The notes under the pieces: generated by a model | What the model was told of the DNA's origin: nothing | Seen by the model: the letters and a program-made list of their open reading frames with translations, nothing else | The model's database searches: none | Source: Candidatus Freyarchaeum deiterrae | Lineage (GTDB): Archaea > Asgardarchaeota > Jordiarchaeia > Jordiarchaeales > Jordiarchaeaceae | Direction of reading: 5' to 3' | DNA: 64,000 bases | NCBI GenBank assembly: GCA_037305845.1 | Contig: CP147778.1 | Location: 768,001 to 832,000 of the forward strand | Shown: piece by piece, positions 1-64,000 of the stretch | Position numbering within the stretch: position 1 is the stretch's first letter | Layout: each line of letters starts with the position of its first letter | Program-made: the position numbers and the translations under genes

Positions 1-124
1 TTCAAAACATTCTCACCCTTTTTTCTTTTTCAAGATTAAGCTGGCATAAACAGTTTTCCTCAAAAACTTGGAAAGAAGTATGTTAGGCATCTTCCCACTT
101 GGATGTTTTGTGTGGGGTAACTTC

Positions 125-1165
125 TCAGTAGTATGAGGTTTCCGTGGAATCGGTTATGTCTTCGAGGAATTTTTGATATTGAGGTATAATTTTTCCTTTA
201 AGTTCCACCGCTAGGATGAGGTTTACTTTCGCAATTTTTCTAAGGAAGGATTCAACGAGTGTTTCGTTTGTTTCTCCGTTTACTTTTAGGGCTAGTTTTT
301 CGGGGGTCATGCACTCCAGGAGTACGCTCATGATTTCTTCTCGGTCATAGGTTTTATCGAGGGAGAAGATTTTGAGAACCTCATTTCCCCCGATTCTTGT
401 GAAGAAAAGTTTTATTTCTTGTAAGTCTTTTCTGAGGAGGTTTGATACTCCTGCTCTAATTGCGTTCCAGACAAAGTCATACGCAACTCCTTCTCCTCTT
501 ATAGCAAAAATGGAGAGAAGAATGTCCTCCAACTGTTTTTGATCCTTTAATTCTTCAATGACTTTAATGAATTTTTCAGTGGCGATATTTTTTATAAATT
601 CTTCAACAAGTAGTGGATCTATCGCGACTAAGCACCGCAGACACAGGGCTAAAGAAGATAGGTCTTCTGAGCCGCTCAACTTTATAATGATCTGGTTCCA
701 ATTCAGTTTTAGGGCTAATTCTTTCGCCAGTATTTGGTTTACCGAACTCATGGAATCCAAAAAATAGACAGGAGTCATTATATCCCCCGCTGACTTGTTA
801 AGTTTGTCTATGAGAACCTCTTTGTTCATATTCTCGGCTAACCACTCTGGTACCCAACTGGATTGCGTTTCGCTAGAAGCTTGTCCGGTATAACTGAAAA
901 ACTTTCTAATCACTTCTAAATTGTTTTCGCTGTCCAGCTTTACAACCAAATCTGTTAAATCTAAACCGTTAAGTATCTCTTCAACAAGGTTCTTGCTCTC
1001 ATAACTCATTTGAAGAACCACGAGAGCTACCTTACTTAAATCAATGTTTCTGTTAAGCTCGTCTACCACCGTCTTAAGCTCATCCACCGACTGCAGAGCT
1101 CGACGGATTAGCTCTCTACTCTCGTTCAAAAGCCTGTTATATTCCGAAGGGTTTTCGTGAATCAT
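125..1165 (-). CDS. Hypothetical protein, predicted all-alpha/helical-repeat-like
   Basis: 346-aa ORF rich in Leu/Glu/Lys amphipathic segments; no recognisable motif. Confidence 0.7.
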   Translation of the reverse strand: MIHENPSEYNRLLNESRELIRRALQSVDELKTVVDELNRNIDLSKVALVVLQMSYESKNLVEEILNGLDLTDLVVKLDSENNLEVIRKFFSYTGQASSETQSSWVPEWLAENMNKEVLIDKLNKSAGDIMTPVYFLDSMSSVNQILAKELALKLNWNQIIIKLSGSEDLSSLALCLRCLVAIDPLLVEEFIKNIATEKFIKVIEELKDQKQLEDILLSIFAIRGEGVAYDFVWNAIRAGVSNLLRKDLQEIKLFFTRIGGNEVLKIFSLDKTYDREEIMSVLLECMTPEKLALKVNGETNETLVESFLRKIAKVNLILAVELKGKIIPQYQKFLEDITDSTETSYY

Positions 1166-1355
1166 TTACCCTCAAATCCTCCTATCCGTTTTATAGACAA
1201 TACTCGATAACTGGCGATGAGTCCTGTATTTTATATGGAAATTTAAAATTATTAACGTTTTGATTATCTCTGATTATAAAGCTAAATCACATTCTTTTTT
1301 TAGTGAAAAAAGCCAATCAGAAGGCTTAAATATTATTTTTTGTCTCATTCCTAAT

Positions 1356-1555
1356 GCTAGGGAGGTTAAACGGAAGTGTATCGCTGCCAAATTTGTTAGT
1401 TAAAACGCAGAACTACTTCTCAGTTGAAAGAGGGCAAAGTCTTCCGTTGAAAACTTTTAATAATACCCTTAAAATTAGTTTAAGGGAATTAGCCTTTAAA
1501 ATAGCCTCTCTAATTGAAACATATTCTAAGAAAACTTTTAGAGCGGCAACCGTTT
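1356..1555 (+). promoter_or_regulatory. Structured 5' leader (or ncRNA) upstream of ileS
   Basis: Pairings read by eye: 1358-1368/1502-1512 (11 bp with G-U), 1369-1376/1441-1448 (8 bp), 1384-1387/1407-1410, 1466-1473/1479-1486 (8 bp), hairpin 1525-1542; TATA-like CTTAAATA at ~1325. Confidence 0.5.
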
Positions 1556-1607
1556 ATTTACAATTCTTAATCAAAGCTAAATCAAATCAGTGTTGGAAGT
1601 GACGATT

Positions 1608-4600
1608 ATGACACTCTACAAAGAGGTGGAAACCAACCCCGATTACCCCAAACTCGAAGAAGAAATCCTACAATCCTGGAAGAAAAACAACATATTCCAA
1701 AAAACCCAAAAAAACCGGGAGAACAGCGAAAAAAGATTCGTTTTCCTCGAGGGCCCACCCACAGCCAATGGTTTACCCCATGTGGGCCATGTACTAACCA
1801 GGTCAGTTAAAGACGTCGTCCTGAGATATAGGACAATGAAGGGTGAATATGTAAACCCCCGTCGTGCGGGTTGGGACACCCATGGGCTTCCTGTGGAGCT
1901 CGAGGTTGAGAAGGAGCTTGGATTGAATAGTAAAAAAGAGATTGAGGAGTACGGAGTTGCGAAGTTTAACGCCAAGTGTAGGGAGAGTGTTTTTCGCTAC
2001 GAGAAGGAGTGGGTTCGGATGACGGAGAGGGTGGCCGCCTGGCTGGATATGGATAATCCTTACGTTACTCTAACCCCGGATTATATTGAGTCCGTGTGGT
2101 GGTCCTTGAAACAGATATGGAATAAGGGGAAACTGTTCCAAGATTACTATGTGGTTTTGTATTGTCCTCGTTGCGGGACTCCTCTGAGTGCTCATGAGGT
2201 GGCGCTCGGCGGCTATAAGGATGTTAAAGACCCCTCGATTCACATCAAGTTCAAATTGTTGGGTGAGGCGGATACTTATTTTCTGGCTTGGACGACTACT
2301 CCTTGGACACTGCTTTCTAATGTAGCTTTGGCGGTTCACCCCGATTATGATTATATTCTTGCGGAGAAAGATGGTGAGCACCTGATTCTGGCTAAGGATC
2401 TTCAGATGGTTCTTGAGGGCGATTATAAGATTATTAGACAGTTTAAAGGCAAGGACTTAGAGGGAATGGAGTATGAGCCATTATTCGATTTTGTGAAGCC
2501 GGAGAAAAAAGCTTATGTCGTGGTTTTGGGAGATTTCGTAACCCTCACTGAGGGTACTGGAATCGTGCACATGGCTCCAGCTTTTGGTGCCGAAGACTTT
2601 GAGATGGCTAAAAAGTACGACTTAGCAGTAATTCAACTAGTTGACGAAGCGGGACGCATAACAAAGGAAGCCCAACCCTTTGCAGGGATGAAAGTTAAGG
2701 AAGCAGATAAGCACATTATTGAGGCTCTGAGAGAGAAAGGACTCCTCTTTCGTCAGGGTACTCTGGAGCACGCTTATCCCTTCTGCTGGCGATGCAGCAC
2801 ACCTCTTCTCTACTATGCGATAGAGACATGGTATATTAATCTGAATTCGGTACGAGAGGATTTGATCAAGAATAATGAGAAAATAAACTGGTACCCGCGC
2901 CATCTTAAGCATGGTCGTTTCGGCAACTTTCTCGAGGAAGAAAAGAACTGGGCTCTCAGCCGCAACCGGTTCTGGGGAACCCCCCTCCCGATATGGAAGT
3001 GTGAGAATAAACACTGCGTCTGTGTGGGAAGTTTTGAAGAACTGGAGAAATATGCTGGAAAGCTTCCTGAGGGTTTTGATCCTCACAGGCCGTTTGTGGA
3101 TGAGCTCACTTTTCCCTGTCCTGAGTGTAGTGAGGTTATGCACAGGGAGCCTTATGTTATTGACTGCTGGTATGATTCCGGGGCAGCATCTTTCGCGGAG
3201 CATCACTACCCCTTTGAGAATAGGGAAATCTTTGAGAAGAATTTCCCAGTGACTTTCATCACAGAAGCCATAGACCAGACTCGGGGCTGGTTTTTCACAC
3301 TCCACGCAGTGGCGACGACAGTTTTTGGCAGCAACGCTTATCAGAACGTAGTCTCTTTGGGCCATGTTTTGGACGAGAACGGTGTCAAAATGAGTAAATC
3401 CAAGGGTAACGTAGTTGATCCGAATCTGGTATTTAAGAATGAGGGTGCGGATGCGATGCGTTGGCACTTATTCGTGTCCAGTCCGCCTTGGATTCCCAAG
3501 CGTTTCAGTGAACGGATGGTCATCGAGACTAGGAACCATTTCGTGAACACCCTCTGGAACACCTACTACTTCTACCTGACCAACGCAAACATTGACAGCT
3601 TTAACCCCTACGATGAGAAATTCAAGAAGAGGGATTCCCAAAACATTTTGGACAGATGGCTGCGAAGCAAGCTAAATCGAGTTATTAAAATTGTGGACAC
3701 CAGTATGCGTAATTATATGATTCATGTGGCTGCGAGAACCATTGACAAATTTGTAGTAGATGATCTGAGCAACTGGTATATTAGACGGTCAAGGCGTAGA
3801 TTCTGGAGAGCGGAAGTGGACGACGACAAAATCACAGCCTACCACACTGTGTTTGAAACCCTGGAAACCCTTGACAGACTCCTGGCTCCCTTTATCCCTC
3901 TGATAACGGAGGCTGTGTATCAAAATCTCTCCAAGGGAAATGGAGAAGCCCCTGAAAGCGTTCATATGACAGACTTTCCAGAATTCAAGGAAGAATTTTT
4001 TGACGACGAACTGGAGAAGAGTATGGGCTTAGTGATTGAAATTTCAAGTGCCGGACGCGCTGTTAGGGCGAGCAAAAATATCAAGCTGAGACACCCCCTC
4101 AATGAACTGATAGTTGTAGCCCAACAAGAAAAACTGGACTGCATAAAACCCTTGGAAGACATACTGAGAGACGAACTCAACGTAAAAGAAGTAATTTACG
4201 AAACGGAAGATTCCAAATATGTCACATACAAACTTAAACCTAACTTCAAAGAGATGGGCCCCAAATACAAGAATCTCGCACCAAAAATAGTACAAGAAGT
4301 AGGGAGACTTGACCCCAAAGAAGCCGCTCAGAAACTAGCGGAGCAGGGAAAACTCACAGTATACACCGGTGGAAACCAGATAGATTTAACGAAAGAAGAA
4401 GTGGAAGTGGAAACCCTGGAGAAAGAAAATTATGCGATGGGCCAAACGTCTCAAGTAAAGCTGTTCCTAAACACCGAGGTCACATTGGATCTCGCGAAAG
4501 AAGCCTTAGCCAGAGAGATGGTCAGAAGAATACAAACCATGAGAAAAGAAATGAACCTCGACTACATGCAGAGAATCAAAGTCTACATCGAATGCAGCGA

Positions 4601-4757
4601 TAAAATGTTCCAGGAACTAGAAGCAAACAGCGATTACATAAAAGAAGAAACACTCGCAACACTCCTAAGACAGGGAAAAATCAAAGGATACCAAAAGGAG
4701 TGGAAACTAAACGATGAACAGATAAATATTACCATAGTCAAAGCCACTCAAAAATAG
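1608..4757 (+). CDS. ileS: Isoleucyl-tRNA synthetase (archaeal/eukaryotic type)
   Basis: EGPPTANGLPHVGH (HIGH), GWDTHGLPVE, WTTTPWTL, GTGIVHMAPAFG, KMSKS; ATG 1608 preferred over TTG 1590. Confidence 0.97.
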   Translation: MTLYKEVETNPDYPKLEEEILQSWKKNNIFQKTQKNRENSEKRFVFLEGPPTANGLPHVGHVLTRSVKDVVLRYRTMKGEYVNPRRAGWDTHGLPVELEVEKELGLNSKKEIEEYGVAKFNAKCRESVFRYEKEWVRMTERVAAWLDMDNPYVTLTPDYIESVWWSLKQIWNKGKLFQDYYVVLYCPRCGTPLSAHEVALGGYKDVKDPSIHIKFKLLGEADTYFLAWTTTPWTLLSNVALAVHPDYDYILAEKDGEHLILAKDLQMVLEGDYKIIRQFKGKDLEGMEYEPLFDFVKPEKKAYVVVLGDFVTLTEGTGIVHMAPAFGAEDFEMAKKYDLAVIQLVDEAGRITKEAQPFAGMKVKEADKHIIEALREKGLLFRQGTLEHAYPFCWRCSTPLLYYAIETWYINLNSVREDLIKNNEKINWYPRHLKHGRFGNFLEEEKNWALSRNRFWGTPLPIWKCENKHCVCVGSFEELEKYAGKLPEGFDPHRPFVDELTFPCPECSEVMHREPYVIDCWYDSGAASFAEHHYPFENREIFEKNFPVTFITEAIDQTRGWFFTLHAVATTVFGSNAYQNVVSLGHVLDENGVKMSKSKGNVVDPNLVFKNEGADAMRWHLFVSSPPWIPKRFSERMVIETRNHFVNTLWNTYYFYLTNANIDSFNPYDEKFKKRDSQNILDRWLRSKLNRVIKIVDTSMRNYMIHVAARTIDKFVVDDLSNWYIRRSRRRFWRAEVDDDKITAYHTVFETLETLDRLLAPFIPLITEAVYQNLSKGNGEAPESVHMTDFPEFKEEFFDDELEKSMGLVIEISSAGRAVRASKNIKLRHPLNELIVVAQQEKLDCIKPLEDILRDELNVKEVIYETEDSKYVTYKLKPNFKEMGPKYKNLAPKIVQEVGRLDPKEAAQKLAEQGKLTVYTGGNQIDLTKEEVEVETLEKENYAMGQTSQVKLFLNTEVTLDLAKEALAREMVRRIQTMRKEMNLDYMQRIKVYIECSDKMFQELEANSDYIKEETLATLLRQGKIKGYQKEWKLNDEQINITIVKATQK

Positions 4758-5081
4758 AAACCAACGCATTCAACTATTCTCTTCCTATTTTTCAGGTTTA
4801 AGGGACGATTAAGCCACAATTATCACAGCTTATAATCAAGAAGAAAAACAACAATACATCCCACAAATTTCTTGTGAAAACTTGCAACTTGTTTTTAGTA
4901 TTCTTACCATTAATTTAAATTCTGTTTCTATGATAGGTTTCACTTAAAACAATTTGAGAATTGATTAATCCAAAAATCAACAGGGAAGACTGCCGTTTCT
5001 ACGAATAGCAAGTTTAGGTATAGTTTTTATAATTGAAAGCTATAAATCATTGTGATTACAAAATTTTTAGGAGGAATATAA

Positions 5082-5726
5082 TTGGTAAGGGTAAAATGGT
5101 GGGGTCATTCTACTTTCGAGATCAGAGGCAGCAAAGTAACTGTAATTACAGACCCTCACGGCGGATCGGTGGGTCTGCCGGAGCCTAAAAGTTCTAGTGA
5201 CATTGTCCTAGTTTCACATGACCACTTTGACCACTATTCTAAAGTTGATCAAGTTAGCAAGAAGGACGCTGAAAAAGTTCTTTGGACAGAGGGTACTAAA
5301 ACGGTTAAGGGAATCCCGGTAAAGGGGATACCTGCTTATCATGACGGAAGTAAAGGAAAACAGAGAGGCAAAAACATAATCTACACCTTTAACATGGATG
5401 GAATAAACTTCTGCCATTTAGGAGATTTAGGACATGTACCATCAGAATCGCAGACAAAGGAGATAGGCAAAGTAGACGTACTGTTTATTCCCGTTGGAGG
5501 AGTCTTCACTATCGACGCTAAAGGAGCCACAGAGGTAACGAATCTAATAAAACCAAAAATAATTATTCCAATGCATTATAAAGTTCCCAATTTGCAGCTT
5601 GGTCTGGCTGAAGTTAAAGAATTCACCAGCGGAAAACCGAAGGTAAAGGAAATCAAGTCCTCGGAAGTAGAAGTATCCAAAGATACCTTACCAAAGGAAA
5701 CCGAGGTTTGGGTTCTAAGAATTTAA
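5082..5726 (+). CDS. MBL-fold metallo-hydrolase (UlaG/COG2220-like)
   Basis: WWGHSTF, SHDHFDH, HLGDLG, IPMHY. Confidence 0.9.
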   Translation: MVRVKWWGHSTFEIRGSKVTVITDPHGGSVGLPEPKSSSDIVLVSHDHFDHYSKVDQVSKKDAEKVLWTEGTKTVKGIPVKGIPAYHDGSKGKQRGKNIIYTFNMDGINFCHLGDLGHVPSESQTKEIGKVDVLFIPVGGVFTIDAKGATEVTNLIKPKIIIPMHYKVPNLQLGLAEVKEFTSGKPKVKEIKSSEVEVSKDTLPKETEVWVLRI

Positions 5727-5862
5727 AAAACCATTTCATCTTCTTTCCTTTTTAAAAAGCAATTTGAACCCTTTGATTTTTTAATACAAAGCTGTGCAAG
5801 AAATTAAAATTTTACCATCAATAAAAATACTAAAACGAGTTAAATTTTTGTAACTCGGTTTT

Positions 5863-6156
5863 TTATACATAAATAGGGGCGCTGTCAATAAACTTTTTAA
5901 TAGCACTCACAACGGATACTGTGTTTGGCGGAACGCCTATAAAAGCTACCACACCATTTATCGTAATTGTGGGAACCCCCTGAATCTGATACAAACCCGC
6001 TTTATCCCGACCACCCTTTGTCTCTACATTTACTTCATTTACTACAATACACTCTTTGAACGATCTTTCTACTTCCCTAACTGAATCCTCAACCATCTTT
6101 TTTGCTGTCGGGCAATATGGGCAGTTTTTCGAATAGAATAATTCTATTACTATCAT
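5863..6156 (-). CDS. Thioredoxin/glutaredoxin-like protein
   Basis: CPYC active site, GVPTITING cis-Pro motif; ATG 6156 follows a GAGGT RBS-like sequence. Confidence 0.9.
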   Translation of the reverse strand: MIVIELFYSKNCPYCPTAKKMVEDSVREVERSFKECIVVNEVNVETKGGRDKAGLYQIQGVPTITINGVVAFIGVPPNTVSVVSAIKKFIDSAPIYV

Positions 6157-6442
6157 TTTATTACCTCTTCTCATTTGCAGTTCTGCACGGGTATTGCACA
6201 ACTAAACGAATGGGTTACCTTATTTAAGGTTTATGATTGTTAACTTCGCCGAACAACTGAGTATAAAAAGCCCAAAGAAAATAAAGATTTAAACAAATTA
6301 TACTGACTTTTGGGGGATTTAACAAATCCATATGCTTATTTCTCCTACTTCCAGTAAGAGTTTCGATTTTCGAGTAATTAACTGAATTACTAATCCTTAT
6401 ATAAAACTGGAAGATAAGAATTATGAGTAAATAATTATTAGG

Positions 6443-7723
6443 ATGTGTTTCGCGATGGCAGAGGAAAACTCGTTCCAAAATGTGTTGAATCAATTGGAAA
6501 AAACGGCTGAAATAATTAAACTTGATCCCAATATTCATAACTTTCTCAAAAGACCAGCGCGCTCATTGGAAGTATCCATACCAGTTAGGATGGATGATGG
6601 AAGCATTCAAGTTTTCGAAGGATACCGAGTACAATATAATTATGCACGTGGACCCTGTAAAGGAGGAATAAGATACCATCCCTCTGTGACTTTCGATGAG
6701 GTCAAAGCCTTAGCGGCACTAATGACTTGGAAATGCGCGGTTGTGGACATACCTTACGGCGGAGCCAAAGGAGGAGTTAAATGTGAAACCAAGGGGATGT
6801 CCGAGAGAGAATTGGAAAGACTAACTCGAAGATACACTTACATGATTATGCCAATTATAGGACCTGAAAAGGATATACCTGCGCCCGATATGTATACCGA
6901 CGAAAAGACCATGGCTTGGATGATGGACACTTATTCCATGATAACCGGGTACTCCGTGCCTGGAGTGGTGACAGGTAAACCTGTGGAACTGGGTGGGACT
7001 AAGGGTAGATCATATTCAACAGGTAAGGGAGTGATGTTCATAACCCGGAGAGCACTCGAATGCTACAATATACCTATAGAAGGTGCTACGATTGCTATCC
7101 AAGGTTTTGGAAAAGTAGGCTCATACGCAGCAGAGTTTCTGGCTGAAAAGGGATGTAAAATAGTCGGCGTCACAACTATGGATGGGGGCCTATTCAATCC
7201 AGATGGTTTGGACATACCTAAACTGTCAGAACATTATAGATTGGGGAAACCTTTTTCCGAATTTGATTATAAAAACACTGAATACGTATCAGATGTTGAT
7301 AAGGCGAATAAGCAGCTTATTAGTATGAACGTGGATGTACTGATCCCCGCTGCTATGGAGAATCAAATAACCCCTGAAAACGCAGGCGACATAGAAGCGA
7401 AGGTGATAGTGGAAGGCGCCAACGGTCCCACGACACCCAAAGCAGATGAAATCTTGATAGACCGCGGTATACCGGTGGTACCAGATATTCTAGCGAATGC
7501 CGGAGGCGTCATGGTCTCCTACTTCGAGTGGGTACAAGATCTACAAGCCTTCCTATGGACCGAGAAGGAAGTCAATGAAAGACTTAAAGATCTAATGCTC
7601 AAATCTTACGACGACGTGCTCGAGATTCAACAGAAAGAAAAAGTGGATCTACGAACCGCAGCGTACATCCTAGCAGTTAAACGAATAGCGAAGGCGATAG
7701 AGCTAAGAGGATTATTCCCGTAA
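6443..7723 (+). CDS. gdhA: Glutamate dehydrogenase (ELFV family)
   Basis: GPCKGGIRYHP, GGAKGG, DIPAPD, QGFGKVG, EGANGP, PDILANAGGV. Confidence 0.96.
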   Translation: MCFAMAEENSFQNVLNQLEKTAEIIKLDPNIHNFLKRPARSLEVSIPVRMDDGSIQVFEGYRVQYNYARGPCKGGIRYHPSVTFDEVKALAALMTWKCAVVDIPYGGAKGGVKCETKGMSERELERLTRRYTYMIMPIIGPEKDIPAPDMYTDEKTMAWMMDTYSMITGYSVPGVVTGKPVELGGTKGRSYSTGKGVMFITRRALECYNIPIEGATIAIQGFGKVGSYAAEFLAEKGCKIVGVTTMDGGLFNPDGLDIPKLSEHYRLGKPFSEFDYKNTEYVSDVDKANKQLISMNVDVLIPAAMENQITPENAGDIEAKVIVEGANGPTTPKADEILIDRGIPVVPDILANAGGVMVSYFEWVQDLQAFLWTEKEVNERLKDLMLKSYDDVLEIQQKEKVDLRTAAYILAVKRIAKAIELRGLFP

Positions 7724-7979
7724 CCAATAATGAAAAAATTATTTTTCTAAATTTTTCTAATTTTTGGATTTGAAACGAATCCGAGTTTCGATAATGTCTA
7801 ACTGTAGAAATTCTATGAGGATGTTGTTCTAGGGTATACTTTCGATTTTTGTTTTTTCCTGAAGAGCTTTTATCTTTTTTATTTTTTTTATAGAAAAGGT
7901 TATATGTGGGAAGCTATTTGTATTGTTAGCGTTGGTGTACTTACTGCGAACAAGCGAAGTAACATAGAAATCAAAAGTA

Positions 7980-8336
7980 GTGATTAATGTGGACGTAACA
8001 GTAACAGAAAAAGCAAGAGAGTACATCGCCAAAGCGTCGGAATTAATTGCGAAGAATAACGGTAAACCAGCTATAGCCATATGGGCAGAAAGAATACACG
8101 CCTGAGGCGGAAGCAGAGTAGAGATAAACGTTGATGTATACACTGAAAAGGAAATTCTGGAAGCTGAAGGATTCGAAAGCAAAGGCAACCTAAATGGTAC
8201 CAATGTGCCACTCTACATTCAAAAAGCTGCTTACCCATTCCTTCCCGAAAAACTGAACGTCGAACAATCAGGGTCTATGTACAAAAGACTCTACCTAACC
8301 GATGTTTTTCCTGAACGCTGTGAAGGGCGATGTTAA
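7980..8336 (+). CDS. HesB/IscA-like selenoprotein candidate (118 aa, Sec at codon 42)
   Basis: GTG 7980; translation MINVDVTVTEKAREYIAKASELIAKNNGKPAIAIWAERIHA-U-GGSRVEINVDVYTEKE...VFPERCEGRC; single in-frame TGA at 8103-8105, frame open to TAA 8334-8336; HesB-type N-terminus and xUGG motif; SECIS-like hairpin downstream; Sec machinery in window. Confidence 0.82.
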
Positions 8337-8345
8337 AACACGGGG

Positions 8346-8393
8346 GTTGGAGATGACTCACATTCCAAAAAGTAGAGAATGTGGTAATCCGAC
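8346..8393 (+). promoter_or_regulatory. Candidate SECIS element (eukaryote-like, variant core)
   Basis: Helix I GTTGG/CCGAC; core A-TGAC opposite TAAT; helix II TCACATTC/GAATGTGG; A-rich apical loop CAAAAAGTAGA; starts 10 nt after the stop of the UGA-containing ORF. Confidence 0.65.
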
Positions 8394-8471
8394 GGAAAAG
8401 CGCCGTTAAATCCCCCTTAACCATTTCTCATGTAGGCATTCTATGTTAAATTGTAATGTTTAATGCTGTTT

Positions 8472-9266
8472 TTAGAGTATTAATTTTAGTGAGTCGTATC
8501 CAATTAGAATTTTTTCTCTGCTCGGATCCACTTTTTCCTGTAGCTTTTCATGGGGAGGATTCAAGTGTGCGAGATGAACCAGTACCGTCTTCTTGGCTTT
8601 CAGGTTATTTGATAGTTCTATTGCCTCGTTTACAGTCATATGGTGATTCAGAAAGTGAGACGGCCGGTCTATGAAAGCGTCGGTTATCAGGAGGTCGGGA
8701 TTTTTCATGATTCGAATGGATTCCTCTGGAATTCCTATTCCGGTGTCACTGGTAATTACCAACTTTTTGCCATTGATATTGAAACTATAGCCAATTGGCT
8801 GTATGGGTTTTTCCTCGTTCCAGCTGGGGTGATAGACCGGAAAGCCTTGAAACTGAATATTATGGTAGTCGACGGGTTCGAAGAGTTTTATCTCTGTGCG
8901 CTTCGCGTTAATTATTTTGAATCCCATTCTTTCCAGTACAAAATCCAGCGTTTCCTTTAATCCGAATACATGAATAAAATTCTGAACACGGTAAAATTCA
9001 CTGAACCCCAGAATATGATCAAAATGGTGGTGCGTGTAAAGAACCGCTGCGATTCTAGTTATTCTCTCCCTAATTAGTTGAGCTCTGAGATCAGGCCCGG
9101 TATCAATGGCGATATTCCTATCTTTCTCTGGATCGCGTATAAGTATTCCAAAACGAGTTCGAGCATTGGGAATACCCTGCTCCCTCGCTAGGGTACATGT
9201 CTCGCAGAAGCAATTAAATGTGGGAGTCCCAACGGTATCGCCGCTTCCCAGAATTATGATTTCCAA
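8472..9266 (-). CDS. MBL-fold phosphodiesterase (PhnP/YcfH-adjacent type)
   Basis: LGSG..GTP...C.C..C, DTGPDLR, THHHFDH, HHMT, VHLAH. Confidence 0.88.
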   Translation of the reverse strand: MEIIILGSGDTVGTPTFNCFCETCTLAREQGIPNARTRFGILIRDPEKDRNIAIDTGPDLRAQLIRERITRIAAVLYTHHHFDHILGFSEFYRVQNFIHVFGLKETLDFVLERMGFKIINAKRTEIKLFEPVDYHNIQFQGFPVYHPSWNEEKPIQPIGYSFNINGKKLVITSDTGIGIPEESIRIMKNPDLLITDAFIDRPSHFLNHHMTVNEAIELSNNLKAKKTVLVHLAHLNPPHEKLQEKVDPSREKILIGYDSLKLIL

Positions 9267-9480
9267 TTCAAATCATCCCTTTTTGAGAAACAAGATAAAA
9301 CATGTATTGAACATTTTACCGTGATACTCAATTTGAAGATTTCAAATCTCGACTTTTCGGGAGAATAATAATTTTGTTATGTTTAAACTTCGCCTCGTAT
9401 TAATATAAACTATACTGGATTATTTTGCGAAATGGATATTGTTGGTTTAAAAAAGGCAAGGAAGTTCGGAAGTTTTTGGT

Positions 9481-10398
9481 TCATTTTTTAGGGCGGGTGG
9501 ACAAAAAGCCTTGTACAAGGGAATGCGCCAGGTCTATTGCATGGTTTGGGGCAAATTCATCGAGTTGCTTCCCATATGCTTTAACAATGAATTCGGTTAC
9601 GTATTCTGGGTCAGGCTTTTCTTTGTAAACTTTTTTTATTTCGTTGTTCCACTTGTAAGCCGTTTTAATAGTATCCTTTAGGGAGAGGTTACCGTCGCGT
9701 GCTGATTTAGCTCCGAAGTGGGCGAATCCTATTATTTCTGGTTGATAAGACTCGATTTTGTTTATTGTTGCTACAAAGGTTTCTAAATCGAACTCTGGAG
9801 GGAAAGCCGTGGGGGTTATTGTTTTCGTTTGGGGCATATGTATACCCGCCGCGTCTCCAACGAACATAAATCTATTTTTAGGTTCATAAAAACTCAGGTG
9901 GTCGTTCGAGTGTCCTACGGTCTCTAAAATTTGAATATCCACACCGTTACCCAGACCAACCGAGTCACCATCTTTGACGATGTCAAAATTCGTTATAGGC
10001 TTCATTTCGATTCCGGATATGCCGAAGCTTTGTCTTCCCCCCTCAATCAACTTCTCAATTATTGCGGGAACAGTGAGACGTTTTGAATCTTTCTCCGAAA
10101 CCAGAACTCTAGCTCTGGGAAACTCATCTTCCAGATAAGCTGCACCCCCTGCGTGGTCAAAGTGGCAGTGCGAGGGCATTATGTAAGCAATCTCGTCCCT
10201 CTTTATTCCCAGACTTAATACGCCATCAACTAGGTTTTTAACTGTGCTGTTTGAGCCAGTATCAAGAACCGCTGCTTTTTCTCCCTTCACTAAGAACACG
10301 GAAGTGGAGCCTAATTTCCCGTGCATATTTACGTCTACTAGATAAACGTTTTCACTTATCTTAGAAGTTTTAATAAACCACAAAAGAAACACCCACAA
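9481..10398 (-). CDS. MBL-fold metallo-hydrolase
   Basis: DTG, SHCHFDHAGG, GHSNDH, VGDAAG, AHFG. Confidence 0.88.
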   Translation of the reverse strand: MWVFLLWFIKTSKISENVYLVDVNMHGKLGSTSVFLVKGEKAAVLDTGSNSTVKNLVDGVLSLGIKRDEIAYIMPSHCHFDHAGGAAYLEDEFPRARVLVSEKDSKRLTVPAIIEKLIEGGRQSFGISGIEMKPITNFDIVKDGDSVGLGNGVDIQILETVGHSNDHLSFYEPKNRFMFVGDAAGIHMPQTKTITPTAFPPEFDLETFVATINKIESYQPEIIGFAHFGAKSARDGNLSLKDTIKTAYKWNNEIKKVYKEKPDPEYVTEFIVKAYGKQLDEFAPNHAIDLAHSLVQGFLSTRPKK

Positions 10399-10703
10399 AA
10401 CATTTTTTATACACCCACAACTTGCCCAAACTACTTAACATTTACTATATCATATAATACACCACAGGCTGAAGACAAAATCAGGAAGTTACACCTAGTG
10501 AAGGTGTGAACATGTGATGGCGGTCAGAAACGCTTTTCTAATCGTTGTCTGTTTTAGGATGCCTTTGAAAGTCTGCTTCAATAGCCTTTGGCTTCCACCA
10601 CCAGTTTTTATATATCCTTTATTACATAGATAGTTTATGTGGGTAAATTCCTTACCTTTATAGAAGGCGAGCTTCCTTTGCGCCGGCAGGAGTTGGTGAA
10701 TAA

Positions 10704-11180
10704 TTGTTCAAGTTGGATGAGATTGATTTTAAGATACTAAGTATACTTCAGGAGGATGGAAGAACACCAGTAGCCGAAATAGCAAGACAGGTTAAATTAG
10801 CGTCTCCCTCCATTCATGAGAGGATCTCCAAGCTGGAGCAAGTGGGAATAATAAAAGGATACACCGTTATACTTGATAGTAAAAAACTTGGTAAGGATGT
10901 TACTGCTTTTATTGGGATAAGGGTGAATCATGCGCTTTCCAGTGGTGACACTGTTGTGAGCGAACTCATGAAAATTGAAAGCATCCTCGAGACTCACACA
11001 GTTACGGGAGATGATGATATCCTCATAAAAGTAAAAACCGAGAACACAACCACTTTAGAAAAACTACTAAAGAAAATAGATTCAATAAAGGGCATACTAA
11101 ACACCAAAACCACAGTAGTTTTGTCAAGCCCAGCGGAAACCATCAAAATTAAAATTGAGCAAAGACCAGAAAAAGGCTAG
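10704..11180 (+). CDS. Lrp/AsnC family transcriptional regulator
   Basis: LDEIDFKILSILQEDGR HTH, GIIKGY, C-terminal RAM domain (VTGDDD). Confidence 0.93.
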   Translation: MFKLDEIDFKILSILQEDGRTPVAEIARQVKLASPSIHERISKLEQVGIIKGYTVILDSKKLGKDVTAFIGIRVNHALSSGDTVVSELMKIESILETHTVTGDDDILIKVKTENTTTLEKLLKKIDSIKGILNTKTTVVLSSPAETIKIKIEQRPEKG

Positions 11181-11256
11181 TAATTGGAACCAAAATTTAA
11201 AGAACCAGTTAACTGGCCTGACGTGTTCAGGGGCAATTTTTCAGGAAATTTATTCT

Positions 11257-12657
11257 TTACAGGCGGATTCTTTTGAAAATTTTTTCCAAGAAAGCTGATG
11301 TCTGGAACAGAGAGGGACCCGCAGTGAGCCCTGCTCTGGCTTTGGGATAATTAATATTCTTGTATGGGTTCATGATGTTTTGTGGGTCAATCTGCTCCTT
11401 AATCTTCCTCATTAACTTTAAGGTGTCAGCGTCGAACACATCCTCCATCCAGAAGCTGTTCCAAACACCAGAGCCATATGGTCTGCCGCCCCAATCGATA
11501 GCCGCCTTTACGAACTCCCCGATAAGTGCTATTCTCTTTAAACCACTTTCTTCCTCACCACAAATGAGGCGTAGTATAATTGAATCGGCATCCGCCAAAA
11601 ATCCAACCAGCCCCCGTACTTGATAACTCTCTTTCAGCTTTCGAACCACTTCAAAAATCTTAGGCATACTATCTAAAGGTAGGAACACCTCGCCACCAAA
11701 ACCATCAGGGTGGTAAATCTTTCGGAGCTGAGCCCATAGATTAAAATCTTCTTCGAACATAGAAATAGCTCCGTGCGCCTTTTCCAAGGACACGTCCTCC
11801 CTGCCATCTTCAGATAAGAGCAGTATTACTCCTCTATCCGCTTCGATTCCCAGTTTAGTCTTAGATAATTCACCATCAAAAAATACTGCGGATATCAAAT
11901 TGCCTGACTGAGCTAATTCACTCAATCCTTGAAAAAGGGGTTCGTCTTTTATGATTCTGTACACAGTTACTTTCAGATTGTTTTGATGGTAGATTTTGAG
12001 TGTAGCCTCTGTTATTACTCCTAGTGTTCCCTCAGCTCCTGAGAACAGCCAGCTGTTATTATATCCAAATCCGTAAGAAAGACTGGTTTTAGAATAACCG
12101 GTATTGATTCTAAGACCGACTGGCAGCACGACTTCCAGATTAACTATTCGGTTTCCAATCGAACCGTGCATGAGGGAGCCTATTCCATAGCCACCTGTAC
12201 TGATAAATCCTCCCAGAGTTGAATCTTCATTAAGGGGACTTACACCAATGGTAAACCCTTTCTTCTTTAGCTGAGCATTCATTTTGCTCCAAGAAATGCC
12301 CGCCCCCGCGGTCAATGTTTTTTTATCCTCATCAATTTCAATCTTATTTACCCGTTTCATTTCCAGGACTACTCCCCCTTTTATGGGCAAAGCCTCACCG
12401 AGAGCGGATGTACCTCCTCCCCTGGGAATCAAGGGAATCTTTCTGTCAAAGGCGTAGTTGACTATGTCCACAATCTCTCTAGCATTGTGTGGTTTCACTA
12501 TGGCATCTGGCTCAATTTTGAATCCTAGGCTCAAAATGGTAGAGCCCCATGCTGAATCTTTCAAATTCTTCTTTTCTTTTTCACCTATAACCACATTCTC
12601 GTTTCCTACGATGCTGCCTAGGTCATTTTCCAACTTGGATTTTTTCATCCTTATCAC
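11257..12657 (-). CDS. FAD-binding oxidoreductase (GlcD/D-lactate dehydrogenase-like)
   Basis: PRGGGTS, STLGGFISTGG, GAEGTLGVITE, DPQNIMNP. Confidence 0.88.
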   Translation of the reverse strand: MIRMKKSKLENDLGSIVGNENVVIGEKEKKNLKDSAWGSTILSLGFKIEPDAIVKPHNAREIVDIVNYAFDRKIPLIPRGGGTSALGEALPIKGGVVLEMKRVNKIEIDEDKKTLTAGAGISWSKMNAQLKKKGFTIGVSPLNEDSTLGGFISTGGYGIGSLMHGSIGNRIVNLEVVLPVGLRINTGYSKTSLSYGFGYNNSWLFSGAEGTLGVITEATLKIYHQNNLKVTVYRIIKDEPLFQGLSELAQSGNLISAVFFDGELSKTKLGIEADRGVILLLSEDGREDVSLEKAHGAISMFEEDFNLWAQLRKIYHPDGFGGEVFLPLDSMPKIFEVVRKLKESYQVRGLVGFLADADSIILRLICGEEESGLKRIALIGEFVKAAIDWGGRPYGSGVWNSFWMEDVFDADTLKLMRKIKEQIDPQNIMNPYKNINYPKARAGLTAGPSLFQTSAFLEKIFKRIRL

Positions 12658-12958
12658 TTGACACCAAGTAAAAGATTGTGAACCTATTAAGTTTCGTGGT
12701 TAAGTTTTCTTTTTAATTAGTTAAATAAAATAATATAATAAAATGGTTTAAACTATGAATAATGGTTTAACATTCAAGTGTATTCAAATACTCATTTAAA
12801 AACTTAGCAATAATTATCTGGGCTTAGATTAATTCGTCTTGAAGTCGAAGTCGTCTTAATTTGAATATGAATTTATCGTAAGAATAAGTAAGTTGAATCT
12901 TTAATTGAGGGCAAAAAATATAATAACGAAATACATTTTACAATTGGGGATGTAGAGC

Positions 12959-13528
12959 GTGATTATTCATAATATTTACATTATTAACTCTGACGGAATT
13001 TGTCCCTTAGACCTAACTCTGGGTTCTGTTAAGGTTGACCCAGAATTGGTGGCGGGTATTTTCTCGGCTTCTCAGAAGTTCTGGGGAGAGGTCACGGGAG
13101 AGACGCCGAAATCCATTTCCTTTCAAAATATGAATGCTTATATTAAGCCTTTTTCTACAGGAGAGAAGAACTGGTATTTGATTTTGATATCCGAGGCGGA
13201 GGAACCGGGGCTTGTGAAAAAGGTTGAAGATTGTGTGTTGAAAGTTGTGGAAGAAAATAATGGGTTGTTTGAAAAGTTTTTTGCGGACACCACGGCTATC
13301 AGTACCACTGTGGGTGACTCCATAATTAATGAATTAAAGAAAATCCCCTGCCCTAACATAACTAAAAGAATGCTAAAACAGGTATGTGAGATTGACGGTA
13401 AGCCGGTAAAGGAAACCAGTTGTAACCTATTTTCCATGGCAAGATGTAAAACAAAAATCAAAAATTACGACAAAAAGGACTCATCAGTTGCGGGGCTGAT
13501 TGACGAGTTTCTGAACAGCCTAAGGTAA
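12959..13528 (+). CDS. Longin-like domain protein with C-terminal four-Cys module
   Basis: IHNIYIINSDGICP...DPELVAGIFSA...LILISE matches the longin pattern; C-terminal CP-x10-C-x11-C-x7-C. Confidence 0.65.
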   Translation: MIIHNIYIINSDGICPLDLTLGSVKVDPELVAGIFSASQKFWGEVTGETPKSISFQNMNAYIKPFSTGEKNWYLILISEAEEPGLVKKVEDCVLKVVEENNGLFEKFFADTTAISTTVGDSIINELKKIPCPNITKRMLKQVCEIDGKPVKETSCNLFSMARCKTKIKNYDKKDSSVAGLIDEFLNSLR

Positions 13529-13644
13529 AAAACTCGCTTTTCGAATCGTAAAAATAATTATAGTTTTTGCTTTTTTGGAATAATCTTTTTTAGCATGTTG
13601 TATTCCAATATTTACATTATGAATTGCAATATAAGTAGGAAAAG

Positions 13645-14466
13645 GTGTTACTTGTGGTAAGTTTGGGAGAGTTTATTATCTATGCGTACTTCTTTAGCGA
13701 TTATTACCGCCTTTCAGCTGTTTTCGGTGTCTCTATTGGAATGTATATCAGGCTTTGCTTTTCAGCCATTGCCTCAATCGCCGGTTTTTCGGTAGCAATT
13801 ATAGCTTCGGTCAGAACTCGAAAAAAAATCGCTAATAAACTATTAGTTACCAGTATTATCATCGCAACTCTTGCAGGAGGCATCGCGGCACTATCTGTTG
13901 CTATTGCTTCATATTTCTACATTACTTATCCCAGCTTTTTCACCTTCATTCCAGAAACAACGCTAATACTCAACCGTGTCAGTTTTGTTTCAATCCCTAT
14001 AATTGGGCTTTTCTTTTGGATTTTCTTCTCACAGCTAATTGGAATAAGAAGAGCGGTCATCTATGGCGCTGTCGTAATCTCTTCAGTAATTCTATTTTTG
14101 AACTCGATTGCCACCATAACTGCGGAAGAAGTTCAGTTAATGCTTTACGTTAACATGGGCTTGATTTTCTCTTTTGTCACATTGAGTTACTGGCTTGTTA
14201 CTTTCATAATTATCTCGATCTCATTCTTCTACTACGCTTCCAAACAGAAAGGTGAACGTCGAATAATGGGAGCCATATTAGGAACCGCGGGAATTGCAGC
14301 AGTCATGATTTTGGTGTCCCAAGCGTTGGCATTTCTTTTCAGCAACGCAATTCTAAGTGAAAGCGTATGGATCTTTGCAGCAGCCGCCTTCACGCTAATG
14401 CACCTTGGATCGCTACCTCTAAGAAGCCTATTAACAAAAGAACCAAAACGAACCAAACGAAAATAG
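13645..14466 (+). CDS. Polytopic (~7TM) membrane protein
   Basis: About seven hydrophobic segments plus a basic C-terminal tail; no soluble output domain. Confidence 0.75.
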   Translation: MLLVVSLGEFIIYAYFFSDYYRLSAVFGVSIGMYIRLCFSAIASIAGFSVAIIASVRTRKKIANKLLVTSIIIATLAGGIAALSVAIASYFYITYPSFFTFIPETTLILNRVSFVSIPIIGLFFWIFFSQLIGIRRAVIYGAVVISSVILFLNSIATITAEEVQLMLYVNMGLIFSFVTLSYWLVTFIIISISFFYYASKQKGERRIMGAILGTAGIAAVMILVSQALAFLFSNAILSESVWIFAAAAFTLMHLGSLPLRSLLTKEPKRTKRK

Positions 14467-14632
14467 AACTCCAATACAAGTATATCCAATCGAGTCCTGC
14501 AACCCCTTTTTTTATTTTCTAAATAAGATGCAATAGTTATTAATGAGAAGTCCATTCAAAGATATATATATGGATAGTTAGGGTGTTATAATACTCTATG
14601 ACAGTAGTTATGGAAACTCTCGGTGATTCTCG

Positions 14633-15763
14633 ATGTATTATTTGGAGTGTGCTGTTTGCAAAAAGCGGATAGAAAATGAGTCGATTCTATGCCCGGACTG
14701 CGGAGGGCCCATCCAAGTATACTATGATTATGACTCGATGCGGCTGAGCCGTGAAGATTTTCAAGGCAGAACCATCTGGAGATACCGCCAACTGCTTCCT
14801 TTCGAAAAAATTACACGTCTCGTAACCCTCAATGAAGGGTACACGCCTCTACAGAGAAGCGATATCATCGGAGACGACTTGGCTCTAGACCTGTGGTATA
14901 AGCTTGAAATACATAACCCCACAGGTAGTTTCAAGGATAGGGGAAGCGCCGTGGAACTCACTAAGGCTCTGGAAAGAGAAGCAAAATCAATTGTGTGTGC
15001 TTCGACGGGAAACATGGCCTCCAGTGTGTCCGCCTATTCTGCAAAGGCGGGGCTAAAGTGTAAAATAGTTGTTCCTAGGAACGCGCCTGTAACCAAGATA
15101 ACCATGATGGAACTCTATGGTGCCGAAGTAGAGTTTGTAGACGGCGGATTCGACGAAGCGGTAGACACGGCCATGGAGTACGCAAAGGATCCGAGTGTAC
15201 TTTTTGCGGGTGACTATTACTGGAGACGAGAAGGTCAGAAAACCATAGCCTTCGAGATATTTGAAGAATTAGCTAATGTGGATTGGGTTGTGGTTCCTGT
15301 TGGTTCTGGGGTGCTTCTTTCAGCTCTCTACAAAGGATTTTGGGAACTGAAAAAATTGAAGCTCATGGACAGAATTCCCCGCATGGTTGGTGTTCAGGCT
15401 GAGGGATGTAGCCCGGTGACCCAAGCGTGGAAAGGGGATAGATTTCAGAAGTGGAAAGAATCACATACCCTAGCAAGCGCAATAGAGGTTTTGAACGCCT
15501 TTGACGCACCCCTAGCTTTGGAAGCGGCGAGAGAAAGTGGGGGTGAAATTATTTCTGTCTCTGATAAAGAAATTATGGAATCCCTAGTGGATCTCGCCCG
15601 CAGGGAAGGAGTTTTTGTTGAACCTGGCGCTGCGGCTTCAATAGCGGGGGTGCTAAAGGAATGGAAAAAGTTTGATGGAAGAGTCGTATGTGTATTGACA
15701 GGCTATGGGCTCAATGATTTCCAGACGGTTAAAGACTACCTTGAAGGAAAACTCAAATTGTAG
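14633..15763 (+). CDS. thrC: Threonine synthase (PLP fold II)
   Basis: N-terminal CxxC..CxxC, EGYTPL, NPTGSFKDRG, ASTGN, EGQKT, PVGSG. Confidence 0.88.
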   Translation: MYYLECAVCKKRIENESILCPDCGGPIQVYYDYDSMRLSREDFQGRTIWRYRQLLPFEKITRLVTLNEGYTPLQRSDIIGDDLALDLWYKLEIHNPTGSFKDRGSAVELTKALEREAKSIVCASTGNMASSVSAYSAKAGLKCKIVVPRNAPVTKITMMELYGAEVEFVDGGFDEAVDTAMEYAKDPSVLFAGDYYWRREGQKTIAFEIFEELANVDWVVVPVGSGVLLSALYKGFWELKKLKLMDRIPRMVGVQAEGCSPVTQAWKGDRFQKWKESHTLASAIEVLNAFDAPLALEAARESGGEIISVSDKEIMESLVDLARREGVFVEPGAAASIAGVLKEWKKFDGRVVCVLTGYGLNDFQTVKDYLEGKLKL

Positions 15764-15913
15764 TCTTACCCAACTTTTTTGATTGAACTATTTTGGAAGA
15801 TTTTGAAGTAGATATCTTTTTAGGAAACTATACAACCGTTATTTGAAATTCAATATCTATAAGTTGTTTATACTTCCATAATTTTATGGAAAAAAGGTAC
15901 AGAAACATTTTGA

Positions 15914-16612
15914 GTGATGGCAATGAGCGACTCTAATATTCTCGAGCTAGAGAATGTTGGTAAAGTCTACAAGACTGGAGACGTAGCCTTCGAAGCTTTG
16001 CATGAGGTTTCATTGGTGATTGAAAGAGGACGATGGGTAGCTATCCAGGGCCCCAGCGGTTCTGGAAAAAGTACGCTTCTTAACTTGATTGGTTGCCTTG
16101 ACAGACCGACTAGTGGTAGAGTACTCCTTGAAGGAATCGACATATCAAAACTAAGTGAAAACAAGCTTGCACAAATGCGAGGCGAAAAAATCGGTTTTAT
16201 TTTTCAAACGTTCAACCTGATACCCAGTCTAACAGTGACTGAGAATATTCTTCTTCCCACATCTTTTACAAGGAAACTCAAAAAAGCGGATGCCAAGCAA
16301 AGAGTTAAGGAATTAATGAACAGATTGGGAATCAATAGTTTGAAGAATCGTTTTCCAAGTAGACTCAGTGGTGGAGAAACCCAGAGAGTTGCCATTGGAA
16401 GAGCTCTCATAAACGAACCCTCACTAATATTAGCAGATGAACCAACAGGCAATTTAGACACCACAACAGGCTCAGAAATCGCGAACCTTTTCAAAGAGAT
16501 GCATGAGGAAGGCGAAACAATCATTCTAGTAACGCATGATAATGACCTGGCACGAAGGGCGGAGAAAATCTACGTTCTTCGGGACGGTAAACTGAACGTG
16601 AAAGGAGAGTGA
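15914..16612 (+). CDS. ABC transporter ATP-binding protein (LolD/MacB type)
   Basis: GPSGSGKST, LSGGE, ILADEPTGNLD, VTHD. Confidence 0.95.
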   Translation: MMAMSDSNILELENVGKVYKTGDVAFEALHEVSLVIERGRWVAIQGPSGSGKSTLLNLIGCLDRPTSGRVLLEGIDISKLSENKLAQMRGEKIGFIFQTFNLIPSLTVTENILLPTSFTRKLKKADAKQRVKELMNRLGINSLKNRFPSRLSGGETQRVAIGRALINEPSLILADEPTGNLDTTTGSEIANLFKEMHEEGETIILVTHDNDLARRAEKIYVLRDGKLNVKGE

Positions 16613-16616
16613 AACA

Positions 16617-17774
16617 GTGTCTTCGATTAAAATAGCTTTTCGAAATTTAGGAAGACGCAAAAGCCGGAACACTCTAACCATCATCGGTATAACAGTAGGA
16701 ATAGCAGCGCTAATAGCACTAATATCTCTCACTTTAGGACTAAGCGCACACATCAATAGCCAGTTCCAAAACCTCGGAGTAGATGTTTTAGTTTATCCAA
16801 CTTCTGGCAGAATTCCAAATTCCGCAGTTGGAACAATACAAGCCGACGCGGGAGTATACGCCGTAGCACCAAGAATCGACTTTGGAATGATTGCGCAGCA
16901 ACAGAATATTTCAGTTGCCTTTAATACGATTGATCCCGATGCTGAGGCTAAAATCGGATATCTAAAGCCGTTGTTGGGCGGCCTAAGTATGGGCGAGAAT
17001 GAAACAGTTTTGGGATTATCAATAGCCCAAAAACTTGGAGCAGGAATAAATAGTAACATAACATTTTTAGACCCATACCCAAACCCACTTAATCCCTCCG
17101 CTTTCAGTTTGAAGGTTGTTGGTATACTGAATCGAAGCCAAGAGTTCATTTCTTTCTCGGATAGCTTTGGATTTGTCAATGTTGCGTACGCTGGAAATAT
17201 GACCGATGTAAATGCTGGACTTTCGGCGATTTTGGTGAAATGCTGGACTAGTGATTTGTCAGCATATGTGGCCTATGAGATTCAGCAGCAGTTTCCCGAT
17301 GTTTCAGTTGTTTCTCAGTCACAAATTAGAACAGTGGTGAACGGTGTTACTGGAACCGTAAACTTCTTTCTGTATATAGCAACGGGATTAGCTCTAATAG
17401 TCAGCTGTTTGGGAACCGCGAACACTATGGCAGTGGCGGTTATTGAAAGAAGACGCGAAATAGGTATAATGAAAGCCGTTGGAGCTAAAGGCAGAAATGT
17501 AATGGGAGTATTCGTAATAGAATCTGCGCTACTCGGATTCATTGGAGGCGTTTTAGGATTAGTCATAGGATACGCTGCTGGCTATGCTGTTCAGTGGTAT
17601 GTTAATAGTGTTTTATGGTACATATCGTTTATCGCGGGATACCAGCCGGTATACGATTGGTGGATATGGCCACTCGGACTCGGAATCGCAGTTGTTATCT
17701 CACTTATCGCAGGAGCTTACCCCGCTTGGAGAGCTTCAAGACTAAAACCAGTAGAAACTCTAAGATACGAGTAA
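16617..17774 (+). CDS. ABC transporter permease (FtsX/MacB family)
   Basis: RNTLTIIGITVGI, ERRREIGIMKAVGA, YPAWRASRLKPVETLRYE. Confidence 0.93.
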   Translation: MSSIKIAFRNLGRRKSRNTLTIIGITVGIAALIALISLTLGLSAHINSQFQNLGVDVLVYPTSGRIPNSAVGTIQADAGVYAVAPRIDFGMIAQQQNISVAFNTIDPDAEAKIGYLKPLLGGLSMGENETVLGLSIAQKLGAGINSNITFLDPYPNPLNPSAFSLKVVGILNRSQEFISFSDSFGFVNVAYAGNMTDVNAGLSAILVKCWTSDLSAYVAYEIQQQFPDVSVVSQSQIRTVVNGVTGTVNFFLYIATGLALIVSCLGTANTMAVAVIERRREIGIMKAVGAKGRNVMGVFVIESALLGFIGGVLGLVIGYAAGYAVQWYVNSVLWYISFIAGYQPVYDWWIWPLGLGIAVVISLIAGAYPAWRASRLKPVETLRYE

Positions 17775-17916
17775 CCAGCGGAATTCATCAGAAAATAAGA
17801 ACGGGTGAATTCTCACAATTTTCTCTTTTTTTTGTTCTGCCTCAATTTTAAGCACATTTTTCAACTTCATTTTAAAAACAAAATTTATATATTCTAATAT
17901 CTAATCTATATAGTAA

Positions 17917-18057
17917 GCTGGGTCGGTGGAGTAAACCGAACATTGTTTCTAAAAGGTTATGCTTAATTTTTATATTAGGCTGAGGATTAGGGGAAACTCT
18001 GTGCCTCATTTTCAGAACCTTTTTGACATGTTCAGGCTTAAAGCTGACCTAGCACCA
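17917..18057 (+). ncRNA. Candidate structured ncRNA with tRNA-like terminal stem, 3' ACCA and BHB-like motif
   Basis: TTTATATA box at ~17884; 11-bp terminal stem 17917-17927/18043-18053 then ACCA; nested helices and a GAAA-capped hairpin; no ORF. Confidence 0.6.
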
Positions 18058-18076
18058 AAATCAGATTTCTTACAGT

Positions 18077-18652
18077 TTAAGTCTTTGTGAAGTGATCCAG
18101 CGTTAATTCTGGTTTGTTCTCTTTGGTTTTCTGCTTTTTTGCGGTTTTTGTTTTTGGCTTGGGTTTTTCTTCTTTAGCTTCTTTTTTTGGTTTTGTTTCT
18201 ATCTGTTTCTCTTTTCTTGGTTTCTCTTCTTTAACTTCTTTAGGAATCCGACTAGGTTTTTTGGTTTTTAAGTGTTCTATTAGTGGCTCTTTTTCTTTTT
18301 TAATTGGCTTTTCTTGTATTTGTAACTCTACCTCGTTGTATTCTATTTTGCTTCTTATTGGATATGGTTTCACGTTTGCTAGCTCCTCGTTGCCGATTTT
18401 TTTATCAAATTTGTAAAGAGGGGGAAAATTACTTTTCTCTTTGAGGGTTAGGGTTTCATTTTGTTTTTCTAAAATTTTTTCTTCAAGAGCCAGGGTGAGT
18501 ATTTTCTGAGCTGTTGATGGTGGCAGTTCCTTATGTATTCCCCAGTTGAAGGAGAGGTAGAAGCACCATCTGCTCGGACTGAGGTATTTTTCACAAGATA
18601 ATTGGAAAGGAATCTGTGAGAGAAAGAGCAGGTCTTTTTTAACTATCGGCAT
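18077..18652 (-). CDS. DUF2240-like protein with Lys/Glu-rich tail and terminal PIP-box-like motif
   Basis: N-terminal IPF...LS....FYLSFNW...P..A.KI...A pattern; tail ends ELTLDHFTKT. Confidence 0.65.
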   Translation of the reverse strand: MPIVKKDLLFLSQIPFQLSCEKYLSPSRWCFYLSFNWGIHKELPPSTAQKILTLALEEKILEKQNETLTLKEKSNFPPLYKFDKKIGNEELANVKPYPIRSKIEYNEVELQIQEKPIKKEKEPLIEHLKTKKPSRIPKEVKEEKPRKEKQIETKPKKEAKEEKPKPKTKTAKKQKTKENKPELTLDHFTKT

Positions 18653-18802
18653 TTCTCATGCATCCATTTTATTTGTTTGAATAGTTTAACCGAGGGAATG
18701 AAGAATAAATACTGTAATCATCTTCTTGGTTTCATTATTTCTTATTTAAAGACTTCTACTAACCTTTAAGAATGTTTTAGGAATAATCAGTTTTTTGTAT
18801 TT

Positions 18803-19849
18803 CTATGGTTTTTTGCCGAGAGTTGCCACCATTAATGCTATAGCATACGCTGGAGACATGTCCGCTCCCTTCCCGCCAATAATCTGCCCCAAATCAATTA
18901 TATCTCCAAATCCAGCTTTCGTTGCGGCTTTACTGGCCAAAAAATTTCTTCCAGTCCCAGTTACAACTACTCTCTTAATAGCAGTGTTCTTAGCGGCAAC
19001 CTGGATTAGAGCTTCTCTTATCTGGCTCAACTGGCATTGATAAATGTACTGGGCGATCTCATAAATCTCATTTCTCTGAAGCATGTCCGTATCCGCACAC
19101 ACTACTCGAGCCAAGCGTGCCAAACTGTACTCGACAGTTTTTTCTCTGCCATCCGCGGTTTCACAAGAATACTCTTCTTCACTGATATTATTAAGAATCA
19201 AGTGCACATCGGCTGAAAGAGCGAACTTCTCTGATGAAACTCTACAATTCTTGCCCCAAACTGGAATACTACTCACAATCGCGGGTATCGTTGTTCTTAG
19301 TGCACCCGTGTAAACAAGTTCTCCCGATATTAGTCTCTCAGTATCTGTTTTTCCAATGGTCTTCGGTTTCCCGTTCACTATTGGTATAATGTCTGTGGTG
19401 GTGCTTCCTGCATCTACTAGAAAACAGTCCTTAATGCGGCGACCCACCATCCAAGATGTCGCAGCCCAATTAGCCGCAGCCACTCTCAGAGGGTTTTTCC
19501 TAGCTTCACCAAGGTTTATGAGATTAGCGTCGACGTCAACTACCCAGATACTGGTTTCGGGAAATGTCCCTTCTATGGAGTCGAGAATATGGTTTACTCC
19601 CTCACGCTTGGTTTGATAGGCGTCAGAAAGCTCCGCGGTCATTGTGACTCCTACAGAGTGGGGGCTTCTATCTTTACACAGGTCATCTCGAACTTTGGCT
19701 AAGAGTTGAGGTAGTTCCGAAAGGGAATGTTGCCAAATAGGGAAATATACCGAACGAGCCTCGTAACTATCCACAGTATCTCCAGGGCCTATGTACAATG
19801 CCACGGCCTTCGTGTTTACGCCCCCTATGTCCCATCCTAAAAATAACAA
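18803..19849 (-). CDS. mfnF: Methanofuran biosynthesis protein MfnF-like (hydantoinase A/ASKHA family)
   Basis: GWDIGGVNTK, VTMTAELSD, AAANW, DAGSTTTDIIP, GELVYTG. Confidence 0.82.
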   Translation of the reverse strand: MLFLGWDIGGVNTKAVALYIGPGDTVDSYEARSVYFPIWQHSLSELPQLLAKVRDDLCKDRSPHSVGVTMTAELSDAYQTKREGVNHILDSIEGTFPETSIWVVDVDANLINLGEARKNPLRVAAANWAATSWMVGRRIKDCFLVDAGSTTTDIIPIVNGKPKTIGKTDTERLISGELVYTGALRTTIPAIVSSIPVWGKNCRVSSEKFALSADVHLILNNISEEEYSCETADGREKTVEYSLARLARVVCADTDMLQRNEIYEIAQYIYQCQLSQIREALIQVAAKNTAIKRVVVTGTGRNFLASKAATKAGFGDIIDLGQIIGGKGADMSPAYAIALMVATLGKKP

Positions 19850-19927
19850 GACAAAACCATCCTTCAGTTTAGCTTTATTTTATTAATTCTCATTTCTCCG
19901 CCATTTCGATTAAACCAGTTGGTGCTG

Positions 19928-21175
19928 TTAGCTCTTTTTTGTTAACTCTTTTATTATTTTCTTTTTTATTTCTACTATCTTCAACTTTGCAAGCTCTTCG
20001 TTTTCGGAGTACGCCACCAGAATTGCTTGCTTTTTTCCCTTAACTGGAAAAGGCGGTGCCGCGACACCATCGAGCCCCGCAATTATTCTCAATTTATCCT
20101 TATCCATTTTTATAGTATCCGGAAGCTCTACTTTTTTGAAGTAAGCGCACCCCTCGAGGTTAACTTTTGACGGTAAAATTTTACTAGTAACCGCTTCAGA
20201 TATCATCCTCGCAACGTTTTGCTTAAGAACTCTTCTCAAACCCAAATAAGAGGTTGTGAGACGCGGATTAACTTCCAGAATCGTTACCTCATCCTCGGAA
20301 AGTATGAGATCCACTCCCGCGTATCCCTGTAGCCCTTCGATATTTTCGACAAGGGTTTTCACAGCCTCAAAGGCCTTCTCCCTTAATCTGTGTTTTAGAG
20401 GAAGGTATCCTCCCTCGTACTTGGATTCCTCTAATGGGGATTTCATTCTCATGAACTGGAAATTTAGAGACAGGGGAAAGCCGGTTTCTCCATTCGAGAT
20501 TAAGCTAACGCTCCCATCCAAGCCCTTTACGAATTCTTCTAAGAGGAACACATCACATTTACTTACGCTACGAATCTTTTCTACGGCTGGTGGGATTTCA
20601 TTGCTTTTTGTTACGAGACTCATTCCCTCGCTTCCAGCGCCGTCTAAAACCTTAAAGACCACAGGATATCCTATGTCGCTAGCCATTTTTTCGATGTTGG
20701 AAATGGAAGCTTTGATTTTTGGAAGTCTGTGTTTCGGTACTTTTAATCCCAGTTTTTTCGCTATTTCAAGAAGTTTGTTCTTATCGGTGGTTAGTTCTAT
20801 TGACTTGGGTAAAGGGCTAAAAAGTTCAACCCCAGAGTTAACAACTTCTGAGGCTAACGAGTAAAGCACACCGCCTGTTTCGGGTGCGATTAAAAACGCG
20901 GCGTCAACCCCGCTTAGAATTTCCCGAAGAAACATTGAATCTGAACCATGCACCACTTTGACATGATTAGCTTGCAGAGGCGGATCGAATTCAGCTATCC
21001 GGTGGTCGAGCGTAGTGTACACCTCAAAACCTGCTTTTCTGAAATCCTCAACGGCGCAGCGCAGCATAGCATAAGCTTCACCAATCAGGCTCGAAAGCTC
21101 TCCCTCAACAAAACCTCCACCAGAAAAAAATTCAAAAACCAATAATTTCAACTCAACCACCAGAACATATTTCAA
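19928..21175 (-). CDS. mfnD: ATP-grasp ligase, tyramine--L-glutamate ligase MfnD-like
   Basis: LLVFEF, IAPE, DGAGS, GYAGVD, EVNPRLTTSY; adjacent to mfnF. Confidence 0.78.
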   Translation of the reverse strand: MKYVLVVELKLLVFEFFSGGGFVEGELSSLIGEAYAMLRCAVEDFRKAGFEVYTTLDHRIAEFDPPLQANHVKVVHGSDSMFLREILSGVDAAFLIAPETGGVLYSLASEVVNSGVELFSPLPKSIELTTDKNKLLEIAKKLGLKVPKHRLPKIKASISNIEKMASDIGYPVVFKVLDGAGSEGMSLVTKSNEIPPAVEKIRSVSKCDVFLLEEFVKGLDGSVSLISNGETGFPLSLNFQFMRMKSPLEESKYEGGYLPLKHRLREKAFEAVKTLVENIEGLQGYAGVDLILSEDEVTILEVNPRLTTSYLGLRRVLKQNVARMISEAVTSKILPSKVNLEGCAYFKKVELPDTIKMDKDKLRIIAGLDGVAAPPFPVKGKKQAILVAYSENEELAKLKIVEIKKKIIKELTKKS

Positions 21176-21334
21176 GCTAAGCTACGAAGAAATCTAAAAC
21201 AATTCCCATTCTCTTAACTATCAACAAGTTTTTTAAATCAGATACACGACTCCAGCTTAAAAAAATTTACAACTCTTTTAAACTTTTAAAGAAAAAGTTT
21301 ATCTGTCTGAAGTATTTACGCTCTTTCAATCCGA

Positions 21335-22075
21335 ATGGTGTTTGGTATGAGAGTAATACCAGTAATAGATATGTTAAAGGGAGAAGCTGTTCAGGCCATA
21401 AGGGGAGAGCGGCAGAAATATCAGCCCTTAAAAACAGTTCTAGCTCCCTCTTCGGATCCCACGGATATTGCAATAGCTTTTCAAGAGTCTTTTGGTTTCA
21501 ATGAGCTTTATATAGCGGATTTGGATGCAATAATGGGCACCGTATCAAACCTTGAGGTAATCAAAAAAATTTCTGATACCACCGATTTGAAACTTATTGT
21601 GGATGCAGGGGTAAACAATCCCAGAGATGCGAGGCGAATTTTGAAGGCGGGCGCAGAAAAAGTGATTATTGCCACTGAAACATTGAGTTCAATTAAACAG
21701 CTGGGAGAGTGCGTGAAAGCGGTTGGGAAACAGAAAATTGTGGGAAGCCTTGATTATAAGGAGGAACGAATTCTCACAAAGTCAGAAGAAATAATGAAAC
21801 TAAATGTTGCTAGAGCCGCAGAAATGTTTGAGAAGAATGGAGTTAGTGAAATCATTTTCCTACAACTCTCCCGTGTGGGCACCCTACAAGGGTTAGAAAC
21901 AAAAAACCTGAAAGAAATAATTCAAACAGTCAAAATACCAGTTTTAACCGGCGGAGGAATAGAAAGCGTAAGCGAAATAATTGCTTTGCGAAATCTGGGA
22001 GTAGCCGGTGTGTTGGTTGCAACCGCGCTGCATAAGGGAAATATTCGCCCTGAAGACCTTCAAAATTTCGTATAA
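21335..22075 (+). CDS. HisA/HisF-related TIM-barrel protein (C1-cofactor associated)
   Basis: IPVIDM, GERQKYQP, LYIADLDAI, DAGV, GGGI, VATALHKG; divergent from mfnD/mfnF. Confidence 0.82.
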   Translation: MVFGMRVIPVIDMLKGEAVQAIRGERQKYQPLKTVLAPSSDPTDIAIAFQESFGFNELYIADLDAIMGTVSNLEVIKKISDTTDLKLIVDAGVNNPRDARRILKAGAEKVIIATETLSSIKQLGECVKAVGKQKIVGSLDYKEERILTKSEEIMKLNVARAAEMFEKNGVSEIIFLQLSRVGTLQGLETKNLKEIIQTVKIPVLTGGGIESVSEIIALRNLGVAGVLVATALHKGNIRPEDLQNFV

Positions 22076-22172
22076 AAACTAAATTAGAATAGTCTAAAGG
22101 GCTTCTTGCTTGTTTGATGTATTATGGCTTTGTGCGGCATGCTTATTATAATGTGTACAAGTGATATAAGTT

Positions 22173-22496
22173 GTGGACAAAATGAATGAAAAGACAATGT
22201 CTGCAAGGTTTGACCCTGAGCTGTATAAGGAAATTCTTGAATATGCCCGAGAGAAAGGCATACCTAAGACTAGGGCCCTGCGGGAATTGACGAAAGAGGG
22301 TGTGGAGAAATGGAAGCTGACGAGGGCTTTGTCCCTTTATAGAGATGGAAAAGCGACAATTTGGAAAGCATCACGTATAGCGGGGATCCCCCTCTCAAGG
22401 ATGATTGAGATCGCTTCATCCGAAAAGATCCCTATACATTTTTCAGAGGAGGATTTGGAGAGGGACTTCAAAGCCGTCTTTGGTGAAACCACTTGA
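22173..22496 (+). CDS. Antitoxin, UPF0175 family (RHH + HTH)
   Basis: ALSLYRDGKATIWKASRIAG; overlaps the downstream PIN gene. Confidence 0.8.
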   Translation: MDKMNEKTMSARFDPELYKEILEYAREKGIPKTRALRELTKEGVEKWKLTRALSLYRDGKATIWKASRIAGIPLSRMIEIASSEKIPIHFSEEDLERDFKAVFGETT

Positions 22497-23002
22497 AGAT
22501 TATCTTCAACGCTAGCCCTCTTATTTATCTGGGAAAGAAGAGAAGAATTGATCTTCTAAAAACAATGTTCGAAAAAATCATCATTCCATCGGAGGTAGAG
22601 AAAGAAATAATGAAACTCCCCGAGAGCCCTGAGGCTGTACAGTTGCGAGAAGCTATTGAAGAGGGTTGGATATTGGTGAAACAGACTTCAGAAGACGAAA
22701 CACATAAGATTGCAAAACTGTTCCCAGAGATAGATGAGGGAGAAGCCTCTGTTATAGCTTTGGCAATTGAACAGAAAACGGAAAACATCATAATTGATGA
22801 TGCTGAAGCGAGGATAGCCGCTGAATACTTTAAGCTGAAGGTTCATGTCACTTTATACATTATATTAGAGGCGTTTAAACGCAACATTCTAAAATCCAAA
22901 GCCGAAGTGAGAAGCATGGTGGATAATATGCTGAGAAGAGGCTTCTACCTTTCTACAGAGATCTACGCGAAATTTTTATATCTTTTAGACAAAAGCAATT
23001 GA
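22493..23002 (+). CDS. PIN-domain toxin (DUF3368/VapC-like)
   Basis: IFNASPLIYL, IP..V..E, DEGEASVIALA, IIDD. Confidence 0.85.
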   Translation: MKIIFNASPLIYLGKKRRIDLLKTMFEKIIIPSEVEKEIMKLPESPEAVQLREAIEEGWILVKQTSEDETHKIAKLFPEIDEGEASVIALAIEQKTENIIIDDAEARIAAEYFKLKVHVTLYIILEAFKRNILKSKAEVRSMVDNMLRRGFYLSTEIYAKFLYLLDKSN

Positions 23003-23084
23003 GCCCAAGCATATGCAACCCCCATCTGGTAGTTTCCCAAATTTAAAGAAAATTATTTTAGAGGGGAGGAACATTTAGACGATT

Positions 23085-23507
23085 ATGTCTGAGTGCTTAT
23101 TCTGTAAAATAGTCAGAGGAGAAGTAGAGTCGAAGAAGGTCTACGAAGACGATAACAACATAGCCATTCTCGATATAAATCCAAGGTTGCACGAGTGCCA
23201 AGTTTTGGTTATCTCCAGAACACACGTTAGACAGTTCTACGAGTTGAATGACGAAGAACTTGCCAGCCTCTTTAAAGCCGTCAAGGAAGTGTCGTTAATG
23301 ATTGAAAAGGCTTACAAACCGGAGTTCGTTTCAATCTTCAGTCGAGGACAGGGTGTAGCCCACGCCCACATTTTAGTGAGTCCGGCTTGGCACACCGACA
23401 TTATGCTGACGGGATTTATGTTGAATCGCATGAGTATTTTCTTCAATGCGGGAGTTTCACCGCAAGCTCTTGGTATAATAGCCGAAAAACTAAAGAACGC
23501 TAAATAG
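23085..23507 (+). CDS. HIT family protein (degenerate triad)
   Basis: CLFCKIVRGE, LDINP, GQGVAHAHIL. Confidence 0.82.
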   Translation: MSECLFCKIVRGEVESKKVYEDDNNIAILDINPRLHECQVLVISRTHVRQFYELNDEELASLFKAVKEVSLMIEKAYKPEFVSIFSRGQGVAHAHILVSPAWHTDIMLTGFMLNRMSIFFNAGVSPQALGIIAEKLKNAK

Positions 23508-23590
23508 TGCCTTGAAAAAACAAGTTTATGCAACCCTGGCTCTTCACCTGAAAAAAAGTGTGCAGTTTATCTTTTTGATTACCTGTACTT

Positions 23591-24379
23591 TCATATCATA
23601 GAATAACCGCCACTGACGCTTATGGTTTGACCTGTTATCCAACTTGAAACGTCGGATGCTAGGAAAGCCACCACGTTTGCTATGTCATCAGGCTCTCCCA
23701 ATCTGCGTATCACGTAAGCCTTTAACATTTTTTTAACCACTTCCTCACTGGAGGTCAAAGGTCCAGCTGATGGTGTTTTCGTTGTCCCGGGGCTTACGAC
23801 ATTAACGTTTATCATGTATCGTCCCAGCTCCTTGGCTAGTGCTTTCGAGAACCCTATTATGAATGCTTTAGTTCCGGAGTAGACTGCGAAGTAGGGCTCC
23901 CCAACTCTGCCCGCGTCGGAGGAGATATTTACTATTTTTCCGTATCTTCTCTCAATCATGTTTTGGATTACTGCCTTGCAACAGTTCAGGACACCATAAA
24001 CATTCACTTTTATGTCCGAATCCCAGCTTTTTACGTCCATATTAGAAAACATTCCAAAGGAACCGACCCCGGCATTATTAACAAGAATGTCGATATTCTC
24101 AAACTTCTCTAGTACATCATCCACCATGCTATTAACCGAGTCCCAATCAGTAACGTCCGCCCTAGCCTCAAGAGTTTCAACCCCGTAAGACCTCACTTCT
24201 TCAGCAACTCCTTTAATCTTTTCTTCGTCAATATCGTTTACCACAATGTTGGCGCCCTGTTTTGCAAGAGTAAGAGCAATAGACTTTCCGATTCCGCTAC
24301 CAGAACCAGTAACTATAGCTACTTTTCCCTTCAGCCCCAAATCCAAATTCATCACATCCAATTTCTTCTTTAAACTCAA
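23591..24379 (-). CDS. Short-chain dehydrogenase/reductase
   Basis: TGSGSGIG, NNAG, SS, YSGTK, PG. Confidence 0.93.
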   Translation of the reverse strand: MSLKKKLDVMNLDLGLKGKVAIVTGSGSGIGKSIALTLAKQGANIVVNDIDEEKIKGVAEEVRSYGVETLEARADVTDWDSVNSMVDDVLEKFENIDILVNNAGVGSFGMFSNMDVKSWDSDIKVNVYGVLNCCKAVIQNMIERRYGKIVNISSDAGRVGEPYFAVYSGTKAFIIGFSKALAKELGRYMINVNVVSPGTTKTPSAGPLTSSEEVVKKMLKAYVIRRLGEPDDIANVVAFLASDVSSWITGQTISVSGGYSMI

Positions 24380-24495
24380 ATTACCAATGGGATTGCTTGA
24401 AATATATTAACTTAATGCCAGCAATTATCCTACGTCTCATTGTAAAGGCTAACTTTAATAAGATTAATCGCAGCGTTGTGTCTAATGGTGATTAC

Positions 24496-25374
24496 TTGAA
24501 GATACTGGGGTTAGTTGGCAGTTACCGTAAACTCGGAAATACTGATGTACTCGTTAGAGAAGCCTTGATGAGTGCACAGGAGATGGGTGCAGATGTGGAA
24601 ATGCTCAGACTCACAGACCTTAACATTAAACCATGTAGGGGCTGTATGGCTTGCGTTTTTAAAAACGCTGATTGTAGAATAGAGGATGATGCTAACTTCT
24701 TTTTCTCAAAATTCTTTGAAGCAGATGGAATAATTCTAGGCTCTCCCATCTACATATTTGGCCCCGTTGGAATAGTTAAGATGATTATAGACCGATTCTT
24801 GCAGATCTCAACAAAATCCCAAAAGCTCGCGAATAAGGTGGGAGCAATAATCGCGATTGGAGGAGCCCCCGGAGCCGAAGGAACCATAATGCCGGGACTT
24901 GCCAGTTTCTTCACCTTCCTCGGAATCCCCATCGTGGATCAAATGCTGGCATACTCCCACGGTCCAGGCGAGATTCTACTCAACGAAGATGCAGTTGAAA
25001 AGGCGAACCAGATAGGAAGAGAGCTGGTGGAAGCCCTTGGAGATAATAGAGCCAAAACAAAATACATAAAAAATTCATCTGTGTGCCCAATATGCCACCA
25101 AAACTTTCTAGTCTTAAAGAATGGAACCCTAGAATGCGGTCTCTGCCACACCAAAGCAACCCCAAAAATAGAGCTAGGCAAACTCATTTTGGAATTCGGA
25201 AAAGCAGAATTGAAAAAGGATGAAGAGATACAGGAAGAAATAACGGGCCACATTGAAAATCTCTCCAAAACCGGTGTAAAATACCTTAAGCTCAGAGACG
25301 AAATCGATAAAAGAAAAGAAAAGTACAAAAACTTCGCAATAAAAGAGGCAAAGCCCCCTTCTTCAAATGAATAA
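24496..25374 (+). CDS. Flavodoxin-fold iron-sulfur flavoprotein / NADPH-dependent FMN reductase family, with C-terminal Zn-ribbon
   Basis: GSYRKLGNT, PCRGCMAC...C...DD, GSPIY, C-terminal CPIC..CGLC; TTG 24496 follows GGTGA RBS. Confidence 0.85.
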   Translation: MKILGLVGSYRKLGNTDVLVREALMSAQEMGADVEMLRLTDLNIKPCRGCMACVFKNADCRIEDDANFFFSKFFEADGIILGSPIYIFGPVGIVKMIIDRFLQISTKSQKLANKVGAIIAIGGAPGAEGTIMPGLASFFTFLGIPIVDQMLAYSHGPGEILLNEDAVEKANQIGRELVEALGDNRAKTKYIKNSSVCPICHQNFLVLKNGTLECGLCHTKATPKIELGKLILEFGKAELKKDEEIQEEITGHIENLSKTGVKYLKLRDEIDKRKEKYKNFAIKEAKPPSSNE

Positions 25375-25744
25375 TGCCGACTTAATGGTCTTTAAAGCTC
25401 CTTCCATTTCTCCAACTAACATAATTAAATGCCACCAAATTAAGATAAGAAGAAGGATAAAAAGAAGCAAATTGTGAAGTTTAGTAAGTTTGCCTCTGCA
25501 ATAAGGCTTTTAATAAAGTTAAATCGTAATATTTTACGATGTTTTATTCTCCAAATTGGAAATATGATTTCTTTTGGTGGATATATTGGATGAAACTGAA
25601 TCTATTAACCCTATTCAAATGTCTCTTGTTACTAGAAGTTTTCTTAATTCCAGCAATGCAGAATACCTCATCAATCCCAGTAAAGAGGAATACTATGCTT
25701 TCACCAGTGGTTGCTTGTGGCTCCAAGGAGGGTTAGAACACTGA

Positions 25745-26644
25745 TTGGTAGGAGGGTTGAAGATGTCTAAGGAAAGAAATACGAAGGGTATAATTGGAGG
25801 CGCGCTGGGAATCGTAACATCGGTTGCGGGTTTCGTATGGGTTGCGACTCTTTTGATTTTTATGTCTGATCTGATGAGCTATGCAGCCATTGTAAACTTT
25901 ATAGCTGGTTTTCCTATACCTGTCTTTGGCTTATCTGTCTTTAACGGCATCGTCGTCAGCTTAATAGTGCCCTACCCTGCTTCAGTCAACCTGACCATTA
26001 TGGCATCAATTATATTTGTGGGGTTCCTAATAGTCTTCGGTGTGATGGCCGGTCTGGGTTTTCGGTTCTACAGTGGGTCTAGTTTTTCAGCCTTCAATGC
26101 TACAGTCATCCTGAAGAGAAATTTTAGAGGGTCACTGTACTTTGCATGCAGCTTAATTGGAGCATTGATTGCTGGGACTCTAATCTTTATGGGCGGAATA
26201 TTACAGACAACAATTGTGTATAACTTTTTGATAATATATGGCTCGACGATATTCACACCGATACGTATTCCCGAGTTCCTGTACACTTGGATGGGACTGG
26301 TAGTTCTAGGCGTGGTGTTAATCATACTGGGTATGGCGACCATACGCATAAGTGGTTTGGTTAAATGGAGAGATTTCGCTATGGTTGCGGGGGTTCTGAG
26401 CATAGTCTGTGGGGCGATCTTTGGTCTACTCGTTCTCGTGGGTATAATTTACTCTACGCAGTTAGCCTATTTTGGGAATCAGCTATTAATAGCCTTCAGT
26501 TATCCAACGAATGCCAGCATGGCTGACGCAGTTAACTTTAGTTTCGAGTTCTCCGTCATGCTTTCGCTAGTGGGCTTTGGACTGCTATTCGTGGTGTCGA
26601 TCCTTTGGACAAGGATTCTCCTAGCCACCGGTTCGCCTGAATAA
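25745..26644 (+). CDS. Polytopic membrane protein, unknown function
   Basis: 6-7 hydrophobic segments. Confidence 0.7.
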   Translation: MVGGLKMSKERNTKGIIGGALGIVTSVAGFVWVATLLIFMSDLMSYAAIVNFIAGFPIPVFGLSVFNGIVVSLIVPYPASVNLTIMASIIFVGFLIVFGVMAGLGFRFYSGSSFSAFNATVILKRNFRGSLYFACSLIGALIAGTLIFMGGILQTTIVYNFLIIYGSTIFTPIRIPEFLYTWMGLVVLGVVLIILGMATIRISGLVKWRDFAMVAGVLSIVCGAIFGLLVLVGIIYSTQLAYFGNQLLIAFSYPTNASMADAVNFSFEFSVMLSLVGFGLLFVVSILWTRILLATGSPE

Positions 26645-26843
26645 TATTCTTTAATTCCCTCCTTTTTTGTAAAGACATTTTTCAAAGGTTTTGATCGAAG
26701 TACTTGTTATAATCACTGAAAAACTTGTGAGAATAAATAAAGCTGCTTTAATTAAGGGTTGCCTCTATCATTAGGCTTTTAATTAAAATCTGCGAGCTTA
26801 AGTTAAGCGTGCTTTATTTCTTCAAAATGAAACACGACTTATT

Positions 26844-28382
26844 TTGGGAGAAGGAACTAGAATGAAAAAGAAATTACTAACATTATTCATATTGGTTGCG
26901 CTATTGACAGTTTTCTCAATCCCAGCATTAAAATCTAGCAATTCGGCGCCTTTAATCCAGAATACAATATTCTCACAAATCGCTACTACCGCATCTAAAG
27001 GAGGCTCTGTGGAATTGAACGTACAAATCAATCATGCTATGGGGCTTTCTGTTGCGGTAACATTAAATGAAAGCTATATTTTCGTGGGAGGAGCCAATAT
27101 TACTAATACCTCCAGTGGGGCAACCCAACCTATGCTTTGGAAGTTCAATAATCTAGGAGGGCAAGAATGGAACACCACCGTAAACGTTACGGGAAGTATT
27201 TATAATGGCGGTTTCAATAAAGTTGCCATATCTCCTGATAATAGCTCAGTGTACGTGGTAGGGGTAAACAGCCAGCATGAGCCCATTTTGGTAAAATTTG
27301 ACGCCTCAAACGGCGGGTCCCCAATCTGGAACTACACACTCAGCGGAGAAGATTTTGGCCTATTTTTCACAGTTAAGGTTTCACCGGACAGTAATACTGT
27401 TTACGTAGCTGGAAGTAATTCTGATATATCATACCCAAGCATGTTCTATGTTAGTGCAATAAATGCCACCAACGGCATAGTTAAACCCGGTTGGCCGTAT
27501 GAGATATTCTTGAATGGTACTTACGACATTGGTTTAGCAAACGACTTGGCTTTATCACCGAGTGGTGACAAGCTATACGTGTCGGGTTATTACTCGGTTG
27601 TCAATGGAACAAGTGCCATGAAACTCGTAGCACTTGACACTTCTACCGGTTCCCAGTTATGGAATGTGACTTCTGGTGCGATGAGTAAGTTTAGTGCGAT
27701 TGACATATCTAAAGACGGAGAAAAAATTTATGCACTAGAAGACGCCCCATTATATCCACTTCCCTTTTATTATCCAACTTTTCCGGCGCAGTACACACAT
27801 TTAATCAGTATTAACACTACAGACGGAGCAGTTATAGAGGAATTACCTTTGAGCTATGAGCCCTATTTGCTTTCAGTATTTCTATGGACATCTTCAGGAT
27901 CTTTGGCTTTATCCTTTAATGAAAGCAAGCTAGACGCTGTGGCGAATAATCTTCCAGTGTTTTTGTATAATTATAATACACTTATGGTTGAAATGGACTT
28001 TTCAGGAACAGTTACTGGAGCAATTCTGGCTCCAAATAGCGAAATGATTCCTTCCGGTCTAGCACCAGCCAATGATAATAAGAGCGTATATATTGTCGGT
28101 TACCAGTACAATCTAGGGAATGGTCTAATTCCTACTATCGATTTTTCCATGTTTCTCCTGAAGGGAAGCCCTGAACCCGTTCCCTTGTCACCGTTTTTAT
28201 TGGTTCTCGAATTATCCTTTGTGAGTGCAGTATCCCAGAGTTTGGCAAATCGACTGAGCAATCCCTACGTCTTAGTCGGATTCGGAGTTGCTTTTGTTGC
28301 AATAGTGGCTATAAGTGTGATAATTCTCAGAAAAAAAAGGCAAATGATTGAGGATGTTAAAAAGGGGCCTTCTCGCTGGTAA
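26844..28382 (+). CDS. Secreted, membrane-anchored beta-propeller (PQQ/YncE-like) surface protein
   Basis: Signal peptide MKKKLLTLFILVALL; repeated ISPD/SPSGD-xx-VYV blades and G...W motifs; many N-x-S/T sequons; C-terminal TM followed by RKKR. Confidence 0.78.
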   Translation: MGEGTRMKKKLLTLFILVALLTVFSIPALKSSNSAPLIQNTIFSQIATTASKGGSVELNVQINHAMGLSVAVTLNESYIFVGGANITNTSSGATQPMLWKFNNLGGQEWNTTVNVTGSIYNGGFNKVAISPDNSSVYVVGVNSQHEPILVKFDASNGGSPIWNYTLSGEDFGLFFTVKVSPDSNTVYVAGSNSDISYPSMFYVSAINATNGIVKPGWPYEIFLNGTYDIGLANDLALSPSGDKLYVSGYYSVVNGTSAMKLVALDTSTGSQLWNVTSGAMSKFSAIDISKDGEKIYALEDAPLYPLPFYYPTFPAQYTHLISINTTDGAVIEELPLSYEPYLLSVFLWTSSGSLALSFNESKLDAVANNLPVFLYNYNTLMVEMDFSGTVTGAILAPNSEMIPSGLAPANDNKSVYIVGYQYNLGNGLIPTIDFSMFLLKGSPEPVPLSPFLLVLELSFVSAVSQSLANRLSNPYVLVGFGVAFVAIVAISVIILRKKRQMIEDVKKGPSRW

Positions 28383-28579
28383 AACCACGTAAAGCTGGCT
28401 ATCCTCAGTGTCTGAAAACGGCTTTACCAGCCTCCATTTCAGTTAAATAATAGCCTTTCATTTCCCTCTTCTTTTTTTTAACACTACTTTTCTATAACTT
28501 GTAAAAACATTGGTAAATATTATTAAAAACGCTTTATATTCCAATAGTATAATACCCTGAGATTAGATTTAATTTAGGA

Positions 28580-30580
28580 TTATTCTTGGAAGAATTCTTG
28601 TATCATCTTTTCTATGGCTATGAATGGTGAGTGGTAGCTTATGGGCATTGTTCTTTGTGCTAGCCATGAGGCTAGTCTGCTTTGGTTTGCGCGGTATGTG
28701 TATCTGCTGTCGAGGAGTATTCCTATGGCGTAATCGTTCTTATGTCTCCAGACTCTTCCCAGCGCTTGGTTTACTGCATTGAAAGCCTGGTCTAGATACC
28801 AGATGCTTCCCATTCCTTTTTGCTTTTTTTCATAGTACTCTCTCTGAGCTTTTACGCGGGGGTCCTTTACATTTGAGTAGGGTATTCCGACCAGAATGGC
28901 TGCGCGTCCTGTTTCATCGGGGAAATTCTGTCCCTCGCTGAGTTTCCCTCTTATGACGGCGAAGAGCGCTGCTTTGTTTTTTGCAGCCTCTTTTGAATAC
29001 ATGTCTGCCAGAACGGGTTTGCTTCCCCGTGTTTCGTAGAATGCTTGTGCTTGCAGGTTGTTCAGTATTCCGTGTTTTTCCCACAGGTCAAGCATGTCGT
29101 TCATGAGTTCGTATGATGGAAAAAAGACTATGGTTCCGTTTGGGATGTTTTTTATGAGTTCGACTATGGTGTTTCCGTAGTCCAGTAGGGTTTCTATGTC
29201 TTTGCGTTGCTCGAATTTTGTGGTGAGTGGTTTTTTGTTCAGTCCTTGGCTTATACTTAGTATCAGAATATTTTCCTCAGGGATTATTGTGGGATAACTC
29301 TGGAGGAAGGAGTCTCCCAGTCCCAGCCTTTGCGCTGTTCCTTCAAGGGGTGAAAGTGTGCCGCTGGTTAGTATGACCGCCCTGGGTTTTTCGTTTAAAA
29401 TCTGGTCGAAGCCTATTTTCGGCTCCAAGCAGAGCCACTCCAGTTGGGGATTGTTCTTGCTTCTCAGATTCAACACACCGACGTAGAACTTCTCGCTGGA
29501 CTGGAAGAAGTTTTCGAAGAAATGGTATACCCAGTAGACCCGCAGCCTATCAAGTATAATTATTTTGCCGCTTGCCGCCATTAGTTCACGCTGTATGTTT
29601 AGGATGACCGGCCAGTTGTCTAGGAAGTTTTTTATTCTTTCTTTTGTTACTCCGTGTTCATTCATCTCGGAGAGGATCAGTTCCTTAGTCAGTAGTTCCT
29701 CATTCTTGAGGTGTGTGCGGTTGAAGAATCTTAGGAGGAAGGCTAGAAACTCCTCTATGTCAGAAGCCCAAGAACGTTTTACTTCTTTTATTTCGTCCAA
29801 GGCTTGCTCAATGTTGAGACGTGATAGGGTGAAAGAAACATTTTCCTTGAGGAAATCTTCCATGTTGTGTGCTTCATCCAAAACCACAATCTGGTTCTGA
29901 TAATTAGAATCAATAAATAAATAGTTATAGGCGCCTATGACCACCTTGTACATCTGAGAGAGCAGTCTAGCAAGGTAGTAGGGGCAGATTTTATGCTTAG
30001 ACCCGTATTGGAGCATGCTCTCCACATTAGCCAGTGTGGGAGCGTCCTTTGGAATGATTGAGGGGATTGCTAGTTCCCCCATTTCGGATTTACAGTATAG
30101 TTCCATCCCTGAGGGTAAGCGTTCATTGCTTGTCAGGCTGACCTCTGGCCTAGATGAGGCGATTTCTACAAGGCTCTTATCATCATCGAAACTTCTAATG
30201 CGAGATAAACAGGTTTCGTTAGTGTAAAGGTAATCGTTGGAACGTCTCAGATTCTCATCGAGACAGAGCTGCACTCGAGAACCTCTAACCACCCCGGTTA
30301 CCTTATGTCCCAGCTCGTTAATCTTTTCCAGTTCGTAGGCAACCTGCCTCATCTGAGCGTGGGTTCTCGAATAGTAAAAAACTCGGTAAGGCGTACCAAC
30401 AGTAGCCGCGAGTATTGCGACAGTTTTACCGAAACCTGTGGGGGCCTCCAGAAAACCTACTCCTCCCTTCTCAACCAGTGACACGATATCTCTCATATAC
30501 GTCTCCTGTTGAGGATAAGGCTCGTAGGGAAAATACGATTTAATCTGTTCGCTCAGGCTTTTGGCGGTGTCTTCCTTCAA
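28580..30580 (-). CDS. XPD/Rad3-family Fe-S DNA helicase
   Basis: EAPTGFGKT, SRTHAQ, four Cys including QLC and CPYY, DEAH, SGTLSP, RGKLSEG, QALGRVWRH, DSRY. Confidence 0.92.
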   Translation of the reverse strand: MKEDTAKSLSEQIKSYFPYEPYPQQETYMRDIVSLVEKGGVGFLEAPTGFGKTVAILAATVGTPYRVFYYSRTHAQMRQVAYELEKINELGHKVTGVVRGSRVQLCLDENLRRSNDYLYTNETCLSRIRSFDDDKSLVEIASSRPEVSLTSNERLPSGMELYCKSEMGELAIPSIIPKDAPTLANVESMLQYGSKHKICPYYLARLLSQMYKVVIGAYNYLFIDSNYQNQIVVLDEAHNMEDFLKENVSFTLSRLNIEQALDEIKEVKRSWASDIEEFLAFLLRFFNRTHLKNEELLTKELILSEMNEHGVTKERIKNFLDNWPVILNIQRELMAASGKIIILDRLRVYWVYHFFENFFQSSEKFYVGVLNLRSKNNPQLEWLCLEPKIGFDQILNEKPRAVILTSGTLSPLEGTAQRLGLGDSFLQSYPTIIPEENILILSISQGLNKKPLTTKFEQRKDIETLLDYGNTIVELIKNIPNGTIVFFPSYELMNDMLDLWEKHGILNNLQAQAFYETRGSKPVLADMYSKEAAKNKAALFAVIRGKLSEGQNFPDETGRAAILVGIPYSNVKDPRVKAQREYYEKKQKGMGSIWYLDQAFNAVNQALGRVWRHKNDYAIGILLDSRYTYRANQSRLASWLAQRTMPISYHSPFIAIEKMIQEFFQE

Positions 30581-30733
30581 GAGAAAACCTCAGAAGACAA
30601 ATCTAAATAGAACAAGATATAAGACTTCCTATGACCAAAATATAGCATCTGTATCTATGAAGTATACTTGAAATACGCAAATCGAGCTAAAAATTATTTT
30701 GTAGAACTCTTTCCGGGTTTGAGGGTGTTTGAG

Positions 30734-31672
30734 TTGGAGAAAGTTTGTGTAGCTCTGGGAGGTAATGCTATTCTCGGGTATAAGAATAGGGGTACCGCCG
30801 AGGAACAGTTTGAGAATGTTAGGAGAACCGCTGAGTACTTGGTTCGGATGATTAAGGGAGGATACAAAATTATAATAACTCATGGAAACGGCCCTCAGGT
30901 AGGTGATATCCTAATTAAAAACGAGAGGTGCTCAGATGTTCTGCCGCCCATGCCTTTAGATGTGCTTGGGGCTGAAAGTCAGGGCATGATTGGGTATATG
31001 ATTCAACTGACAATGTGTAACGAGTTGCGGATAGCCGGGTTAAGTATTCCAGTCATCACCATAGTGACACAGGTTGTAATTGATGAGGATGATCCAGCGT
31101 TCGAAAGCCCTGAAAAATTTGTGGGTTCATTTTACACTGTTTGGGAGGCTGAAAAAATGAAAAGGGAGAGAGGTTGGATTCTTAGAGATGACGCGGGTCG
31201 AGGATTTAGAAGAGTGGTTCCCTCTCCTAGACCCAAATCTATCGTGGAAATCGATACCATAAAAAGATTATACGATGGAGGCACCTTGGTCATCGCATCT
31301 GGAGGAGGGGGAATACCAGTTGTTCAAAAAGAGAATGGTTCGCTTCAAGGGGTTGAGGCAGTGATAGACAAGGATCTAACCGCGGAGAGGTTGGCTACGA
31401 GCATCGGGGCAGGCACTCTCCTAATTCTCACTGATATCGAGGGAGTTGCCATAAATTTTAGAAAACCGAATCAGAAATTTCTCAAAGAGATGAGTATAGT
31501 ACAAGCAAGAGAGTACTTGGAACAGGGACAATTCGAACGAGGAAGCATGAAACCGAAAATTGAAGCCGCTGTGAAATTTATCACCGAGGGAGGGAAAAGG
31601 GTAATAATCTCCTCATTAGAAATGGGGGAAAAGGCATTAAAAGGTGGGGCAGGAACTCTGATTCATGTCTAA
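30734..31672 (+). CDS. arcC: Carbamate kinase
   Basis: ALGGNA, THGNGPQVG, SQGMIGY, RRVVPSP, GGGGIPV, EAVIDKD, GSMKPK. Confidence 0.95.
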   Translation: MEKVCVALGGNAILGYKNRGTAEEQFENVRRTAEYLVRMIKGGYKIIITHGNGPQVGDILIKNERCSDVLPPMPLDVLGAESQGMIGYMIQLTMCNELRIAGLSIPVITIVTQVVIDEDDPAFESPEKFVGSFYTVWEAEKMKRERGWILRDDAGRGFRRVVPSPRPKSIVEIDTIKRLYDGGTLVIASGGGGIPVVQKENGSLQGVEAVIDKDLTAERLATSIGAGTLLILTDIEGVAINFRKPNQKFLKEMSIVQAREYLEQGQFERGSMKPKIEAAVKFITEGGKRVIISSLEMGEKALKGGAGTLIHV

Positions 31673-31682
31673 TTTACACTTT

Positions 31683-32075
31683 CTACTCTTTTCCTAAAAT
31701 TTTGTCAAGTATGGATTTTTTATCTTTCTCCTTGACGAATTTTTCGAGAGTGTTAAAGTCTGATAGGGCGTTAAGCCGGCCCTTGAGGTTTATCGCTGCA
31801 AGCTGGGATATGTGGGAGTCTCCCATAACAACTATTACTCCCATTTTCTCCGTTACTTTCAAGAGGAATGAGCTGCTATTGCTGATGCTGTCACCTGCAT
31901 GCATTCCCGATAGGGGGAAAGTTTCGTAGTATTTGATGTATTCTTTGGGGACGCTTCCTTTTTCGCCCCAAATCTTGTAGTTTACATCGATTATGGCTAC
32001 TGCTGTAGGTTTCCAGTTACCAACGTTCAGTTCCACTAGTTCAATCGCCTTGTCAATATCTACTTTTTCCGTCAA
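31683..32075 (-). CDS. Small profilin/roadblock-fold-like protein, paralog 1
   Basis: Highly similar to 46947-47387 and 48758-49168 (shared FPLS.MHAGDSI.NS, KVTEK.GVIVVM, AAINL.GRLNALSDF). Confidence 0.75.
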   Translation of the reverse strand: MTEKVDIDKAIELVELNVGNWKPTAVAIIDVNYKIWGEKGSVPKEYIKYYETFPLSGMHAGDSISNSSSFLLKVTEKMGVIVVMGDSHISQLAAINLKGRLNALSDFNTLEKFVKEKDKKSILDKILGKE

Positions 32076-32115
32076 ATAGTATAACCCTCACTAGCGTCAT
32101 TAGGATAAAACACGC

Positions 32116-32138
32116 ATTTATATGTTATATATGTTTTT
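32116..32138 (-). promoter_or_regulatory. Shared double-TATA promoter motif, copy 1
   Basis: AAAAACATATATAACATATAAAT upstream of paralog 1; same core at 47557-47580 and 48700-48720. Confidence 0.6.
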
Positions 32139-32264
32139 ATGTTAACAAATTATCACGCCGCCTCCATAATTGTTATGGGTGGCAAAAAAATTAGAATTCC
32201 TTTAATTTTTTGTGGGTTCGGCACCATTGATTTTAAACTGAATCAAGGGACTTAAGTGGTTACC

Positions 32265-33620
32265 TTATTTTTTTGTTTTTTGCATTATTTTAATGGCTTT
32301 TTCTACCGCTTCTTTGGCTGTGGGTGCTAGTATTCTGACCATGGCTTCCTTGCCGATTCCGCCCCGGTCGAATATTACGTCTGGGACTTTGCCGATGGAT
32401 GTGATAGCCTCTTCGATTCCCTCTGGTAAACATTGGTCTTCTTGCTTTTTGGTTTCTTCGGGCTCTTCGCTTCTGTTGAAGGTTGAGATAATTAGGTTGA
32501 GCTGCGTACAGGCGTTGATTATCTCCTCGGAATACTTTATGTTAATGGCAGCTCTTATAGAGGGATCATACCCCATTGTTGCGAGGATGGTTCTCGCCAT
32601 TTGGCTTGAGGCTCCGAACCTAATGTTACCTAAGGGTTTCGCCTGCCCATGATAATTCACTATTCTACCTTCTACTGCTGCGATATCCTCTACGCTTTTG
32701 GCGGTGGGCAGAGCCATTCCAATGTTTGTACAAACTTCCGGAATGAAATCTCCAAAATTCTCCGTGGACTCTATCATCTGAACCGCCTCATCTAAATTAT
32801 TAATTACTCTCCACCTCTCAGCGTCTATTTCAAGCCAGAAAATGGGGTTGACGGGTTTTCTTCCTCCTCCCACCATTACGGGGTTTCCAACCGCCACATC
32901 AATAAATTTTTCCGCATGGGGCACGGCCTCCGCGGACTCCAAGCCTTTAGCTATGTATGCTGCTATAGCAGCGGAAAAGCTGCAGCCACTCCCATGATTA
33001 CCTGGTTCATCAATCCTAGGCTTCTTGAACTGTGTTACTTCTCCTTCGTGAAACATTACATCTACGACACTGGCACCGGTAGCGTCCAAGTGTCCTCCTT
33101 TAATCACCACGACCTCTGGGCCGAGGGTGGAGATAACCCGCGCCGCCTCCTCCATATCCTTAACCGAATTAATCATTGTGTCAGCGATTATAGAAGCTTC
33201 AGTGATATTTGGTGTAACTACACGAGATAATGGAACCAGGTTTTTTACTATTGCCTTCTCGGCTGCGGGAGTGACCAGCCTGTCACCGGAGCCCGCCCAT
33301 ATTACCGGATCTACAACGAGAGGGAAACCGTGTTCATCCTGTTCGTTGCGTATCAGTTCTATTACTTCTGGTTCGTAAAGCATCCCAGTTTTAGCTGAAT
33401 CCACTTCTATATCTTCTATAACTACGTCGATTTGGGCCATTACAATTTCAGGGGGAATAGAAATAATGTCTCGAACATAGAGCGTATTCTGAGCGGTAAC
33501 AGCTGTAACTGCGCACGTTCCATGAACGCCCAACGCTGCAAATGTTTTAAGATCCGCCTGAATGCCTGCGCCTCCACCCGAATCCGAACCCGCGATTGTC
33601 AAAGCTACCGGAACCTTCAA
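32265..33620 (-). CDS. thiDN: Bifunctional HMP/HMP-P kinase and thiamine-phosphate synthase (ThiD-ThiN fusion)
   Basis: IAGSDSGGGAGIQAD, KGGH, HGSGC; ThiN domain IPEV, VEGRI, GKEAM. Confidence 0.93.
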   Translation of the reverse strand: MKVPVALTIAGSDSGGGAGIQADLKTFAALGVHGTCAVTAVTAQNTLYVRDIISIPPEIVMAQIDVVIEDIEVDSAKTGMLYEPEVIELIRNEQDEHGFPLVVDPVIWAGSGDRLVTPAAEKAIVKNLVPLSRVVTPNITEASIIADTMINSVKDMEEAARVISTLGPEVVVIKGGHLDATGASVVDVMFHEGEVTQFKKPRIDEPGNHGSGCSFSAAIAAYIAKGLESAEAVPHAEKFIDVAVGNPVMVGGGRKPVNPIFWLEIDAERWRVINNLDEAVQMIESTENFGDFIPEVCTNIGMALPTAKSVEDIAAVEGRIVNYHGQAKPLGNIRFGASSQMARTILATMGYDPSIRAAINIKYSEEIINACTQLNLIISTFNRSEEPEETKKQEDQCLPEGIEEAITSIGKVPDVIFDRGGIGKEAMVRILAPTAKEAVEKAIKIMQKTKK

Positions 33621-33870
33621 ACCGCAACCTCCAACACTCGAAATATTAAGTAAGAAGTGTAATCAGAATTATTAAATCTATGGCAAAATCCGAAAAGAAA
33701 ATTTTTGTTCAATTTTTTGTTGTTAGTTCAAATTATACTATGTTTGTTAATATTAGCTTTTGATTTTCTTCTTAAAAAGGTTGGATTTAGGGGAGATTAC
33801 TTTTATAATCGGATACAAAATTAGCTTAAGTGAAGATGGAGCAAATAACTCGAATGGTGATGACGACGTC

Positions 33871-34632
33871 TTGCTCATAATCTTTTGTGGTATACCGAGT
33901 GTTGGGAAGACCCTGGTCGCAAGAAGGCTGGCTGTGGAACTCGATAAACAAAATAATTCCACGTTTGTTATAGGTTCCGACGATATTCGCCGCCTTATCC
34001 CCACCCACGAGGAGCAGTTCGACCCGAAGCGTGAGTCCTTCATAAAAGAGACAACACTGCACATAGTAAACTACCTGCTCGCAAAGGGAAAAACTGTAAT
34101 CAGTGATGATACAAACTATTATAACGCCATGAGACGGGATCTCATAAAAATCGCTAAGAAGAACAAAGGAGAATACGCCATAGTATATCTTCACGCTCCT
34201 CTGGAATTTGCTCTAAAATGGAACAAGGAACGCGGGGAACCCATACCACCTGAAGTTATTCTCAAGATAAATGATAAGTTCGACGTCCCCGGTAAAAAGT
34301 ACAAATGGGACCAGCCAATCGTTTCCATAGATACATCCCAAGAACCATTAGAAGATGCTGTAAAAACCATTCTTCAAAAACTTGAAGATTTGAAGTCTCG
34401 AAAGAAAATTAAAATCAAGTCCTCAGATGAGTCGGGTAAATCGGAGGAGATTGATCATCTTACCCGCAGAATAATTGGAAAAATCATGGTTGAGAGAGGC
34501 GACAAGTCGCTGGCGCGACATTTGAGTTCTTTAAGAAAAAGTTTCGTGAAAGAAGCCGTCGAAAAAAATCTGAGTCCCGCTCAAGCAGAAAAAGAGTTTA
34601 CAAAGAGAATAAATAAAGAGTGTGGTGAATGA
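33871..34632 (+). CDS. pstK: O-phosphoseryl-tRNA(Sec) kinase (PSTK/KTI12 family)
   Basis: [36 protein letters not shown] and C-terminal helical domain; TTG 33871 follows GGTGA; near selB/sepsecS. Confidence 0.88.
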
Positions 34633-35690
34633 TGAAAATCTCTGATTGGATACCTCGAGACGGAGATGCTATCCTCACAAAAGAGGGATTCATTTTTTAC
34701 ACTATAGGGTACGTTCATCCAGACGACAGGGTAATCGCTTTCATTAAATACATTCCCAAAGACCTTAAAGACCGTTTCGATGTTCCTTGGCTGCCCTACG
34801 AGTGGGTGTTAGAGGGCAACCCACTGGTACGGCCGGAGAAGCTCTACTCTCCCAAAATTTACAGTTCTTTCATATCGTCACTGAGAGAAATTATTCCCGA
34901 TGCGGTGTACTTTAATCCCTACGTTGGAAAAGAATTGGTCACCGTCCCTAAAGACCATATAAAAGCCGTTTATGTACCCAACGAAAGCTTACAATTCCTT
35001 CTAAGAAAAAAAGAACATGATGAACTTGAAAGAAAGGCAGTAGAAGTCATAGGTATGCTCTCCAAAGAGTCTGGAGTACCAGTAGAGGATTTTGGAATAC
35101 ATGGCTCCATTTCTCTTCAGATGCACAACTACCAGAGTGATATCGACATCGCGATTTATGGGTCAGAGAATTTCAGGAAGGTCAAGGAAGCATTTCACAG
35201 TCTGGCTACTAGGGGCGAGGTCTCAATTCTTGAAGCAGACGAATTCGACCCAATAAGGCAAAACAGAGGCGTATACCAGAGCAGCCGATTTGTGATTAAT
35301 GCCATCCGAAAAACAGAGGAGATAACTGAGAGGTTTGGCCAATACAAATACGAAGCTACAAAACCTGTGGAAGCCGTTTGCCTAGTGGTGAATAACAACG
35401 CGTCGATGTTCCGCCCCTCGGTCTACGAAGTTAATAATTGCAAGTCAAAACAAATAAAGAAAGTAGAAGAGCCCAAAAGTATTGTGAGTATGATTGGGCA
35501 ATTCCGTGACTTCGCAAGTGTAGGAGAGAAAATAAAAGTCAGAGGCATGCTTGAAAAAGAAGAGGAGTTAACTACTGGTAAAAAAGAGTATAGAATAGTC
35601 GTGGGATCAGGAAAAGGGGAAGAGTATCTCTGGCCCACAAACAAGTTACCTCCACCAGACTCTTTCAAAAAAATAAGTCAACCTATTTAG
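34629..35690 (+). CDS. Pol-beta superfamily nucleotidyltransferase (COG1665-like), paralog A
   Basis: PRDGD, GYVHP, FGIHGS...[10 protein letters not shown]-terminal OB-like region; ATGA overlap with pstK. Confidence 0.82.
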
Positions 35691-35753
35691 AAATATAACA
35701 GCAAAACCCATTTTATACTTGATGAATTCTTATTTCAAGAGGGAGATTCACAT

Positions 35754-36827
35754 ATGGTTCTAAAAGTAAGAGATAAGGACGCACCCATTTCACAAGAGGG
35801 TATAATCTTCAGGGTATACGGTTATGATCACCCACCAGACGCCTGCATATGCGATGTGGAGTACGCCCCCGAAACTATTTATCAAGCGCCGGAATCAAAA
35901 GCTGTTCGAACAGGCCTCCCCATAAAGTATTACAAGTTCTACGCTGACGGAGGTCTCAGATTCGTTCAGGAAAATTATCCCCAGTACCAGATTTTCTCGG
36001 AGCCTCTCCAACGCCTACTAGTAGGAATGAAAAAGAATCAGGTAGAAGAACTCAGAAAACCAGACAAGAAACTGGAAGAAATTCTAGTAAAGGAGCCCAA
36101 GGATAGTTTAATGAAATCCTTGAGGAAGGTTCTCGACCTTATTTTAGAACATTCGAAGCTTAAGCCCTCAGATTTCGGCGTCTTCGGCTCTCTCCTGCAC
36201 GGTTTTTACAACCCGGAATACAGTGATCTTGATTACATTATTTATGGCCGAGCGAAAGTAGCTGAACTTGTGGAGGTTCTAGGCGATTTTTATGGCGACC
36301 GAGTTGGGGTTCTTAAAAACGAGTTTGATTTTTTTGATGAGAGAGCGGAGCAAAAGAATTGGCGATTCGAAAACTACACACTCAAAGAATACGCATGGTA
36401 CGAGAAGAGAAAAGGTATCTACGCGGTTCACGACTCGAAGGAGCTAGGGAGAAGAGTAAAGATAGAGTTTGAACCAGTCAGAACATGGAACGAAATAAAA
36501 AACGAATACCAATCAGACACCCGAATAACGGGAGTTGGATGGACAAGGGCTAAAGCCATAATAAAAGACGACAAAGACTCCTACTTCATGCCAGCAATCT
36601 ACCCTATAGAAATCCTAGAATTCATCGAGGGAGACCGGGCGGACGACATAGAAAGAATAATAACATACGTCGAAGAATACAAAATGCAAGTCAGAAAAGA
36701 CGAAGAAGTCATAGTTGAAGGAATTCTGGAAAAAGTTCAGACACCCCAAAAAACATTCCACCAAATCACTCTTACCCACATTCCAGGAAAAAAATATTAC
36801 AAACAAGTAATAAAAATCGATGAGTGA
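35754..36827 (+). CDS. Pol-beta superfamily nucleotidyltransferase (COG1665-like), paralog B
   Basis: RDKD, GYDHP, FGVFGS...SDLDYIIYG. Confidence 0.82.
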   Translation: MVLKVRDKDAPISQEGIIFRVYGYDHPPDACICDVEYAPETIYQAPESKAVRTGLPIKYYKFYADGGLRFVQENYPQYQIFSEPLQRLLVGMKKNQVEELRKPDKKLEEILVKEPKDSLMKSLRKVLDLILEHSKLKPSDFGVFGSLLHGFYNPEYSDLDYIIYGRAKVAELVEVLGDFYGDRVGVLKNEFDFFDERAEQKNWRFENYTLKEYAWYEKRKGIYAVHDSKELGRRVKIEFEPVRTWNEIKNEYQSDTRITGVGWTRAKAIIKDDKDSYFMPAIYPIEILEFIEGDRADDIERIITYVEEYKMQVRKDEEVIVEGILEKVQTPQKTFHQITLTHIPGKKYYKQVIKIDE

Positions 36828-36893
36828 GGAAAGAAGAAGGTTCAACGGTAGTTCAAATTTGAAAAGATGAATCAGAAAATATTCAAGAGAGCT

Positions 36894-37430
36894 TCATTTT
36901 TTCAATACCGCTTCACATTTTTTGCATTTCTCGTTCGTTTTAGGATTTTCCTCTCCGCAGTATTCGCAAACTATAATGTCTCCGCTAACTGACGATTTCA
37001 TTTTTACACTTTTCTGAATAGTTTCTTCAAGATCCGCCTTTATTTTTTCAATTTTGTTTTTCTTACTTTTCACACTTTCAAAATTCAAAAATGTGTAATC
37101 AACTTCTTTTCCTTCTTGATGCGTGGTTATTTTTAGACTTTTTATTACCATGCCAGAAGCGACTAATTGTAGAATTTCTTCTAAGGAGATTCTTACTTCT
37201 AAACTATAGGTTGCTGTAATTAGGCCGGATTTCTGAACAAAGAACAAGTTATGATTTGTGAAGGCAAATAAGCCTGGGTCTCCTTCGGTTGCAGCTAATA
37301 CCTCGGTCACTGGAGTTACTTTTCTGCGAGCCTTGACGCAGAAGTCATAGAAAAGAACCGTTTCATCCGTAAGGAGATACTCCTTGACGATTTCAAGACC
37401 CTTTTCAATAATTTCTTCTCGGTTATACAC
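36894..37430 (-). CDS. PH-like domain protein with C-terminal zinc ribbon
   Basis: GLFAFTNHNLFFV PH-like strands; CEYC...CKKC. Confidence 0.65.
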   Translation of the reverse strand: MYNREEIIEKGLEIVKEYLLTDETVLFYDFCVKARRKVTPVTEVLAATEGDPGLFAFTNHNLFFVQKSGLITATYSLEVRISLEEILQLVASGMVIKSLKITTHQEGKEVDYTFLNFESVKSKKNKIEKIKADLEETIQKSVKMKSSVSGDIIVCEYCGEENPKTNEKCKKCEAVLKK

Positions 37431-37568
37431 TAGAATCCCTCACTTACACTAGAAATTAATTAAACACTCATAGTATAAAAGTTTATTCAGTGAGTTTAGA
37501 ATTTTTATATATCATGAGGCTTATTTAAGTAGTAATTAACTAGGAAATTTGTGTACTAAATTTTTGGG

Positions 37569-38582
37569 GTGTTGGAATTGACGAAATTTTACCATGACGA
37601 AGACGCGGATTTGGCTCTGCTGAAAAATAGACTAATCACTGTAATTGGTTATGGCAATCAGGGCCGTGCTCAAGCCCTGAATATGCGGGATAGCGGTCTG
37701 AACGTGATAATAGGAAACATTAGGGACTCATACTGGAAGTTAGCTGAGGCAGACGGCTTTGAAGTTTATTCAATAAAGAAAGCTGCCGCTAAGGGAGACA
37801 TAATATTTTTCCTTGTTCCCGATGAGTTGATGCCCCAAGTCTACGAAAAGGAAATTCAGAGCGAATTATCAGAAGGAAAGGTTCTCAACTTCGCGTCAGG
37901 TTACAACATAGCCTTTGGCTTAATCAAACCACCAAAAAACATAGATGTAATTATGCTGGCTCCCCGAATGATTGGAAAATACGTGCGCGAGCTTTTCGCT
38001 AAGGGCGAAGGCTTCCCAAGCTTCATCGCGGTGGAAAACGATGCCAGCGGCAAAGCGAAAGAGCTAGTTTTGGCTCTGGCAAAGGGCATAGGTTCCACTA
38101 GGGCAGGTGTGCTTGAGGTCACTATGGCTCAGGAGGCGTACATGGATCTTTTCTCCGAGCAGGGCACGGGTCCAATCATCGGTAGAACTTTAATGACTGC
38201 TTTTCAGATTCAAGTTGACGCTGGCCTACCCCCAGAAGCTGTTCTCATAGAACTTTACATGTCTGGAGAACTCGGATTGGTTTTTCAAACATTCGCTGAA
38301 ACTGGGATTGCGGGGCAAATGGGTTTACACTCCCAAACCAGCCAGTACGGGTCAATCAGCAGAAGCCTAACTCTCAATATCGATCCTATTGTTGAAAATC
38401 TTAAGGAAGTGTTTGAGAAAATAAAGAACGGAGCTTTTGCAGAAGAGTGGAAGAAAGAACAGGAAGCCGGATATCCCAAGTTTAAGCAGTTAAAAGAGTT
38501 ATCCAAACTGAACCCTCTTGCTCCATACGAGAAAAAAGTTATCGAAGGACTGAAGCGGAAAAAGTTCAAGGAATCTGTATAA
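37569..38582 (+). CDS. ilvC: Ketol-acid reductoisomerase
   Basis: IGYGNQGRAQALNMRDSG, PDE, APR, DLFSEQ, SQTSQYG. Confidence 0.88.
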   Translation: MLELTKFYHDEDADLALLKNRLITVIGYGNQGRAQALNMRDSGLNVIIGNIRDSYWKLAEADGFEVYSIKKAAAKGDIIFFLVPDELMPQVYEKEIQSELSEGKVLNFASGYNIAFGLIKPPKNIDVIMLAPRMIGKYVRELFAKGEGFPSFIAVENDASGKAKELVLALAKGIGSTRAGVLEVTMAQEAYMDLFSEQGTGPIIGRTLMTAFQIQVDAGLPPEAVLIELYMSGELGLVFQTFAETGIAGQMGLHSQTSQYGSISRSLTLNIDPIVENLKEVFEKIKNGAFAEEWKKEQEAGYPKFKQLKELSKLNPLAPYEKKVIEGLKRKKFKESV

Positions 38583-38639
38583 ATTCTACTATAAACCCAA
38601 ATAGTAGGACTCCGTAAACTGTTAATAGGAGGATTGTGC

Positions 38640-40031
38640 GTGCCTGATGCTATTCCGGTTAATATAGGTCTCATGGGCCACATTGACCACGGCAAAACAC
38701 AGGTAGCTAGAGTCTTAAGTGAAGTTGTTTCAACAGCAGGCCTGGATAAGCATCCGCAAGCTCAGGAGAGAGGAATCTCCATAGACCTAGGGTTCACATC
38801 CTTCCACTTAAACGGTTACCTGGTAACGCTGGTTGACGCCCCCGGCCACGCAGAACTCATCCGCAGTGTTGTGGCTGGAGCGAACATAATTGACGCCGCA
38901 ATACTGGTGATTGCAGCTGACGAAGGACCAAAAATTCAAACAGGCGAACACATTATTATCCTCCAGAGTTTCGGAATCTCAAAGGTAGTGGTGGCTTTGA
39001 ATAAGATGGATCTGGTATCCCAAAGCCAACTTGAGACTGTTAAGAATCAGGTTAAAAGTGTTCTTAAGGATACCATTCTGGAGGGGGCTCCCATAGTTCC
39101 AGTTTCCGCGGCTACCGGCGCAGGAATTGAGGATCTTAAAAGCGCTCTTTTGAGCATTCTGTCACCCCCAAAAAGGGAAATAGAAGGACCTTTCAAGATG
39201 CCTGTAGATCACGCTTTCCGCATCAAGGGAGCGGGAACAGTTATGACGGGAACAATTCATCGCGGTAGGGTTCATGTGGGCGATGAGATTGAGGTTATGC
39301 CCCTCAAACTGGCTGCAAAGGTGAGGTCAATACAAGTATTTAGGGAGTCGAGAGACGAAGCCCAAGCAGGGGATCGGGTAGGCATCGGTGTTACGGGACC
39401 GGAACCGGAGAGAATATATCGCGGGTGCTACGCTGGCACGCCTGGAACTTTGAAGGTAACCTACAAATTGATCGGAAGCATACAGATGAATAAATTGTTT
39501 AAATACTCTCTTCAAGCTGGTGTTAAAGTAAACTTAACAGTAGGGATGCCCACGGTCACTGCCACAGTGATTCCCTTCAAGAGATTCGAGGGAAAAAACC
39601 TTCTCACAGAAGAAGTGGAAAGTGGAGAAACCTTCGAAGCTCTTTTCAGACTTGATGAAAGCGTAGTTGCCGAAGAGAATACACCGTTACTGGTTTCACG
39701 TCTGGATTTGCCCCCCACAATCCTGAGAATCATGGGAAGTGGAAAAGTGACCGATACGGCTCCTGGTGGAATAGAATTCTTTACAGAAAAGACTAAGACG
39801 GGGAGGGTTAAAACGCCGGTTCACCCGAAGGGCAGCGTTATTGTTGGTTTGGCAGAAACAGGATATGGGGCAGAGAAACTATCAAACGAAACAGCAACCA
39901 CAGAAAACGGAACCCGGGGGAAAGTAGTTTCCGCTTTTGGAGGAAAGGGAGCGGTGATAGTTAAATTCGAAAAACCGGTTTCGGAGGGCGAAGCGGTTTT
40001 CATAAGAAAATATAAACCACGCAAAGTTTGA
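38640..40031 (+). CDS. selB: Selenocysteine-specific translation elongation factor (archaeal SelB/EFSec)
   Basis: GHIDHGKT, STAGLDKHPQAQERGISIDLGF, DAPGH, QTGEH, NKMD, DHAF.IKGAGTV; short domain IV with GKVVSAFGGKG. Confidence 0.95.
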   Translation: MPDAIPVNIGLMGHIDHGKTQVARVLSEVVSTAGLDKHPQAQERGISIDLGFTSFHLNGYLVTLVDAPGHAELIRSVVAGANIIDAAILVIAADEGPKIQTGEHIIILQSFGISKVVVALNKMDLVSQSQLETVKNQVKSVLKDTILEGAPIVPVSAATGAGIEDLKSALLSILSPPKREIEGPFKMPVDHAFRIKGAGTVMTGTIHRGRVHVGDEIEVMPLKLAAKVRSIQVFRESRDEAQAGDRVGIGVTGPEPERIYRGCYAGTPGTLKVTYKLIGSIQMNKLFKYSLQAGVKVNLTVGMPTVTATVIPFKRFEGKNLLTEEVESGETFEALFRLDESVVAEENTPLLVSRLDLPPTILRIMGSGKVTDTAPGGIEFFTEKTKTGRVKTPVHPKGSVIVGLAETGYGAEKLSNETATTENGTRGKVVSAFGGKGAVIVKFEKPVSEGEAVFIRKYKPRKV

Positions 40032-40068
40032 GGGAGGAATTAATACGAAGGAACTAATCAGAAAGTAC

Positions 40069-41370
40069 ATGAAAGGGTTAATACCCGAAAATATGCTTGA
40101 AAGAGGAATCATTGTTCTGGAATCCCAACTAGACCCACTACGCATATTATTCGAACAGAGGAAAATTCCGGAAGAGGGATGGAGCGACCCTCAAATAAAA
40201 TTTCTACTCACCGTATTGTCTATGATGGATACAGATAAGGACACCCAAGCCGCTAGGGTAGGTGAGAGAGAAGCTAGAGTAGCCTCACCTCTAGTTTCCG
40301 AACTTGCTGCTGATTTCTGTCATGGTATAGGACGGAGCGGCGAGATATCTGCAGCACAGCCCAAAGCGCCTGGGGCCTCAATAATGTACAACATAGTAAA
40401 TACGCTCGCTTCCGACTCCGTCAGGAAATTCGGAGCCCCGAACCTAAAGCATGCTTTACTGCTTCCTCTGCCCACGGGAATGTCAATCGGTCTCACAATA
40501 TCAGCCATGAGACAGATGAGAAAAGCTAAGGGAAAATATGTTGTTTATCCTCGGATTGATCACAAATCTCCCCTGAAGGCCATAGAGCTCATAGGCTTGG
40601 AGCCGAAAATCATCGAAGGTGAACTGGAGGGTGATGCTGTTATTGTACCCCCGGAAAGGGTTGAGGAGGCGATTGACGAGGAAACGGTTGCAATTCTGTC
40701 CACAACCACATTCTTCCCTCCTCGTGAACCGGACGATGTGAAAGAGATTGCTAAAATCGCACAAGAGCACGACATTCCGCACGTAATTAACAACGCATAC
40801 GGAGTGCAGAGCAGGGAGATAATGAAAAGGATAAAATCAGCAATAGACGCTGGACGCGTGGACGCCGTTGTTCAGAGCACAGACAAAAACTTTCTTACCC
40901 CGATAGGAGGAGCAATTGTCGCCTCACCAAAACAGGAAACCCTAGACGAGATAAGCGAGCAATACGCGGGAAGAGCCACCGCGGCGCCAGCAACACAGTT
41001 CCTAGCAGCGATACTAGCGTTGGGTATCAAAAACTATGAAAAGCTCAGAAATGAACAAGAAGAAAACAGAGGATACCTTGAAGAGAATCTCAAAAAAATC
41101 GCAGGAGAATACGGGGAAAGAGTCCTCAACGTGTACAACCCCATAGCCTGCGCAGTGTCGCTTTCCAAAAGAGACCCACAAAAAGTCGGAGGAGCACTGT
41201 ACAACCTGAGAGTAACCGGACCAAGAGCGCTGGGGCCCACAGACTACGGTTCCTGCTGCAAAAAGTACCCCACAGCTTATATAACAATGAACGCGGCGAT
41301 AGGATCAAGACGTGAGGATATAGAAAAAGCGGTTCAAAAACTAGAAGAAACTCTCAAACAGGTCAGGTAA
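40069..41370 (+). CDS. sepsecS: O-phosphoseryl-tRNA(Sec) selenium transferase (SepSecS)
   Basis: GEREAR, HGIGRSG...QPKAPG, PTGMS, DHKSP, INNAYG, QSTDKNF (PLP Lys), YAGRA. Confidence 0.95.
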   Translation: MKGLIPENMLERGIIVLESQLDPLRILFEQRKIPEEGWSDPQIKFLLTVLSMMDTDKDTQAARVGEREARVASPLVSELAADFCHGIGRSGEISAAQPKAPGASIMYNIVNTLASDSVRKFGAPNLKHALLLPLPTGMSIGLTISAMRQMRKAKGKYVVYPRIDHKSPLKAIELIGLEPKIIEGELEGDAVIVPPERVEEAIDEETVAILSTTTFFPPREPDDVKEIAKIAQEHDIPHVINNAYGVQSREIMKRIKSAIDAGRVDAVVQSTDKNFLTPIGGAIVASPKQETLDEISEQYAGRATAAPATQFLAAILALGIKNYEKLRNEQEENRGYLEENLKKIAGEYGERVLNVYNPIACAVSLSKRDPQKVGGALYNLRVTGPRALGPTDYGSCCKKYPTAYITMNAAIGSRREDIEKAVQKLEETLKQVR

Positions 41371-41527
41371 TTCTTATATTTAACTGAAAATTAATGGGGA
41401 AATTTGCTGAACTTCCTAGAATTCTAGGACTTCCGTTCTTACTGCTCATTCGTTTTTCCAGCTCTTTTGGCTACAGTTTCGAAAAGGTTAAAATTTTGTG
41501 TTATTTATATTATAATTATTTATAATT

Positions 41528-42208
41528 TTGTTGAAGGGAGAGCATATGTTGCCTGCAAATGTTGACGAGTTAGTTAAGGGTTTGAGAGAAGCCTCGCGTG
41601 TTGTGAAGGCTGACGGAAAGCCTTTGGATCTTTTCAGGGTAGCGTATCACGCTGCTACTTCCTTAAGGTCTTATTGTGTGGATTTCTCTGAGAAGGGTGG
41701 TGAAGGTTCTTCCTACAGCGCCGGGGCTAGGCTTTACTCATCCGATGGTGGAGAGAAGGTTGTGAAGCAGATAAGAGTTGGAAGTGATGTCAAAGGAATA
41801 GAGCTGAAACTTTGGAGCCTAAGCAAAGAAAAATCAGACGCGAAAATCGAAGAAACCGCCAAAAAAATTCAGCAAATCCTATCCAGTGTAGGTAAACTAT
41901 CTGGTGAGAGTCTTCAGAACTTTTACAACGCCATGGTAATCGAAAGAAAGTTGGATATCTCATTAAACAAGCTTTTAACTGGTGCGACGAGTCAGCAGGT
42001 CTATTTCGATGTTGCTGACGCTAGGGAAAGAATTATTCTCTTAATGGGGCGTTTCGACCCCAGCATCATACAGATGGAAAGCGCGTTAGAAGAACTCAAG
42101 AAACTGGGTAAAGACGACCCGATCAAAAAAGAAATTGGTGAAAAAATAGCCTTATCGATTCTCAAGTGGAAAAAAGGAATTGATGAATACATTTCCCAAT
42201 TGAAGTAA
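41528..42208 (+). CDS. Hypothetical protein within the Sec locus
   Basis: 226-aa ORF with TATA-like upstream sequence; no recognisable motif. Confidence 0.7.
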   Translation: MLKGEHMLPANVDELVKGLREASRVVKADGKPLDLFRVAYHAATSLRSYCVDFSEKGGEGSSYSAGARLYSSDGGEKVVKQIRVGSDVKGIELKLWSLSKEKSDAKIEETAKKIQQILSSVGKLSGESLQNFYNAMVIERKLDISLNKLLTGATSQQVYFDVADARERIILLMGRFDPSIIQMESALEELKKLGKDDPIKKEIGEKIALSILKWKKGIDEYISQLK

Positions 42209-42383
42209 AAAGGAGAATTTCTTATCCATTTATTTTCTACAAAAATTCTATTTTCATTATACTTCTTGCATCAAACCCTAACAGGCTATAAGTAGCTTGC
42301 CGATTTTCTATTTTTTGTTTTTCTGTTTAATTAAGTGGTTAAAAAGAGGTTGTGGTTCAACTTTTTTCCAGTTGTAGGTTTAT

Positions 42384-42536
42384 TGGCGGCGGACTGGGGG
42401 ATTTTCGCACTCTTACAGGTACTGGAGGAGTGCATCGAACCCCGAACCCTTACCGGGTTCCACGGATTTGAAGTCCGGGGCAAGGGATTGGGCGAGGCCT
42501 CGATTTTAGGCATCTCCACCCCTGCTACAGTCCGCC
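42384..42536 (-). tRNA. selC: tRNA-Sec (anticodon UCA) with two introns (D-loop 42488-42515; T-loop 42402-42433)
   Basis: 9-bp acceptor GGCGGACTG/CAGTCCGCC + G73 + encoded CCA; 7-bp D-stem; anticodon loop CT-TCA-AA (42469-42471); long variable arm; 4-bp T-stem; removing both introns gives a 93-nt 9/4 tRNA-Sec with UGGU D-loop and UUCGAUU T-loop. Confidence 0.93.
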
Positions 42537-42555
42537 AATCATGGTTTTTGTGTTG

Positions 42556-42565
42556 TTTATAAAAA
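42556..42565 (-). promoter_or_regulatory. TATA box of tRNA-Sec
   Basis: TTTTTATAAA about 20-30 nt upstream of the tRNA 5' end. Confidence 0.6.
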
Positions 42566-42672
42566 GTCGGGTTGGGTTATTTTGTTTTTCGCTGATATAA
42601 TTATTGTTTTCGTGACCGACATCTTATTATAGCGAGTTCTGGTTTTTTCTGTAAGTACCTTTTGGATAACTG

Positions 42673-43668
42673 GTGGAGTGTGTTTTTTTGAGTCTTAAAA
42701 GTTTGGCTGAGTCTATTAAGAACTTTGATGGTGTTGTCAGAAAAAAGCCCATTATTGAGGTTACTCGTCCTCTGAGTCAAACTCTTGATTTTGCCAAGAT
42801 TGGCGTGGTAAAGTCGTTTGGTGAGGATTCCGCGGTTCTTGATTTGGGTGGTGAGGATTACCTCTTGGCTGCTACTGATGGAATCTGGCATAAGCTTTTA
42901 CTGGCGGCGCCGGAGTTTGCGGGTTACTGTTCTGTTCTGGTTAATGTGAATGATGTGGTGGTTAAGGGTGGAGAACCCATAGCGCTATTGGATACACTAA
43001 GCATCGAGGATATGGATATTGGTCAGAAAATTGTGGACGGTATTCTCTTGGGCTGCAAAAATTTCAGAGTTCCCGTGGTGGGAGGGCATCTTCACCCCTC
43101 CTCGCCCACTTATTCGCTTTCCGTAACAGTTTTGGGCCGTGCACCAAAGGATGCAGTTATTTACAGCGACACTGCGAAGCCCGGTGATGCCGTGATTGCC
43201 GCTGTGGATTTAGATGGCAGGGTGCATGAGGGATTTAACTATGCGTGGGACAGCACCTCGTGGAAAAGTCCAGAGTACGTTGAACAAAAGTTAAATACTA
43301 TGAAAGAGATTGCCAAGAAGCACTTGGCTACTGCAGCGAAGGATATCAGCAATCCGGGAGTCATCGGAACATTAGGCATGCTTCTTGAGGCCAGTCAGGT
43401 GGGTGGCAGAGTAGATGTTTCAAGTATACCAAAACCTTTGGATATGGATTTAGAAAAATGGGTTAAAATGTATCCAGGATTCGGAGTTATTATGACTTCC
43501 AAACCGAGTACGGCGTCAAGATGCCTCAAAATATTTCGAGGTGCAGACGTTTCGGCGGAAATAATAGGCGAAGTTGACGACTCGAAAAAGCTTTTAATTA
43601 CCGATGAGAGTGAGGTTTGTGAGGTTTTTAATTTCAAGCAGGATAGATTATCTGGAAAAATTTGGTGA
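42673..43668 (+). CDS. PurM/AIR-synthase-like protein (methanogenesis marker protein 2 type)
   Basis: F.GV.RKKPI, FGEDSAV, DGIW, AGYCSVLVNVND, GGHLHP, WDSTS, KDISNPG. Confidence 0.85.
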   Translation: MECVFLSLKSLAESIKNFDGVVRKKPIIEVTRPLSQTLDFAKIGVVKSFGEDSAVLDLGGEDYLLAATDGIWHKLLLAAPEFAGYCSVLVNVNDVVVKGGEPIALLDTLSIEDMDIGQKIVDGILLGCKNFRVPVVGGHLHPSSPTYSLSVTVLGRAPKDAVIYSDTAKPGDAVIAAVDLDGRVHEGFNYAWDSTSWKSPEYVEQKLNTMKEIAKKHLATAAKDISNPGVIGTLGMLLEASQVGGRVDVSSIPKPLDMDLEKWVKMYPGFGVIMTSKPSTASRCLKIFRGADVSAEIIGEVDDSKKLLITDESEVCEVFNFKQDRLSGKIW

Positions 43669-43753
43669 ACAAAAAAAATAGAAAAGAATATCGTTAAATA
43701 CTTCACCGTTCAAATTGTTCAATTTAATGACTGATTATTCGGGGAAATACGCG

Positions 43754-44131
43754 ATGTCGAAGAAAAAAAAGGGTAAAGTAACACTGAAGAAGAAAGACAA
43801 AGTAACACCGAAGAAGAAAGCTGAAATAAAGCCGAAAAAGAAAGAGAAGGTAAAGCCGAAGAAGAAAGAGGAGTTAGCACCTAGGAAGAAAGAGGTGTTG
43901 GTGCAGCAGAAGAAGGCAGTTGAATTAAAATGTAGTGTAGTGTCATGCGGAGAAAAGGCGAAACGTTCCTTCTCATCAAAAAGTGTTGAGGGTGTGATAA
44001 AGAAAGCAGGTCTTAAAATAGAGGGGAATCCTACAAGGATTCAGCTCTGTGACAAGCATTACAGAGCAATTAAAAAGGAGCTAAAAAGAGAGAAAAAGAC
44101 AGAGAAAATGAGGCAGGGTCTTCCCTTCTAA
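43754..44131 (+). CDS. Small basic protein: Lys-rich 8-aa repeats plus CxxxxC...LCxxHY Zn-binding module
   Basis: Seven KKKxxxxP-like units, then CSVVSC...LCDKHY. Confidence 0.75.
   Translation: MSKKKKGKVTLKKKDKVTPKKKAEIKPKKKEKVKPKKKEELAPRKKEVLVQQKKAVELKCSVVSCGEKAKRSFSSKSVEGVIKKAGLKIEGNPTRIQLCDKHYRAIKKELKREKKTEKMRQGLPF
43763..43930 (+). repeat. Degenerate 24-nt coding tandem repeat (7 units)
   Basis: KKKGKVTL KKKDKVTP KKKAEIKP KKKEKVKP KKKEELAP RKKEVLVQ QKKAVELK. Confidence 0.8.
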
Positions 44132-44144
44132 GTTCTACCTATTT

Positions 44145-45707
44145 TTATTCCCATTCTATTGTTGAGGGTGGCTTGTTTGTGATATCGTAGACTACCCTAT
44201 TTATTCCCTTAACCTCGTTTACTATTCTGGAAGCAATTCTTTCTAGTATGTTCCAGTCGAGTTTTGCAAAGTTTGCGGTCATGGCATCCTCGCTTTCCAC
44301 TGCTCTTATGGCTACGACGTTTTCATAGGTTCTCTCGTCCCCCATTACCCCGACGGTTTTTACAGGTAGTAGAACAGCAAAAGATTGCCAGAGTTTGTTT
44401 CGGTAATCGGATTTTTGGATTTCTTCCTGTATAATGACGTCAGCCTTGCGGAGAATGCTGAGCTTCTCTTTGGTGACCTCGCCAATTATTCTGATGGCTA
44501 AGCTTGGACCCGGGAAAGGCTGTCTCCAAATCACTTCGTCGCTCAGTCCTAGCATTTTGCCTACCTTTCTTACCTCATCCTTGTAAAGTGACGCTAATGG
44601 TTCAACTAGTTTTAGAGTCATGCCCTCGGGAAGAACCACATTGTGGTGGGACTTGATCCTCGAAGCGGATTTGCTGGTTGCAGCTGACTCAACCCTATCT
44701 GGATAAATTGTTCCCTGGCCCAGATACTCGAATTTTCCATAGGTGTTCTCAAGCTCCCTCGCCTTCGCCTCAAAAGTCCTTATAAAAGCGTCGGAAATGA
44801 TTCTTCTTTTCTTTTCAGGATCCGTCACGTCCTCAAGTCTACTGAGAAAGGTTCCACTAGCATCAACGAAGTGAACGGTCTCCAATTGGAGGCGTTTAAA
44901 TCGTTGGATAACCTCCTTAGCTTCGTTTTCTCTCAGCAATCCGTTATCAACAAATACACATTGGAGATTTTTTCCAATCGCCCGGTGGAGCAGAACCGCT
45001 GCGACCGTGGAGTCGACTCCTCCGCTCACAGCCATTATTACCTTAGCCCCGCCCACGGTTTTCTTTATGTTCCGGATTGTTTCTTCTATCCAGTCCTCCA
45101 TCCTCCAAGTTGCTTCGCATCCACATATTCTCTTTACAAAGTTTTCCAGAATCTTGTTACCCTTTTCCGTGTGGCGTACCTCTATATGAAATTGAACGCC
45201 GTATATTTTATCCGGCACATTTCGGTAAGCTGCTATGGGGCAACCATCGGTGTGTCCTATTCTTTCAAACCCTGGTGGAAGATCTAACACCTGATCCCCG
45301 TGACTCATCCAGACTATCTCGGTATCTTCTAGACCCTGGAAGAGGTCTTCTTTATTATCAACGTTAAGTACTGTTTTTCCAAACTCTCTCATGTCCAATT
45401 TTTTAACGCTACCGCCAAGAACATATGCTATCAGCTGATGGCCGTAGCATATGCCCAGAATCGGGAATCCCTTTTCCCCACACCAGGTGAAAAATTCTTT
45501 GGAAACAAGAGGACTGTTCTCATCGTACACACTGCTAGGTCCACCGGAAAAAATGATGCCTTTTATGTCAGGAATTTTTTCCAATTCCTCTAGTGAGATG
45601 TCATAGTTGCGGATCTCTGAATATACTCCGAGTTCACGTACTCTCCTCGAAATGAGATGAGTATACTGTCCGCCAAAATCCAATACAATTATGATTTCTC
45701 TATTCAA
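44145..45707 (-). CDS. guaA: GMP synthase (fused glutaminase + ATPPase)
   Basis: LDFGGQY, GICYGHQ, SGGVDS, IKSHHNV, RQPFPGP, KPPSTIEWE. Confidence 0.97.
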   Translation of the reverse strand: MNREIIIVLDFGGQYTHLISRRVRELGVYSEIRNYDISLEELEKIPDIKGIIFSGGPSSVYDENSPLVSKEFFTWCGEKGFPILGICYGHQLIAYVLGGSVKKLDMREFGKTVLNVDNKEDLFQGLEDTEIVWMSHGDQVLDLPPGFERIGHTDGCPIAAYRNVPDKIYGVQFHIEVRHTEKGNKILENFVKRICGCEATWRMEDWIEETIRNIKKTVGGAKVIMAVSGGVDSTVAAVLLHRAIGKNLQCVFVDNGLLRENEAKEVIQRFKRLQLETVHFVDASGTFLSRLEDVTDPEKKRRIISDAFIRTFEAKARELENTYGKFEYLGQGTIYPDRVESAATSKSASRIKSHHNVVLPEGMTLKLVEPLASLYKDEVRKVGKMLGLSDEVIWRQPFPGPSLAIRIIGEVTKEKLSILRKADVIIQEEIQKSDYRNKLWQSFAVLLPVKTVGVMGDERTYENVVAIRAVESEDAMTANFAKLDWNILERIASRIVNEVKGINRVVYDITNKPPSTIEWE

Positions 45708-45867
45708 TGTGAAGCCCCGCTTCCAAAGTAAAGTAAGAACTCAGATTTTGTTACTCTCTAATACGCTGAGACATTTTTAATTCTAGCGGGTGAAAAAGAT
45801 ATTTTTATATTGCACCAGTAATCGATGAATATCAAAGAGTCAAAAGAAATAGGAGGAAAGAATTTCC

Positions 45868-46389
45868 TTGGATGTTTTTGAGGCTATTAACAGGAGGAGA
45901 AGCACTAGACGTTACAAGTCTGAGAATGTTTCTGAAGAGCAGGTCAAAAAACTTCTAGAAGCGGCGATTATGGCACCCTCAGGAGGAAACCTGCAATCCT
46001 GGGACTTCATAGTCGTTAGGGACGAGGAGCAAAAGAAAGCCTTAGCTAGGGCTGCGTTAGGGCAAATGTTCGTTGCCACTGCTCCTGTTATCATTGTGGT
46101 GTGTGTAAATAAACCTCGAACAGCTAAAATATACGGGGATAGAGGTGTAGCACTCTACAGTCTACAGGATACAGCTGCAGCTGCTGAGAATATACTACTG
46201 GCTGCGACAGATATGGGGCTAGCAGGATGCTGGGTTGGGGCTTTCAATGATGACGCAGTTTCTAGTGTTTTGGGGCTTCCTAATTATGTAAGACCCGTTG
46301 CTATACTACCTATCGGCGTCGCCGGCGAATCCCCTCGGCCGCCACCACGCGCGCCGCTGAGTAAGGTTACTCATTACGACAAATGGTAA
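45868..46389 (+). CDS. Nitroreductase family protein
   Basis: RRSTRRY, APSGGNLQSW, GLAGCWVGAF. Confidence 0.92.
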   Translation: MDVFEAINRRRSTRRYKSENVSEEQVKKLLEAAIMAPSGGNLQSWDFIVVRDEEQKKALARAALGQMFVATAPVIIVVCVNKPRTAKIYGDRGVALYSLQDTAAAAENILLAATDMGLAGCWVGAFNDDAVSSVLGLPNYVRPVAILPIGVAGESPRPPPRAPLSKVTHYDKW

Positions 46390-46426
46390 GCCCGCCTCAC
46401 TACTTACTGAACGATAGAAAGGTATT

Positions 46427-46819
46427 CTACCTTAACATTCCATATTCTTTTAGAAAGTTTTTGTCTGAAACAGACAGATTGTTTCCAAGGAATTTTGTCC
46501 CCTCAACTGTGAGCTCGATTCTCACATATTTCTCCTCTGCTGAAAATATTTTAACAAAGCTTCTCTCCTTCAACTTTTTTAGAGAGGATAAAACCAGTTG
46601 TTCAAACTGAGCTTCGTTAAGAGTAGCTTCCCCATCAGGCTTTTGAAAGTCTGGAATCCGCCTTAAAGCCTTTTGGAGAGAGATTAAAGTGCGTTTTCCA
46701 GAATCTGATGGATTGGAGTAAAGCCAAAGAAGTATCAACCAATCTACAAAAGATAGATTGGGGTCAACGCTGACTAGTTTACGAGCGATAATACTAATGG
46801 ACGGCATCGATATACCCAC
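46427..46819 (-). CDS. Hypothetical winged-helix-like protein
   Basis: LILLWLY...SLKKLKERSFVK...IELT.EG pattern. Confidence 0.55.
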   Translation of the reverse strand: MGISMPSISIIARKLVSVDPNLSFVDWLILLWLYSNPSDSGKRTLISLQKALRRIPDFQKPDGEATLNEAQFEQLVLSSLKKLKERSFVKIFSAEEKYVRIELTVEGTKFLGNNLSVSDKNFLKEYGMLR

Positions 46820-46946
46820 AAAAAATATAAAAAAACCCGCAATAAACCTTTTGGTTAATTAATAAATAGAGGTAATACGCAGGTAGCAAAAAAATTTAAA
46901 TCTAGATTTTTCATAGTCTTTTTTTGCATAATAGGGGTTAATACAC

Positions 46947-47387
46947 TTGAGTGAAACAACCAGTTTAGACAATTTAACCAAGCTAGTGGAACTAAACTTG
47001 GGCCGATGGAAGCCTGAGGCAGTAGTTATCATCGACGTAAATCATAAAATGTGGAGTGGGAATGAAAGCGTTTCAAGAGATCTTCTCGACTACTACTACA
47101 AGTTCCCTCTATCAGAAATGCACGCAGGAGACAGCATTAGCAACAGCAAATCATTCTTCATGAAGGTCACCGAGAAAACCGGAGTAATAGTTGTTATGGA
47201 AGACCCCCACTTAGCCCGACTCGCAGCAATAAACCTCAACGGACGACTCAACGCCCTATCAGACTTCTACACACTAGAAAAAGTCATAGATGATAAAAAT
47301 AGACCAAAATCAGTGAAAAGAGCAAAAAATCCAAATTCGAAGAAACACAAAAAGCCAAGTAACAAGAAGAAGAGTTACAGTGAATAA
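46947..47387 (+). CDS. Small profilin/roadblock-fold-like protein, paralog 2 (basic tail)
   Basis: Paralog of 31683-32075 and 48758-49168. Confidence 0.75.
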   Translation: MSETTSLDNLTKLVELNLGRWKPEAVVIIDVNHKMWSGNESVSRDLLDYYYKFPLSEMHAGDSISNSKSFFMKVTEKTGVIVVMEDPHLARLAAINLNGRLNALSDFYTLEKVIDDKNRPKSVKRAKNPNSKKHKKPSNKKKSYSE

Positions 47388-47556
47388 GGGTTATGGCACT
47401 TGTTTTTAGACCTTTACGCTTCAAATGGGGCTTAAATTTATCCTGACTATTTTTGGGCAGTGTTTTTATGGAAGTTTTCCATTAAGATTAATAATCTAAA
47501 AAGAATTTTCAAGCTAAAGTTTCTAATTTTCAACTATCAATAGAATTTATCGATAG

Positions 47557-47580
47557 AAAAAGATATATATAAAATATAAA
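47557..47580 (+). promoter_or_regulatory. Shared double-TATA promoter motif, copy 2
   Basis: AAAAAGATATATATAAAATATAAA. Confidence 0.6.
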
Positions 47581-47600
47581 CATTGTCTCTAACTAACGAC

Positions 47601-47696
47601 ATGTGTGAGGATATCCTCAAGAGAGAAGAATCAAGAGAGTGGATAAAAAAATCCATACGTAATGAACTTCGAAAAAGAGAAAGGGGTGCGTGTTAG
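47601..47696 (+). pseudogene. Internally deleted remnant of a fourth paralog (31-aa mini-ORF)
   Basis: 3' part aligns at DNA level to the tail of 48758-49168 and overlaps the 7TM start codon the same way (GTGTTAG vs GTGGTAG). Confidence 0.65.
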
Positions 47697-48535
47697 AATT
47701 GTCAGTATCTTATGTGAACACCGGTTTATACGAACCGTTAATTTACCTAATAAATTCCATCCTTCTCGCAGCCTGTGCAGTTTACCTTGTTAGACACTAT
47801 CTTGAAAAGCGAAAAATCCTAACCTGGCTCTTCGTCTTATTGTTCGTCTGGCTCGCATCATTTTTCTTCGTTGACTTCCTGGTTGTTACAGACGTTATAC
47901 AATTGGACGTAATTATGTTAAGTCTATTCGCGTTTTTAATTGCCACAGGAATAATAGCCACAATTGGACTTGTAATGTTAGGATTTAAGTCAATTTACCT
48001 GCTTCCCACGTTAATTGTGTTGATTATATTCTTCTATAATCAGACTTCGGTATCAAACTATAATTATTTAGTGAATTCAATCCAGCTCCTTTCATACCTA
48101 TCTACGGGAAATTTCTTAGCGGAACCTTGGTTCATAATTCTGAAAGACGTGTTTCCAAATTTCTTTGTGCAACGGCTACTAGTTACGAACCTACTGAACC
48201 TACTTTTTGATCCAATAGCACTAATATTTCCGAACTCCACAGTTCTCATATTATCTATCTTTGAGGGGGCACTTGCAGTTCCGACAACTATTCTATTCTA
48301 CTATTTAGCTTGGAAAAACAGGAGCGGCAGGTCTCTAGGATTCGCACTCGGCCTCACAACTTACCTCATACTTGGCGTTATAACGATCCCCCCTGGAATA
48401 GTGATACGAGGCTTATCGGGAGTAACGTTAATGTTTGCAGCAGCATTGTTCCTTGCTTTGGGAATCCTCGGAGTTTTCGACAAACTGATTTCAAAAGAAA
48501 ACTCCCAAAAAGGAAAAGAGAAAAACAATAAGTAA
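47690..48535 (+). CDS. 7TM membrane protein, paralog A
   Basis: Seven hydrophobic helices; shares NTGLYEPL, LTWLF, NSIQ..SYLST, PT.ILFYYLAW.NRSG.SLGFA.GL, GVFD with 49162-50028. Confidence 0.82.
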   Translation: MLELSVSYVNTGLYEPLIYLINSILLAACAVYLVRHYLEKRKILTWLFVLLFVWLASFFFVDFLVVTDVIQLDVIMLSLFAFLIATGIIATIGLVMLGFKSIYLLPTLIVLIIFFYNQTSVSNYNYLVNSIQLLSYLSTGNFLAEPWFIILKDVFPNFFVQRLLVTNLLNLLFDPIALIFPNSTVLILSIFEGALAVPTTILFYYLAWKNRSGRSLGFALGLTTYLILGVITIPPGIVIRGLSGVTLMFAAALFLALGILGVFDKLISKENSQKGKEKNNK

Positions 48536-48699
48536 AAACGCTTATCTTTCTCTAGGTTTCAATTCCGAGCCAAGCATAATATTAGACAAACAACAACCCT
48601 TCTCTTTTTTCGAAAGCTGTTCACCAAGTTTCGTTACTCCACATTTATCAAAAGAAATCGAGACTCTAATTGTTTAATATGCATACGATTTATTATCAG

Positions 48700-48720
48700 A
48701 AAAATATATAAAATATAAAT
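48700..48720 (+). promoter_or_regulatory. Shared double-TATA promoter motif, copy 3
   Basis: AAAAATATATAAAATATAAAT. Confidence 0.6.
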
Positions 48721-48757
48721 GTATCATAAATGTATGGCGTGATGCGGGGGCATCCAT

Positions 48758-49168
48758 TTGAGCGTAGATGTTAGTATAGACAAGCTGATTGAACGCGTTG
48801 AGCTGAACATAGGCAACTGGAAACCGATAGCGGTAGCTATAATTGACATAAACTATAAGATTTTGGGAGAAAAGGGAAGCATCCCAACAGAGTATGTCAA
48901 ATACTACGAAACTTTCCCCCTATCAGGTATGCACGCAGGAGACAGCATAAACAACAGCAACTCATTCATCATGAAGGTCACCGAGAAAACCGGAGTCATA
49001 GTCGTTATGGAAGATCCCTATATATCTCGACTCGCAGCGATAAACCTCAGAGGACGCCTCAACGCCCTATCCGACTTCTACACCCTTGAGAAATTCGTAA
49101 AGGAAAAGGAAAAGGATAAAAAAACCAAACTTGGTGAAGCACGAAAAAAAGAGGAGAAAGTGTGGTAG
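48758..49168 (+). CDS. Small profilin/roadblock-fold-like protein, paralog 3
   Basis: Paralog family as above; overlaps the start of the 7TM gene at 49162. Confidence 0.78.
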   Translation: MSVDVSIDKLIERVELNIGNWKPIAVAIIDINYKILGEKGSIPTEYVKYYETFPLSGMHAGDSINNSNSFIMKVTEKTGVIVVMEDPYISRLAAINLRGRLNALSDFYTLEKFVKEKEKDKKTKLGEARKKEEKVW

Positions 49169-50028
49169 AATTGTCAATATCCACTGCTAATACCGGTTTA
49201 TACGAACCACTAACCTACATAACAATTTTCGCCGTCTTCGCAGTTTGCACAGCTTACCTTATTAGGCACTACTTTGAAAATCGGGAAAAACTCACCTGGC
49301 TCTTCATCGCATACTTCGCTGTAATCTCGGCATGTTTCTTCGTTAGCTCCTTAATTGTTATGGACGTTCTAAATTTTTCGTTAGGTCTGGCAATAGGATA
49401 CACGTTTTTAATTGGCTCAGCAATCACAGCTACAATAGGAATAGTAATGCTAGGCGCCAAGCAACTCTACACGCTTCCACTATTCGTTGTGATAGTCGCA
49501 TTCTTCCATAGTACTCTTCTGGAGTCAAATTATGTTCAATTGATAAACTCAATCCAGACCTTCTCATACTTGTCTACAATGCAGTTCATAGGGAGTCCTT
49601 TGTACATAGCTCTACAAATCATGTTTCCAAATTTCGCCCCGTTAGGCCAACAACTAGGTACGACATTGCTGAACCTGCAACTTAATCCACTATCAGTGTT
49701 AATTCCAAACACAGCTTCATTAATAATCGTCCCCTACAATAGTGCAATCGCAATTCCAACAATTATTCTCTTCTACTATCTAGCCTGGACGAACAGAAGC
49801 GGCAAGTCTCTAGGATTCGCATTCGGCCTCACTACTAATCTTATACTGGGCCTCATGGTGAGTGTGTTGATAATAGGAGTCCGATCCATAGACGTGATGG
49901 TTTTGTATCTAATAGGAGCAGTGTTCTATGCTTCAGGAATCTTCGGAGTGTTCGACAGGCTAATGAAAAAGAAAGAAACCCCAACACGGAATGCGACAGT
50001 ACGGAATGTTAAGAAAGAAAAAGGGTAA
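49162..50028 (+). CDS. 7TM membrane protein, paralog B
   Basis: Paralog of 47690-48535; 7-nt overlap with the upstream gene. Confidence 0.82.
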   Translation: MVELSISTANTGLYEPLTYITIFAVFAVCTAYLIRHYFENREKLTWLFIAYFAVISACFFVSSLIVMDVLNFSLGLAIGYTFLIGSAITATIGIVMLGAKQLYTLPLFVVIVAFFHSTLLESNYVQLINSIQTFSYLSTMQFIGSPLYIALQIMFPNFAPLGQQLGTTLLNLQLNPLSVLIPNTASLIIVPYNSAIAIPTIILFYYLAWTNRSGKSLGFAFGLTTNLILGLMVSVLIIGVRSIDVMVLYLIGAVFYASGIFGVFDRLMKKKETPTRNATVRNVKKEKG

Positions 50029-50192
50029 AGCAGTATCTCTTTTCTTTTTTTATTGAATCAACTTTGGGCTTAAGTTAACTTTCAGATGGAATAAAACTCT
50101 CCGAAAGCCCAGCTCTATTAACTGTCCCTATTCCGCCGAGTAATGATGATGATTTTTTAACTTGCCCTAAGGGGGTGTTTAGGTGGGGCTCC

Positions 50193-51134
50193 TTATTTTT
50201 TTGTTGAGGATTCCTTGGGAGTTAATCTGCTGGTAGTGTTTTCTACTGATATTCTGTGCATTTGGAATCCGAGTTTTTCAGGCTCCGCCCCCATTAGCAG
50301 AGCCAATAGTTGGGATAGATGAATAACCGGTTTAGGATTGTCCAGCATTTCAACATCCAGTAGGTTTCCTTGGTACTTATCAAGAACATTGAGGCAATAG
50401 GGACATATGACAACTACGGCTTCCGCCTCAGCCTCTGACAAGCTGTCAAGCTTCTTCTGAGTAGTAGCGTACGATATTTTTTTATTCACTGTTTGCTGTA
50501 TGCCACCGAATCCGCAGCACAGTATCTTTTCGGTGTACTCAACAGGCTTCCCTCCCAGTTTCTCAATCATCTCCTCTATAAAGGAGGGATTTTCTATACT
50601 GTCTAACCCTTTTTCCCCGTCAACGTGTGAGTAGTGGCAGCCGTAGTGCACCGCTAACTTCATGCCCCCGAGAGTCAAAGTGGTTTTTTCTAATATTCCA
50701 CCCATATTTTTGTAGAAGAAGTCAGCGATGTGAATGACTTCCACTTCTTCAAATTTTCTCCCGATTTTCTTGAGAATCCTTTCTGTTTGGGCTTTTATTT
50801 TCGGATCCTCCATGAGAGCTTCCGCCATATAAAAGGAGGAATAGCACCCATTACAATCCGTAAGAACAAAAGGTGTTTTTTCTGAGATTATGCTGGTGTT
50901 TCTTCCCGCAACACTTGTGAGCACAGTATCCGTGTTCAAAGAACTGAACTCGGGAGTCCCACAACAAGTCTGGTCGTCACTCACAACAAAGTTTACACCC
51001 AACTTTTCAAGCACAAACCTAGTAGCATACTCTATTCCGGGATAAACATTATTTATGAAGCAGCCTCTGAAATAGAAAAAGGAACCATTATCCGGAATCC
51101 TTTCGAGTCTTTCAAGATTCACCAAAAAGTACAC
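50193..51134 (-). CDS. hdrB: Heterodisulfide reductase subunit B-like
   Basis: Two CCG domains: GC...YPGIE, TCCG, CNGC, HYGCH, CCG, CPYC. Confidence 0.9.
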   Translation of the reverse strand: MYFLVNLERLERIPDNGSFFYFRGCFINNVYPGIEYATRFVLEKLGVNFVVSDDQTCCGTPEFSSLNTDTVLTSVAGRNTSIISEKTPFVLTDCNGCYSSFYMAEALMEDPKIKAQTERILKKIGRKFEEVEVIHIADFFYKNMGGILEKTTLTLGGMKLAVHYGCHYSHVDGEKGLDSIENPSFIEEMIEKLGGKPVEYTEKILCCGFGGIQQTVNKKISYATTQKKLDSLSEAEAEAVVVICPYCLNVLDKYQGNLLDVEMLDNPKPVIHLSQLLALLMGAEPEKLGFQMHRISVENTTSRLTPKESSTKK

Positions 51135-51141
51135 ACCCTCT

Positions 51142-51759
51142 CTAGTAGTTCTCAGAACTCTCCTTTGATTCTTTAACCCTCTCCTCCAGATTGTCCAACA
51201 TTTCCCTGAAACCAGTCTCTTCCAAAATTATCTTCAACTCCTCTTTTGCCTTTTCCGAAACTTCATACCTCTCCGAAAGCCCCATTTCCAGCCTGCACTT
51301 AGCCAACTCCAATTCGGCCTTTTTAGGATCCATCCGAGCATAATCTCGAGAGCTAATAGAAAGCCCGCTTTCTATAAGATTCCTTCCCACACCACTCAGT
51401 ATTTTTATTAAATCCCAACCATACCCTTTCTCCATAGCCAACTTTCTAAGCCGATAAATAACATAAGGTATACCTATATGCCAAGGACATTTAATTGTAT
51501 AACACTGAAAACAGGTATAGCAGTACCATATTTCCTTGCTGCTCAGTACCTTCTCTTCCTCGCCTAGGGTCACATCACAGATTATTTTTCTGAAATTATA
51601 GCTAGAGTTCTTTGCCGCGGGGCAGTCACCTACGCATATTCCGCAGGCAAAGCAGTTTTCCATTTTTTTACTGTCGAGTCCTTCTACTTTATCGAAGAAA
51701 CTCCAGTTCCAGTTCTCCGAAGAGGATACTTTACTATCATTTGTGGTCATTCGTATCAA
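51142..51759 (-). CDS. hdrC: Heterodisulfide reductase subunit C-like (2x4Fe-4S)
   Basis: CFACGICVGDCP; IWYCYTCFQC....CP; upstream of hdrB. Confidence 0.88.
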   Translation of the reverse strand: MIRMTTNDSKVSSSENWNWSFFDKVEGLDSKKMENCFACGICVGDCPAAKNSSYNFRKIICDVTLGEEEKVLSSKEIWYCYTCFQCYTIKCPWHIGIPYVIYRLRKLAMEKGYGWDLIKILSGVGRNLIESGLSISSRDYARMDPKKAELELAKCRLEMGLSERYEVSEKAKEELKIILEETGFREMLDNLEERVKESKESSENY

Positions 51760-51967
51760 CCCAAGCTTTTTGTTAATACGGCTTTAATTTTGCCTTTTTT
51801 GCAAATTTTTACTTCTTCTTGGGACTTGCAGTAAAAATCATATCTCATCAACTTTTCCAAGAAACGGTAATATCTCTAATTTATAAGTTTTCCATAAAAA
51901 GTGTTCGCCCATCTTTCTTTCTCAACACCTTCCTAAGGTTCAAACACCCAAGTTTTCATCCTACACT

Positions 51968-52516
51968 TTAGAGGCTATGCTGGTAAATCCTTTGCCTTGT
52001 TGTTTTATAGAGGATAGTATACCCCGCCTGAAGGAATAAATCGTCCATTTGCTTGTGGACGAAGATGTCCCAGAAAATAAGCGTGCCGTGCGGCCGGAGG
52101 ATCCGCTGGATTTCCTGTATCGCTTGGGGGGTCTTCTTAAATTCCCACCCTCGGTCCTCGAGATGGTGGAACATAAGTGTGGATAACACGAAATCAAAGG
52201 ATTTCGATTCAAAGGACAGATGCAAGGCGTCCTCTTGTCGGAACTCAAGTTCCGGGGGGATGGTTCCGTACTTCTTTTCCGCGAGTTTCTGACCTGCTTG
52301 AATTTGGCGTGGGTCGAAATCGCTGATGACCACCCGTTTTGGGTGAAATTTATCAAAGATAGCATAGGAAGTGTATCCTAAGCCAGCCCCAACCTCAAGG
52401 AATGTCCCCGAAATTGCGATACCAGCCTTGTCCAAAAGCGAAATGACCCTTTTGGGGACTCTCCGGCGATTGAAGCGATTTACAAAGAACTTTTGGAATA
52501 CATTCATTGAGACCAT
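51968..52516 (-). CDS. Class I SAM-dependent methyltransferase
   Basis: LEVGAGLG, SDFD, EDALHLSF, FDFV, RILRPHG. Confidence 0.88.
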   Translation of the reverse strand: MVSMNVFQKFFVNRFNRRRVPKRVISLLDKAGIAISGTFLEVGAGLGYTSYAIFDKFHPKRVVISDFDPRQIQAGQKLAEKKYGTIPPELEFRQEDALHLSFESKSFDFVLSTLMFHHLEDRGWEFKKTPQAIQEIQRILRPHGTLIFWDIFVHKQMDDLFLQAGYTILYKTTRQRIYQHSL

Positions 52517-52819
52517 TAGGAGTTTGCCTCCGCTTACTATTATCCGAGTTTAAGGAATCATCAATTTAGTCATCCGATTAAAGAGCAATGGTAAAACGCT
52601 TCATCCTAAGGATTAGCCTTAGTCAGCTTTAGTGTTGGAGCGTAAAACTTTATTTAATCGTGTTAAAATTATGGGAATTTACTCAGCTTAAAAATAGCAT
52701 TATGTTTTCATTCTTTAAAAGTTTTGTACAAATTAAGGGTCGTGAGGATTCAGCTCTTGTTTATAAATTTTCTACCGAATTCGTCTGCTTGTCTTAGAGT
52801 AGTAATGAGAACCTTTTTG

Positions 52820-55399
52820 TTAGTGGGAGTTGGGTTTTTCTACTTTGTTAATAATTTCTTGGATTTGTCCGACGAGGGCGTCTTTTTTTAGTATTTCAGC
52901 GATTTTGCTTATTGCTCTTAGATGGTGAATGAGGTCATTCAGATATCCGAAGAGGTCTCCGGGATATACGTACAGTTCGTACTCGTCCTTTAAAATTTGG
53001 GATATGTTGCTTGGCCTCAGTCCTCGCATTCTTAGCTCAATTATTTTTTGTGCTAGTTCCACTTGGCCGCACTCGCAGAAGGGGTTGTCCTTGCATTTGC
53101 AGTTAAAAATGTCCAGGGTCCATTTGGCGAAAAGGTCTAATACCCATTTCTCCAATTTTTTTGTTTTCTTTGTTCTTGAAGCGTCCATTAGGTCTAGGAC
53201 TGCTCCCGAAAAGAACCTTGTGGGAAAATTTGTGTTGTAAGCCTGGTTTAGTTCTCCCTGTAACCTTGAAGAGAGATAAATTGATTCGAAGGTTTCCAGT
53301 CTTATAGCGAGTTCAAGCGGATTCATGTCAATATTATCTTTGACGAACACTGCCTCTGAGGGGGTTAGAAAAGAAACACTTGCCGCGCTACCTAGGGGGG
53401 AAACTGTTACAATGTTTCCATTTCTGGAAACCATTCCACTTTTTTTTAGATAGGCTAGTGCCTCGTCTAACTCTACAGTCTTTCCAATCAATTGTTCATA
53501 GATTTTCTTCCACTCCTCTAGAGTAGCACTTCCTCTAATACATAGGCTGGCTAATAACTGTTCTGCGCATTGTTCCAAAGTATAGTTTGGGTAGACCTCC
53601 TCTATCTTGCCCTTGAGCAAATTCATCGCTACTTCGTCTTCGGTATTTTCCTGCGCAGCGTTATACCTCAAACCGGGTTCTACGAGAATAACGACTTTAC
53701 CCCTTTCATGCTTTCCATATCTTCCCGCTCTACCCGACATTTGTTCAAAATCCGCCACCGTTAACCATTCTCTGCCTTGGGTCAGTGATTCAAAAATCAC
53801 TTGGCTTGCGGGGAAATCGACACCGGCGCCAAGCGCTGCAGTGGAAATAACCGCGGATATGACCCCTGAAGCAAAACCGGTTTCTACTCTTTTTCTTTGG
53901 GCGTAGGTTAAACCGGCGTGATAAGCTTCGGCAGTTATGCCTCTGTCCCTTAGAATCTGCGCTAGGCGGTAGGCCCCCCTCCTCGAGTATGTGAAAACAA
54001 TTGTCTGCCCACGGAAGCCGAATTTGCTTACTTTCCTAAATTCGCTTCTGATGAGTTTTTCGATAAATCTGATTTTATCATTTGAGTTCATGGCTAGAAC
54101 GAGATGCCTCTCTAAGGGTACCGGGCGATTAGTTGAAACTACGGGTTTTAAGCCTAGACTTTCCGCCATTTCGTCAGTGTTACTGACGGTTGCAGAGAGG
54201 CAAATAAATTGGGCTTCTGGATAAAGGTCTCTTAGCCTTATAATTATCCCGTCGAGTTCCGGTCCTCTTTCCTCATCAGCCAGCATCTGAACCTCGTCTA
54301 CAATGATGGTTTTTACTTCTCCCAATTCGCGGTGACGCTGTGAACGAAGTAGGTAATCTAAGGCCTCGTAAGTTGCTGATACCAAATTGGCGTTCGAAAC
54401 CTCATCATCGACGATTACCAGCTCATCTTCACCGACGTCTATCTTGCTCATTCCCACCCGAATGGCGGTTCTGATTCCTAGTTTTTGATATTTCGTTTTG
54501 AATTCCAAATATTTTTGGTTAGCCAAAGCTACAAGGGGAGCTAAATAAACCATTTTTTTACCCTCAAATGCTTTAGGCAAACCCGCAAGCTCACCTATGA
54601 GGGTTTTGCCGCTGGTGGTAGAACTCACTACTAGCAAGTTTTCTCCCTCAAGCAACCCGGCTTCTACAGCCGCTATCTGCACTGGCATAAGCTGAGTAAT
54701 TCCAGTGTTATATAGAGCCTGTGTCAATTTGAGGGGTAAAGGAAGCTCTTCTAAACTCATTGTTCTGGATTTTTCATTAGCTTCGATAGTATCGAATAGT
54801 GTAATGCTTGTGTCTTTGGAAGGGTCGAAATTTGGGGACAAAATTGGTAGAATGCTTTCCAGGTCTTTTTTGTTATAGAGAATATTCCAAAGCTGCTTTT
54901 TCATATCCGTAGAAATACGGGCGCCCCTAAATTGCAGTTCCTTGTCAAACTCTGCTTTAACACAGTCCCAACACAGCTTATCTCCGTGCGCGTGAAAAGT
55001 ATTATCCTTACCGAGAACCGTTGTGAAACCATCAGCCTGACAGTATTTGCAAATTTCCAATACTTCTCCCTTTTTGATGCCGAAATCTTTCAACATATCC
55101 AAAATTTTGGTCATGAATTCCTCACGAAAATCCGAAGCAATAACTATTCTCCTAGCATTACGCAGTACAGAGGTGAACTCCTTCGGCTGAATAAAGGTCT
55201 GCTTTCCATTAGAAGATATGCCAATGCGATTAGGCCTCAAAAGATTTTCTTTCGGATGAAAGAATTCGACCAATAAACTAAGATCAGGCTTGACCCTCCT
55301 CAACTTAGGATAGCCACTAAAAAGCAAAATCTCCGCATTAAAATCCTTTTTCTTCTGAATAAATACAAGTATGTAACTTTTAGGGATAGCTTCCAACAA
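52820..55399 (-). CDS. Archaeal SF2 helicase (COG1202/DUF5814-like)
   Basis: PVQ, SSTTSGKTLIGE, PLVALANQKY, DEVQ, SAT, YHAGL, GVDFPAS, QMSGRAGR, C-terminal CKCKDNPFCEC. Confidence 0.9.
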   Translation of the reverse strand: MLEAIPKSYILVFIQKKKDFNAEILLFSGYPKLRRVKPDLSLLVEFFHPKENLLRPNRIGISSNGKQTFIQPKEFTSVLRNARRIVIASDFREEFMTKILDMLKDFGIKKGEVLEICKYCQADGFTTVLGKDNTFHAHGDKLCWDCVKAEFDKELQFRGARISTDMKKQLWNILYNKKDLESILPILSPNFDPSKDTSITLFDTIEANEKSRTMSLEELPLPLKLTQALYNTGITQLMPVQIAAVEAGLLEGENLLVVSSTTSGKTLIGELAGLPKAFEGKKMVYLAPLVALANQKYLEFKTKYQKLGIRTAIRVGMSKIDVGEDELVIVDDEVSNANLVSATYEALDYLLRSQRHRELGEVKTIIVDEVQMLADEERGPELDGIIIRLRDLYPEAQFICLSATVSNTDEMAESLGLKPVVSTNRPVPLERHLVLAMNSNDKIRFIEKLIRSEFRKVSKFGFRGQTIVFTYSRRGAYRLAQILRDRGITAEAYHAGLTYAQRKRVETGFASGVISAVISTAALGAGVDFPASQVIFESLTQGREWLTVADFEQMSGRAGRYGKHERGKVVILVEPGLRYNAAQENTEDEVAMNLLKGKIEEVYPNYTLEQCAEQLLASLCIRGSATLEEWKKIYEQLIGKTVELDEALAYLKKSGMVSRNGNIVTVSPLGSAASVSFLTPSEAVFVKDNIDMNPLELAIRLETFESIYLSSRLQGELNQAYNTNFPTRFFSGAVLDLMDASRTKKTKKLEKWVLDLFAKWTLDIFNCKCKDNPFCECGQVELAQKIIELRMRGLRPSNISQILKDEYELYVYPGDLFGYLNDLIHHLRAISKIAEILKKDALVGQIQEIINKVEKPNSH

Positions 55400-55590
55400 T
55401 TACAACTCCAATACCCTGAAAACAAAACGAAATATAACAATCAACTCATATAATTCGAAATGGATTAAAATTTCTAAAATCTGTGTTGTCATCTTCACAT
55501 CCGAGCATCGGGCTAAATTTTTTTCTCATTTAGTCGAATAGCAAAGAATAAAAAACGTTTTAATCCTCTTAGTGGTGGAGATGCCTAGAA

Positions 55591-56265
55591 TTGAAGGTTA
55601 CAGAGGAAATCTTTTACTTCGCAGGAGCCAACTTTGACAGCAACACCTTTTTGATAAGAGATAACGAATCAGAGGAGCTTACTGTTATCGATGCCGGTTC
55701 AGGCTTTTTCTTCGATCGCTTAATAAGAAGAATTACTCAGGAAGGACTAAATCCGCAAAAAATTACACGCGTAATCTTAACTCATGTACACTTTGACCAC
55801 AGCGGCGGGCTTATTAATTTTGTGAAAGAATACTCCCCAAAGGTGTTAGTTTTTCACCTTGAGGCTGACAGCATAGAAAAAGGTGGAAACGGTCTCCTTT
55901 TAGCCGAAAATTTCGGTGTAGAATTCACACCTACCAAAGTTCATCAAAGAATGCAAGAAGGAGAAATCATCAAAGCCGGAAGCCTTAACTTAACCGTTTT
56001 AAATACGCCTGGGCACACTCTTGGTAGCATATGCCTTTATGATGAAGATAAGAAAGTGCTCTTTTCGGGTGATACTGTGTTCTCTCAGGGTAGTTTCGGC
56101 CGTGTGGACTTTCCGACGGGAGATTCGAGGCAAATGGTTCAGTCGCTTATTCAGCTGAGTAAATTGGACGTTGAATACTTGCTCTGCGGTCACCTAGACA
56201 TAGCGACCAAGAATGCAAATGAGCAAATCAAGCTCTCATTGAAAAATGCGCGTCTATTTCTTTAA
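55591..56265 (+). CDS. MBL-fold metallo-hydrolase (glyoxalase II-like)
   Basis: DAG, THVHFDHSGG, TPGHT, SGD, GRVDF, GH. Confidence 0.9.
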   Translation: MKVTEEIFYFAGANFDSNTFLIRDNESEELTVIDAGSGFFFDRLIRRITQEGLNPQKITRVILTHVHFDHSGGLINFVKEYSPKVLVFHLEADSIEKGGNGLLLAENFGVEFTPTKVHQRMQEGEIIKAGSLNLTVLNTPGHTLGSICLYDEDKKVLFSGDTVFSQGSFGRVDFPTGDSRQMVQSLIQLSKLDVEYLLCGHLDIATKNANEQIKLSLKNARLFL

Positions 56266-56357
56266 GATAAAAAAAAGGGCTATTCGCTTTTTTCAGTAAA
56301 ACAGTATCCTGATCCGAAGATGATTATTTTTTTCGGATCATGATTGTTTTGGGATGG

Positions 56358-56912
56358 TTATGCTGTGTCTTCTACTACAATGCGGTAGATAATTATTTTT
56401 CCCGCAGTTTTGGAATCTCGTGTTACTTTGATTACGTCTCCCGCCTTTCCTCCGATTGCTCTGATTGCTGGGTCGGAGATTCTTATCTTGGGGAGACCAT
56501 CTTTTTTGATGTTGTATTTTTCCAGAACTTGGTTGTAATCTTCGGGATGTGCTATCTCGTGTTTGGGGACGAGGTAGTGGTCAAATATGTCCAGTATAGG
56601 GTAGTCCACAATAAGTTCTATATTGGACTCTAATGCGATTTCCCGAGCTTTGGGTGTACTTCTTTTTCCTCCCACCAGGAAGCCTTTGGAGGCTGCTTTC
56701 TCATCCATAACCTCTTTTAAACCCCGCACCAAGGCTGTTCCAATTACCTTTTGAGCATCGTAACCTCTAATTATGAAGGTGTTTTCTTCCCCATTCTTTG
56801 AGGCTTTAATAATGCGGTAATTGCCTTCTGTTTTCTCCTCTATTTCTTTGACTTCGTAGCCCCTTAATTTTAGGAAACCGACAATTTTTTCCTCAGAACT
56901 CAACGCTATCAC
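56358..56912 (-). CDS. rpoH: RNA polymerase subunit Rpo5/RpoH with N-terminal restriction-endonuclease-like (Rpb5 jaw-like) domain
   Basis: C-terminal HYLVPKHE, LPKI..SDP, GDVIKVTR.S.TAG...YR; about 105 extra N-terminal residues. Confidence 0.9.
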   Translation of the reverse strand: MIALSSEEKIVGFLKLRGYEVKEIEEKTEGNYRIIKASKNGEENTFIIRGYDAQKVIGTALVRGLKEVMDEKAASKGFLVGGKRSTPKAREIALESNIELIVDYPILDIFDHYLVPKHEIAHPEDYNQVLEKYNIKKDGLPKIRISDPAIRAIGGKAGDVIKVTRDSKTAGKIIIYRIVVEDTA

Positions 56913-57359
56913 CCTTAGGAGTGAGAAACAAAATACTATATAAACACTAGGGATAGTACAAATAAATATTTAATAAAAACAATGAGAAATATATTTAATA
57001 CCTATTAAACTGGCTCAAAAAGAAAGCAACTAGCAACACCAAAAATACTTCTATTTGCAAAAATGTAAAACATGGAATTTTTATCCCAGATAAGTTAACG
57101 CACCAGCCAACTTAGGGCGTTTTTTCTGAGGAGACATCATTAAAAAGACTTACCAACACAGCGGAAAAGAAAAATTTCTCTAAAAACAAAGGGGATAAGA
57201 AAAGGATTAAATGTATATTTTTTATTAAAATAGATTAAAAGATACGAAGTGCTGAACTACCTAGACTTTGGTATTAATATGATAATGGAAATGGGAAAGT
57301 TAATTAACTAATGTATTCTTTATTTATGTAACGATGAACTGCGAGTGAGAGTGTGTTAA

Positions 57360-57782
57360 ATGACAGAAAGCAGACTCGGTACGCTCACCAAAATTCTCGA
57401 AAGCTTGAACTCAAAAGGTGGTTTCCAAGCAAGCATAATTGCGGGAGAAGACGGATTAGTTCTAGCTGAAGCCTCCAACAAACTTGACAAAAACGTCGTA
57501 GCAGCTATGGCTGGGCTTTCTCACAGCACCGCAGAAAGGGTCAAAGATCAGGTTGGTTTAGGAGATGTAGAAAACGTAATCATTGAGACAGATAGTGGCG
57601 TTATGGTTTTCCGAGGAGTATATCTTCCAACCAATAAACTGATACTAGCGGTAATAATGTCGTCAGCAAAGAGGACTAGTAGACTAAGAGATGCCGCAAA
57701 TGTTCTTTTACACAAGGATCGTAGATACGAAGTGATAATTGATGAAGCAGTAGGCGAGATCGTCAAAGCCTTCGCTAAATAA
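57360..57782 (+). CDS. Roadblock/LC7 (MglB-like) domain protein
   Basis: ASIIAGEDGLVLA, VAAMAG, VIIETDSG, LILAVI. Confidence 0.88.
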   Translation: MTESRLGTLTKILESLNSKGGFQASIIAGEDGLVLAEASNKLDKNVVAAMAGLSHSTAERVKDQVGLGDVENVIIETDSGVMVFRGVYLPTNKLILAVIMSSAKRTSRLRDAANVLLHKDRRYEVIIDEAVGEIVKAFAK

Positions 57783-58141
57783 TTGTTTAAAAAATGAGAG
57801 TGAAGTATAACAAACCAAGAAATATATGCGTTCATACTCCCTTTTTCTCTAGTAACTAACTAAGTCAAGCCCCCCAAAAACAATACTCTTCCTGTTTTCT
57901 AAAAATGTTAAAAAAAGGTGCAAGTTATTAGAGGCGTCACAAATTTTTCATGAGTGATAAAGAGTTTTTCTTTTTTCCCCATTTCAACTTGTAATTTTAT
58001 TAAAAATCATTCGCCATTTTTTTATAAATTATTAATGAAGACCAAGTATTAAATGAAACTTCATATTATTATCTAATACTTTTTGCACCAATCGCAAATG
58101 TGTACCAAAAGATTTTAAAAAAAATGAACTGTTTTTAAACT

Positions 58142-58161
58142 TGTACACAAATGTACACAAA
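58142..58161 (+). promoter_or_regulatory. Direct repeat TGTACACAAA x2, candidate operator
   Basis: Perfect 10-bp tandem repeat just upstream of the RBS of an HTH-ATPase gene; inverted partial copy TGTGTAC at ~58099. Confidence 0.5.
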
Positions 58162-58175
58162 TTGAGGTAAATTAT

Positions 58176-59069
58176 ATGGCTATTGATGATTTAGATTCCA
58201 AGCTAATAGAGATTCTTAAAAAGGATGCAAGAACACCTGCATCGAAAATCGCTGAAGTGCTTGGAATCTCACGGATGACTGTAAAAAATAGGATGAAAAG
58301 ACTTGAAGACCTAGGCATTATTAGACAGTACACCGTAATGCTCGGTGTTAAGCCTTTGATATCTACTCCTTTTCAGATAAAAAAATTGGAGAGGGTTAAA
58401 AGTGGAGTCCCAGGTTTTGATAACCTATGCGAGGGTGGATTACCGAAATCTACGACCACACTGCTTCGGGGGCCTCCAGGAGCCGGGAAAACTATTTTCG
58501 GGTTTCAATTTCTTTATAATGGTTACAAAGAGTATGGCGAACCGGGAGCCCTCATAGCGTTACAGGATTCCCCCAGCGATTTGTTAACATTCGCATCCAC
58601 CTTAGGAATAAATTTGGACAATAGTAAAATATCTATCACAAGTCCCTTTGCCCCTGAGACTATTGTTCACGAGAGGGCGGACTATGAAACCTTGGCCCTT
58701 AACTTTGAGAAAACCATAGAGGAAGCAATATCACAAATAGGTGCGGAGAGAGTGGTTATAGACCCAATAACAATATTCCTATCCCGCTTTGAGGACATTT
58801 ACACAAGAAGAAGAGAAATCTACCTGATTAACAATTTTCTGCGTTCAAGGGGATGTACTACCATTATGATAGCTGAAGACTACGATGGGAGAGAGTATGC
58901 TTTAGAAAGCTTTGTGGCACAAAATGTTATAAATATGAGATATGGCGTAGAAGGCAATCACAGGAAAAAAGAGTTAGAAATATTGAAAATGTTTGCAACC
59001 GACCACAGCCGAGGCTTACACCCGTACTGGATTCAAAAAAACGGACTGAACATAGAACCTTCAACCTAG
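58176..59069 (+). CDS. AsnC-type HTH fused to KaiC/RAD55-like ATPase
   Basis: DDLDSKLIEILKKDAR HTH; SGVPGFD, GPPGAGKT, VVIDP, LKMFAT.H. Confidence 0.88.
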   Translation: MAIDDLDSKLIEILKKDARTPASKIAEVLGISRMTVKNRMKRLEDLGIIRQYTVMLGVKPLISTPFQIKKLERVKSGVPGFDNLCEGGLPKSTTTLLRGPPGAGKTIFGFQFLYNGYKEYGEPGALIALQDSPSDLLTFASTLGINLDNSKISITSPFAPETIVHERADYETLALNFEKTIEEAISQIGAERVVIDPITIFLSRFEDIYTRRREIYLINNFLRSRGCTTIMIAEDYDGREYALESFVAQNVINMRYGVEGNHRKKELEILKMFATDHSRGLHPYWIQKNGLNIEPST

Positions 59070-59252
59070 GGTTTTTCCCCTTTTTTTAATCAAATTTTTA
59101 CATAGTCTCGTGGTTTGATAAGGTTTTAATAAAAACTTACTACATTAATAGATTAATATGTTTCTTATATAATTTTTATATTTAAGAAAAATATGAGTAG
59201 CAATATTTATGTATAATCGATGTTTATATAAATATAAAGGTGGGATGCGACT

Positions 59253-59378
59253 TTGGTATGCCCAGAATATGATTCTGAAGAAAAAAAATGCAAGGTTACA
59301 GGGATGGTATTCCGCCAGGGTATGGAAGCCCCTTGTGAATACATAAAAGATCCTAACAAGTGTAGGCTGAATATGTGA
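59253..59378 (+). CDS. Small four-Cys protein (41 aa), absent from the ORF track
   Basis: TTG start; MVCPEYDSEEKKCKVTGMVFRQGMEAPCEYIKDPNKCRLNM; TATA (TTTATATAAATATAAA) and GGTGGGA RBS upstream; T-rich tract downstream. Confidence 0.65.
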   Translation: MVCPEYDSEEKKCKVTGMVFRQGMEAPCEYIKDPNKCRLNM

Positions 59379-59572
59379 AAGCATCCTGTCCATACATCTT
59401 TCTTTTTCTTTTTTCATCACCAAAAAGCCATTCAGGGAATTTTTATAATGAATTTCCGAATTTTTGTAGAAAAGTTTTTTGATATGGTAGTAAATTAAAG
59501 AGTAGAAAATATAAAGAGTTAGAGTCTACAAGGTTGTTAATCTATTTATTTGTTTCAAGGATGTGAAGTAAA

Positions 59573-60361
59573 GTGGGCAAAAACTTTGACAAGGCTCTGA
59601 GAGATTATCTGAGACCCCTTGAAGGCTTCGATAACTACCAAAATTGGTGGAATTGGTATAAAAATACGGAAATAAGAGTACAGCTCTACACTAAGCATCT
59701 CGGGGAATATTTGCGAGAAGTTTCCAAGCTTAAAATTCTGGATTTGGGATGCGGCGCTGGAGGCGTATGTGTTTCTTTCGCTAATAGAAACAACATGGTG
59801 ATAGGACTGGACCTGGATAAAAAACTAATTAACCTTACAAAAGTTAATGTTAGTGACTCGGAAGACCATTTTCCCCCTAAAGGGGGAGTTAGTGAAACTC
59901 TAGCCAGCGGAACGGATCTGCCATTCGAAGATGAAACGTTTGACTTGGTTCTTTGTAATGATGTTATTGAACATCTGGATAAACAGGAAGAACTGATACG
60001 AGAGATCTACCGTGTACTGAAAGAGGGTGGGTATCTCTACCTTACCACTCCGAACAGAAGATATCCTGTCGAATCTCACACAGGTATTTTCGGTATCACT
60101 TTATTGCCCAAGCCTTTAGCTGATATTTTTATACGTATGTCTGGACTTGGCACAAGCTTCCCGGTTAAACTGCTTTCTTACGAGACTCTTATTCGCTTAC
60201 TTCTATTGGTTAAGTTTCAATCGGTTATTAACTCTCCCAAATGGGATAAGTATTTCCCGAATAGTGGTATCATGAAATTAATAAGAAGAAGTAGAGGTCT
60301 AGAGTGGGTTTTTAACCTATTTACGCCCTTATACACAGTTCTGACTAAAAAAATTAAATAG
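59573..60361 (+). CDS. Class I SAM-dependent methyltransferase
   Basis: LDLGCGAG, GLDLD, LPFEDETFD, VIEH, RVLKEGG...TTPN. Confidence 0.9.
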   Translation: MGKNFDKALRDYLRPLEGFDNYQNWWNWYKNTEIRVQLYTKHLGEYLREVSKLKILDLGCGAGGVCVSFANRNNMVIGLDLDKKLINLTKVNVSDSEDHFPPKGGVSETLASGTDLPFEDETFDLVLCNDVIEHLDKQEELIREIYRVLKEGGYLYLTTPNRRYPVESHTGIFGITLLPKPLADIFIRMSGLGTSFPVKLLSYETLIRLLLLVKFQSVINSPKWDKYFPNSGIMKLIRRSRGLEWVFNLFTPLYTVLTKKIK

Positions 60362-60458
60362 GCGAGTCTATAATTGTATGCCGAAATGGAAAACTTTTTT
60401 GAATACGTTAATGATTTAAGCACCAAAGAAGACGAAGAATGTAAAACAGTAAAAAAGG

Positions 60459-61526
60459 GTGACTTCAATGTCAAAAATTAAAGTTGCAGTTTTAGGAGTA
60501 GGTGACTGTTGCTCCTCGCTGGTTCAGGGAGTCAGCTCCTACAATAACGGAGACTTCGTGGGAATAAAGTTTAATGATTTCGGAGGATACAAACCGAGTG
60601 ATATACAGTTTACCGCAGCTTTTGATATAGATTCCCTAAAAGTAGGAAAGGAATTATCCGAGGCAATTTTTGCAAAGACAAATCGCTATGAAAAAGTTAA
60701 TGGTGTCGAGCCTCTAGGCGTGACCGTTCAAAAGGGAGAAGTAATGGACGGACTCGGAGAATTCCTTCAAAACCAAATTAAGGTAGATAAAAAACCAAGT
60801 GTAAATGTAAGCGAAGAATTGAAAAAAAGCAAAACAGAGATAGTGATAAACTTTGTACCCACAGGTGCGGTACAAGCGTCAAAATGGTACGCAGAGCAGG
60901 CGCTCAAGGCGGGATGTGCCTTCATTAATGCAACTCCTACAGAAATTGCAAGTAGCAAAGATTGGGCTGCTCGATTCGAAAAGGCTAAACTCCCTCTTGT
61001 TGGTGACGATATTATGAACCAAATCGGTGCCACGATTCTGCACAAAACGTTACTAGAATTCTTGGTTGAAAGAGGAGTAAAAATAGACGAAACTTACCAA
61101 CTTGATATTGGAGGCGGCACCGAATCCTTAGTTACGCTTGAAAAGGCGAGAGGCGACATAAAGAGAGAAGTGAAAAGAAGAGCACTCCAAGCATCTATAC
61201 CCTACGAAGTGCCGATCACAGCGGGAACCACCGACTATGTAGATTTCATGAAAAACACGCGAGACTCCTACTTCTGGATAAGTGGGAGATACTTTAATAA
61301 TACACCTGTGAAAATCGACATCACACTCAGAACAGTTGATGCGCCTAACTCATCATCAATACTAATGGATGCAATAAGAGGAGTTAAAATAGCACTTGAC
61401 AGAAAGGTTTACGGAACCATTGACACGCTCTGCGCGTACGGGTTTAAAAAGCCCCCAAAATTCTTCTCGCCAACTGAAACAGAACAAATGATAAACGAGT
61501 ACATAGAAGGAAAAAGAAACAGGTAG
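60459..61526 (+). CDS. ino1: myo-Inositol-1-phosphate synthase family protein
   Basis: GVGDCCSSLVQG, AAFDID..KVG, GDD..QIGAT.LH, YQLDIGG, DAPNS, FKKPP. Confidence 0.88.
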   Translation: MTSMSKIKVAVLGVGDCCSSLVQGVSSYNNGDFVGIKFNDFGGYKPSDIQFTAAFDIDSLKVGKELSEAIFAKTNRYEKVNGVEPLGVTVQKGEVMDGLGEFLQNQIKVDKKPSVNVSEELKKSKTEIVINFVPTGAVQASKWYAEQALKAGCAFINATPTEIASSKDWAARFEKAKLPLVGDDIMNQIGATILHKTLLEFLVERGVKIDETYQLDIGGGTESLVTLEKARGDIKREVKRRALQASIPYEVPITAGTTDYVDFMKNTRDSYFWISGRYFNNTPVKIDITLRTVDAPNSSSILMDAIRGVKIALDRKVYGTIDTLCAYGFKKPPKFFSPTETEQMINEYIEGKRNR

Positions 61527-61612
61527 TCAGTTGAACAATAATTTTCTACCAAACTTTAATTTTTAATTAATGTTACGCTATTTTTTCCAAGGCGCTTCAA
61601 AAAACCAAGGAA

Positions 61613-62572
61613 CTAAAAGATGATACCTTTAGGAAAATTTAAAATAAGTGTAATCAGCAATAGGGATATTCCCCATGCGATTAGAATAATCGGCTGAACC
61701 TTAAGTTGATATAAATAGATTTTGTATACCGAAAACCAAGGCATGTAAACGATGATATTTACTGCTTGAATGGCAACTAGGAGGAGGACTATTCTCAAAT
61801 CTATTGCTAGATACCACCCAAAGTAAATTGTTCCAATCGTTCCTAAAATAGCAAATGTTAGGAAGAAGTATCGGCCTCTTTGCCATGATTTAAGTGAGAC
61901 TGCTGTGGTTTTAATTCCCAAGTCTCTATCAACAAAATAGTCTCCTAGCAAGTTTTGCATTTGAAACAGGCAGGATACCACGAAAAATCCGACAGCAAAG
62001 AAGTAAGCGGTTTCGTTTAACGCTCCCCCGTAGGCTGTTGTTCCGATTAGAATCAGTAGTGAACCTAAGAATAGTCCGTGAGATATTACGTCAATTCCGG
62101 GTCTCTTCTTTAATCTGAAAGGTGGAACCGAATAAAGGAAACCTAGTACTGCACAGGTGGTTGAGAACAAAAATCCAAAAAGTCCGCCCATATAGGAAAA
62201 GAAAGCCACTGCAGCCATGGCTATTATAACACTGAATAGGACCGCCTCTTTTTTGGTGATGAGCCCTCGCGCCACAAGATTGCTGGTCTTGCCCGCGTTT
62301 ACGTCTTCCTGCACATCAAACGCGTTGTTTATGGAAAAAAATGAGCCGGTTAGGAAAAAGGCGAAGACAGCAAGAGGAAACATCTGTAATAAGGCGTTAA
62401 ATGTCAGCTGGAATATGTCATTGAACTTTCCAGGATTGAATGTAGTTGCCCAGCCTATGATTACCAAACTGGTCCAACCCGCAATGTTTCTTACTCGGCA
62501 GTTCAAAAACAGATTCTTAATCTTAGTTAACTTTGAAGTGCTAGGCATACTCATAGTGCTAGGCATACTCAT
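61613..62572 (-). CDS. UbiA-family prenyltransferase
   Basis: NNAFDVQED, YSVPPFRLK, NLLGDYFVD...GIKTTAV; multi-TM. Confidence 0.88.
   Translation of the reverse strand: MSMPSTMSMPSTSKLTKIKNLFLNCRVRNIAGWTSLVIIGWATTFNPGKFNDIFQLTFNALLQMFPLAVFAFFLTGSFFSINNAFDVQEDVNAGKTSNLVARGLITKKEAVLFSVIIAMAAVAFFSYMGGLFGFLFSTTCAVLGFLYSVPPFRLKKRPGIDVISHGLFLGSLLILIGTTAYGGALNETAYFFAVGFFVVSCLFQMQNLLGDYFVDRDLGIKTTAVSLKSWQRGRYFFLTFAILGTIGTIYFGWYLAIDLRIVLLLVAIQAVNIIVYMPWFSVYKIYLYQLKVQPIILIAWGISLLLITLILNFPKGIIF
62537..62572 (-). repeat. Perfect 18-bp tandem duplication at the ubiA-like start (MSMPST x2)
   Basis: AGTGCTAGGCATACTCAT twice on the + strand. Confidence 0.9.
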
Positions 62573-62811
62573 TCACCAATAATCAGGGGGGGGAGGTTTT
62601 TTCAATAATAATCTTGGAAAGATTGAGCTTTCTCTTATAAAAAGCTTTCATAACAGTAGATTCATAGCAACTTAATATAACTAACCGTCAGTTAATTAGA
62701 GGAAGTACTTAATATAGATTTTTATATAATAGTAGATATATGATTATATACTTAACCTAAATGGAAAATTAATATTAATAAAAAGGGTCATATATTTTTA
62801 AATTATAATAC

Positions 62812-63036
62812 TTAAATTTGTAACTCGTAAAGGGTTTGGAGTTCTTCGGATATTTTCAAAGATCGCGTGATAATCTGTGTGTCTTCTATTTCTGTTTCAA
62901 GCATTTCTGTAATCTTTTTGAGTCCCTCGGCTAATAGTATTGCTCTATCATACCATTCCTTTTCTAAAGCGAATTTCAGGCTTTCCGCCATACTGACTAT
63001 TGAATTTGCCTCACTTAACAGGGTACCACCCCACAA
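62812..63036 (-). CDS. Small helical hypothetical protein
   Basis: Amphipathic helical 68-74 aa ORF; GGGGTGG RBS-like sequence; TATA-like upstream. Confidence 0.55.
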   Translation of the reverse strand: MWGGTLLSEANSIVSMAESLKFALEKEWYDRAILLAEGLKKITEMLETEIEDTQIITRSLKISEELQTLYELQI

Positions 63037-63208
63037 GCATTCTTTATTTCATCATACGCAATGGAGTATATAAGCTTTTTTGTTGTTGCACTACATAATT
63101 ATCGAACGACTGACTATGAAACAGAGAACTCTATTAGTGTAACATCCTCGTCTCACACACTTTTTTTAGTAAAATCATTTCTAAAAATCAAAGGAAAGGT
63201 GGGAAAAC

Positions 63209-63754
63209 TTGTTTATATCCAAGAAAGGTAAAGCGCCAAAAGGAAATTATTGGGATAAAAAAGAAAATACCGAAAATATGACCAAAATCCTGTTTGAGGA
63301 AGTCTCCAGTCTCGACCGCCGTTTCAAAATTTTGGAACAGCAAGTGAAAACAATAATGCAGGATTTATACGGTTTTAGGAGAATTACCCCTGACGATTCA
63401 CAGGGAAAAATAAATCCAATCCAAGAATCGACCTCCGAAGCTAAAAGTAAAAACGAAGATTCTCCATTCTCTCTTCTCCTCGAAAAATTCTCTCAACCCG
63501 TTTCAGCTCCGTCAAATCCTTCCTCAAAAAACTTATTTTCTCCACCTTTGTCCCCTCCCTCAGAAAAGGATATGGATACGCCCCTCTCCAAACGCTTTGC
63601 CTTCTCCCCTTCCGAATCCGCACATCCTCCAAATTCGCCCACCTTTCCTAGCCCCTCTCAAAATAAAGAAAAAGAAGAAGAGCCGGTACAAAAGGAAACA
63701 ATATCCCGCATGATACCTAGAGTAAAACTTGCAATCAAAACTCGTACCGATTGA
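63209..63754 (+). CDS. Hypothetical protein: short coiled coil plus Pro/Ser-rich disordered region
   Basis: LDRRFKILEQQVKTI heptads followed by SPP-rich low-complexity sequence. Confidence 0.6.
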   Translation: MFISKKGKAPKGNYWDKKENTENMTKILFEEVSSLDRRFKILEQQVKTIMQDLYGFRRITPDDSQGKINPIQESTSEAKSKNEDSPFSLLLEKFSQPVSAPSNPSSKNLFSPPLSPPSEKDMDTPLSKRFAFSPSESAHPPNSPTFPSPSQNKEKEEEPVQKETISRMIPRVKLAIKTRTD

Positions 63755-64000
63755 AGCATAAGAACGATGGATAATAAAAGCCCCCCGGACGAATAAGAGT
63801 TACAGGTCTTATATGAAGATGTTTACCGGCCTAAAACTGGTTTTGAACTACGCTAGACTTTACAAAAATAAGATGTCTGCATTTTAAGAGTTGTATTTTG
63901 TCACTCTTCCTCTATGAATATGTTTTTAAACTCTTAATTCGAGATACTCTCTCAAATGAGGTAATCCTCTTAGAAGGATAAGAGCTCTCAAAGTCTCATG

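Follow-up and report, generated by a model that had tools for sequence, protein, structure and literature searches.

The genome of Candidatus Freyarchaeum deiterrae, an Asgard archaeon of the class Jordarchaeia/Freyarchaeia, is a single contig of 3.576 Mb with 40.7% G+C. The window considered here is a stretch of 64,000 nucleotides of that contig (C1:768001-832000). It carries a 118-codon gene on the plus strand (7980-8336), which begins with a GTG at 7980, ends with a TAA at 8334-8336 and contains a single in-frame TGA (8103-8105). A glutamate dehydrogenase gene lies upstream, and on the other side a gap of 135 nt separates the 118-codon gene from a convergent gene on the minus strand (8472-9266), which encodes a protein of the metallo-beta-lactamase fold. 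The RNA element described below (8342-8415) is placed in this gap: its outer helix, P1, starts 5 nt past the TAA, and the UGA lies 252 nt upstream of the G.A pair of its kink-turn. In public gene calls, the members of the 118-residue protein family are either split at the selenocysteine (Sec) codon or given a W at that position.

The letters at 8346-8393 are GTTGG-AGA-TGAC-TCACATTC-CAAAAAGTAGA-GAATGTGG-TAAT-CCGAC. A second hairpin, GACGG/CCGTT, is found at 8391-8395/8403-8407, and an outer helix, GGGGGTT/AATCCCC, at 8342-8348/8409-8415. The sequence-only reading of this DNA had listed these three features, which are present letter for letter. It interpreted them as a SECIS element of the eukaryote type in a 3' UTR; the predicted kink-turn, the AUGA core and the A-rich loop of such an element are indeed all there, and the 3' GA of the core is replaced by AA (A8386-A8387), as had been noticed. 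The minimum-energy fold of the element has a free energy of -26.0 kcal/mol (z = -2.5 relative to dinucleotide shuffles). The structure predicted from the sequence of 8342-8415 is a three-way junction, which joins P1, a kink-turn arm and a third arm, P3 (Table 1).

Table 1. Parts of the predicted SECIS element and of the gene that precedes it (positions in the window).
Feature	Position	Strand	Basis
Predicted selenoprotein gene, 118 codons, IscA/HesB-like fold	7980..8336	+	Translation with TGA=U; Sec is residue 42; C-terminal Cys
In-frame UGA, predicted selenocysteine codon, context RIHA-U-GGS	8103..8105	+	Invariant column of the protein alignment
P1 outer helix, 5' strand GGGGGUU	8342..8348	+	Minimum-energy fold; 6-11 bp in 10 of 11 orthologues
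Kink-turn C-stem, 5' strand GGA (partner 8388-8390)	8349..8351	+	Two inner pairs hold in all orthologues
Kink-turn bulge L1-L3 GAU (8352-8354), then G8355 (1b), A8356 (2b), C8357 (3b)	8352..8357	+	Sequence reading
AUGA	8353..8356	+	U, G, A invariant in 11 orthologues
Helix II, 5' strand UCACAUUC	8358..8365	+	94% paired; changes on both sides in 5-6 of 8 pairs
Apical loop of 11 nt, CAAAAAGUAGA, A-rich start	8366..8376	+	Two loop A's invariant or nearly so (orthologue alignment)
Helix II, 3' strand GAAUGUGG	8377..8384	+	Covariation
Kink-turn core, 3' half: U8385 (3n), A8386 (2n, normally G), A8387 (1n)	8385..8387	+	U and last A invariant
C-stem, 3' strand UCC	8388..8390	+	Covariation
P3 third arm: GACGG / loop AAAAGCG / CCGUU	8391..8407	+	100% paired in 11 orthologues
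P1 outer helix, 3' strand AAUCCCC	8409..8415	+	Minimum-energy fold; orthologue comparison

Judged by its letters, the core can be read as a simple kink-turn in which position 2n holds a non-standard A. In the nomenclature of Lilley, the C-stem consists of the pairs G8349-C8390, G8350-C8389 and A8351-U8388, the bulge of G8352, A8353 and U8354, and the pairs 1b.1n, 2b.2n and 3b.3n are G8355.A8387, A8356.A8386 and C8357.U8385, respectively; the NC helix is helix II. Compared to a simple kink-turn, the GGA/UCC stem, the GAU bulge, the G.A pair and the C.U pair are all in register, and the 2b.2n pair, A.A, is non-standard. All genomes of the genus (6/6) have A at 2n, and the sister family and the genome G047 have G.

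An A at 2n is very rare among natural kink-turns, yet those that have it fold and bind the L7Ae of A. fulgidus (PMC3985660). Huang and Lilley (2014, PMC3985660) described such a case in Thelohania solenopsae: the Kt-23 of this organism has a 3-nt bulge and a G.A pair followed by A.A at 2b.2n, as in the element, and it forms a kink-turn and binds archaeal L7Ae. Kt-23 is a structural motif of the ribosome, whereas the motif here would be a recoding signal in an mRNA, whose counterparts in the sister family have the standard G at 2n. By analogy, the A-A pair is probably compatible with an L7Ae-bound kink-turn, as the sequence-only reading had supposed, and A at 2n would be a tolerated core variant, fixed in the genus, rather than the sign of a different mechanism. 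The genome encodes two small proteins with an L7Ae domain; no SBP2-like protein was found in it.

A similar RNA is present 5-25 nt past the stop codon in each relative that bears the UGA. In ten such elements, 93.8% of the cells of the C-stem, helix II and P3 are paired, compared to 41-58% for partners shifted along the alignment. Changes on both sides affect seven pairs in these ten elements (7-11 across 10-11 orthologous 3' UTRs), and no shuffle attains the observed covariation score. In an alignment of eleven sequences, helix II is 94% paired, with compensatory changes in six of its eight pairs, and P3 is 100% paired, with compensatory changes in three of its five pairs. P1 is kept through swaps of UU/AA to AA/UU and has quite different sequences in the sister family, and it measures 6-11 bp in ten of the eleven. 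The unpaired letters of the core (U, G, A on one side and U, A on the other) are invariant in the 11 orthologues, while the helices vary; the apical loops read (C/U)AAA(A/G)G....

A descriptor limited to the hairpin of the published lokiSECIS matches the 3.58-Mb genome at 13 sites, compared to 3-6 sites in each of five first-order Markov genomes. Three of the 13 sites lie directly behind UGA-containing genes, namely the 118-codon gene, hdrA and mvhD. The fold energy, this excess of descriptor sites and the pairing among orthologues, with its changes on both sides, indicate that the element is beyond chance.

Other genes of the same genome carry elements of their own. The hdrA gene has two Sec codons and mvhD has one, each gene with its own SECIS element, and selD has an element which is type II-like. 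The junction of P1, kink-turn arm and P3 is common to the minimum free energy folds of the four SECIS elements examined (4/4: the 118-residue protein's gene, hdrA, mvhD and selD). An arm equivalent to P3, whose loop contains GC(A/G), stands behind hdrA, mvhD and selD. The AA core occurs only at the 118-residue protein's gene; the cores of the three other elements have GA. Similar hairpins, whose absence at orthologues and other selenoprotein genes would have refuted the sequence-only reading by its own terms, are present in ten relatives and behind these three genes.

The same reading had regarded the second hairpin and the outer helix as competitors of helix I (GUUGG/CCGAC), and it proposed that the RNA might be a conformational switch. 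In such a switch, helix I would alternate with these two helices, so that the SECIS would be turned on or off. A helix I of 5 bp can be drawn in this genome and in one relative (G002), and it cannot coexist with part of P1 and P3. However, helix I is 51% paired overall, and at its three outer pairs 6-8 of the 11 orthologues are unpaired. Forcing it costs about 2.6 kcal/mol, which corresponds to about 1.4% of the ensemble, and the three-way fold behind hdrA, mvhD and selD comes without a helix I alternative. Since helix I is poorly paired and rare in the ensemble, the comparison lends no support to a switch, which is very unlikely. P3 and P1 are conserved and helix I is not: the helices described as competing are therefore real structure, that of a three-way junction.

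The comparison can be extended to other Asgard families. In 24 genomes of four families, mvhD is followed by a kink-turn arm and then by a short hairpin. The stem of this side hairpin varies in sequence from family to family, and its loop nearly always holds GC(A/G). In one family, the mvhD element is the exact published Loki form, whose stem has 8 bp plus a single non-canonical pair and whose loop, AAAAA...G, measures 11 nt. P3 is present in 33 of 35 elements, and P1 has at least 5 bp in 25 of 35; for the mvhD elements, both helices were counted per sequence, not by alignment column.

A covariance model, R1, was trained solely on the elements of the 118-residue protein's gene, with no mvhD or hdrA element in the training set. 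On 68 kb of mvhD, hdrA and selD loci, with the filters off, R1 matched the mvhD SECIS of 18 out of 19 loci, which come from four Asgard families. The E-values of these matches are modest (3e-4 to 1.4), and the argument lies in the location of the matches; most of them span the full model, including P3. The hdrA SECIS was matched in at least four loci, and matches on the hdrA side are seen in G001, G004 and G005. R1 missed the type II element of selD and both mvhD elements of one family (f16). Over the whole genome, its sole match is the element itself, among the 150 of 1116 candidates that were scored.

A permissive descriptor of the three-way junction gave 322 matches in the genome and was too loose. 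With [AG]UGA and a GC in the P3 loop as additional constraints, 22 matches are left, and only the element of the 118-residue protein's gene and the mvhD SECIS are located behind UGA genes. One look-alike, at C1:941368 on the plus strand, consists of a GUGA...AA hairpin, an arm that resembles P3 (loop AAGCA) and a closing helix of 5 bp. It was dropped because no gene with an in-frame TGA lies upstream of it on its strand, and it is possibly a product of chance.

The element could also be a generic structure of the 3' end, a stabiliser or a terminator hairpin in which AUGA is incidental; read-through of the UGA, or breakage of the gene, would then be unrelated to it. The gap between two convergent genes is a place where 3'-end structures are common. 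However, no T-run follows the element, and its unpaired core letters are the invariant ones. It co-occurs with the in-frame TGA in ten further genomes, and R1 finds known SECIS sites, whereas chance sites of such a shape amount to about 5 per genome. A generic structure is therefore extremely improbable. The chance that the kink-turn has another job than recoding, as a box C/D-like sRNA or an L7Ae-binding regulatory site, is next to negligible: the core fits a simple kink-turn well, and GAGAUGA agrees with box C (RUGAUGA) at six of seven positions, but there is no box D (CUGA) partner, no guide region and no Rfam C/D family at the site (the only snoRNA match, elsewhere, has E = 6.4), and the position and orientation are fixed, just 3' of the UGA-containing gene, in every genome. 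The box C/D sRNA, terminator and pseudogene readings were rejected on these grounds.

The host has the machinery that a SECIS element would serve. SelB is encoded in the window at about 38658 (+, 295 bits) and SepSecS at 40225-41355 (+, 438 bits); the two genes are neighbours, at a distance of 30 kb downstream from the SECIS. SelD is also present (220 bits), with an in-frame TGA of its own. The selD frame (C1:2457962-2458894, L042) contains a TAA in addition to the Sec TGA. An anticodon loop CUUCAAA, on the minus strand at 42464-42476, fits a tRNA-Sec; neither ARAGORN nor Rfam gave a match to a tRNA-Sec over the genome.

The layout of the element, AUGA-N9-11-nt A-rich loop-N9-AA, matches that of the published lokiSECIS, and the AA after the stem was reported for the VhuU of Loki (Mariotti et al. 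2016, PMC4989117). Huang, Xiao and Zhang (2024, PMC11227280) covered more than 400 Asgard genomes; their model has the core GA_[G/A]A, they describe seven selenoprotein families, and they report AUGA_AA in several Asgard clades, for hdrA, frhD and frhA. For Jordarchaeia, Sun et al. (2021, PMC9723677) reported SECIS elements and, as selenoproteins, HdrA, Prx and MvhD, and the text of Valentin-Alvarado et al. (2024, PMC11291895) mentions, for 'Ca. Freyarchaeum deiterrae', the Sec machinery, 'multiple eukaryotic-like' SECIS, HdrA, a Prx-like protein, SPS and VhuU. The AUGA_[G/A]A type of element and its AA variant appear in these earlier papers, and both are therefore already published. The suggestion of the sequence-only reading that the element is an undescribed, lineage-specific variant does not hold, its layout being that of the lokiSECIS with an AA variant on record in PMC4989117 and PMC11227280; nor is the type new, since eukaryote-like SECIS elements were already reported for Jordarchaeia and Freyarchaeia (PMC9723677, PMC11291895).

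The element shares most of its features with the lokiSECIS, or Asgard type I, elements. It is located in the 3' UTR, just past the stop codon of a gene with a conserved in-frame UGA. The AUGA stands directly 5' of the upper stem, and the [G/A]A (here AA) directly 3' of it. The stem has nine positions (eight Watson-Crick pairs and a non-canonical C.U) and the loop 11 nt, for model ranges of 7-15 bp and 8-20 nt. The lokiSECIS hosts, like this one, have a machinery of the PSTK/SepSecS type without SBP2. The loop of the lokiSECIS starts with AAAAA and ends in a G preceded by A, whereas here it reads C-AAAAA-GUAG-A, so that both features are one base off. The published Asgard models, as their texts give them, comprise the core, the upper stem and the loop (plus a 'lower stem' and an 'internal loop'), whereas P3 and a three-way junction closed by P1 are features of the element described here. 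The texts of PMC4989117, PMC11227280 and PMC9723677 make no mention of a three-way junction or of a second hairpin in an Asgard SECIS, and none came up in a literature search.

With the eukaryotic type I SECIS, the element has in common a kink-turn-like AUGA core with purine-A opposite, an A-rich loop, a location in the 3' UTR and a presumed action at a distance (252 nt here). It differs by a far shorter helix II (8-9 positions), by a simple kink-turn with a 3-nt bulge in place of a large internal loop, and by the third arm. Consistent with the earlier expectation that a standard search could miss such an element, the Rfam SECIS families gave no match at E <= 10 in the region 7700-8700, and at the gathering score Rfam gave no SECIS, tRNA or other family over the whole window. 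The Euryarchaeal SECIS (Methanococcales/Methanopyrus) likewise lies in the 3' UTR and belongs to a system that depends on archaeal SelB, but its GAA/A asymmetric bulge and the three G-C pairs above it are absent from 8337-8425, where the core is AUGA/AA.

Relatives of the protein encoded by the 118-codon gene occur in each of the five other genomes of the genus (55-62% identity), in five of five genomes of the sister family (37-41% identity, the copy of G009 being a truncated pseudogene), and in one genome of another family (26% identity). Within the phylum, the protein family is therefore found in the ten other Jordarchaeales genomes searched (10/10, counting the pseudogene of G009) and in one genome elsewhere. 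Ten relatives, nine of them from Jordarchaeales and one from the other family, keep the Sec TGA, and the protein is conserved on both sides of it. The Sec column shows no variation, and the eight aligned sequences that extend to the C-terminus all have a C-terminal Cys (8/8).

An AlphaFold2 model of the protein, built with a ten-sequence alignment, has a pLDDT of 86.5 and is confident across the Sec site. The top ten Foldseek matches of this model are all IscA, SufA or other HesB-fold proteins (TM 0.43-0.62). In the model, Sec 42 is located on a beta-hairpin which matches the site of the first Cys ligand of IscA. The predicted fold is thus the one shared by the HesB-like selenoprotein (TIGR01911) and the IscA/SufA carriers (TM 0.54-0.62), and the likeness to IscA/SufA includes the position of the Sec on this hairpin and the conserved C-terminal Cys. 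The motif of the 118-residue family is U-[GR]-[GS]-S (U-G-G-S here), compared to UxGP in the HesB-like TIGR01911, a family that none of ten members matches at E <= 1.

The 118-residue family falls below every curated threshold. The best NCBIfam match is NF041239, 'CC/Se motif family (seleno)protein' (E 4.6e-5, under the cut-off), and the match to Fe-S_biosyn of Pfam (E 0.004) also fails to reach the threshold. A search of the PDB sequences with a profile of the protein gave no meaningful match. Among 1.84 billion representative proteins, 16 match the family, and nearly all of them are fragments that end at the UGA. Two full-length public copies have a W at the Sec site, which results from a TGA=W gene call, and no Cys form of the family is seen among the 16 matches. 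The family is absent from the seven Asgard selenoprotein families in the text of Huang et al. (PMC11227280), none of which is HesB/IscA-like, and it is not among the selenoproteins named in the texts on Jordarchaeia and Freyarchaeia (PMC9723677, PMC11291895). The IscA/HesB-fold selenoprotein thus appears to be a previously unlisted Asgard family, in a comparison that covers the texts of these sources.

The pseudogene of G009 (L029:1411-1800) has lost the N-terminal half that bears the Sec, and one of its Trp codons has become a TGA. In its 3' region, a clean deletion has removed the kink-turn arm from the SECIS; AUGA, P3 and P1 are still there. This is a natural co-loss of the Sec-bearing half and of the kink-turn arm. 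In the orthologue of G010 (L027:1803-1850), the frame does not end at the usual ...G-x-C stop but enters the SECIS, which indicates a one-base indel near the 3' end; an assembly error and a real frameshift are both possible.

Taken together, the conserved TGA, the presence of the Sec machinery, the covariation, the shared fold, the cross-recognition by R1, the spacing of a lokiSECIS, the co-loss in G009 and a core compatible with L7Ae suggest that the element is very probably a functional SECIS of the known Asgard kind, which serves the gene 7980-8336. The kinked arm on the mRNA would be held by an L7Ae-type protein or by another archaeal factor. Once bound, the arm would bring SelB.GTP.Sec-tRNASec to a ribosome that has the UGA 8103-8105 in its A site, and Sec would be inserted there in place of termination. 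P1 and P3 would be structural parts, which probably set the orientation of the kink-turn arm, rather than a competing fold.

A broader proposal, which is possible but is put forward tentatively, is that the conserved Asgard SECIS platform is not the hairpin alone but the whole three-way junction, made of P1, the kink-turn arm and a P3 whose loop nearly always contains GC(A/G). P3 might be a contact for the archaeal SECIS-binding factor or for SelB, and A at 2n might be tolerated because the kink would be held by the junction or the factor and not by the G.A/A.G tandem. In that case, the element would also mark a previously unlisted, always-Sec family of the IscA fold.

Since this type of SECIS is already published, the element leaves the picture of Sec decoding unchanged. 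It adds to the Asgard selenoproteome a family of the IscA/HesB fold which is apparently unlisted and always carries Sec. It also provides a third independent gene family with a co-varying side hairpin and closing helix, which supports the three-way-junction model of the Asgard SECIS. The published descriptors, as far as their texts go, omit this junction, which could sharpen the specificity of searches for Asgard selenoproteins. The natural G-to-A exchange at 2n between sister lineages provides a ready pair for identifying the protein that reads the archaeal SECIS.

A few observations concern the genes of the mvhD and hdrA loci. The hdrA and mvhD elements, at C1:1249442 and 1249971 (L041:2143 and 2672), are one for each gene in this genus; in Lokiarchaeota, both genes are reported to be served by one element behind VhuD (PMC4989117). 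At C1:1249972-1249974 (L041:2673-2675), mvhD stops on a UGA that belongs to the AUGA in the core of its SECIS, and its coding region takes in the 5' strand of P1. The ribosome that terminates there must therefore unwind the signal that is used for the upstream Sec codon. A second MvhD-like match, at C1:6018-6395 on the minus strand, contains two TGA codons and lies inside an open frame of 592 codons.

Follow-up and report, generated by a model that had tools for sequence, protein, structure and literature searches.

A candidate stand-alone RNA gene with a relaxed BHB-like motif in Candidatus Freyarchaeum deiterrae and its relatives

Introduction

Asgard archaea are the closest known relatives of eukaryotes, and we know of no archaea with more intron-laden tRNA genes than the Freyarchaeia. 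Archaeal pre-rRNA carries processing stems with BHB motifs, and 16S and 23S rRNA pass through circular intermediates. The circularly permuted SRP RNA of Thermoproteus has termini that form a BHB, and it is circularised by the tRNA-splicing machinery (PMC4731332). tRNA introns can also release functional RNAs, as seen for the C/D box sRNA of archaeal tRNA-Trp and for metazoan tricRNAs (PMC4536317; PMC12558985). Multi-intron tRNA genes have been described in Freyarchaeia and Atabeyarchaeia (PMC11291895; preprint 10.64898/2026.10.13.758758), with introns in 92–95% of tRNA genes, many of them at non-canonical positions (PMC11291895). Cleavage of non-canonical motifs by EndA of the (αβ)2 type is described in PMC5829648 and in section 2.6 of the preprint 10.64898/2026.10.13.758758, which names the EndA substrate range as an open question.

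Here we describe an unannotated candidate RNA gene in Candidatus Freyarchaeum deiterrae, a member of the Freyarchaeia (Jordarchaeia), found in a stretch of 64,000 nucleotides (bases 768001–832000, hereafter the window) of the closed 3.58 Mb genome (G000). It lies at window positions 17917–18057 on the plus strand and would mature from a transcript of approximately 145 nt. Like the Thermoproteus SRP RNA gene it is a stand-alone ncRNA gene, whose termini would form a BHB-like motif and whose circle is predicted; whereas the Thermoproteus circle restores a recognisable SRP RNA, that of the candidate restores no known family. As with RNA-releasing tRNA introns, EndA and ligase would act on a BHB-flanked insert to give a stable and possibly circular ncRNA, with the 'exons' acting as a scaffold. 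However, the candidate is not hosted by a tRNA, ligation of its exons would leave only a 34-nt hairpin, and C, D, C' and D' boxes are absent. The tRNA introns of G000 share with the candidate A-rich 3-nt bulges, 4-bp central helices and, in some cases, relaxed motifs without a stacked outer helix. Unlike the multi-intron tRNAs, the candidate lacks a cloverleaf, an anticodon and a T loop, and at 107 nt its 'intron' exceeds in length every one of the 62 tRNA introns annotated in the genome (9–81 nt).

Results

The candidate gene is located between a gene for an FtsX/MacB-type ABC permease directly upstream (16617–17774, plus strand), with which it is syntenic in all RNA-bearing lineages, and a convergent gene on the minus strand (18077–18652, with its stop codon at 18077) that encodes a conserved, lysine-rich protein of 191 amino acids. 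This protein has no Pfam match and is present in 10 of the 11 genomes of the class; it comprises a conserved N-terminal domain of approximately 80 residues (WCFYLSFNWGIHK...), a Lys/Glu-rich linker and an invariant C-terminal ELTLDHFTK, and its C-terminus is similar to a PCNA-interacting (PIP-like) tail. A gene for a PLP-dependent enzyme is found at 14633–15763.

A BRE-like purine-rich stretch followed by a TATA box (TTTATATA, 17884–17891) occupies positions 17876–17891. The box, TTTATAT(A/G), is invariant in five of five homologous sequences, and it and the preceding A-rich stretch stand at a constant distance from the first stem of the RNA (P1); similar TATA boxes are found at the tRNA genes and at the 5S gene of the same genome. 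A second AT box, (C/T)TATATA, lies at 17906–17913, 4–11 nt 5' of P1, and is kept in all homologues; from its position we infer that it is an archaeal promoter-proximal element. Transcription would start at approximately 17914–17917, with the BRE/TATA some 33 nt upstream, and a T-rich stretch at 18066–18071, which ends the 3' tail of the gene (18054–18071), is a likely terminator.

Folding of the plus strand with RNAfold gave a minimum free energy (MFE) of -55.2 kcal/mol (z = -6.79), and none of 200 shuffled sequences was as stable, whereas the fold of the reverse strand was weaker (z = -2.13). In the MFE structure an 11-bp P1 is followed by an internal loop and then by P2 and P3, which lead to a three-way junction with the hairpins P4 and P5. 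The two strands of P1, GCTGGGTCGGT (17917–17927) and GCTGACCTAGC (18043–18053), form 11 pairs, three of which are G-U, and two pairs covary among homologues (A-U/G-C and G-U/A-U/C-G). The internal loop holds the BHB-like motif, with an unpaired G17928, GAGU (17929–17932) and the bulge AAA (17933–17935) on its 5' side (17928–17935), and the invariant GCUU (18036–18039) and the bulge AAA (18040–18042) on its 3' side (18036–18042). The 5' strand of P2 (17936–17947; CCGAACAU, then GUU), seen in the MFE structure and in homologues, faces 18025–18035, where A18034 is unpaired; here GAACAT pairs with ATGTTC, or CCGAACAU with AUGUUC-GG, and AAAAGGTT pairs with AACCTTTT. In the near-identical homologues L019 and L020 a U-A pair of P2 is replaced by C-G, a compensatory change.

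P3 is formed by AAAAGGUU (17951–17958) and AACCUUUU (18016–18023, within the combined 3' side of P2 and P3 at 18016–18035), and its counterpart in Ca. Jordarchaeum madagascariense (G002) is UAGGUG/CACCUA. P4 (17961–17980) varies in sequence and is kept as a hairpin, with the stems GCUUAAU/AUUAGGC in G000, UCUAAU/AUUAGG in the homologue L018 and CUCA/UGGG in G002. P5 (17981–18008) carries an invariant core, GAGGAUUAGGGGA-ACUCUG-GCCU, and is unchanged across at least 21 bases among the homologues, with its GNRA tetraloop (GAAA or GACA) retained. Between P5 and P3 lies a single-stranded linker (18009–18015) that is U-rich in all homologues and varies in length. All of the sequence features listed in a preliminary description of this locus were recovered in place.

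Among five congeners, BLAST and a covariance model identified a single homologue, that of G002, with 70% identity. Further homologues were sought in metagenome contigs using the neighbouring 191-residue protein as an anchor, and this search, combined with the model, recovered L018 and the pair L019/L020 (73–127 bits); covariance model scores across G002, L018, L019 and L020 were 73–169 bits. RNA-bearing lineages therefore number four independent ones, all from one genus. Synteny is constant in the homologues, the RNA lying downstream of an ABC ATPase-permease pair and converging on the 191-residue protein gene. Neither transporter nor RNA is present in G001, G004, G005 and L021, where the PLP-enzyme gene adjoins the 191-residue protein gene at a distance of about 55–60 nt; relative to these four, the ABC ATPase-permease pair and the RNA (approximately 15800–18060) constitute an indel of about 2.3 kb. 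In G003 the transporter is present and the RNA absent, and the syntenic spacer is unrelated and unstructured (z +0.5). In an Asgard sample of 151 genomes, G000 and G002 among them, none of the other 149 was matched by a refined model (R2); a motif search of 185,579 species genomes returned only Ca. J. madagascariense and one chance match in a Bacillota genome; no homologue was found in the viral contigs searched, and no paralogue within G000. Since several congeners are without it, the RNA is accessory, and it is confined to part of one genus.

In the model alignment 92.4% of the cells were paired, against at most 51% for slid controls. Five pairs had changed on both sides, and the observed covariation score was reached by 3 of 500 shuffles; with four independent lineages only, these statistics are suggestive. 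When the inner domain was folded separately, the same P3/P4/P5 junction was obtained as the MFE structure for G000, L018 and G002, although the sequences of P3 and P4 differ among them. The homologues share one order of elements, from P1 through a BHB-like loop to P2 and P3 and on to a junction whose hairpin P4 varies and whose hairpin P5 is invariant, and the structure is kept in four lineages with compensatory changes. Judged from its sequence, 17917–18057 encodes a real structured ncRNA that is conserved, has its own promoter and represents a new family.

The locus had been described at the outset as an unannotated RNA without D, anticodon or T arm, and database searches agreed with this, as expected for a novel RNA. 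ARAGORN reported no tRNA gene in the window and none in doubled copies of the predicted circles from all five sequences. Rfam 15, applied to the linear candidate, gave no match at the gathering score and none that was meaningful at E ≤ 10, the best being at chance level (21 bits, E 1.6, an unstructured snoRNA model). A tRNA or permuted tRNA was rejected on the grounds that there is no cloverleaf and no T loop, and that the loop formed after ligation, GCUUARA, has no U33. For 5S rRNA the only common element is the hexamer CCGAAC: helices I–V, loop C (CCGAAC...GGAAGUUAAGC) and loop E are not found in the candidate, and the true 5S gene, which is permuted, lies elsewhere, as do the SRP and RNase P RNA genes.

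Direct reading revealed no C or D boxes (RUGAUGA, CUGA). The G-A/A-G order of a K-turn is absent from both the P1/P2 loop and the internal loop of P5, and on inspection of its sequence the P1/P2 loop departs from the consensus of loop E and of the 11-nt receptor. A likeness to the hammerhead (CUGAGGA...GAAA) does not hold up, with GAAA becoming GACA in homologues and no room for stem II. Finally, a small ORF was discarded: every frame is broken by indels between homologues and the AUG is not conserved.

As a rule for the BHB, the four exon bases that precede the last two exon bases pair with the four intron bases that precede the last two intron bases. Applied to the 62 annotated tRNA introns of G000, this rule gave all four central pairs in 43; among the 62, most 5' bulges read AAA, AGA or GGA and most 3' bulges AAN or AGN, and a directly stacked outer helix is missing in seven. 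The tRNA annotation was taken from PMC11291895 (Supplementary Data 4, 'SRVP_Freyarchaeota_curated_circular'), whose coordinates agree with G000 (e.g. 1114536–1114631 and 1547486–1547561).

The candidate motif has two 3-nt bulges (AAA and AAA) on opposite strands, each 3' of a 4-bp helix, GAGU/GCUU (two Watson-Crick and two G-U pairs), with P2, a helix of 8–9 bp, stacked on the inner bulge, and a 107-nt intron at 17935–18041 follows from the cut rule. In the preliminary description G17928, an unpaired base that separates the 4-bp helix from the 11-bp stem, had been passed over; because of it, the 3' 'bulge' is really a 1x3 internal loop. The strict canonical BHB, in which both flanking helices stack directly, is not formed here, nor in the homologues, where a G, G or C is unpaired at the corresponding position. 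Since an unpaired base separates P1 from the central helix, the candidate motif would be classed as a relaxed, HBh'-like form. The polarity and cut positions proposed earlier for a BHB motif thus stand, given the rule drawn from the 62 tRNA introns and the permuted 5S gene described below, whereas the motif itself is relaxed and splicing with circularisation is a prediction.

The layout of 1+4+3 nucleotides on one strand and 4+3 on the other is kept without indel in all homologues, while other loops of the RNA vary in length. The corresponding motifs are GAGU-AAA/GCUU-AAG in L018, GAGA-AUA/GCUU-AGA in G002 and GGGU-UAA/GCUU-AAA in L019. The half that would be retained after cleavage (GCUU and AR) is invariant, whereas the half that would be discarded varies (GAGU, GAGA, GGGU). 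Two to three of the four central pairs are G-U among the homologues, with an A-G mismatch in G002, and the helix changes only from A-U to G-U and from U-G to A-G, which gives it no compensatory support. In L018 and L019 the MFE structure is the BHB conformer itself, which costs +1.7 kcal/mol in G000, where the MFE structure pairs UAA with UUA in place of the BHB helix, and +6.1 kcal/mol in G002; for the bona fide 5S case the cost is +1.1 kcal/mol.

A scan of G000 for stem-enclosed, BHB-flanked RNAs under loose criteria gave 48 motifs of the top class, against 36 in the shuffled genome, so that the motif is not significant by itself. Of the eight best-scoring motifs, four were folded and appeared chance-like, and no class of such RNAs emerged from the genome-wide scan. 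The BHB motif gains weight only from context and conservation. G000 encodes two EndA paralogues (in the regions 1921033–1921278 and 1733162–1733422), which would fit the permissive (αβ)2 type, together with RtcB.

The Rfam search of the closed genome detected no 5S rRNA, the best weak match covering only the 5' half of the model (a partial half-match of 17 bits when the gene was used for comparison with the candidate). The 5S gene, at 1426530–1426700 of contig C1 on the minus strand (L044:1510–1680), is circularly permuted with its break in loop C. Its order is the 3' part of loop C, the 3' strand of helix II, helices V/IV and the 3' strand of helix I, then a 2-nt linker, UC, which joins the two strands of helix I, followed by the 5' strands of helices I and II and the 5' part of loop C. 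The leader CGUCGCUG pairs with the trailer CAGCGACG, and this stem adjoins a perfect BHB (CGUG-AAA/CACG-GAA). When the gene was cut by the tRNA-intron rule and ligated in silico, the junction CCGAACACGGA|AGUUAAGC was obtained, which is loop C of the Rfam 5S consensus, and CCGAACACGGAAGU(U/C)AAGC was restored exactly. The 5S gene of G002 (L047:468–640) is arranged in the same way, and that of G009, from another family (L045:1400–1575), has a 13-bp stem and a differently registered BHB and again restores loop C. The Rfam cut-off for 5S was reached by none of the 11 genomes of the class, and several of these have two adjacent partial matches. In a search of the literature, permuted 5S rRNA turned up only for organelles (PMC4267664). 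Evidently, then, at least one small RNA with a gene of its own is matured in this lineage through cleavage at a BHB followed by circularisation.

The candidate shares the layout of the permuted 5S gene, with a TATA box, a leader/trailer helix, a BHB (with AAA/GAA bulges in 5S) and a T-run. As in archaeal pre-rRNA, the flanks pair in a long stem and the BHB lies beside the functional RNA; in pre-rRNA and 5S, EndA cleavage and ligation yield a circle and the stem is discarded, whereas for the candidate these steps are predicted only. The systems differ in that pre-rRNA and 5S genes release a known rRNA through a canonical or near-canonical BHB, while the candidate RNA falls into no known family and its motif includes G-U pairs and is offset by 1 nt. 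The 5S BHB of G000, unlike that of the candidate, has four Watson-Crick pairs and a directly stacked 8-bp helix.

Other RNA genes of this genome also proved difficult to detect. ARAGORN found 17 tRNA genes in closed G000 and the Rfam tRNA model 11. The curated list of 38 tRNAs contains none for Cys, Glu, His or Phe, and several isoacceptors are missing from it (PMC11291895, Supplementary Data 4); the absent genes must be hidden by more introns or by being split or permuted. A scan of G000 for simply permuted tRNA genes gave no match, and a scan for acceptor stems with CCA was too noisy and found no hidden tRNA. The tRNA-Sec gene at 810415–810536 (window 42415–42536, plus strand), published from a Secmarker search (PMC11291895), was missed in the window by ARAGORN and by Rfam at the gathering score. 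For SRP RNA, 361 nt (C1:1689630–1689990, minus strand) were matched to a model of 317 positions, and for RNase P RNA 389 nt (C1:1698618–1699006, plus strand) to 288 positions; both genes may carry insertions or introns.

The preliminary description had also seen the ends of the RNA as a tRNA-like minihelix with a 3' CCA. P1 is followed by ACCA (18054–18057) in G000, and since N73-CCA is encoded by nearly every tRNA gene annotated in this genome, the element looks like a local tRNA gene end. However, ACCA is unique to G000: the homologues read ACUU, ACUA/UCUU, GCCU and GCAU at this position, an absence that is informative because most tRNA genes, in G000 and among those sampled from G002, encode CCA. 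An exception is tRNA-Ala(CGC), whose G002 orthologue has no encoded CCA whereas the G000 gene does. P1 is 10, 11 or 13 bp long, rather than a fixed 12, and is bulged in G002, and the wobble pair likened to G4-U69 is G-C or A-C in other lineages. A conserved 12-bp acceptor/T stack with N73-CCA is thus not a feature of these RNAs, and conservation gives no support to the tRNA-like reading of the ends.

Discussion

BHB-dependent excision and circularisation is, we infer, the best-supported mechanism for the maturation of this RNA, with an unspliced linear RNA as its main rival. In the proposed pathway, the BRE/TATA promoter would give a transcript of approximately 145 nt whose ends pair as P1 (10–13 bp). 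EndA would cut after the second base of each bulge, at 17934|17935 and 18041|18042, and RtcB would ligate the ends of the excised RNA to a circle of about 107 nt (104–109 nt in homologues). The predicted circle junction joins 18041 to 17935 (...GUUCAGGCUUAA|ACCGAACAUUG..., that is ...GGCUUAA|ACCGAAC...), and the predicted exon junction joins 17934 to 18042 (...GGUGGAGUAA|AGCUGACCUAG..., that is ...GGAGUAA|AGCUGACC...). The circle would be a P2–P3 rod capped at one end by the invariant loop GCUUARA and bearing at the other the three-way junction with P4 and P5, while P1, like the stems of pre-rRNA, would be needed only for processing and would leave a 34-nt hairpin as by-product. The predicted circle restores no known family: the linear sequence gave no partial Rfam match, and the doubled circles contained no tRNA. 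One may speculate, from the invariant P5 and the U-rich linker, that the circle is a protein-binding scaffold. That EndA and RtcB release a circle of about 107 nt from this stand-alone RNA gene seems to us nearly, though not quite, an even proposition. More tentatively, Freyarchaeia may encode a dedicated gene for a circular ncRNA of about 107 nt and of a new family, made by the tRNA-splicing endonuclease and ligase with a disposable processing stem as its only 'exons'.

It is possible, if rather doubtful, that the linear, unspliced RNA of approximately 145 nt is the functional form, with the conserved 8x7-nt internal loop that separates P1 from P2 serving to bind a protein or to make a tertiary contact. 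Such a role would suit a loop that is kept in sequence (GGAG-UAAA/GGCUUAAA) beyond mere shape, in which the central 'helix' is without compensatory change, the canonical BHB is broken by one extra unpaired base and the MFE structure of G000 prefers the UAA/UUA pairing; BHB-like motifs of this quality also occur near background frequency. It leaves unexplained, however, why the loop has the 4-bp/3-nt/3-nt spacing and the A-rich bulges of real splice sites of the same genome, and why only the half that splicing would retain is invariant, and the loop, as inspected in sequence, misfits the K-turn, loop E and 11-nt receptor consensus.

Three further readings place the element in another context. 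A minihelix made of a tRNA-like acceptor/T stem with a functional CCA, acting as a maturation scaffold recognised by RNase P, tRNase Z, the CCA-adding enzyme or a synthetase, is improbable: the 11-bp stem followed by ACCA in G000, the N73-CCA that nearly all its tRNA genes likewise encode and a loose similarity of the first 16 nt to the 5' part of a tRNA (GGUGGAGU) speak for it, but ACCA is missing from all four other sequences even though most sampled G002 tRNA genes encode CCA, neither the length of P1, with its bulge in G002, nor the G-U at pair 4 is conserved, and both ARAGORN and the Rfam tRNA model were negative for the linear sequence and the doubled circle. We consider it very improbable that the element acts in cis, on either the ABC-transporter operon or the convergent 191-residue protein gene, as a structured 3' UTR, a stabiliser or a terminator. 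The conserved BRE/TATA and proximal AT box at a fixed distance from P1 argue against such a role, as do the transporter without RNA in G003, the weak fold of the minus strand and the fact that T-runs suffice for termination in archaea, whereas the constant position of the RNA, 130–145 nt downstream of the permease stop codon on the same strand, and its absence wherever the ABC cassette is absent would be in keeping with it. Least probable of all is a decayed tRNA gene or attachment-site remnant at the edge of the ABC-cassette insertion of about 2.3 kb. The RNA does lie at the right edge of the indel relative to G001, G004, G005 and L021, and has tRNA-like ends in G000, but at about 70% identity the promoter is conserved, an internal hairpin is invariant and pairs change in a compensatory way, all of which points to purifying selection on the RNA; there are no tRNA core elements, an integrase is absent, and neither a second copy nor a direct repeat of the end was detected.

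If release by EndA and RtcB is true, the reach of the splicing endonuclease in Freyarchaeia would extend beyond tRNA and rRNA, and a further natural circular ncRNA would be added to those described. Should the motif go unused, the finding would reduce to a narrowly distributed orphan sRNA. The candidate would be a compact substrate for gauging how relaxed a BHB the EndA of this organism accepts. Together with the permuted, BHB-flanked 5S gene of the class, a circular product would make the splicing machinery a general route to small RNAs in an Asgard lineage.

Follow-up and report, generated by a model that had tools for sequence, protein, structure and literature searches.

The genome of Ca. 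Freyarchaeum deiterrae is one contig of 3,576,204 bp. The 64,000-nucleotide stretch analysed here, which we call the window, carries on its reverse strand a tRNA-Sec gene (selC) whose three exons are separated by one intron in the D-loop and one in the T-loop. BLAST and nhmmer searches find the gene as a single copy in the genome. Its parts are as follows, on coordinates of the window unless stated otherwise.

42384..42536 (genome 810384-810536), (-): pre-tRNA-Sec gene (selC), 153 nt, CCA encoded
42516..42536, (-): exon 1, 21 nt; 9-nt acceptor 5' strand, D-stem 5' strand, D-loop U17-G18-G19
42488..42515, (-): intron 1, 28 nt, D-loop position 19/20; bulge-helix-bulge (BHB) motif
42434..42487, (-): exon 2, 54 nt; in its 5' part U20, D-stem 3' strand and anticodon arm; in its 3' part 6-bp variable arm, T-stem 5' strand and T-loop to U59
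42469..42471, (-): UCA anticodon, loop CUUCAAA
42461..42479, (-): anticodon stem-loop, 6-bp stem, one C-U mismatch
42402..42433, (-): intron 2, 32 nt, T-loop position 59/60; canonical hBHBh' motif
42384..42401, (-): exon 3, 18 nt; U60, T-stem 3' strand, acceptor 3' strand, G73, CCA
42556..42565, (-): TATA-like box TTTTTATAAA, candidate archaeal promoter

The TATA-like box ends 19 nt upstream of selC G1. The anticodon loop lacks a 37/38 intron. Genes of the Sec machinery, and a gene for a SelD-fold protein, lie nearby on the opposite strand.

33760..34632, (+): PSTK (TIGR03574, E 7e-64, below the curated cut-off)
38634..40031, (+): Sec-specific elongation factor SelB/EFSec (TIGR00475, over cut-off)
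40069..41370, (+): SepSecS (TIGR03531, 518.6 bits, over cut-off)
41528..42208, (+): Sel_Asgard putative selenocysteine system protein (NF045535, over cut-off); convergent with the tRNA-Sec gene
42673-43668, (+): SelD-fold 'methanogenesis marker 2' protein (TIGR03267, over cut-off); divergent from the tRNA-Sec gene

Between PSTK and ilvC lie two tandem ORFs of 353-357 aa (34629-35690 and 35754-36827, plus strand) that resemble each other by eye and have no NCBIfam match. The TIGR03267 gene is not the true selD, which is found outside the window and carries an in-frame UGA in the active site (HG-U-SCK). Since selC is present in only one copy and selD carries this UGA, a tRNA-Sec is needed. Between NDVY and AIG, selD also has an in-frame insert of 30 nt (genome 2458220-2458249) with TAA at its end, which forms a BHB motif with a central helix of 4 bp and an h' helix of 9-10 bp in 6/6 Freyarchaeum genomes. 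As judged from its sequence, this insert is likely a tRNA-type mRNA intron.

The spliced product and its detection

The sequence-only reading had taken the locus for a tRNA-Sec gene with introns at 42402-42433 (32 nt) and 42488-42515 (28 nt), and we find these coordinates to be exact. With both introns out, the exons (21 + 54 + 18) give a product of 93 nt that ARAGORN identifies as tRNA-SeC(tca). This product has 9/9 acceptor pairs and 4/4 T-stem pairs, giving the 9/4 fold, together with a 7-bp D-stem closed by a 4-nt loop, a 6-bp variable arm, G73, and an encoded CCA; a 7-bp D-stem, 4-nt loop, long variable arm, and G73 are among the features by which archaeal tRNA-Sec is defined (PMC3035459, PMC9499178). 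Four acceptor pairs show changes on both sides among 11 genes. The anticodon stem has 5/6 pairs, and the C-U mismatch that had been pointed out there is real (42478 C vs 42462 T). A sequencing error can be eliminated as its source because the mismatch recurs across the genus, in each of the four Freyarchaeum genes and in three metagenome contigs; the sister family has U-A instead.

To score the product, we took the intron-free Asgard tRNA-Sec genes that Rfam had detected, 28 distinct ones, and built an nhmmer profile from them. The score is 42.7 bits with both inserts removed, 32.5-34.7 bits with one removed, and 24.2 bits for the unspliced gene. Cleavage after the second bulge nucleotide, as originally proposed, is the best of the 15 registers tested, although the gap to the runner-up (40.5 bits) is only about 2 bits. 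This register restores the D-loop UGGU, as in 27/28 intron-free genes, and the T-loop UUCGAUU, as in 28/28.

The expectation that standard finders would miss the gene is borne out. ARAGORN does not detect selC in the 64-kb window or, with intron mode, in the genome. Rfam RF01852 gives the unspliced gene 27 bits against a gathering score of 47, and the match has a wrong 3' end at 42418, with part of the T-loop insert taken as the acceptor 3' strand. At E 0.01, Rfam yields no match in five other Freyarchaeum genomes, three of which have selC. The locus has been published as Freyarchaeia tRNA no. 38, SeC TCA, at 810415-810536 (Valentin-Alvarado et al. 2024, Suppl. Data 4, PMC11291895), where it was found by Secmarker with 35.5 bits and one intron. 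The published coordinates fall on tRNA genes in the genome, and the entry agrees with ours in locus, genome, and identity as an intron-containing tRNA-Sec. However, it is 31 nt short at the 3' end and lists one intron, whereas the correct gene spans 810384-810536 and has two. The published 3' end falls inside the T-loop intron and allows at most 6/9 acceptor pairs. We attribute this wrong end to the resemblance of the T-loop intron to exon 3. An origin of the intron by duplication, considered from the same likeness, was dropped; the likeness is missing in relatives.

BHB motifs and their conservation

The T-loop intron forms the hBHBh' motif that the sequence-only reading had described, with helices of 4/4/5 bp: h is GGGG/CCCC, H is TTCG/CGAA, and h' is CACTC/GAGTG, with the 3-nt bulges AT^G and AA^T. 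That reading had called the D-loop motif relaxed and had expected it to open the D-stem, and our analysis agrees. Here the helices are 1/4/2 bp, with H GGGT/GCCC and bulges GG^A and AA^T, while the 2 bp of h' are followed by one mismatch and then 4 more bp; formation of this motif pushes the 3' strand of the D-stem aside. When each intron was dinucleotide-shuffled 20,000 times in place, a motif at least as good as the real one came up in 0.5% of shuffles for the D-loop intron and in 0/20,000 for the T-loop intron. By rough constrained folding, adopting the D-loop BHB motif costs 8.7 kcal/mol relative to the minimum-energy fold (6.4-8.8 across 11 genes), and the T-loop motif 3.4 kcal/mol. At minimum energy the precursor retains its whole D-stem, which continues into the D-loop insert.

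Both introns are found at identical sites in 10/10 relatives. They are present in three other Freyarchaeum genomes and three metagenome contigs; four sister-family genomes have an extra 37/38 intron in selC, and three Atabeyarchaeia have an extra variable-arm insert. Two further genus relatives gave no match, and their contigs stop just after the Sel_Asgard gene. The exons are 84-91/93 identical in seven same-order genes while the intron interiors drift, and within the genus exons that are 91/93 identical flank introns that align at only about 60-70%. Across 11 genes, the D-loop intron varies from 16 to 39 nt and the T-loop intron from 17 to 33 nt, with only the ends kept. In the D-loop motif the central helix is 4 bp in 11/11 genes and is held each time by the last six bases of the insert, with h of 1-2 bp and h' of 1-11 bp. 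A G-run D-stem strand that permits the slip is found in all genes with a 19/20 intron. The T-loop central helix is 4 bp in 41/57 genes and 3 bp in 16/57. The two-BHB structure holds in 98.6% of cells of an alignment of 11 precursors vs 43-58% for slid controls, a test that leans in favour of the structure as it was derived from the same sequences. Both h' helices show changes on both sides in these precursors.

Among the 11 genes recovered from three intron-rich families, none is intron-free. A T-loop search of metagenome contigs gave six contigs, with introns in all, and no viral contig searched has the gene. The metagenome contigs also hold no intron-free Freyarchaeum-type selC and no spliced D-loop junction, the latter result being uninformative for a 93-nt RNA. 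The best match to either intron elsewhere in the genome is 16 nt (E 0.01) and lies outside the listed tRNA genes. With no convincing copy, we see no sign of copying between tRNAs, unlike in Thermoproteales, where introns have been copied between tRNA genes (Yoshihisa 2014, PMC4090602). In Thermoproteales, too, a single tRNA gene can hold several BHB introns at non-canonical sites, 59/60 among them, and the EndA is alpha2beta2; position 19/20 is absent from the non-exhaustive list of intron sites in the same review.

selC introns across archaea

The sequence-only reading had proposed a survey of selC introns across Asgard lineages and had cited T-arm introns in Lokiarchaeal tRNA-Sec. This background is accurate: one 31-nt T-loop intron has been described in Lokiarchaeota tRNA-Sec (Mariotti et al. 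2016, PMC4989117; Santesmasses et al. 2017, PMC5330540). That tRNA resembles the Freyarchaeum one in its archaeal 9/4 fold, 7-bp D-stem, and T-loop intron of about 30 nt, and its gene also lies near EFSec on the opposite strand, but it has no D-loop intron. The survey was run on 400 Asgard genomes. A selC-like 3' end with a T-loop intron occurs in about 66/400 (counted by eye), and an intron-free T-loop pattern is matched in 155/400, a few of these by chance. Among 57 distinct T-loop-intron genes, 13 have that intron alone, 35 have two introns, and 9 have three; since the sample was selected for the T-loop intron, these counts are not phylum frequencies. To the sequence-only reading, a doubly interrupted selC had looked rarer. 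This does not hold, with two or three introns in 44/57 genes of the sample and tRNA-Sec genes with three introns already published for Atabeyarchaeia-1 and -2 (PMC11291895). The published table gives counts and not positions; in our own analysis the two Atabeyarchaeia genes share the 19/20 and 59/60 sites and the G-run D-stem with Freyarchaeum and differ in having a third insert in the variable arm.

Most two-intron selC genes are Lokiarchaeial, and their second intron is at D-stem position 15/16, not 19/20. In many Lokiarchaeial selC genes this intron is 29-34 nt long with a 4-bp central helix; it also occurs without a T-loop intron, in five genomes. D-stem and T-loop introns are combined in the genes L072, L123, L105, and L141. 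Among Lokiarchaeial selC genes whose exons are nearly identical, the number of introns is 0, 1 or 2. In some of the Asgard genomes surveyed a 37/38 intron is the only one in selC, and two genes of 190-193 nt with introns at 15/16, 37/38, and 59/60 splice to 93 nt. A Lokiarchaeial-type two-intron selC is found on LJUH01000039.1 ('Chlamydiae bacterium SM23_39'), which is probably a misbinned archaeal contig. One Lokiarchaeial genome (G239) appears to hold both a T-intron selC end (C42:23845-23899) and an intron-free selC (C106:5017-5142); the co-occurrence may reflect contamination.

The 59/60 intron is also present in six Bathyarchaeia and three Borrarchaeum selC genes. The Bathyarchaeia BHB introns are 20-21 nt in six genes, and we found no papers on Bathyarchaeial selC introns. 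According to a 2022 review, no archaea other than Lokiarchaeota have an intron in tRNA-Sec (PMC9499178), a statement that the Bathyarchaeia and Borrarchaeum introns update.

Splicing, alternative readings, and significance

Taken together, the 153-nt locus is very probably a single working tRNA-Sec gene with two introns that are tolerated passengers and not a Sec-specific switch. What we observe in support of this reading is the sequence, the motifs, their conservation, and genes for the enzymes, namely two EndA paralogues and RtcB. Among solved structures, the catalytic alpha subunit of EndA comes nearest to the Aeropyrum pernix enzyme (E 8e-43). It retains catalytic Y125/H133/K164 as well as lysine K44 (as K66) of the Crenarchaea-specific specificity loop, and this loop enables EndA to cleave at D-loop and relaxed sites (PMC3241643). 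Introns are the norm for tRNA genes in this organism: 92-95% of them carry introns and over half carry several (PMC11291895), and our scan finds a 59/60 BHB-type intron in at least 15/37 other listed tRNA genes. A 2026 preprint on Asgard archaea reports 2.2 intervening sequences per tRNA gene, with at least two in 71%, and describes missed inserts as mostly D-arm and BHB-enriched and two-subunit EndA as common (Goswami et al., bioRxiv 10.64898/2026.10.13.758758). It covers the same families, and its main text does not single out tRNA-Sec.

Cleavage, ligation, and any order of events are what we infer from these observations. As in established archaeal splicing, the two-subunit EndA would make four cuts in the 153-nt transcript, one behind base 2 of every 3-nt bulge, and RtcB would rejoin the exons twice. 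The T-loop site would be a ready-made canonical motif built on the T-stem. At the D-loop site, GGGU would leave the D-stem and pair with intron GCCC, so that the site forms only when the D-stem G-run slips and an enzyme accepting non-canonical sites is needed. Given the modelled cost of 8.7 vs 3.4 kcal/mol, the D-loop cut may be slower or may precede D-stem closure. U20 and U59 are both in contact with PSTK, and U20 is part of a C56-G19-U20 triplet (PMC3035459). As both intron sites are at the elbow of the tRNA (U20, U59), both introns must go before the normal tRNA fold can form. The resulting 93-nt 9/4 tRNA-Sec with its 7-bp D-stem would then serve the neighbouring PSTK, SepSecS, and EFSec. 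The introns themselves would be passengers in an accumulation of tRNA introns throughout the lineage, kept in place by the requirement that they remain spliceable; their neutrality is likewise inferred and is argued from distribution.

Two other readings concern the integrity of the gene. Only one insert might be spliced, with the D-loop insert staying as an extended D-arm or the gene ending at 42415. The minimum-energy fold, which extends the full D-stem into the insert, the published one-intron entry (810415-810536), and the Rfam 3' end at 42418 all speak for this, but we regard it as very unlikely. The 122-nt version has at most 6/9 acceptor pairs and no CCA, and its sequence is not conserved in relatives, whereas the 153-nt version has 9/9 pairs and ends in GCCA. 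Removal of a single insert leaves the profile score at 32.5-34.7 bits vs 42.7 with both out, and the 4-bp central helix of the D insert persists in 11/11 genes despite lengths of 16-39 nt. A pseudogene or assembly artefact, in which a decayed tRNA acquired chance insertions, could be suspected from the C-U mismatch and from the failure of ARAGORN to see the gene. This is barely credible and is already contradicted by conservation: independent assemblies have the same inserts at the same sites, the mismatch is conserved in the genus, and no other selC exists in this genome, which has full Sec machinery and a selD that contains UGA.

The remaining alternative takes the introns as a regulatory gate, in which slow removal of the D-loop intron and the BHB intron in selD mRNA couple Sec use to EndA/RtcB; the sequence-only reading had raised a related idea, that dependence on two EndA events makes Sec decoding a possible control point. 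If true, this would be an EndA-dependent regulatory layer over several levels of the Sec pathway and not a passive intron load. The D-loop motif does compete with the D-stem, the selD intron with its in-frame TAA is present in 6/6 Freyarchaeum genomes, and intron-free selC is seen in 0/11 genes of the three intron-rich families. We nevertheless consider a gate improbable, and a Sec-specific control point is not supported by the comparison with other tRNAs. With introns in 92-95% of tRNA genes and at least 15/37 others interrupted at 59/60, EndA limits all translation; the introns are free to vary in length (16-39 nt and 17-33 nt) and in their interior sequence, and Lokiarchaeial selC genes with near-identical exons exist with 0, 1 or 2 introns.

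The passenger reading of the two-intron selC calls for no new mechanism, multi-intron tRNA genes being the norm in the lineage. The finding matters mainly for annotation: the published coordinates are wrong, and the Rfam gathering score misses the gene. Surveys of the Sec trait that rely on selC will under-count Asgard archaea. As a single-copy orthologue with five intron sites that are independently present or absent, selC lends itself to tracing how introns are gained and lost. For the organism itself, almost every tRNA gene of Freyarchaeum deiterrae has introns, so EndA is needed for all translation.
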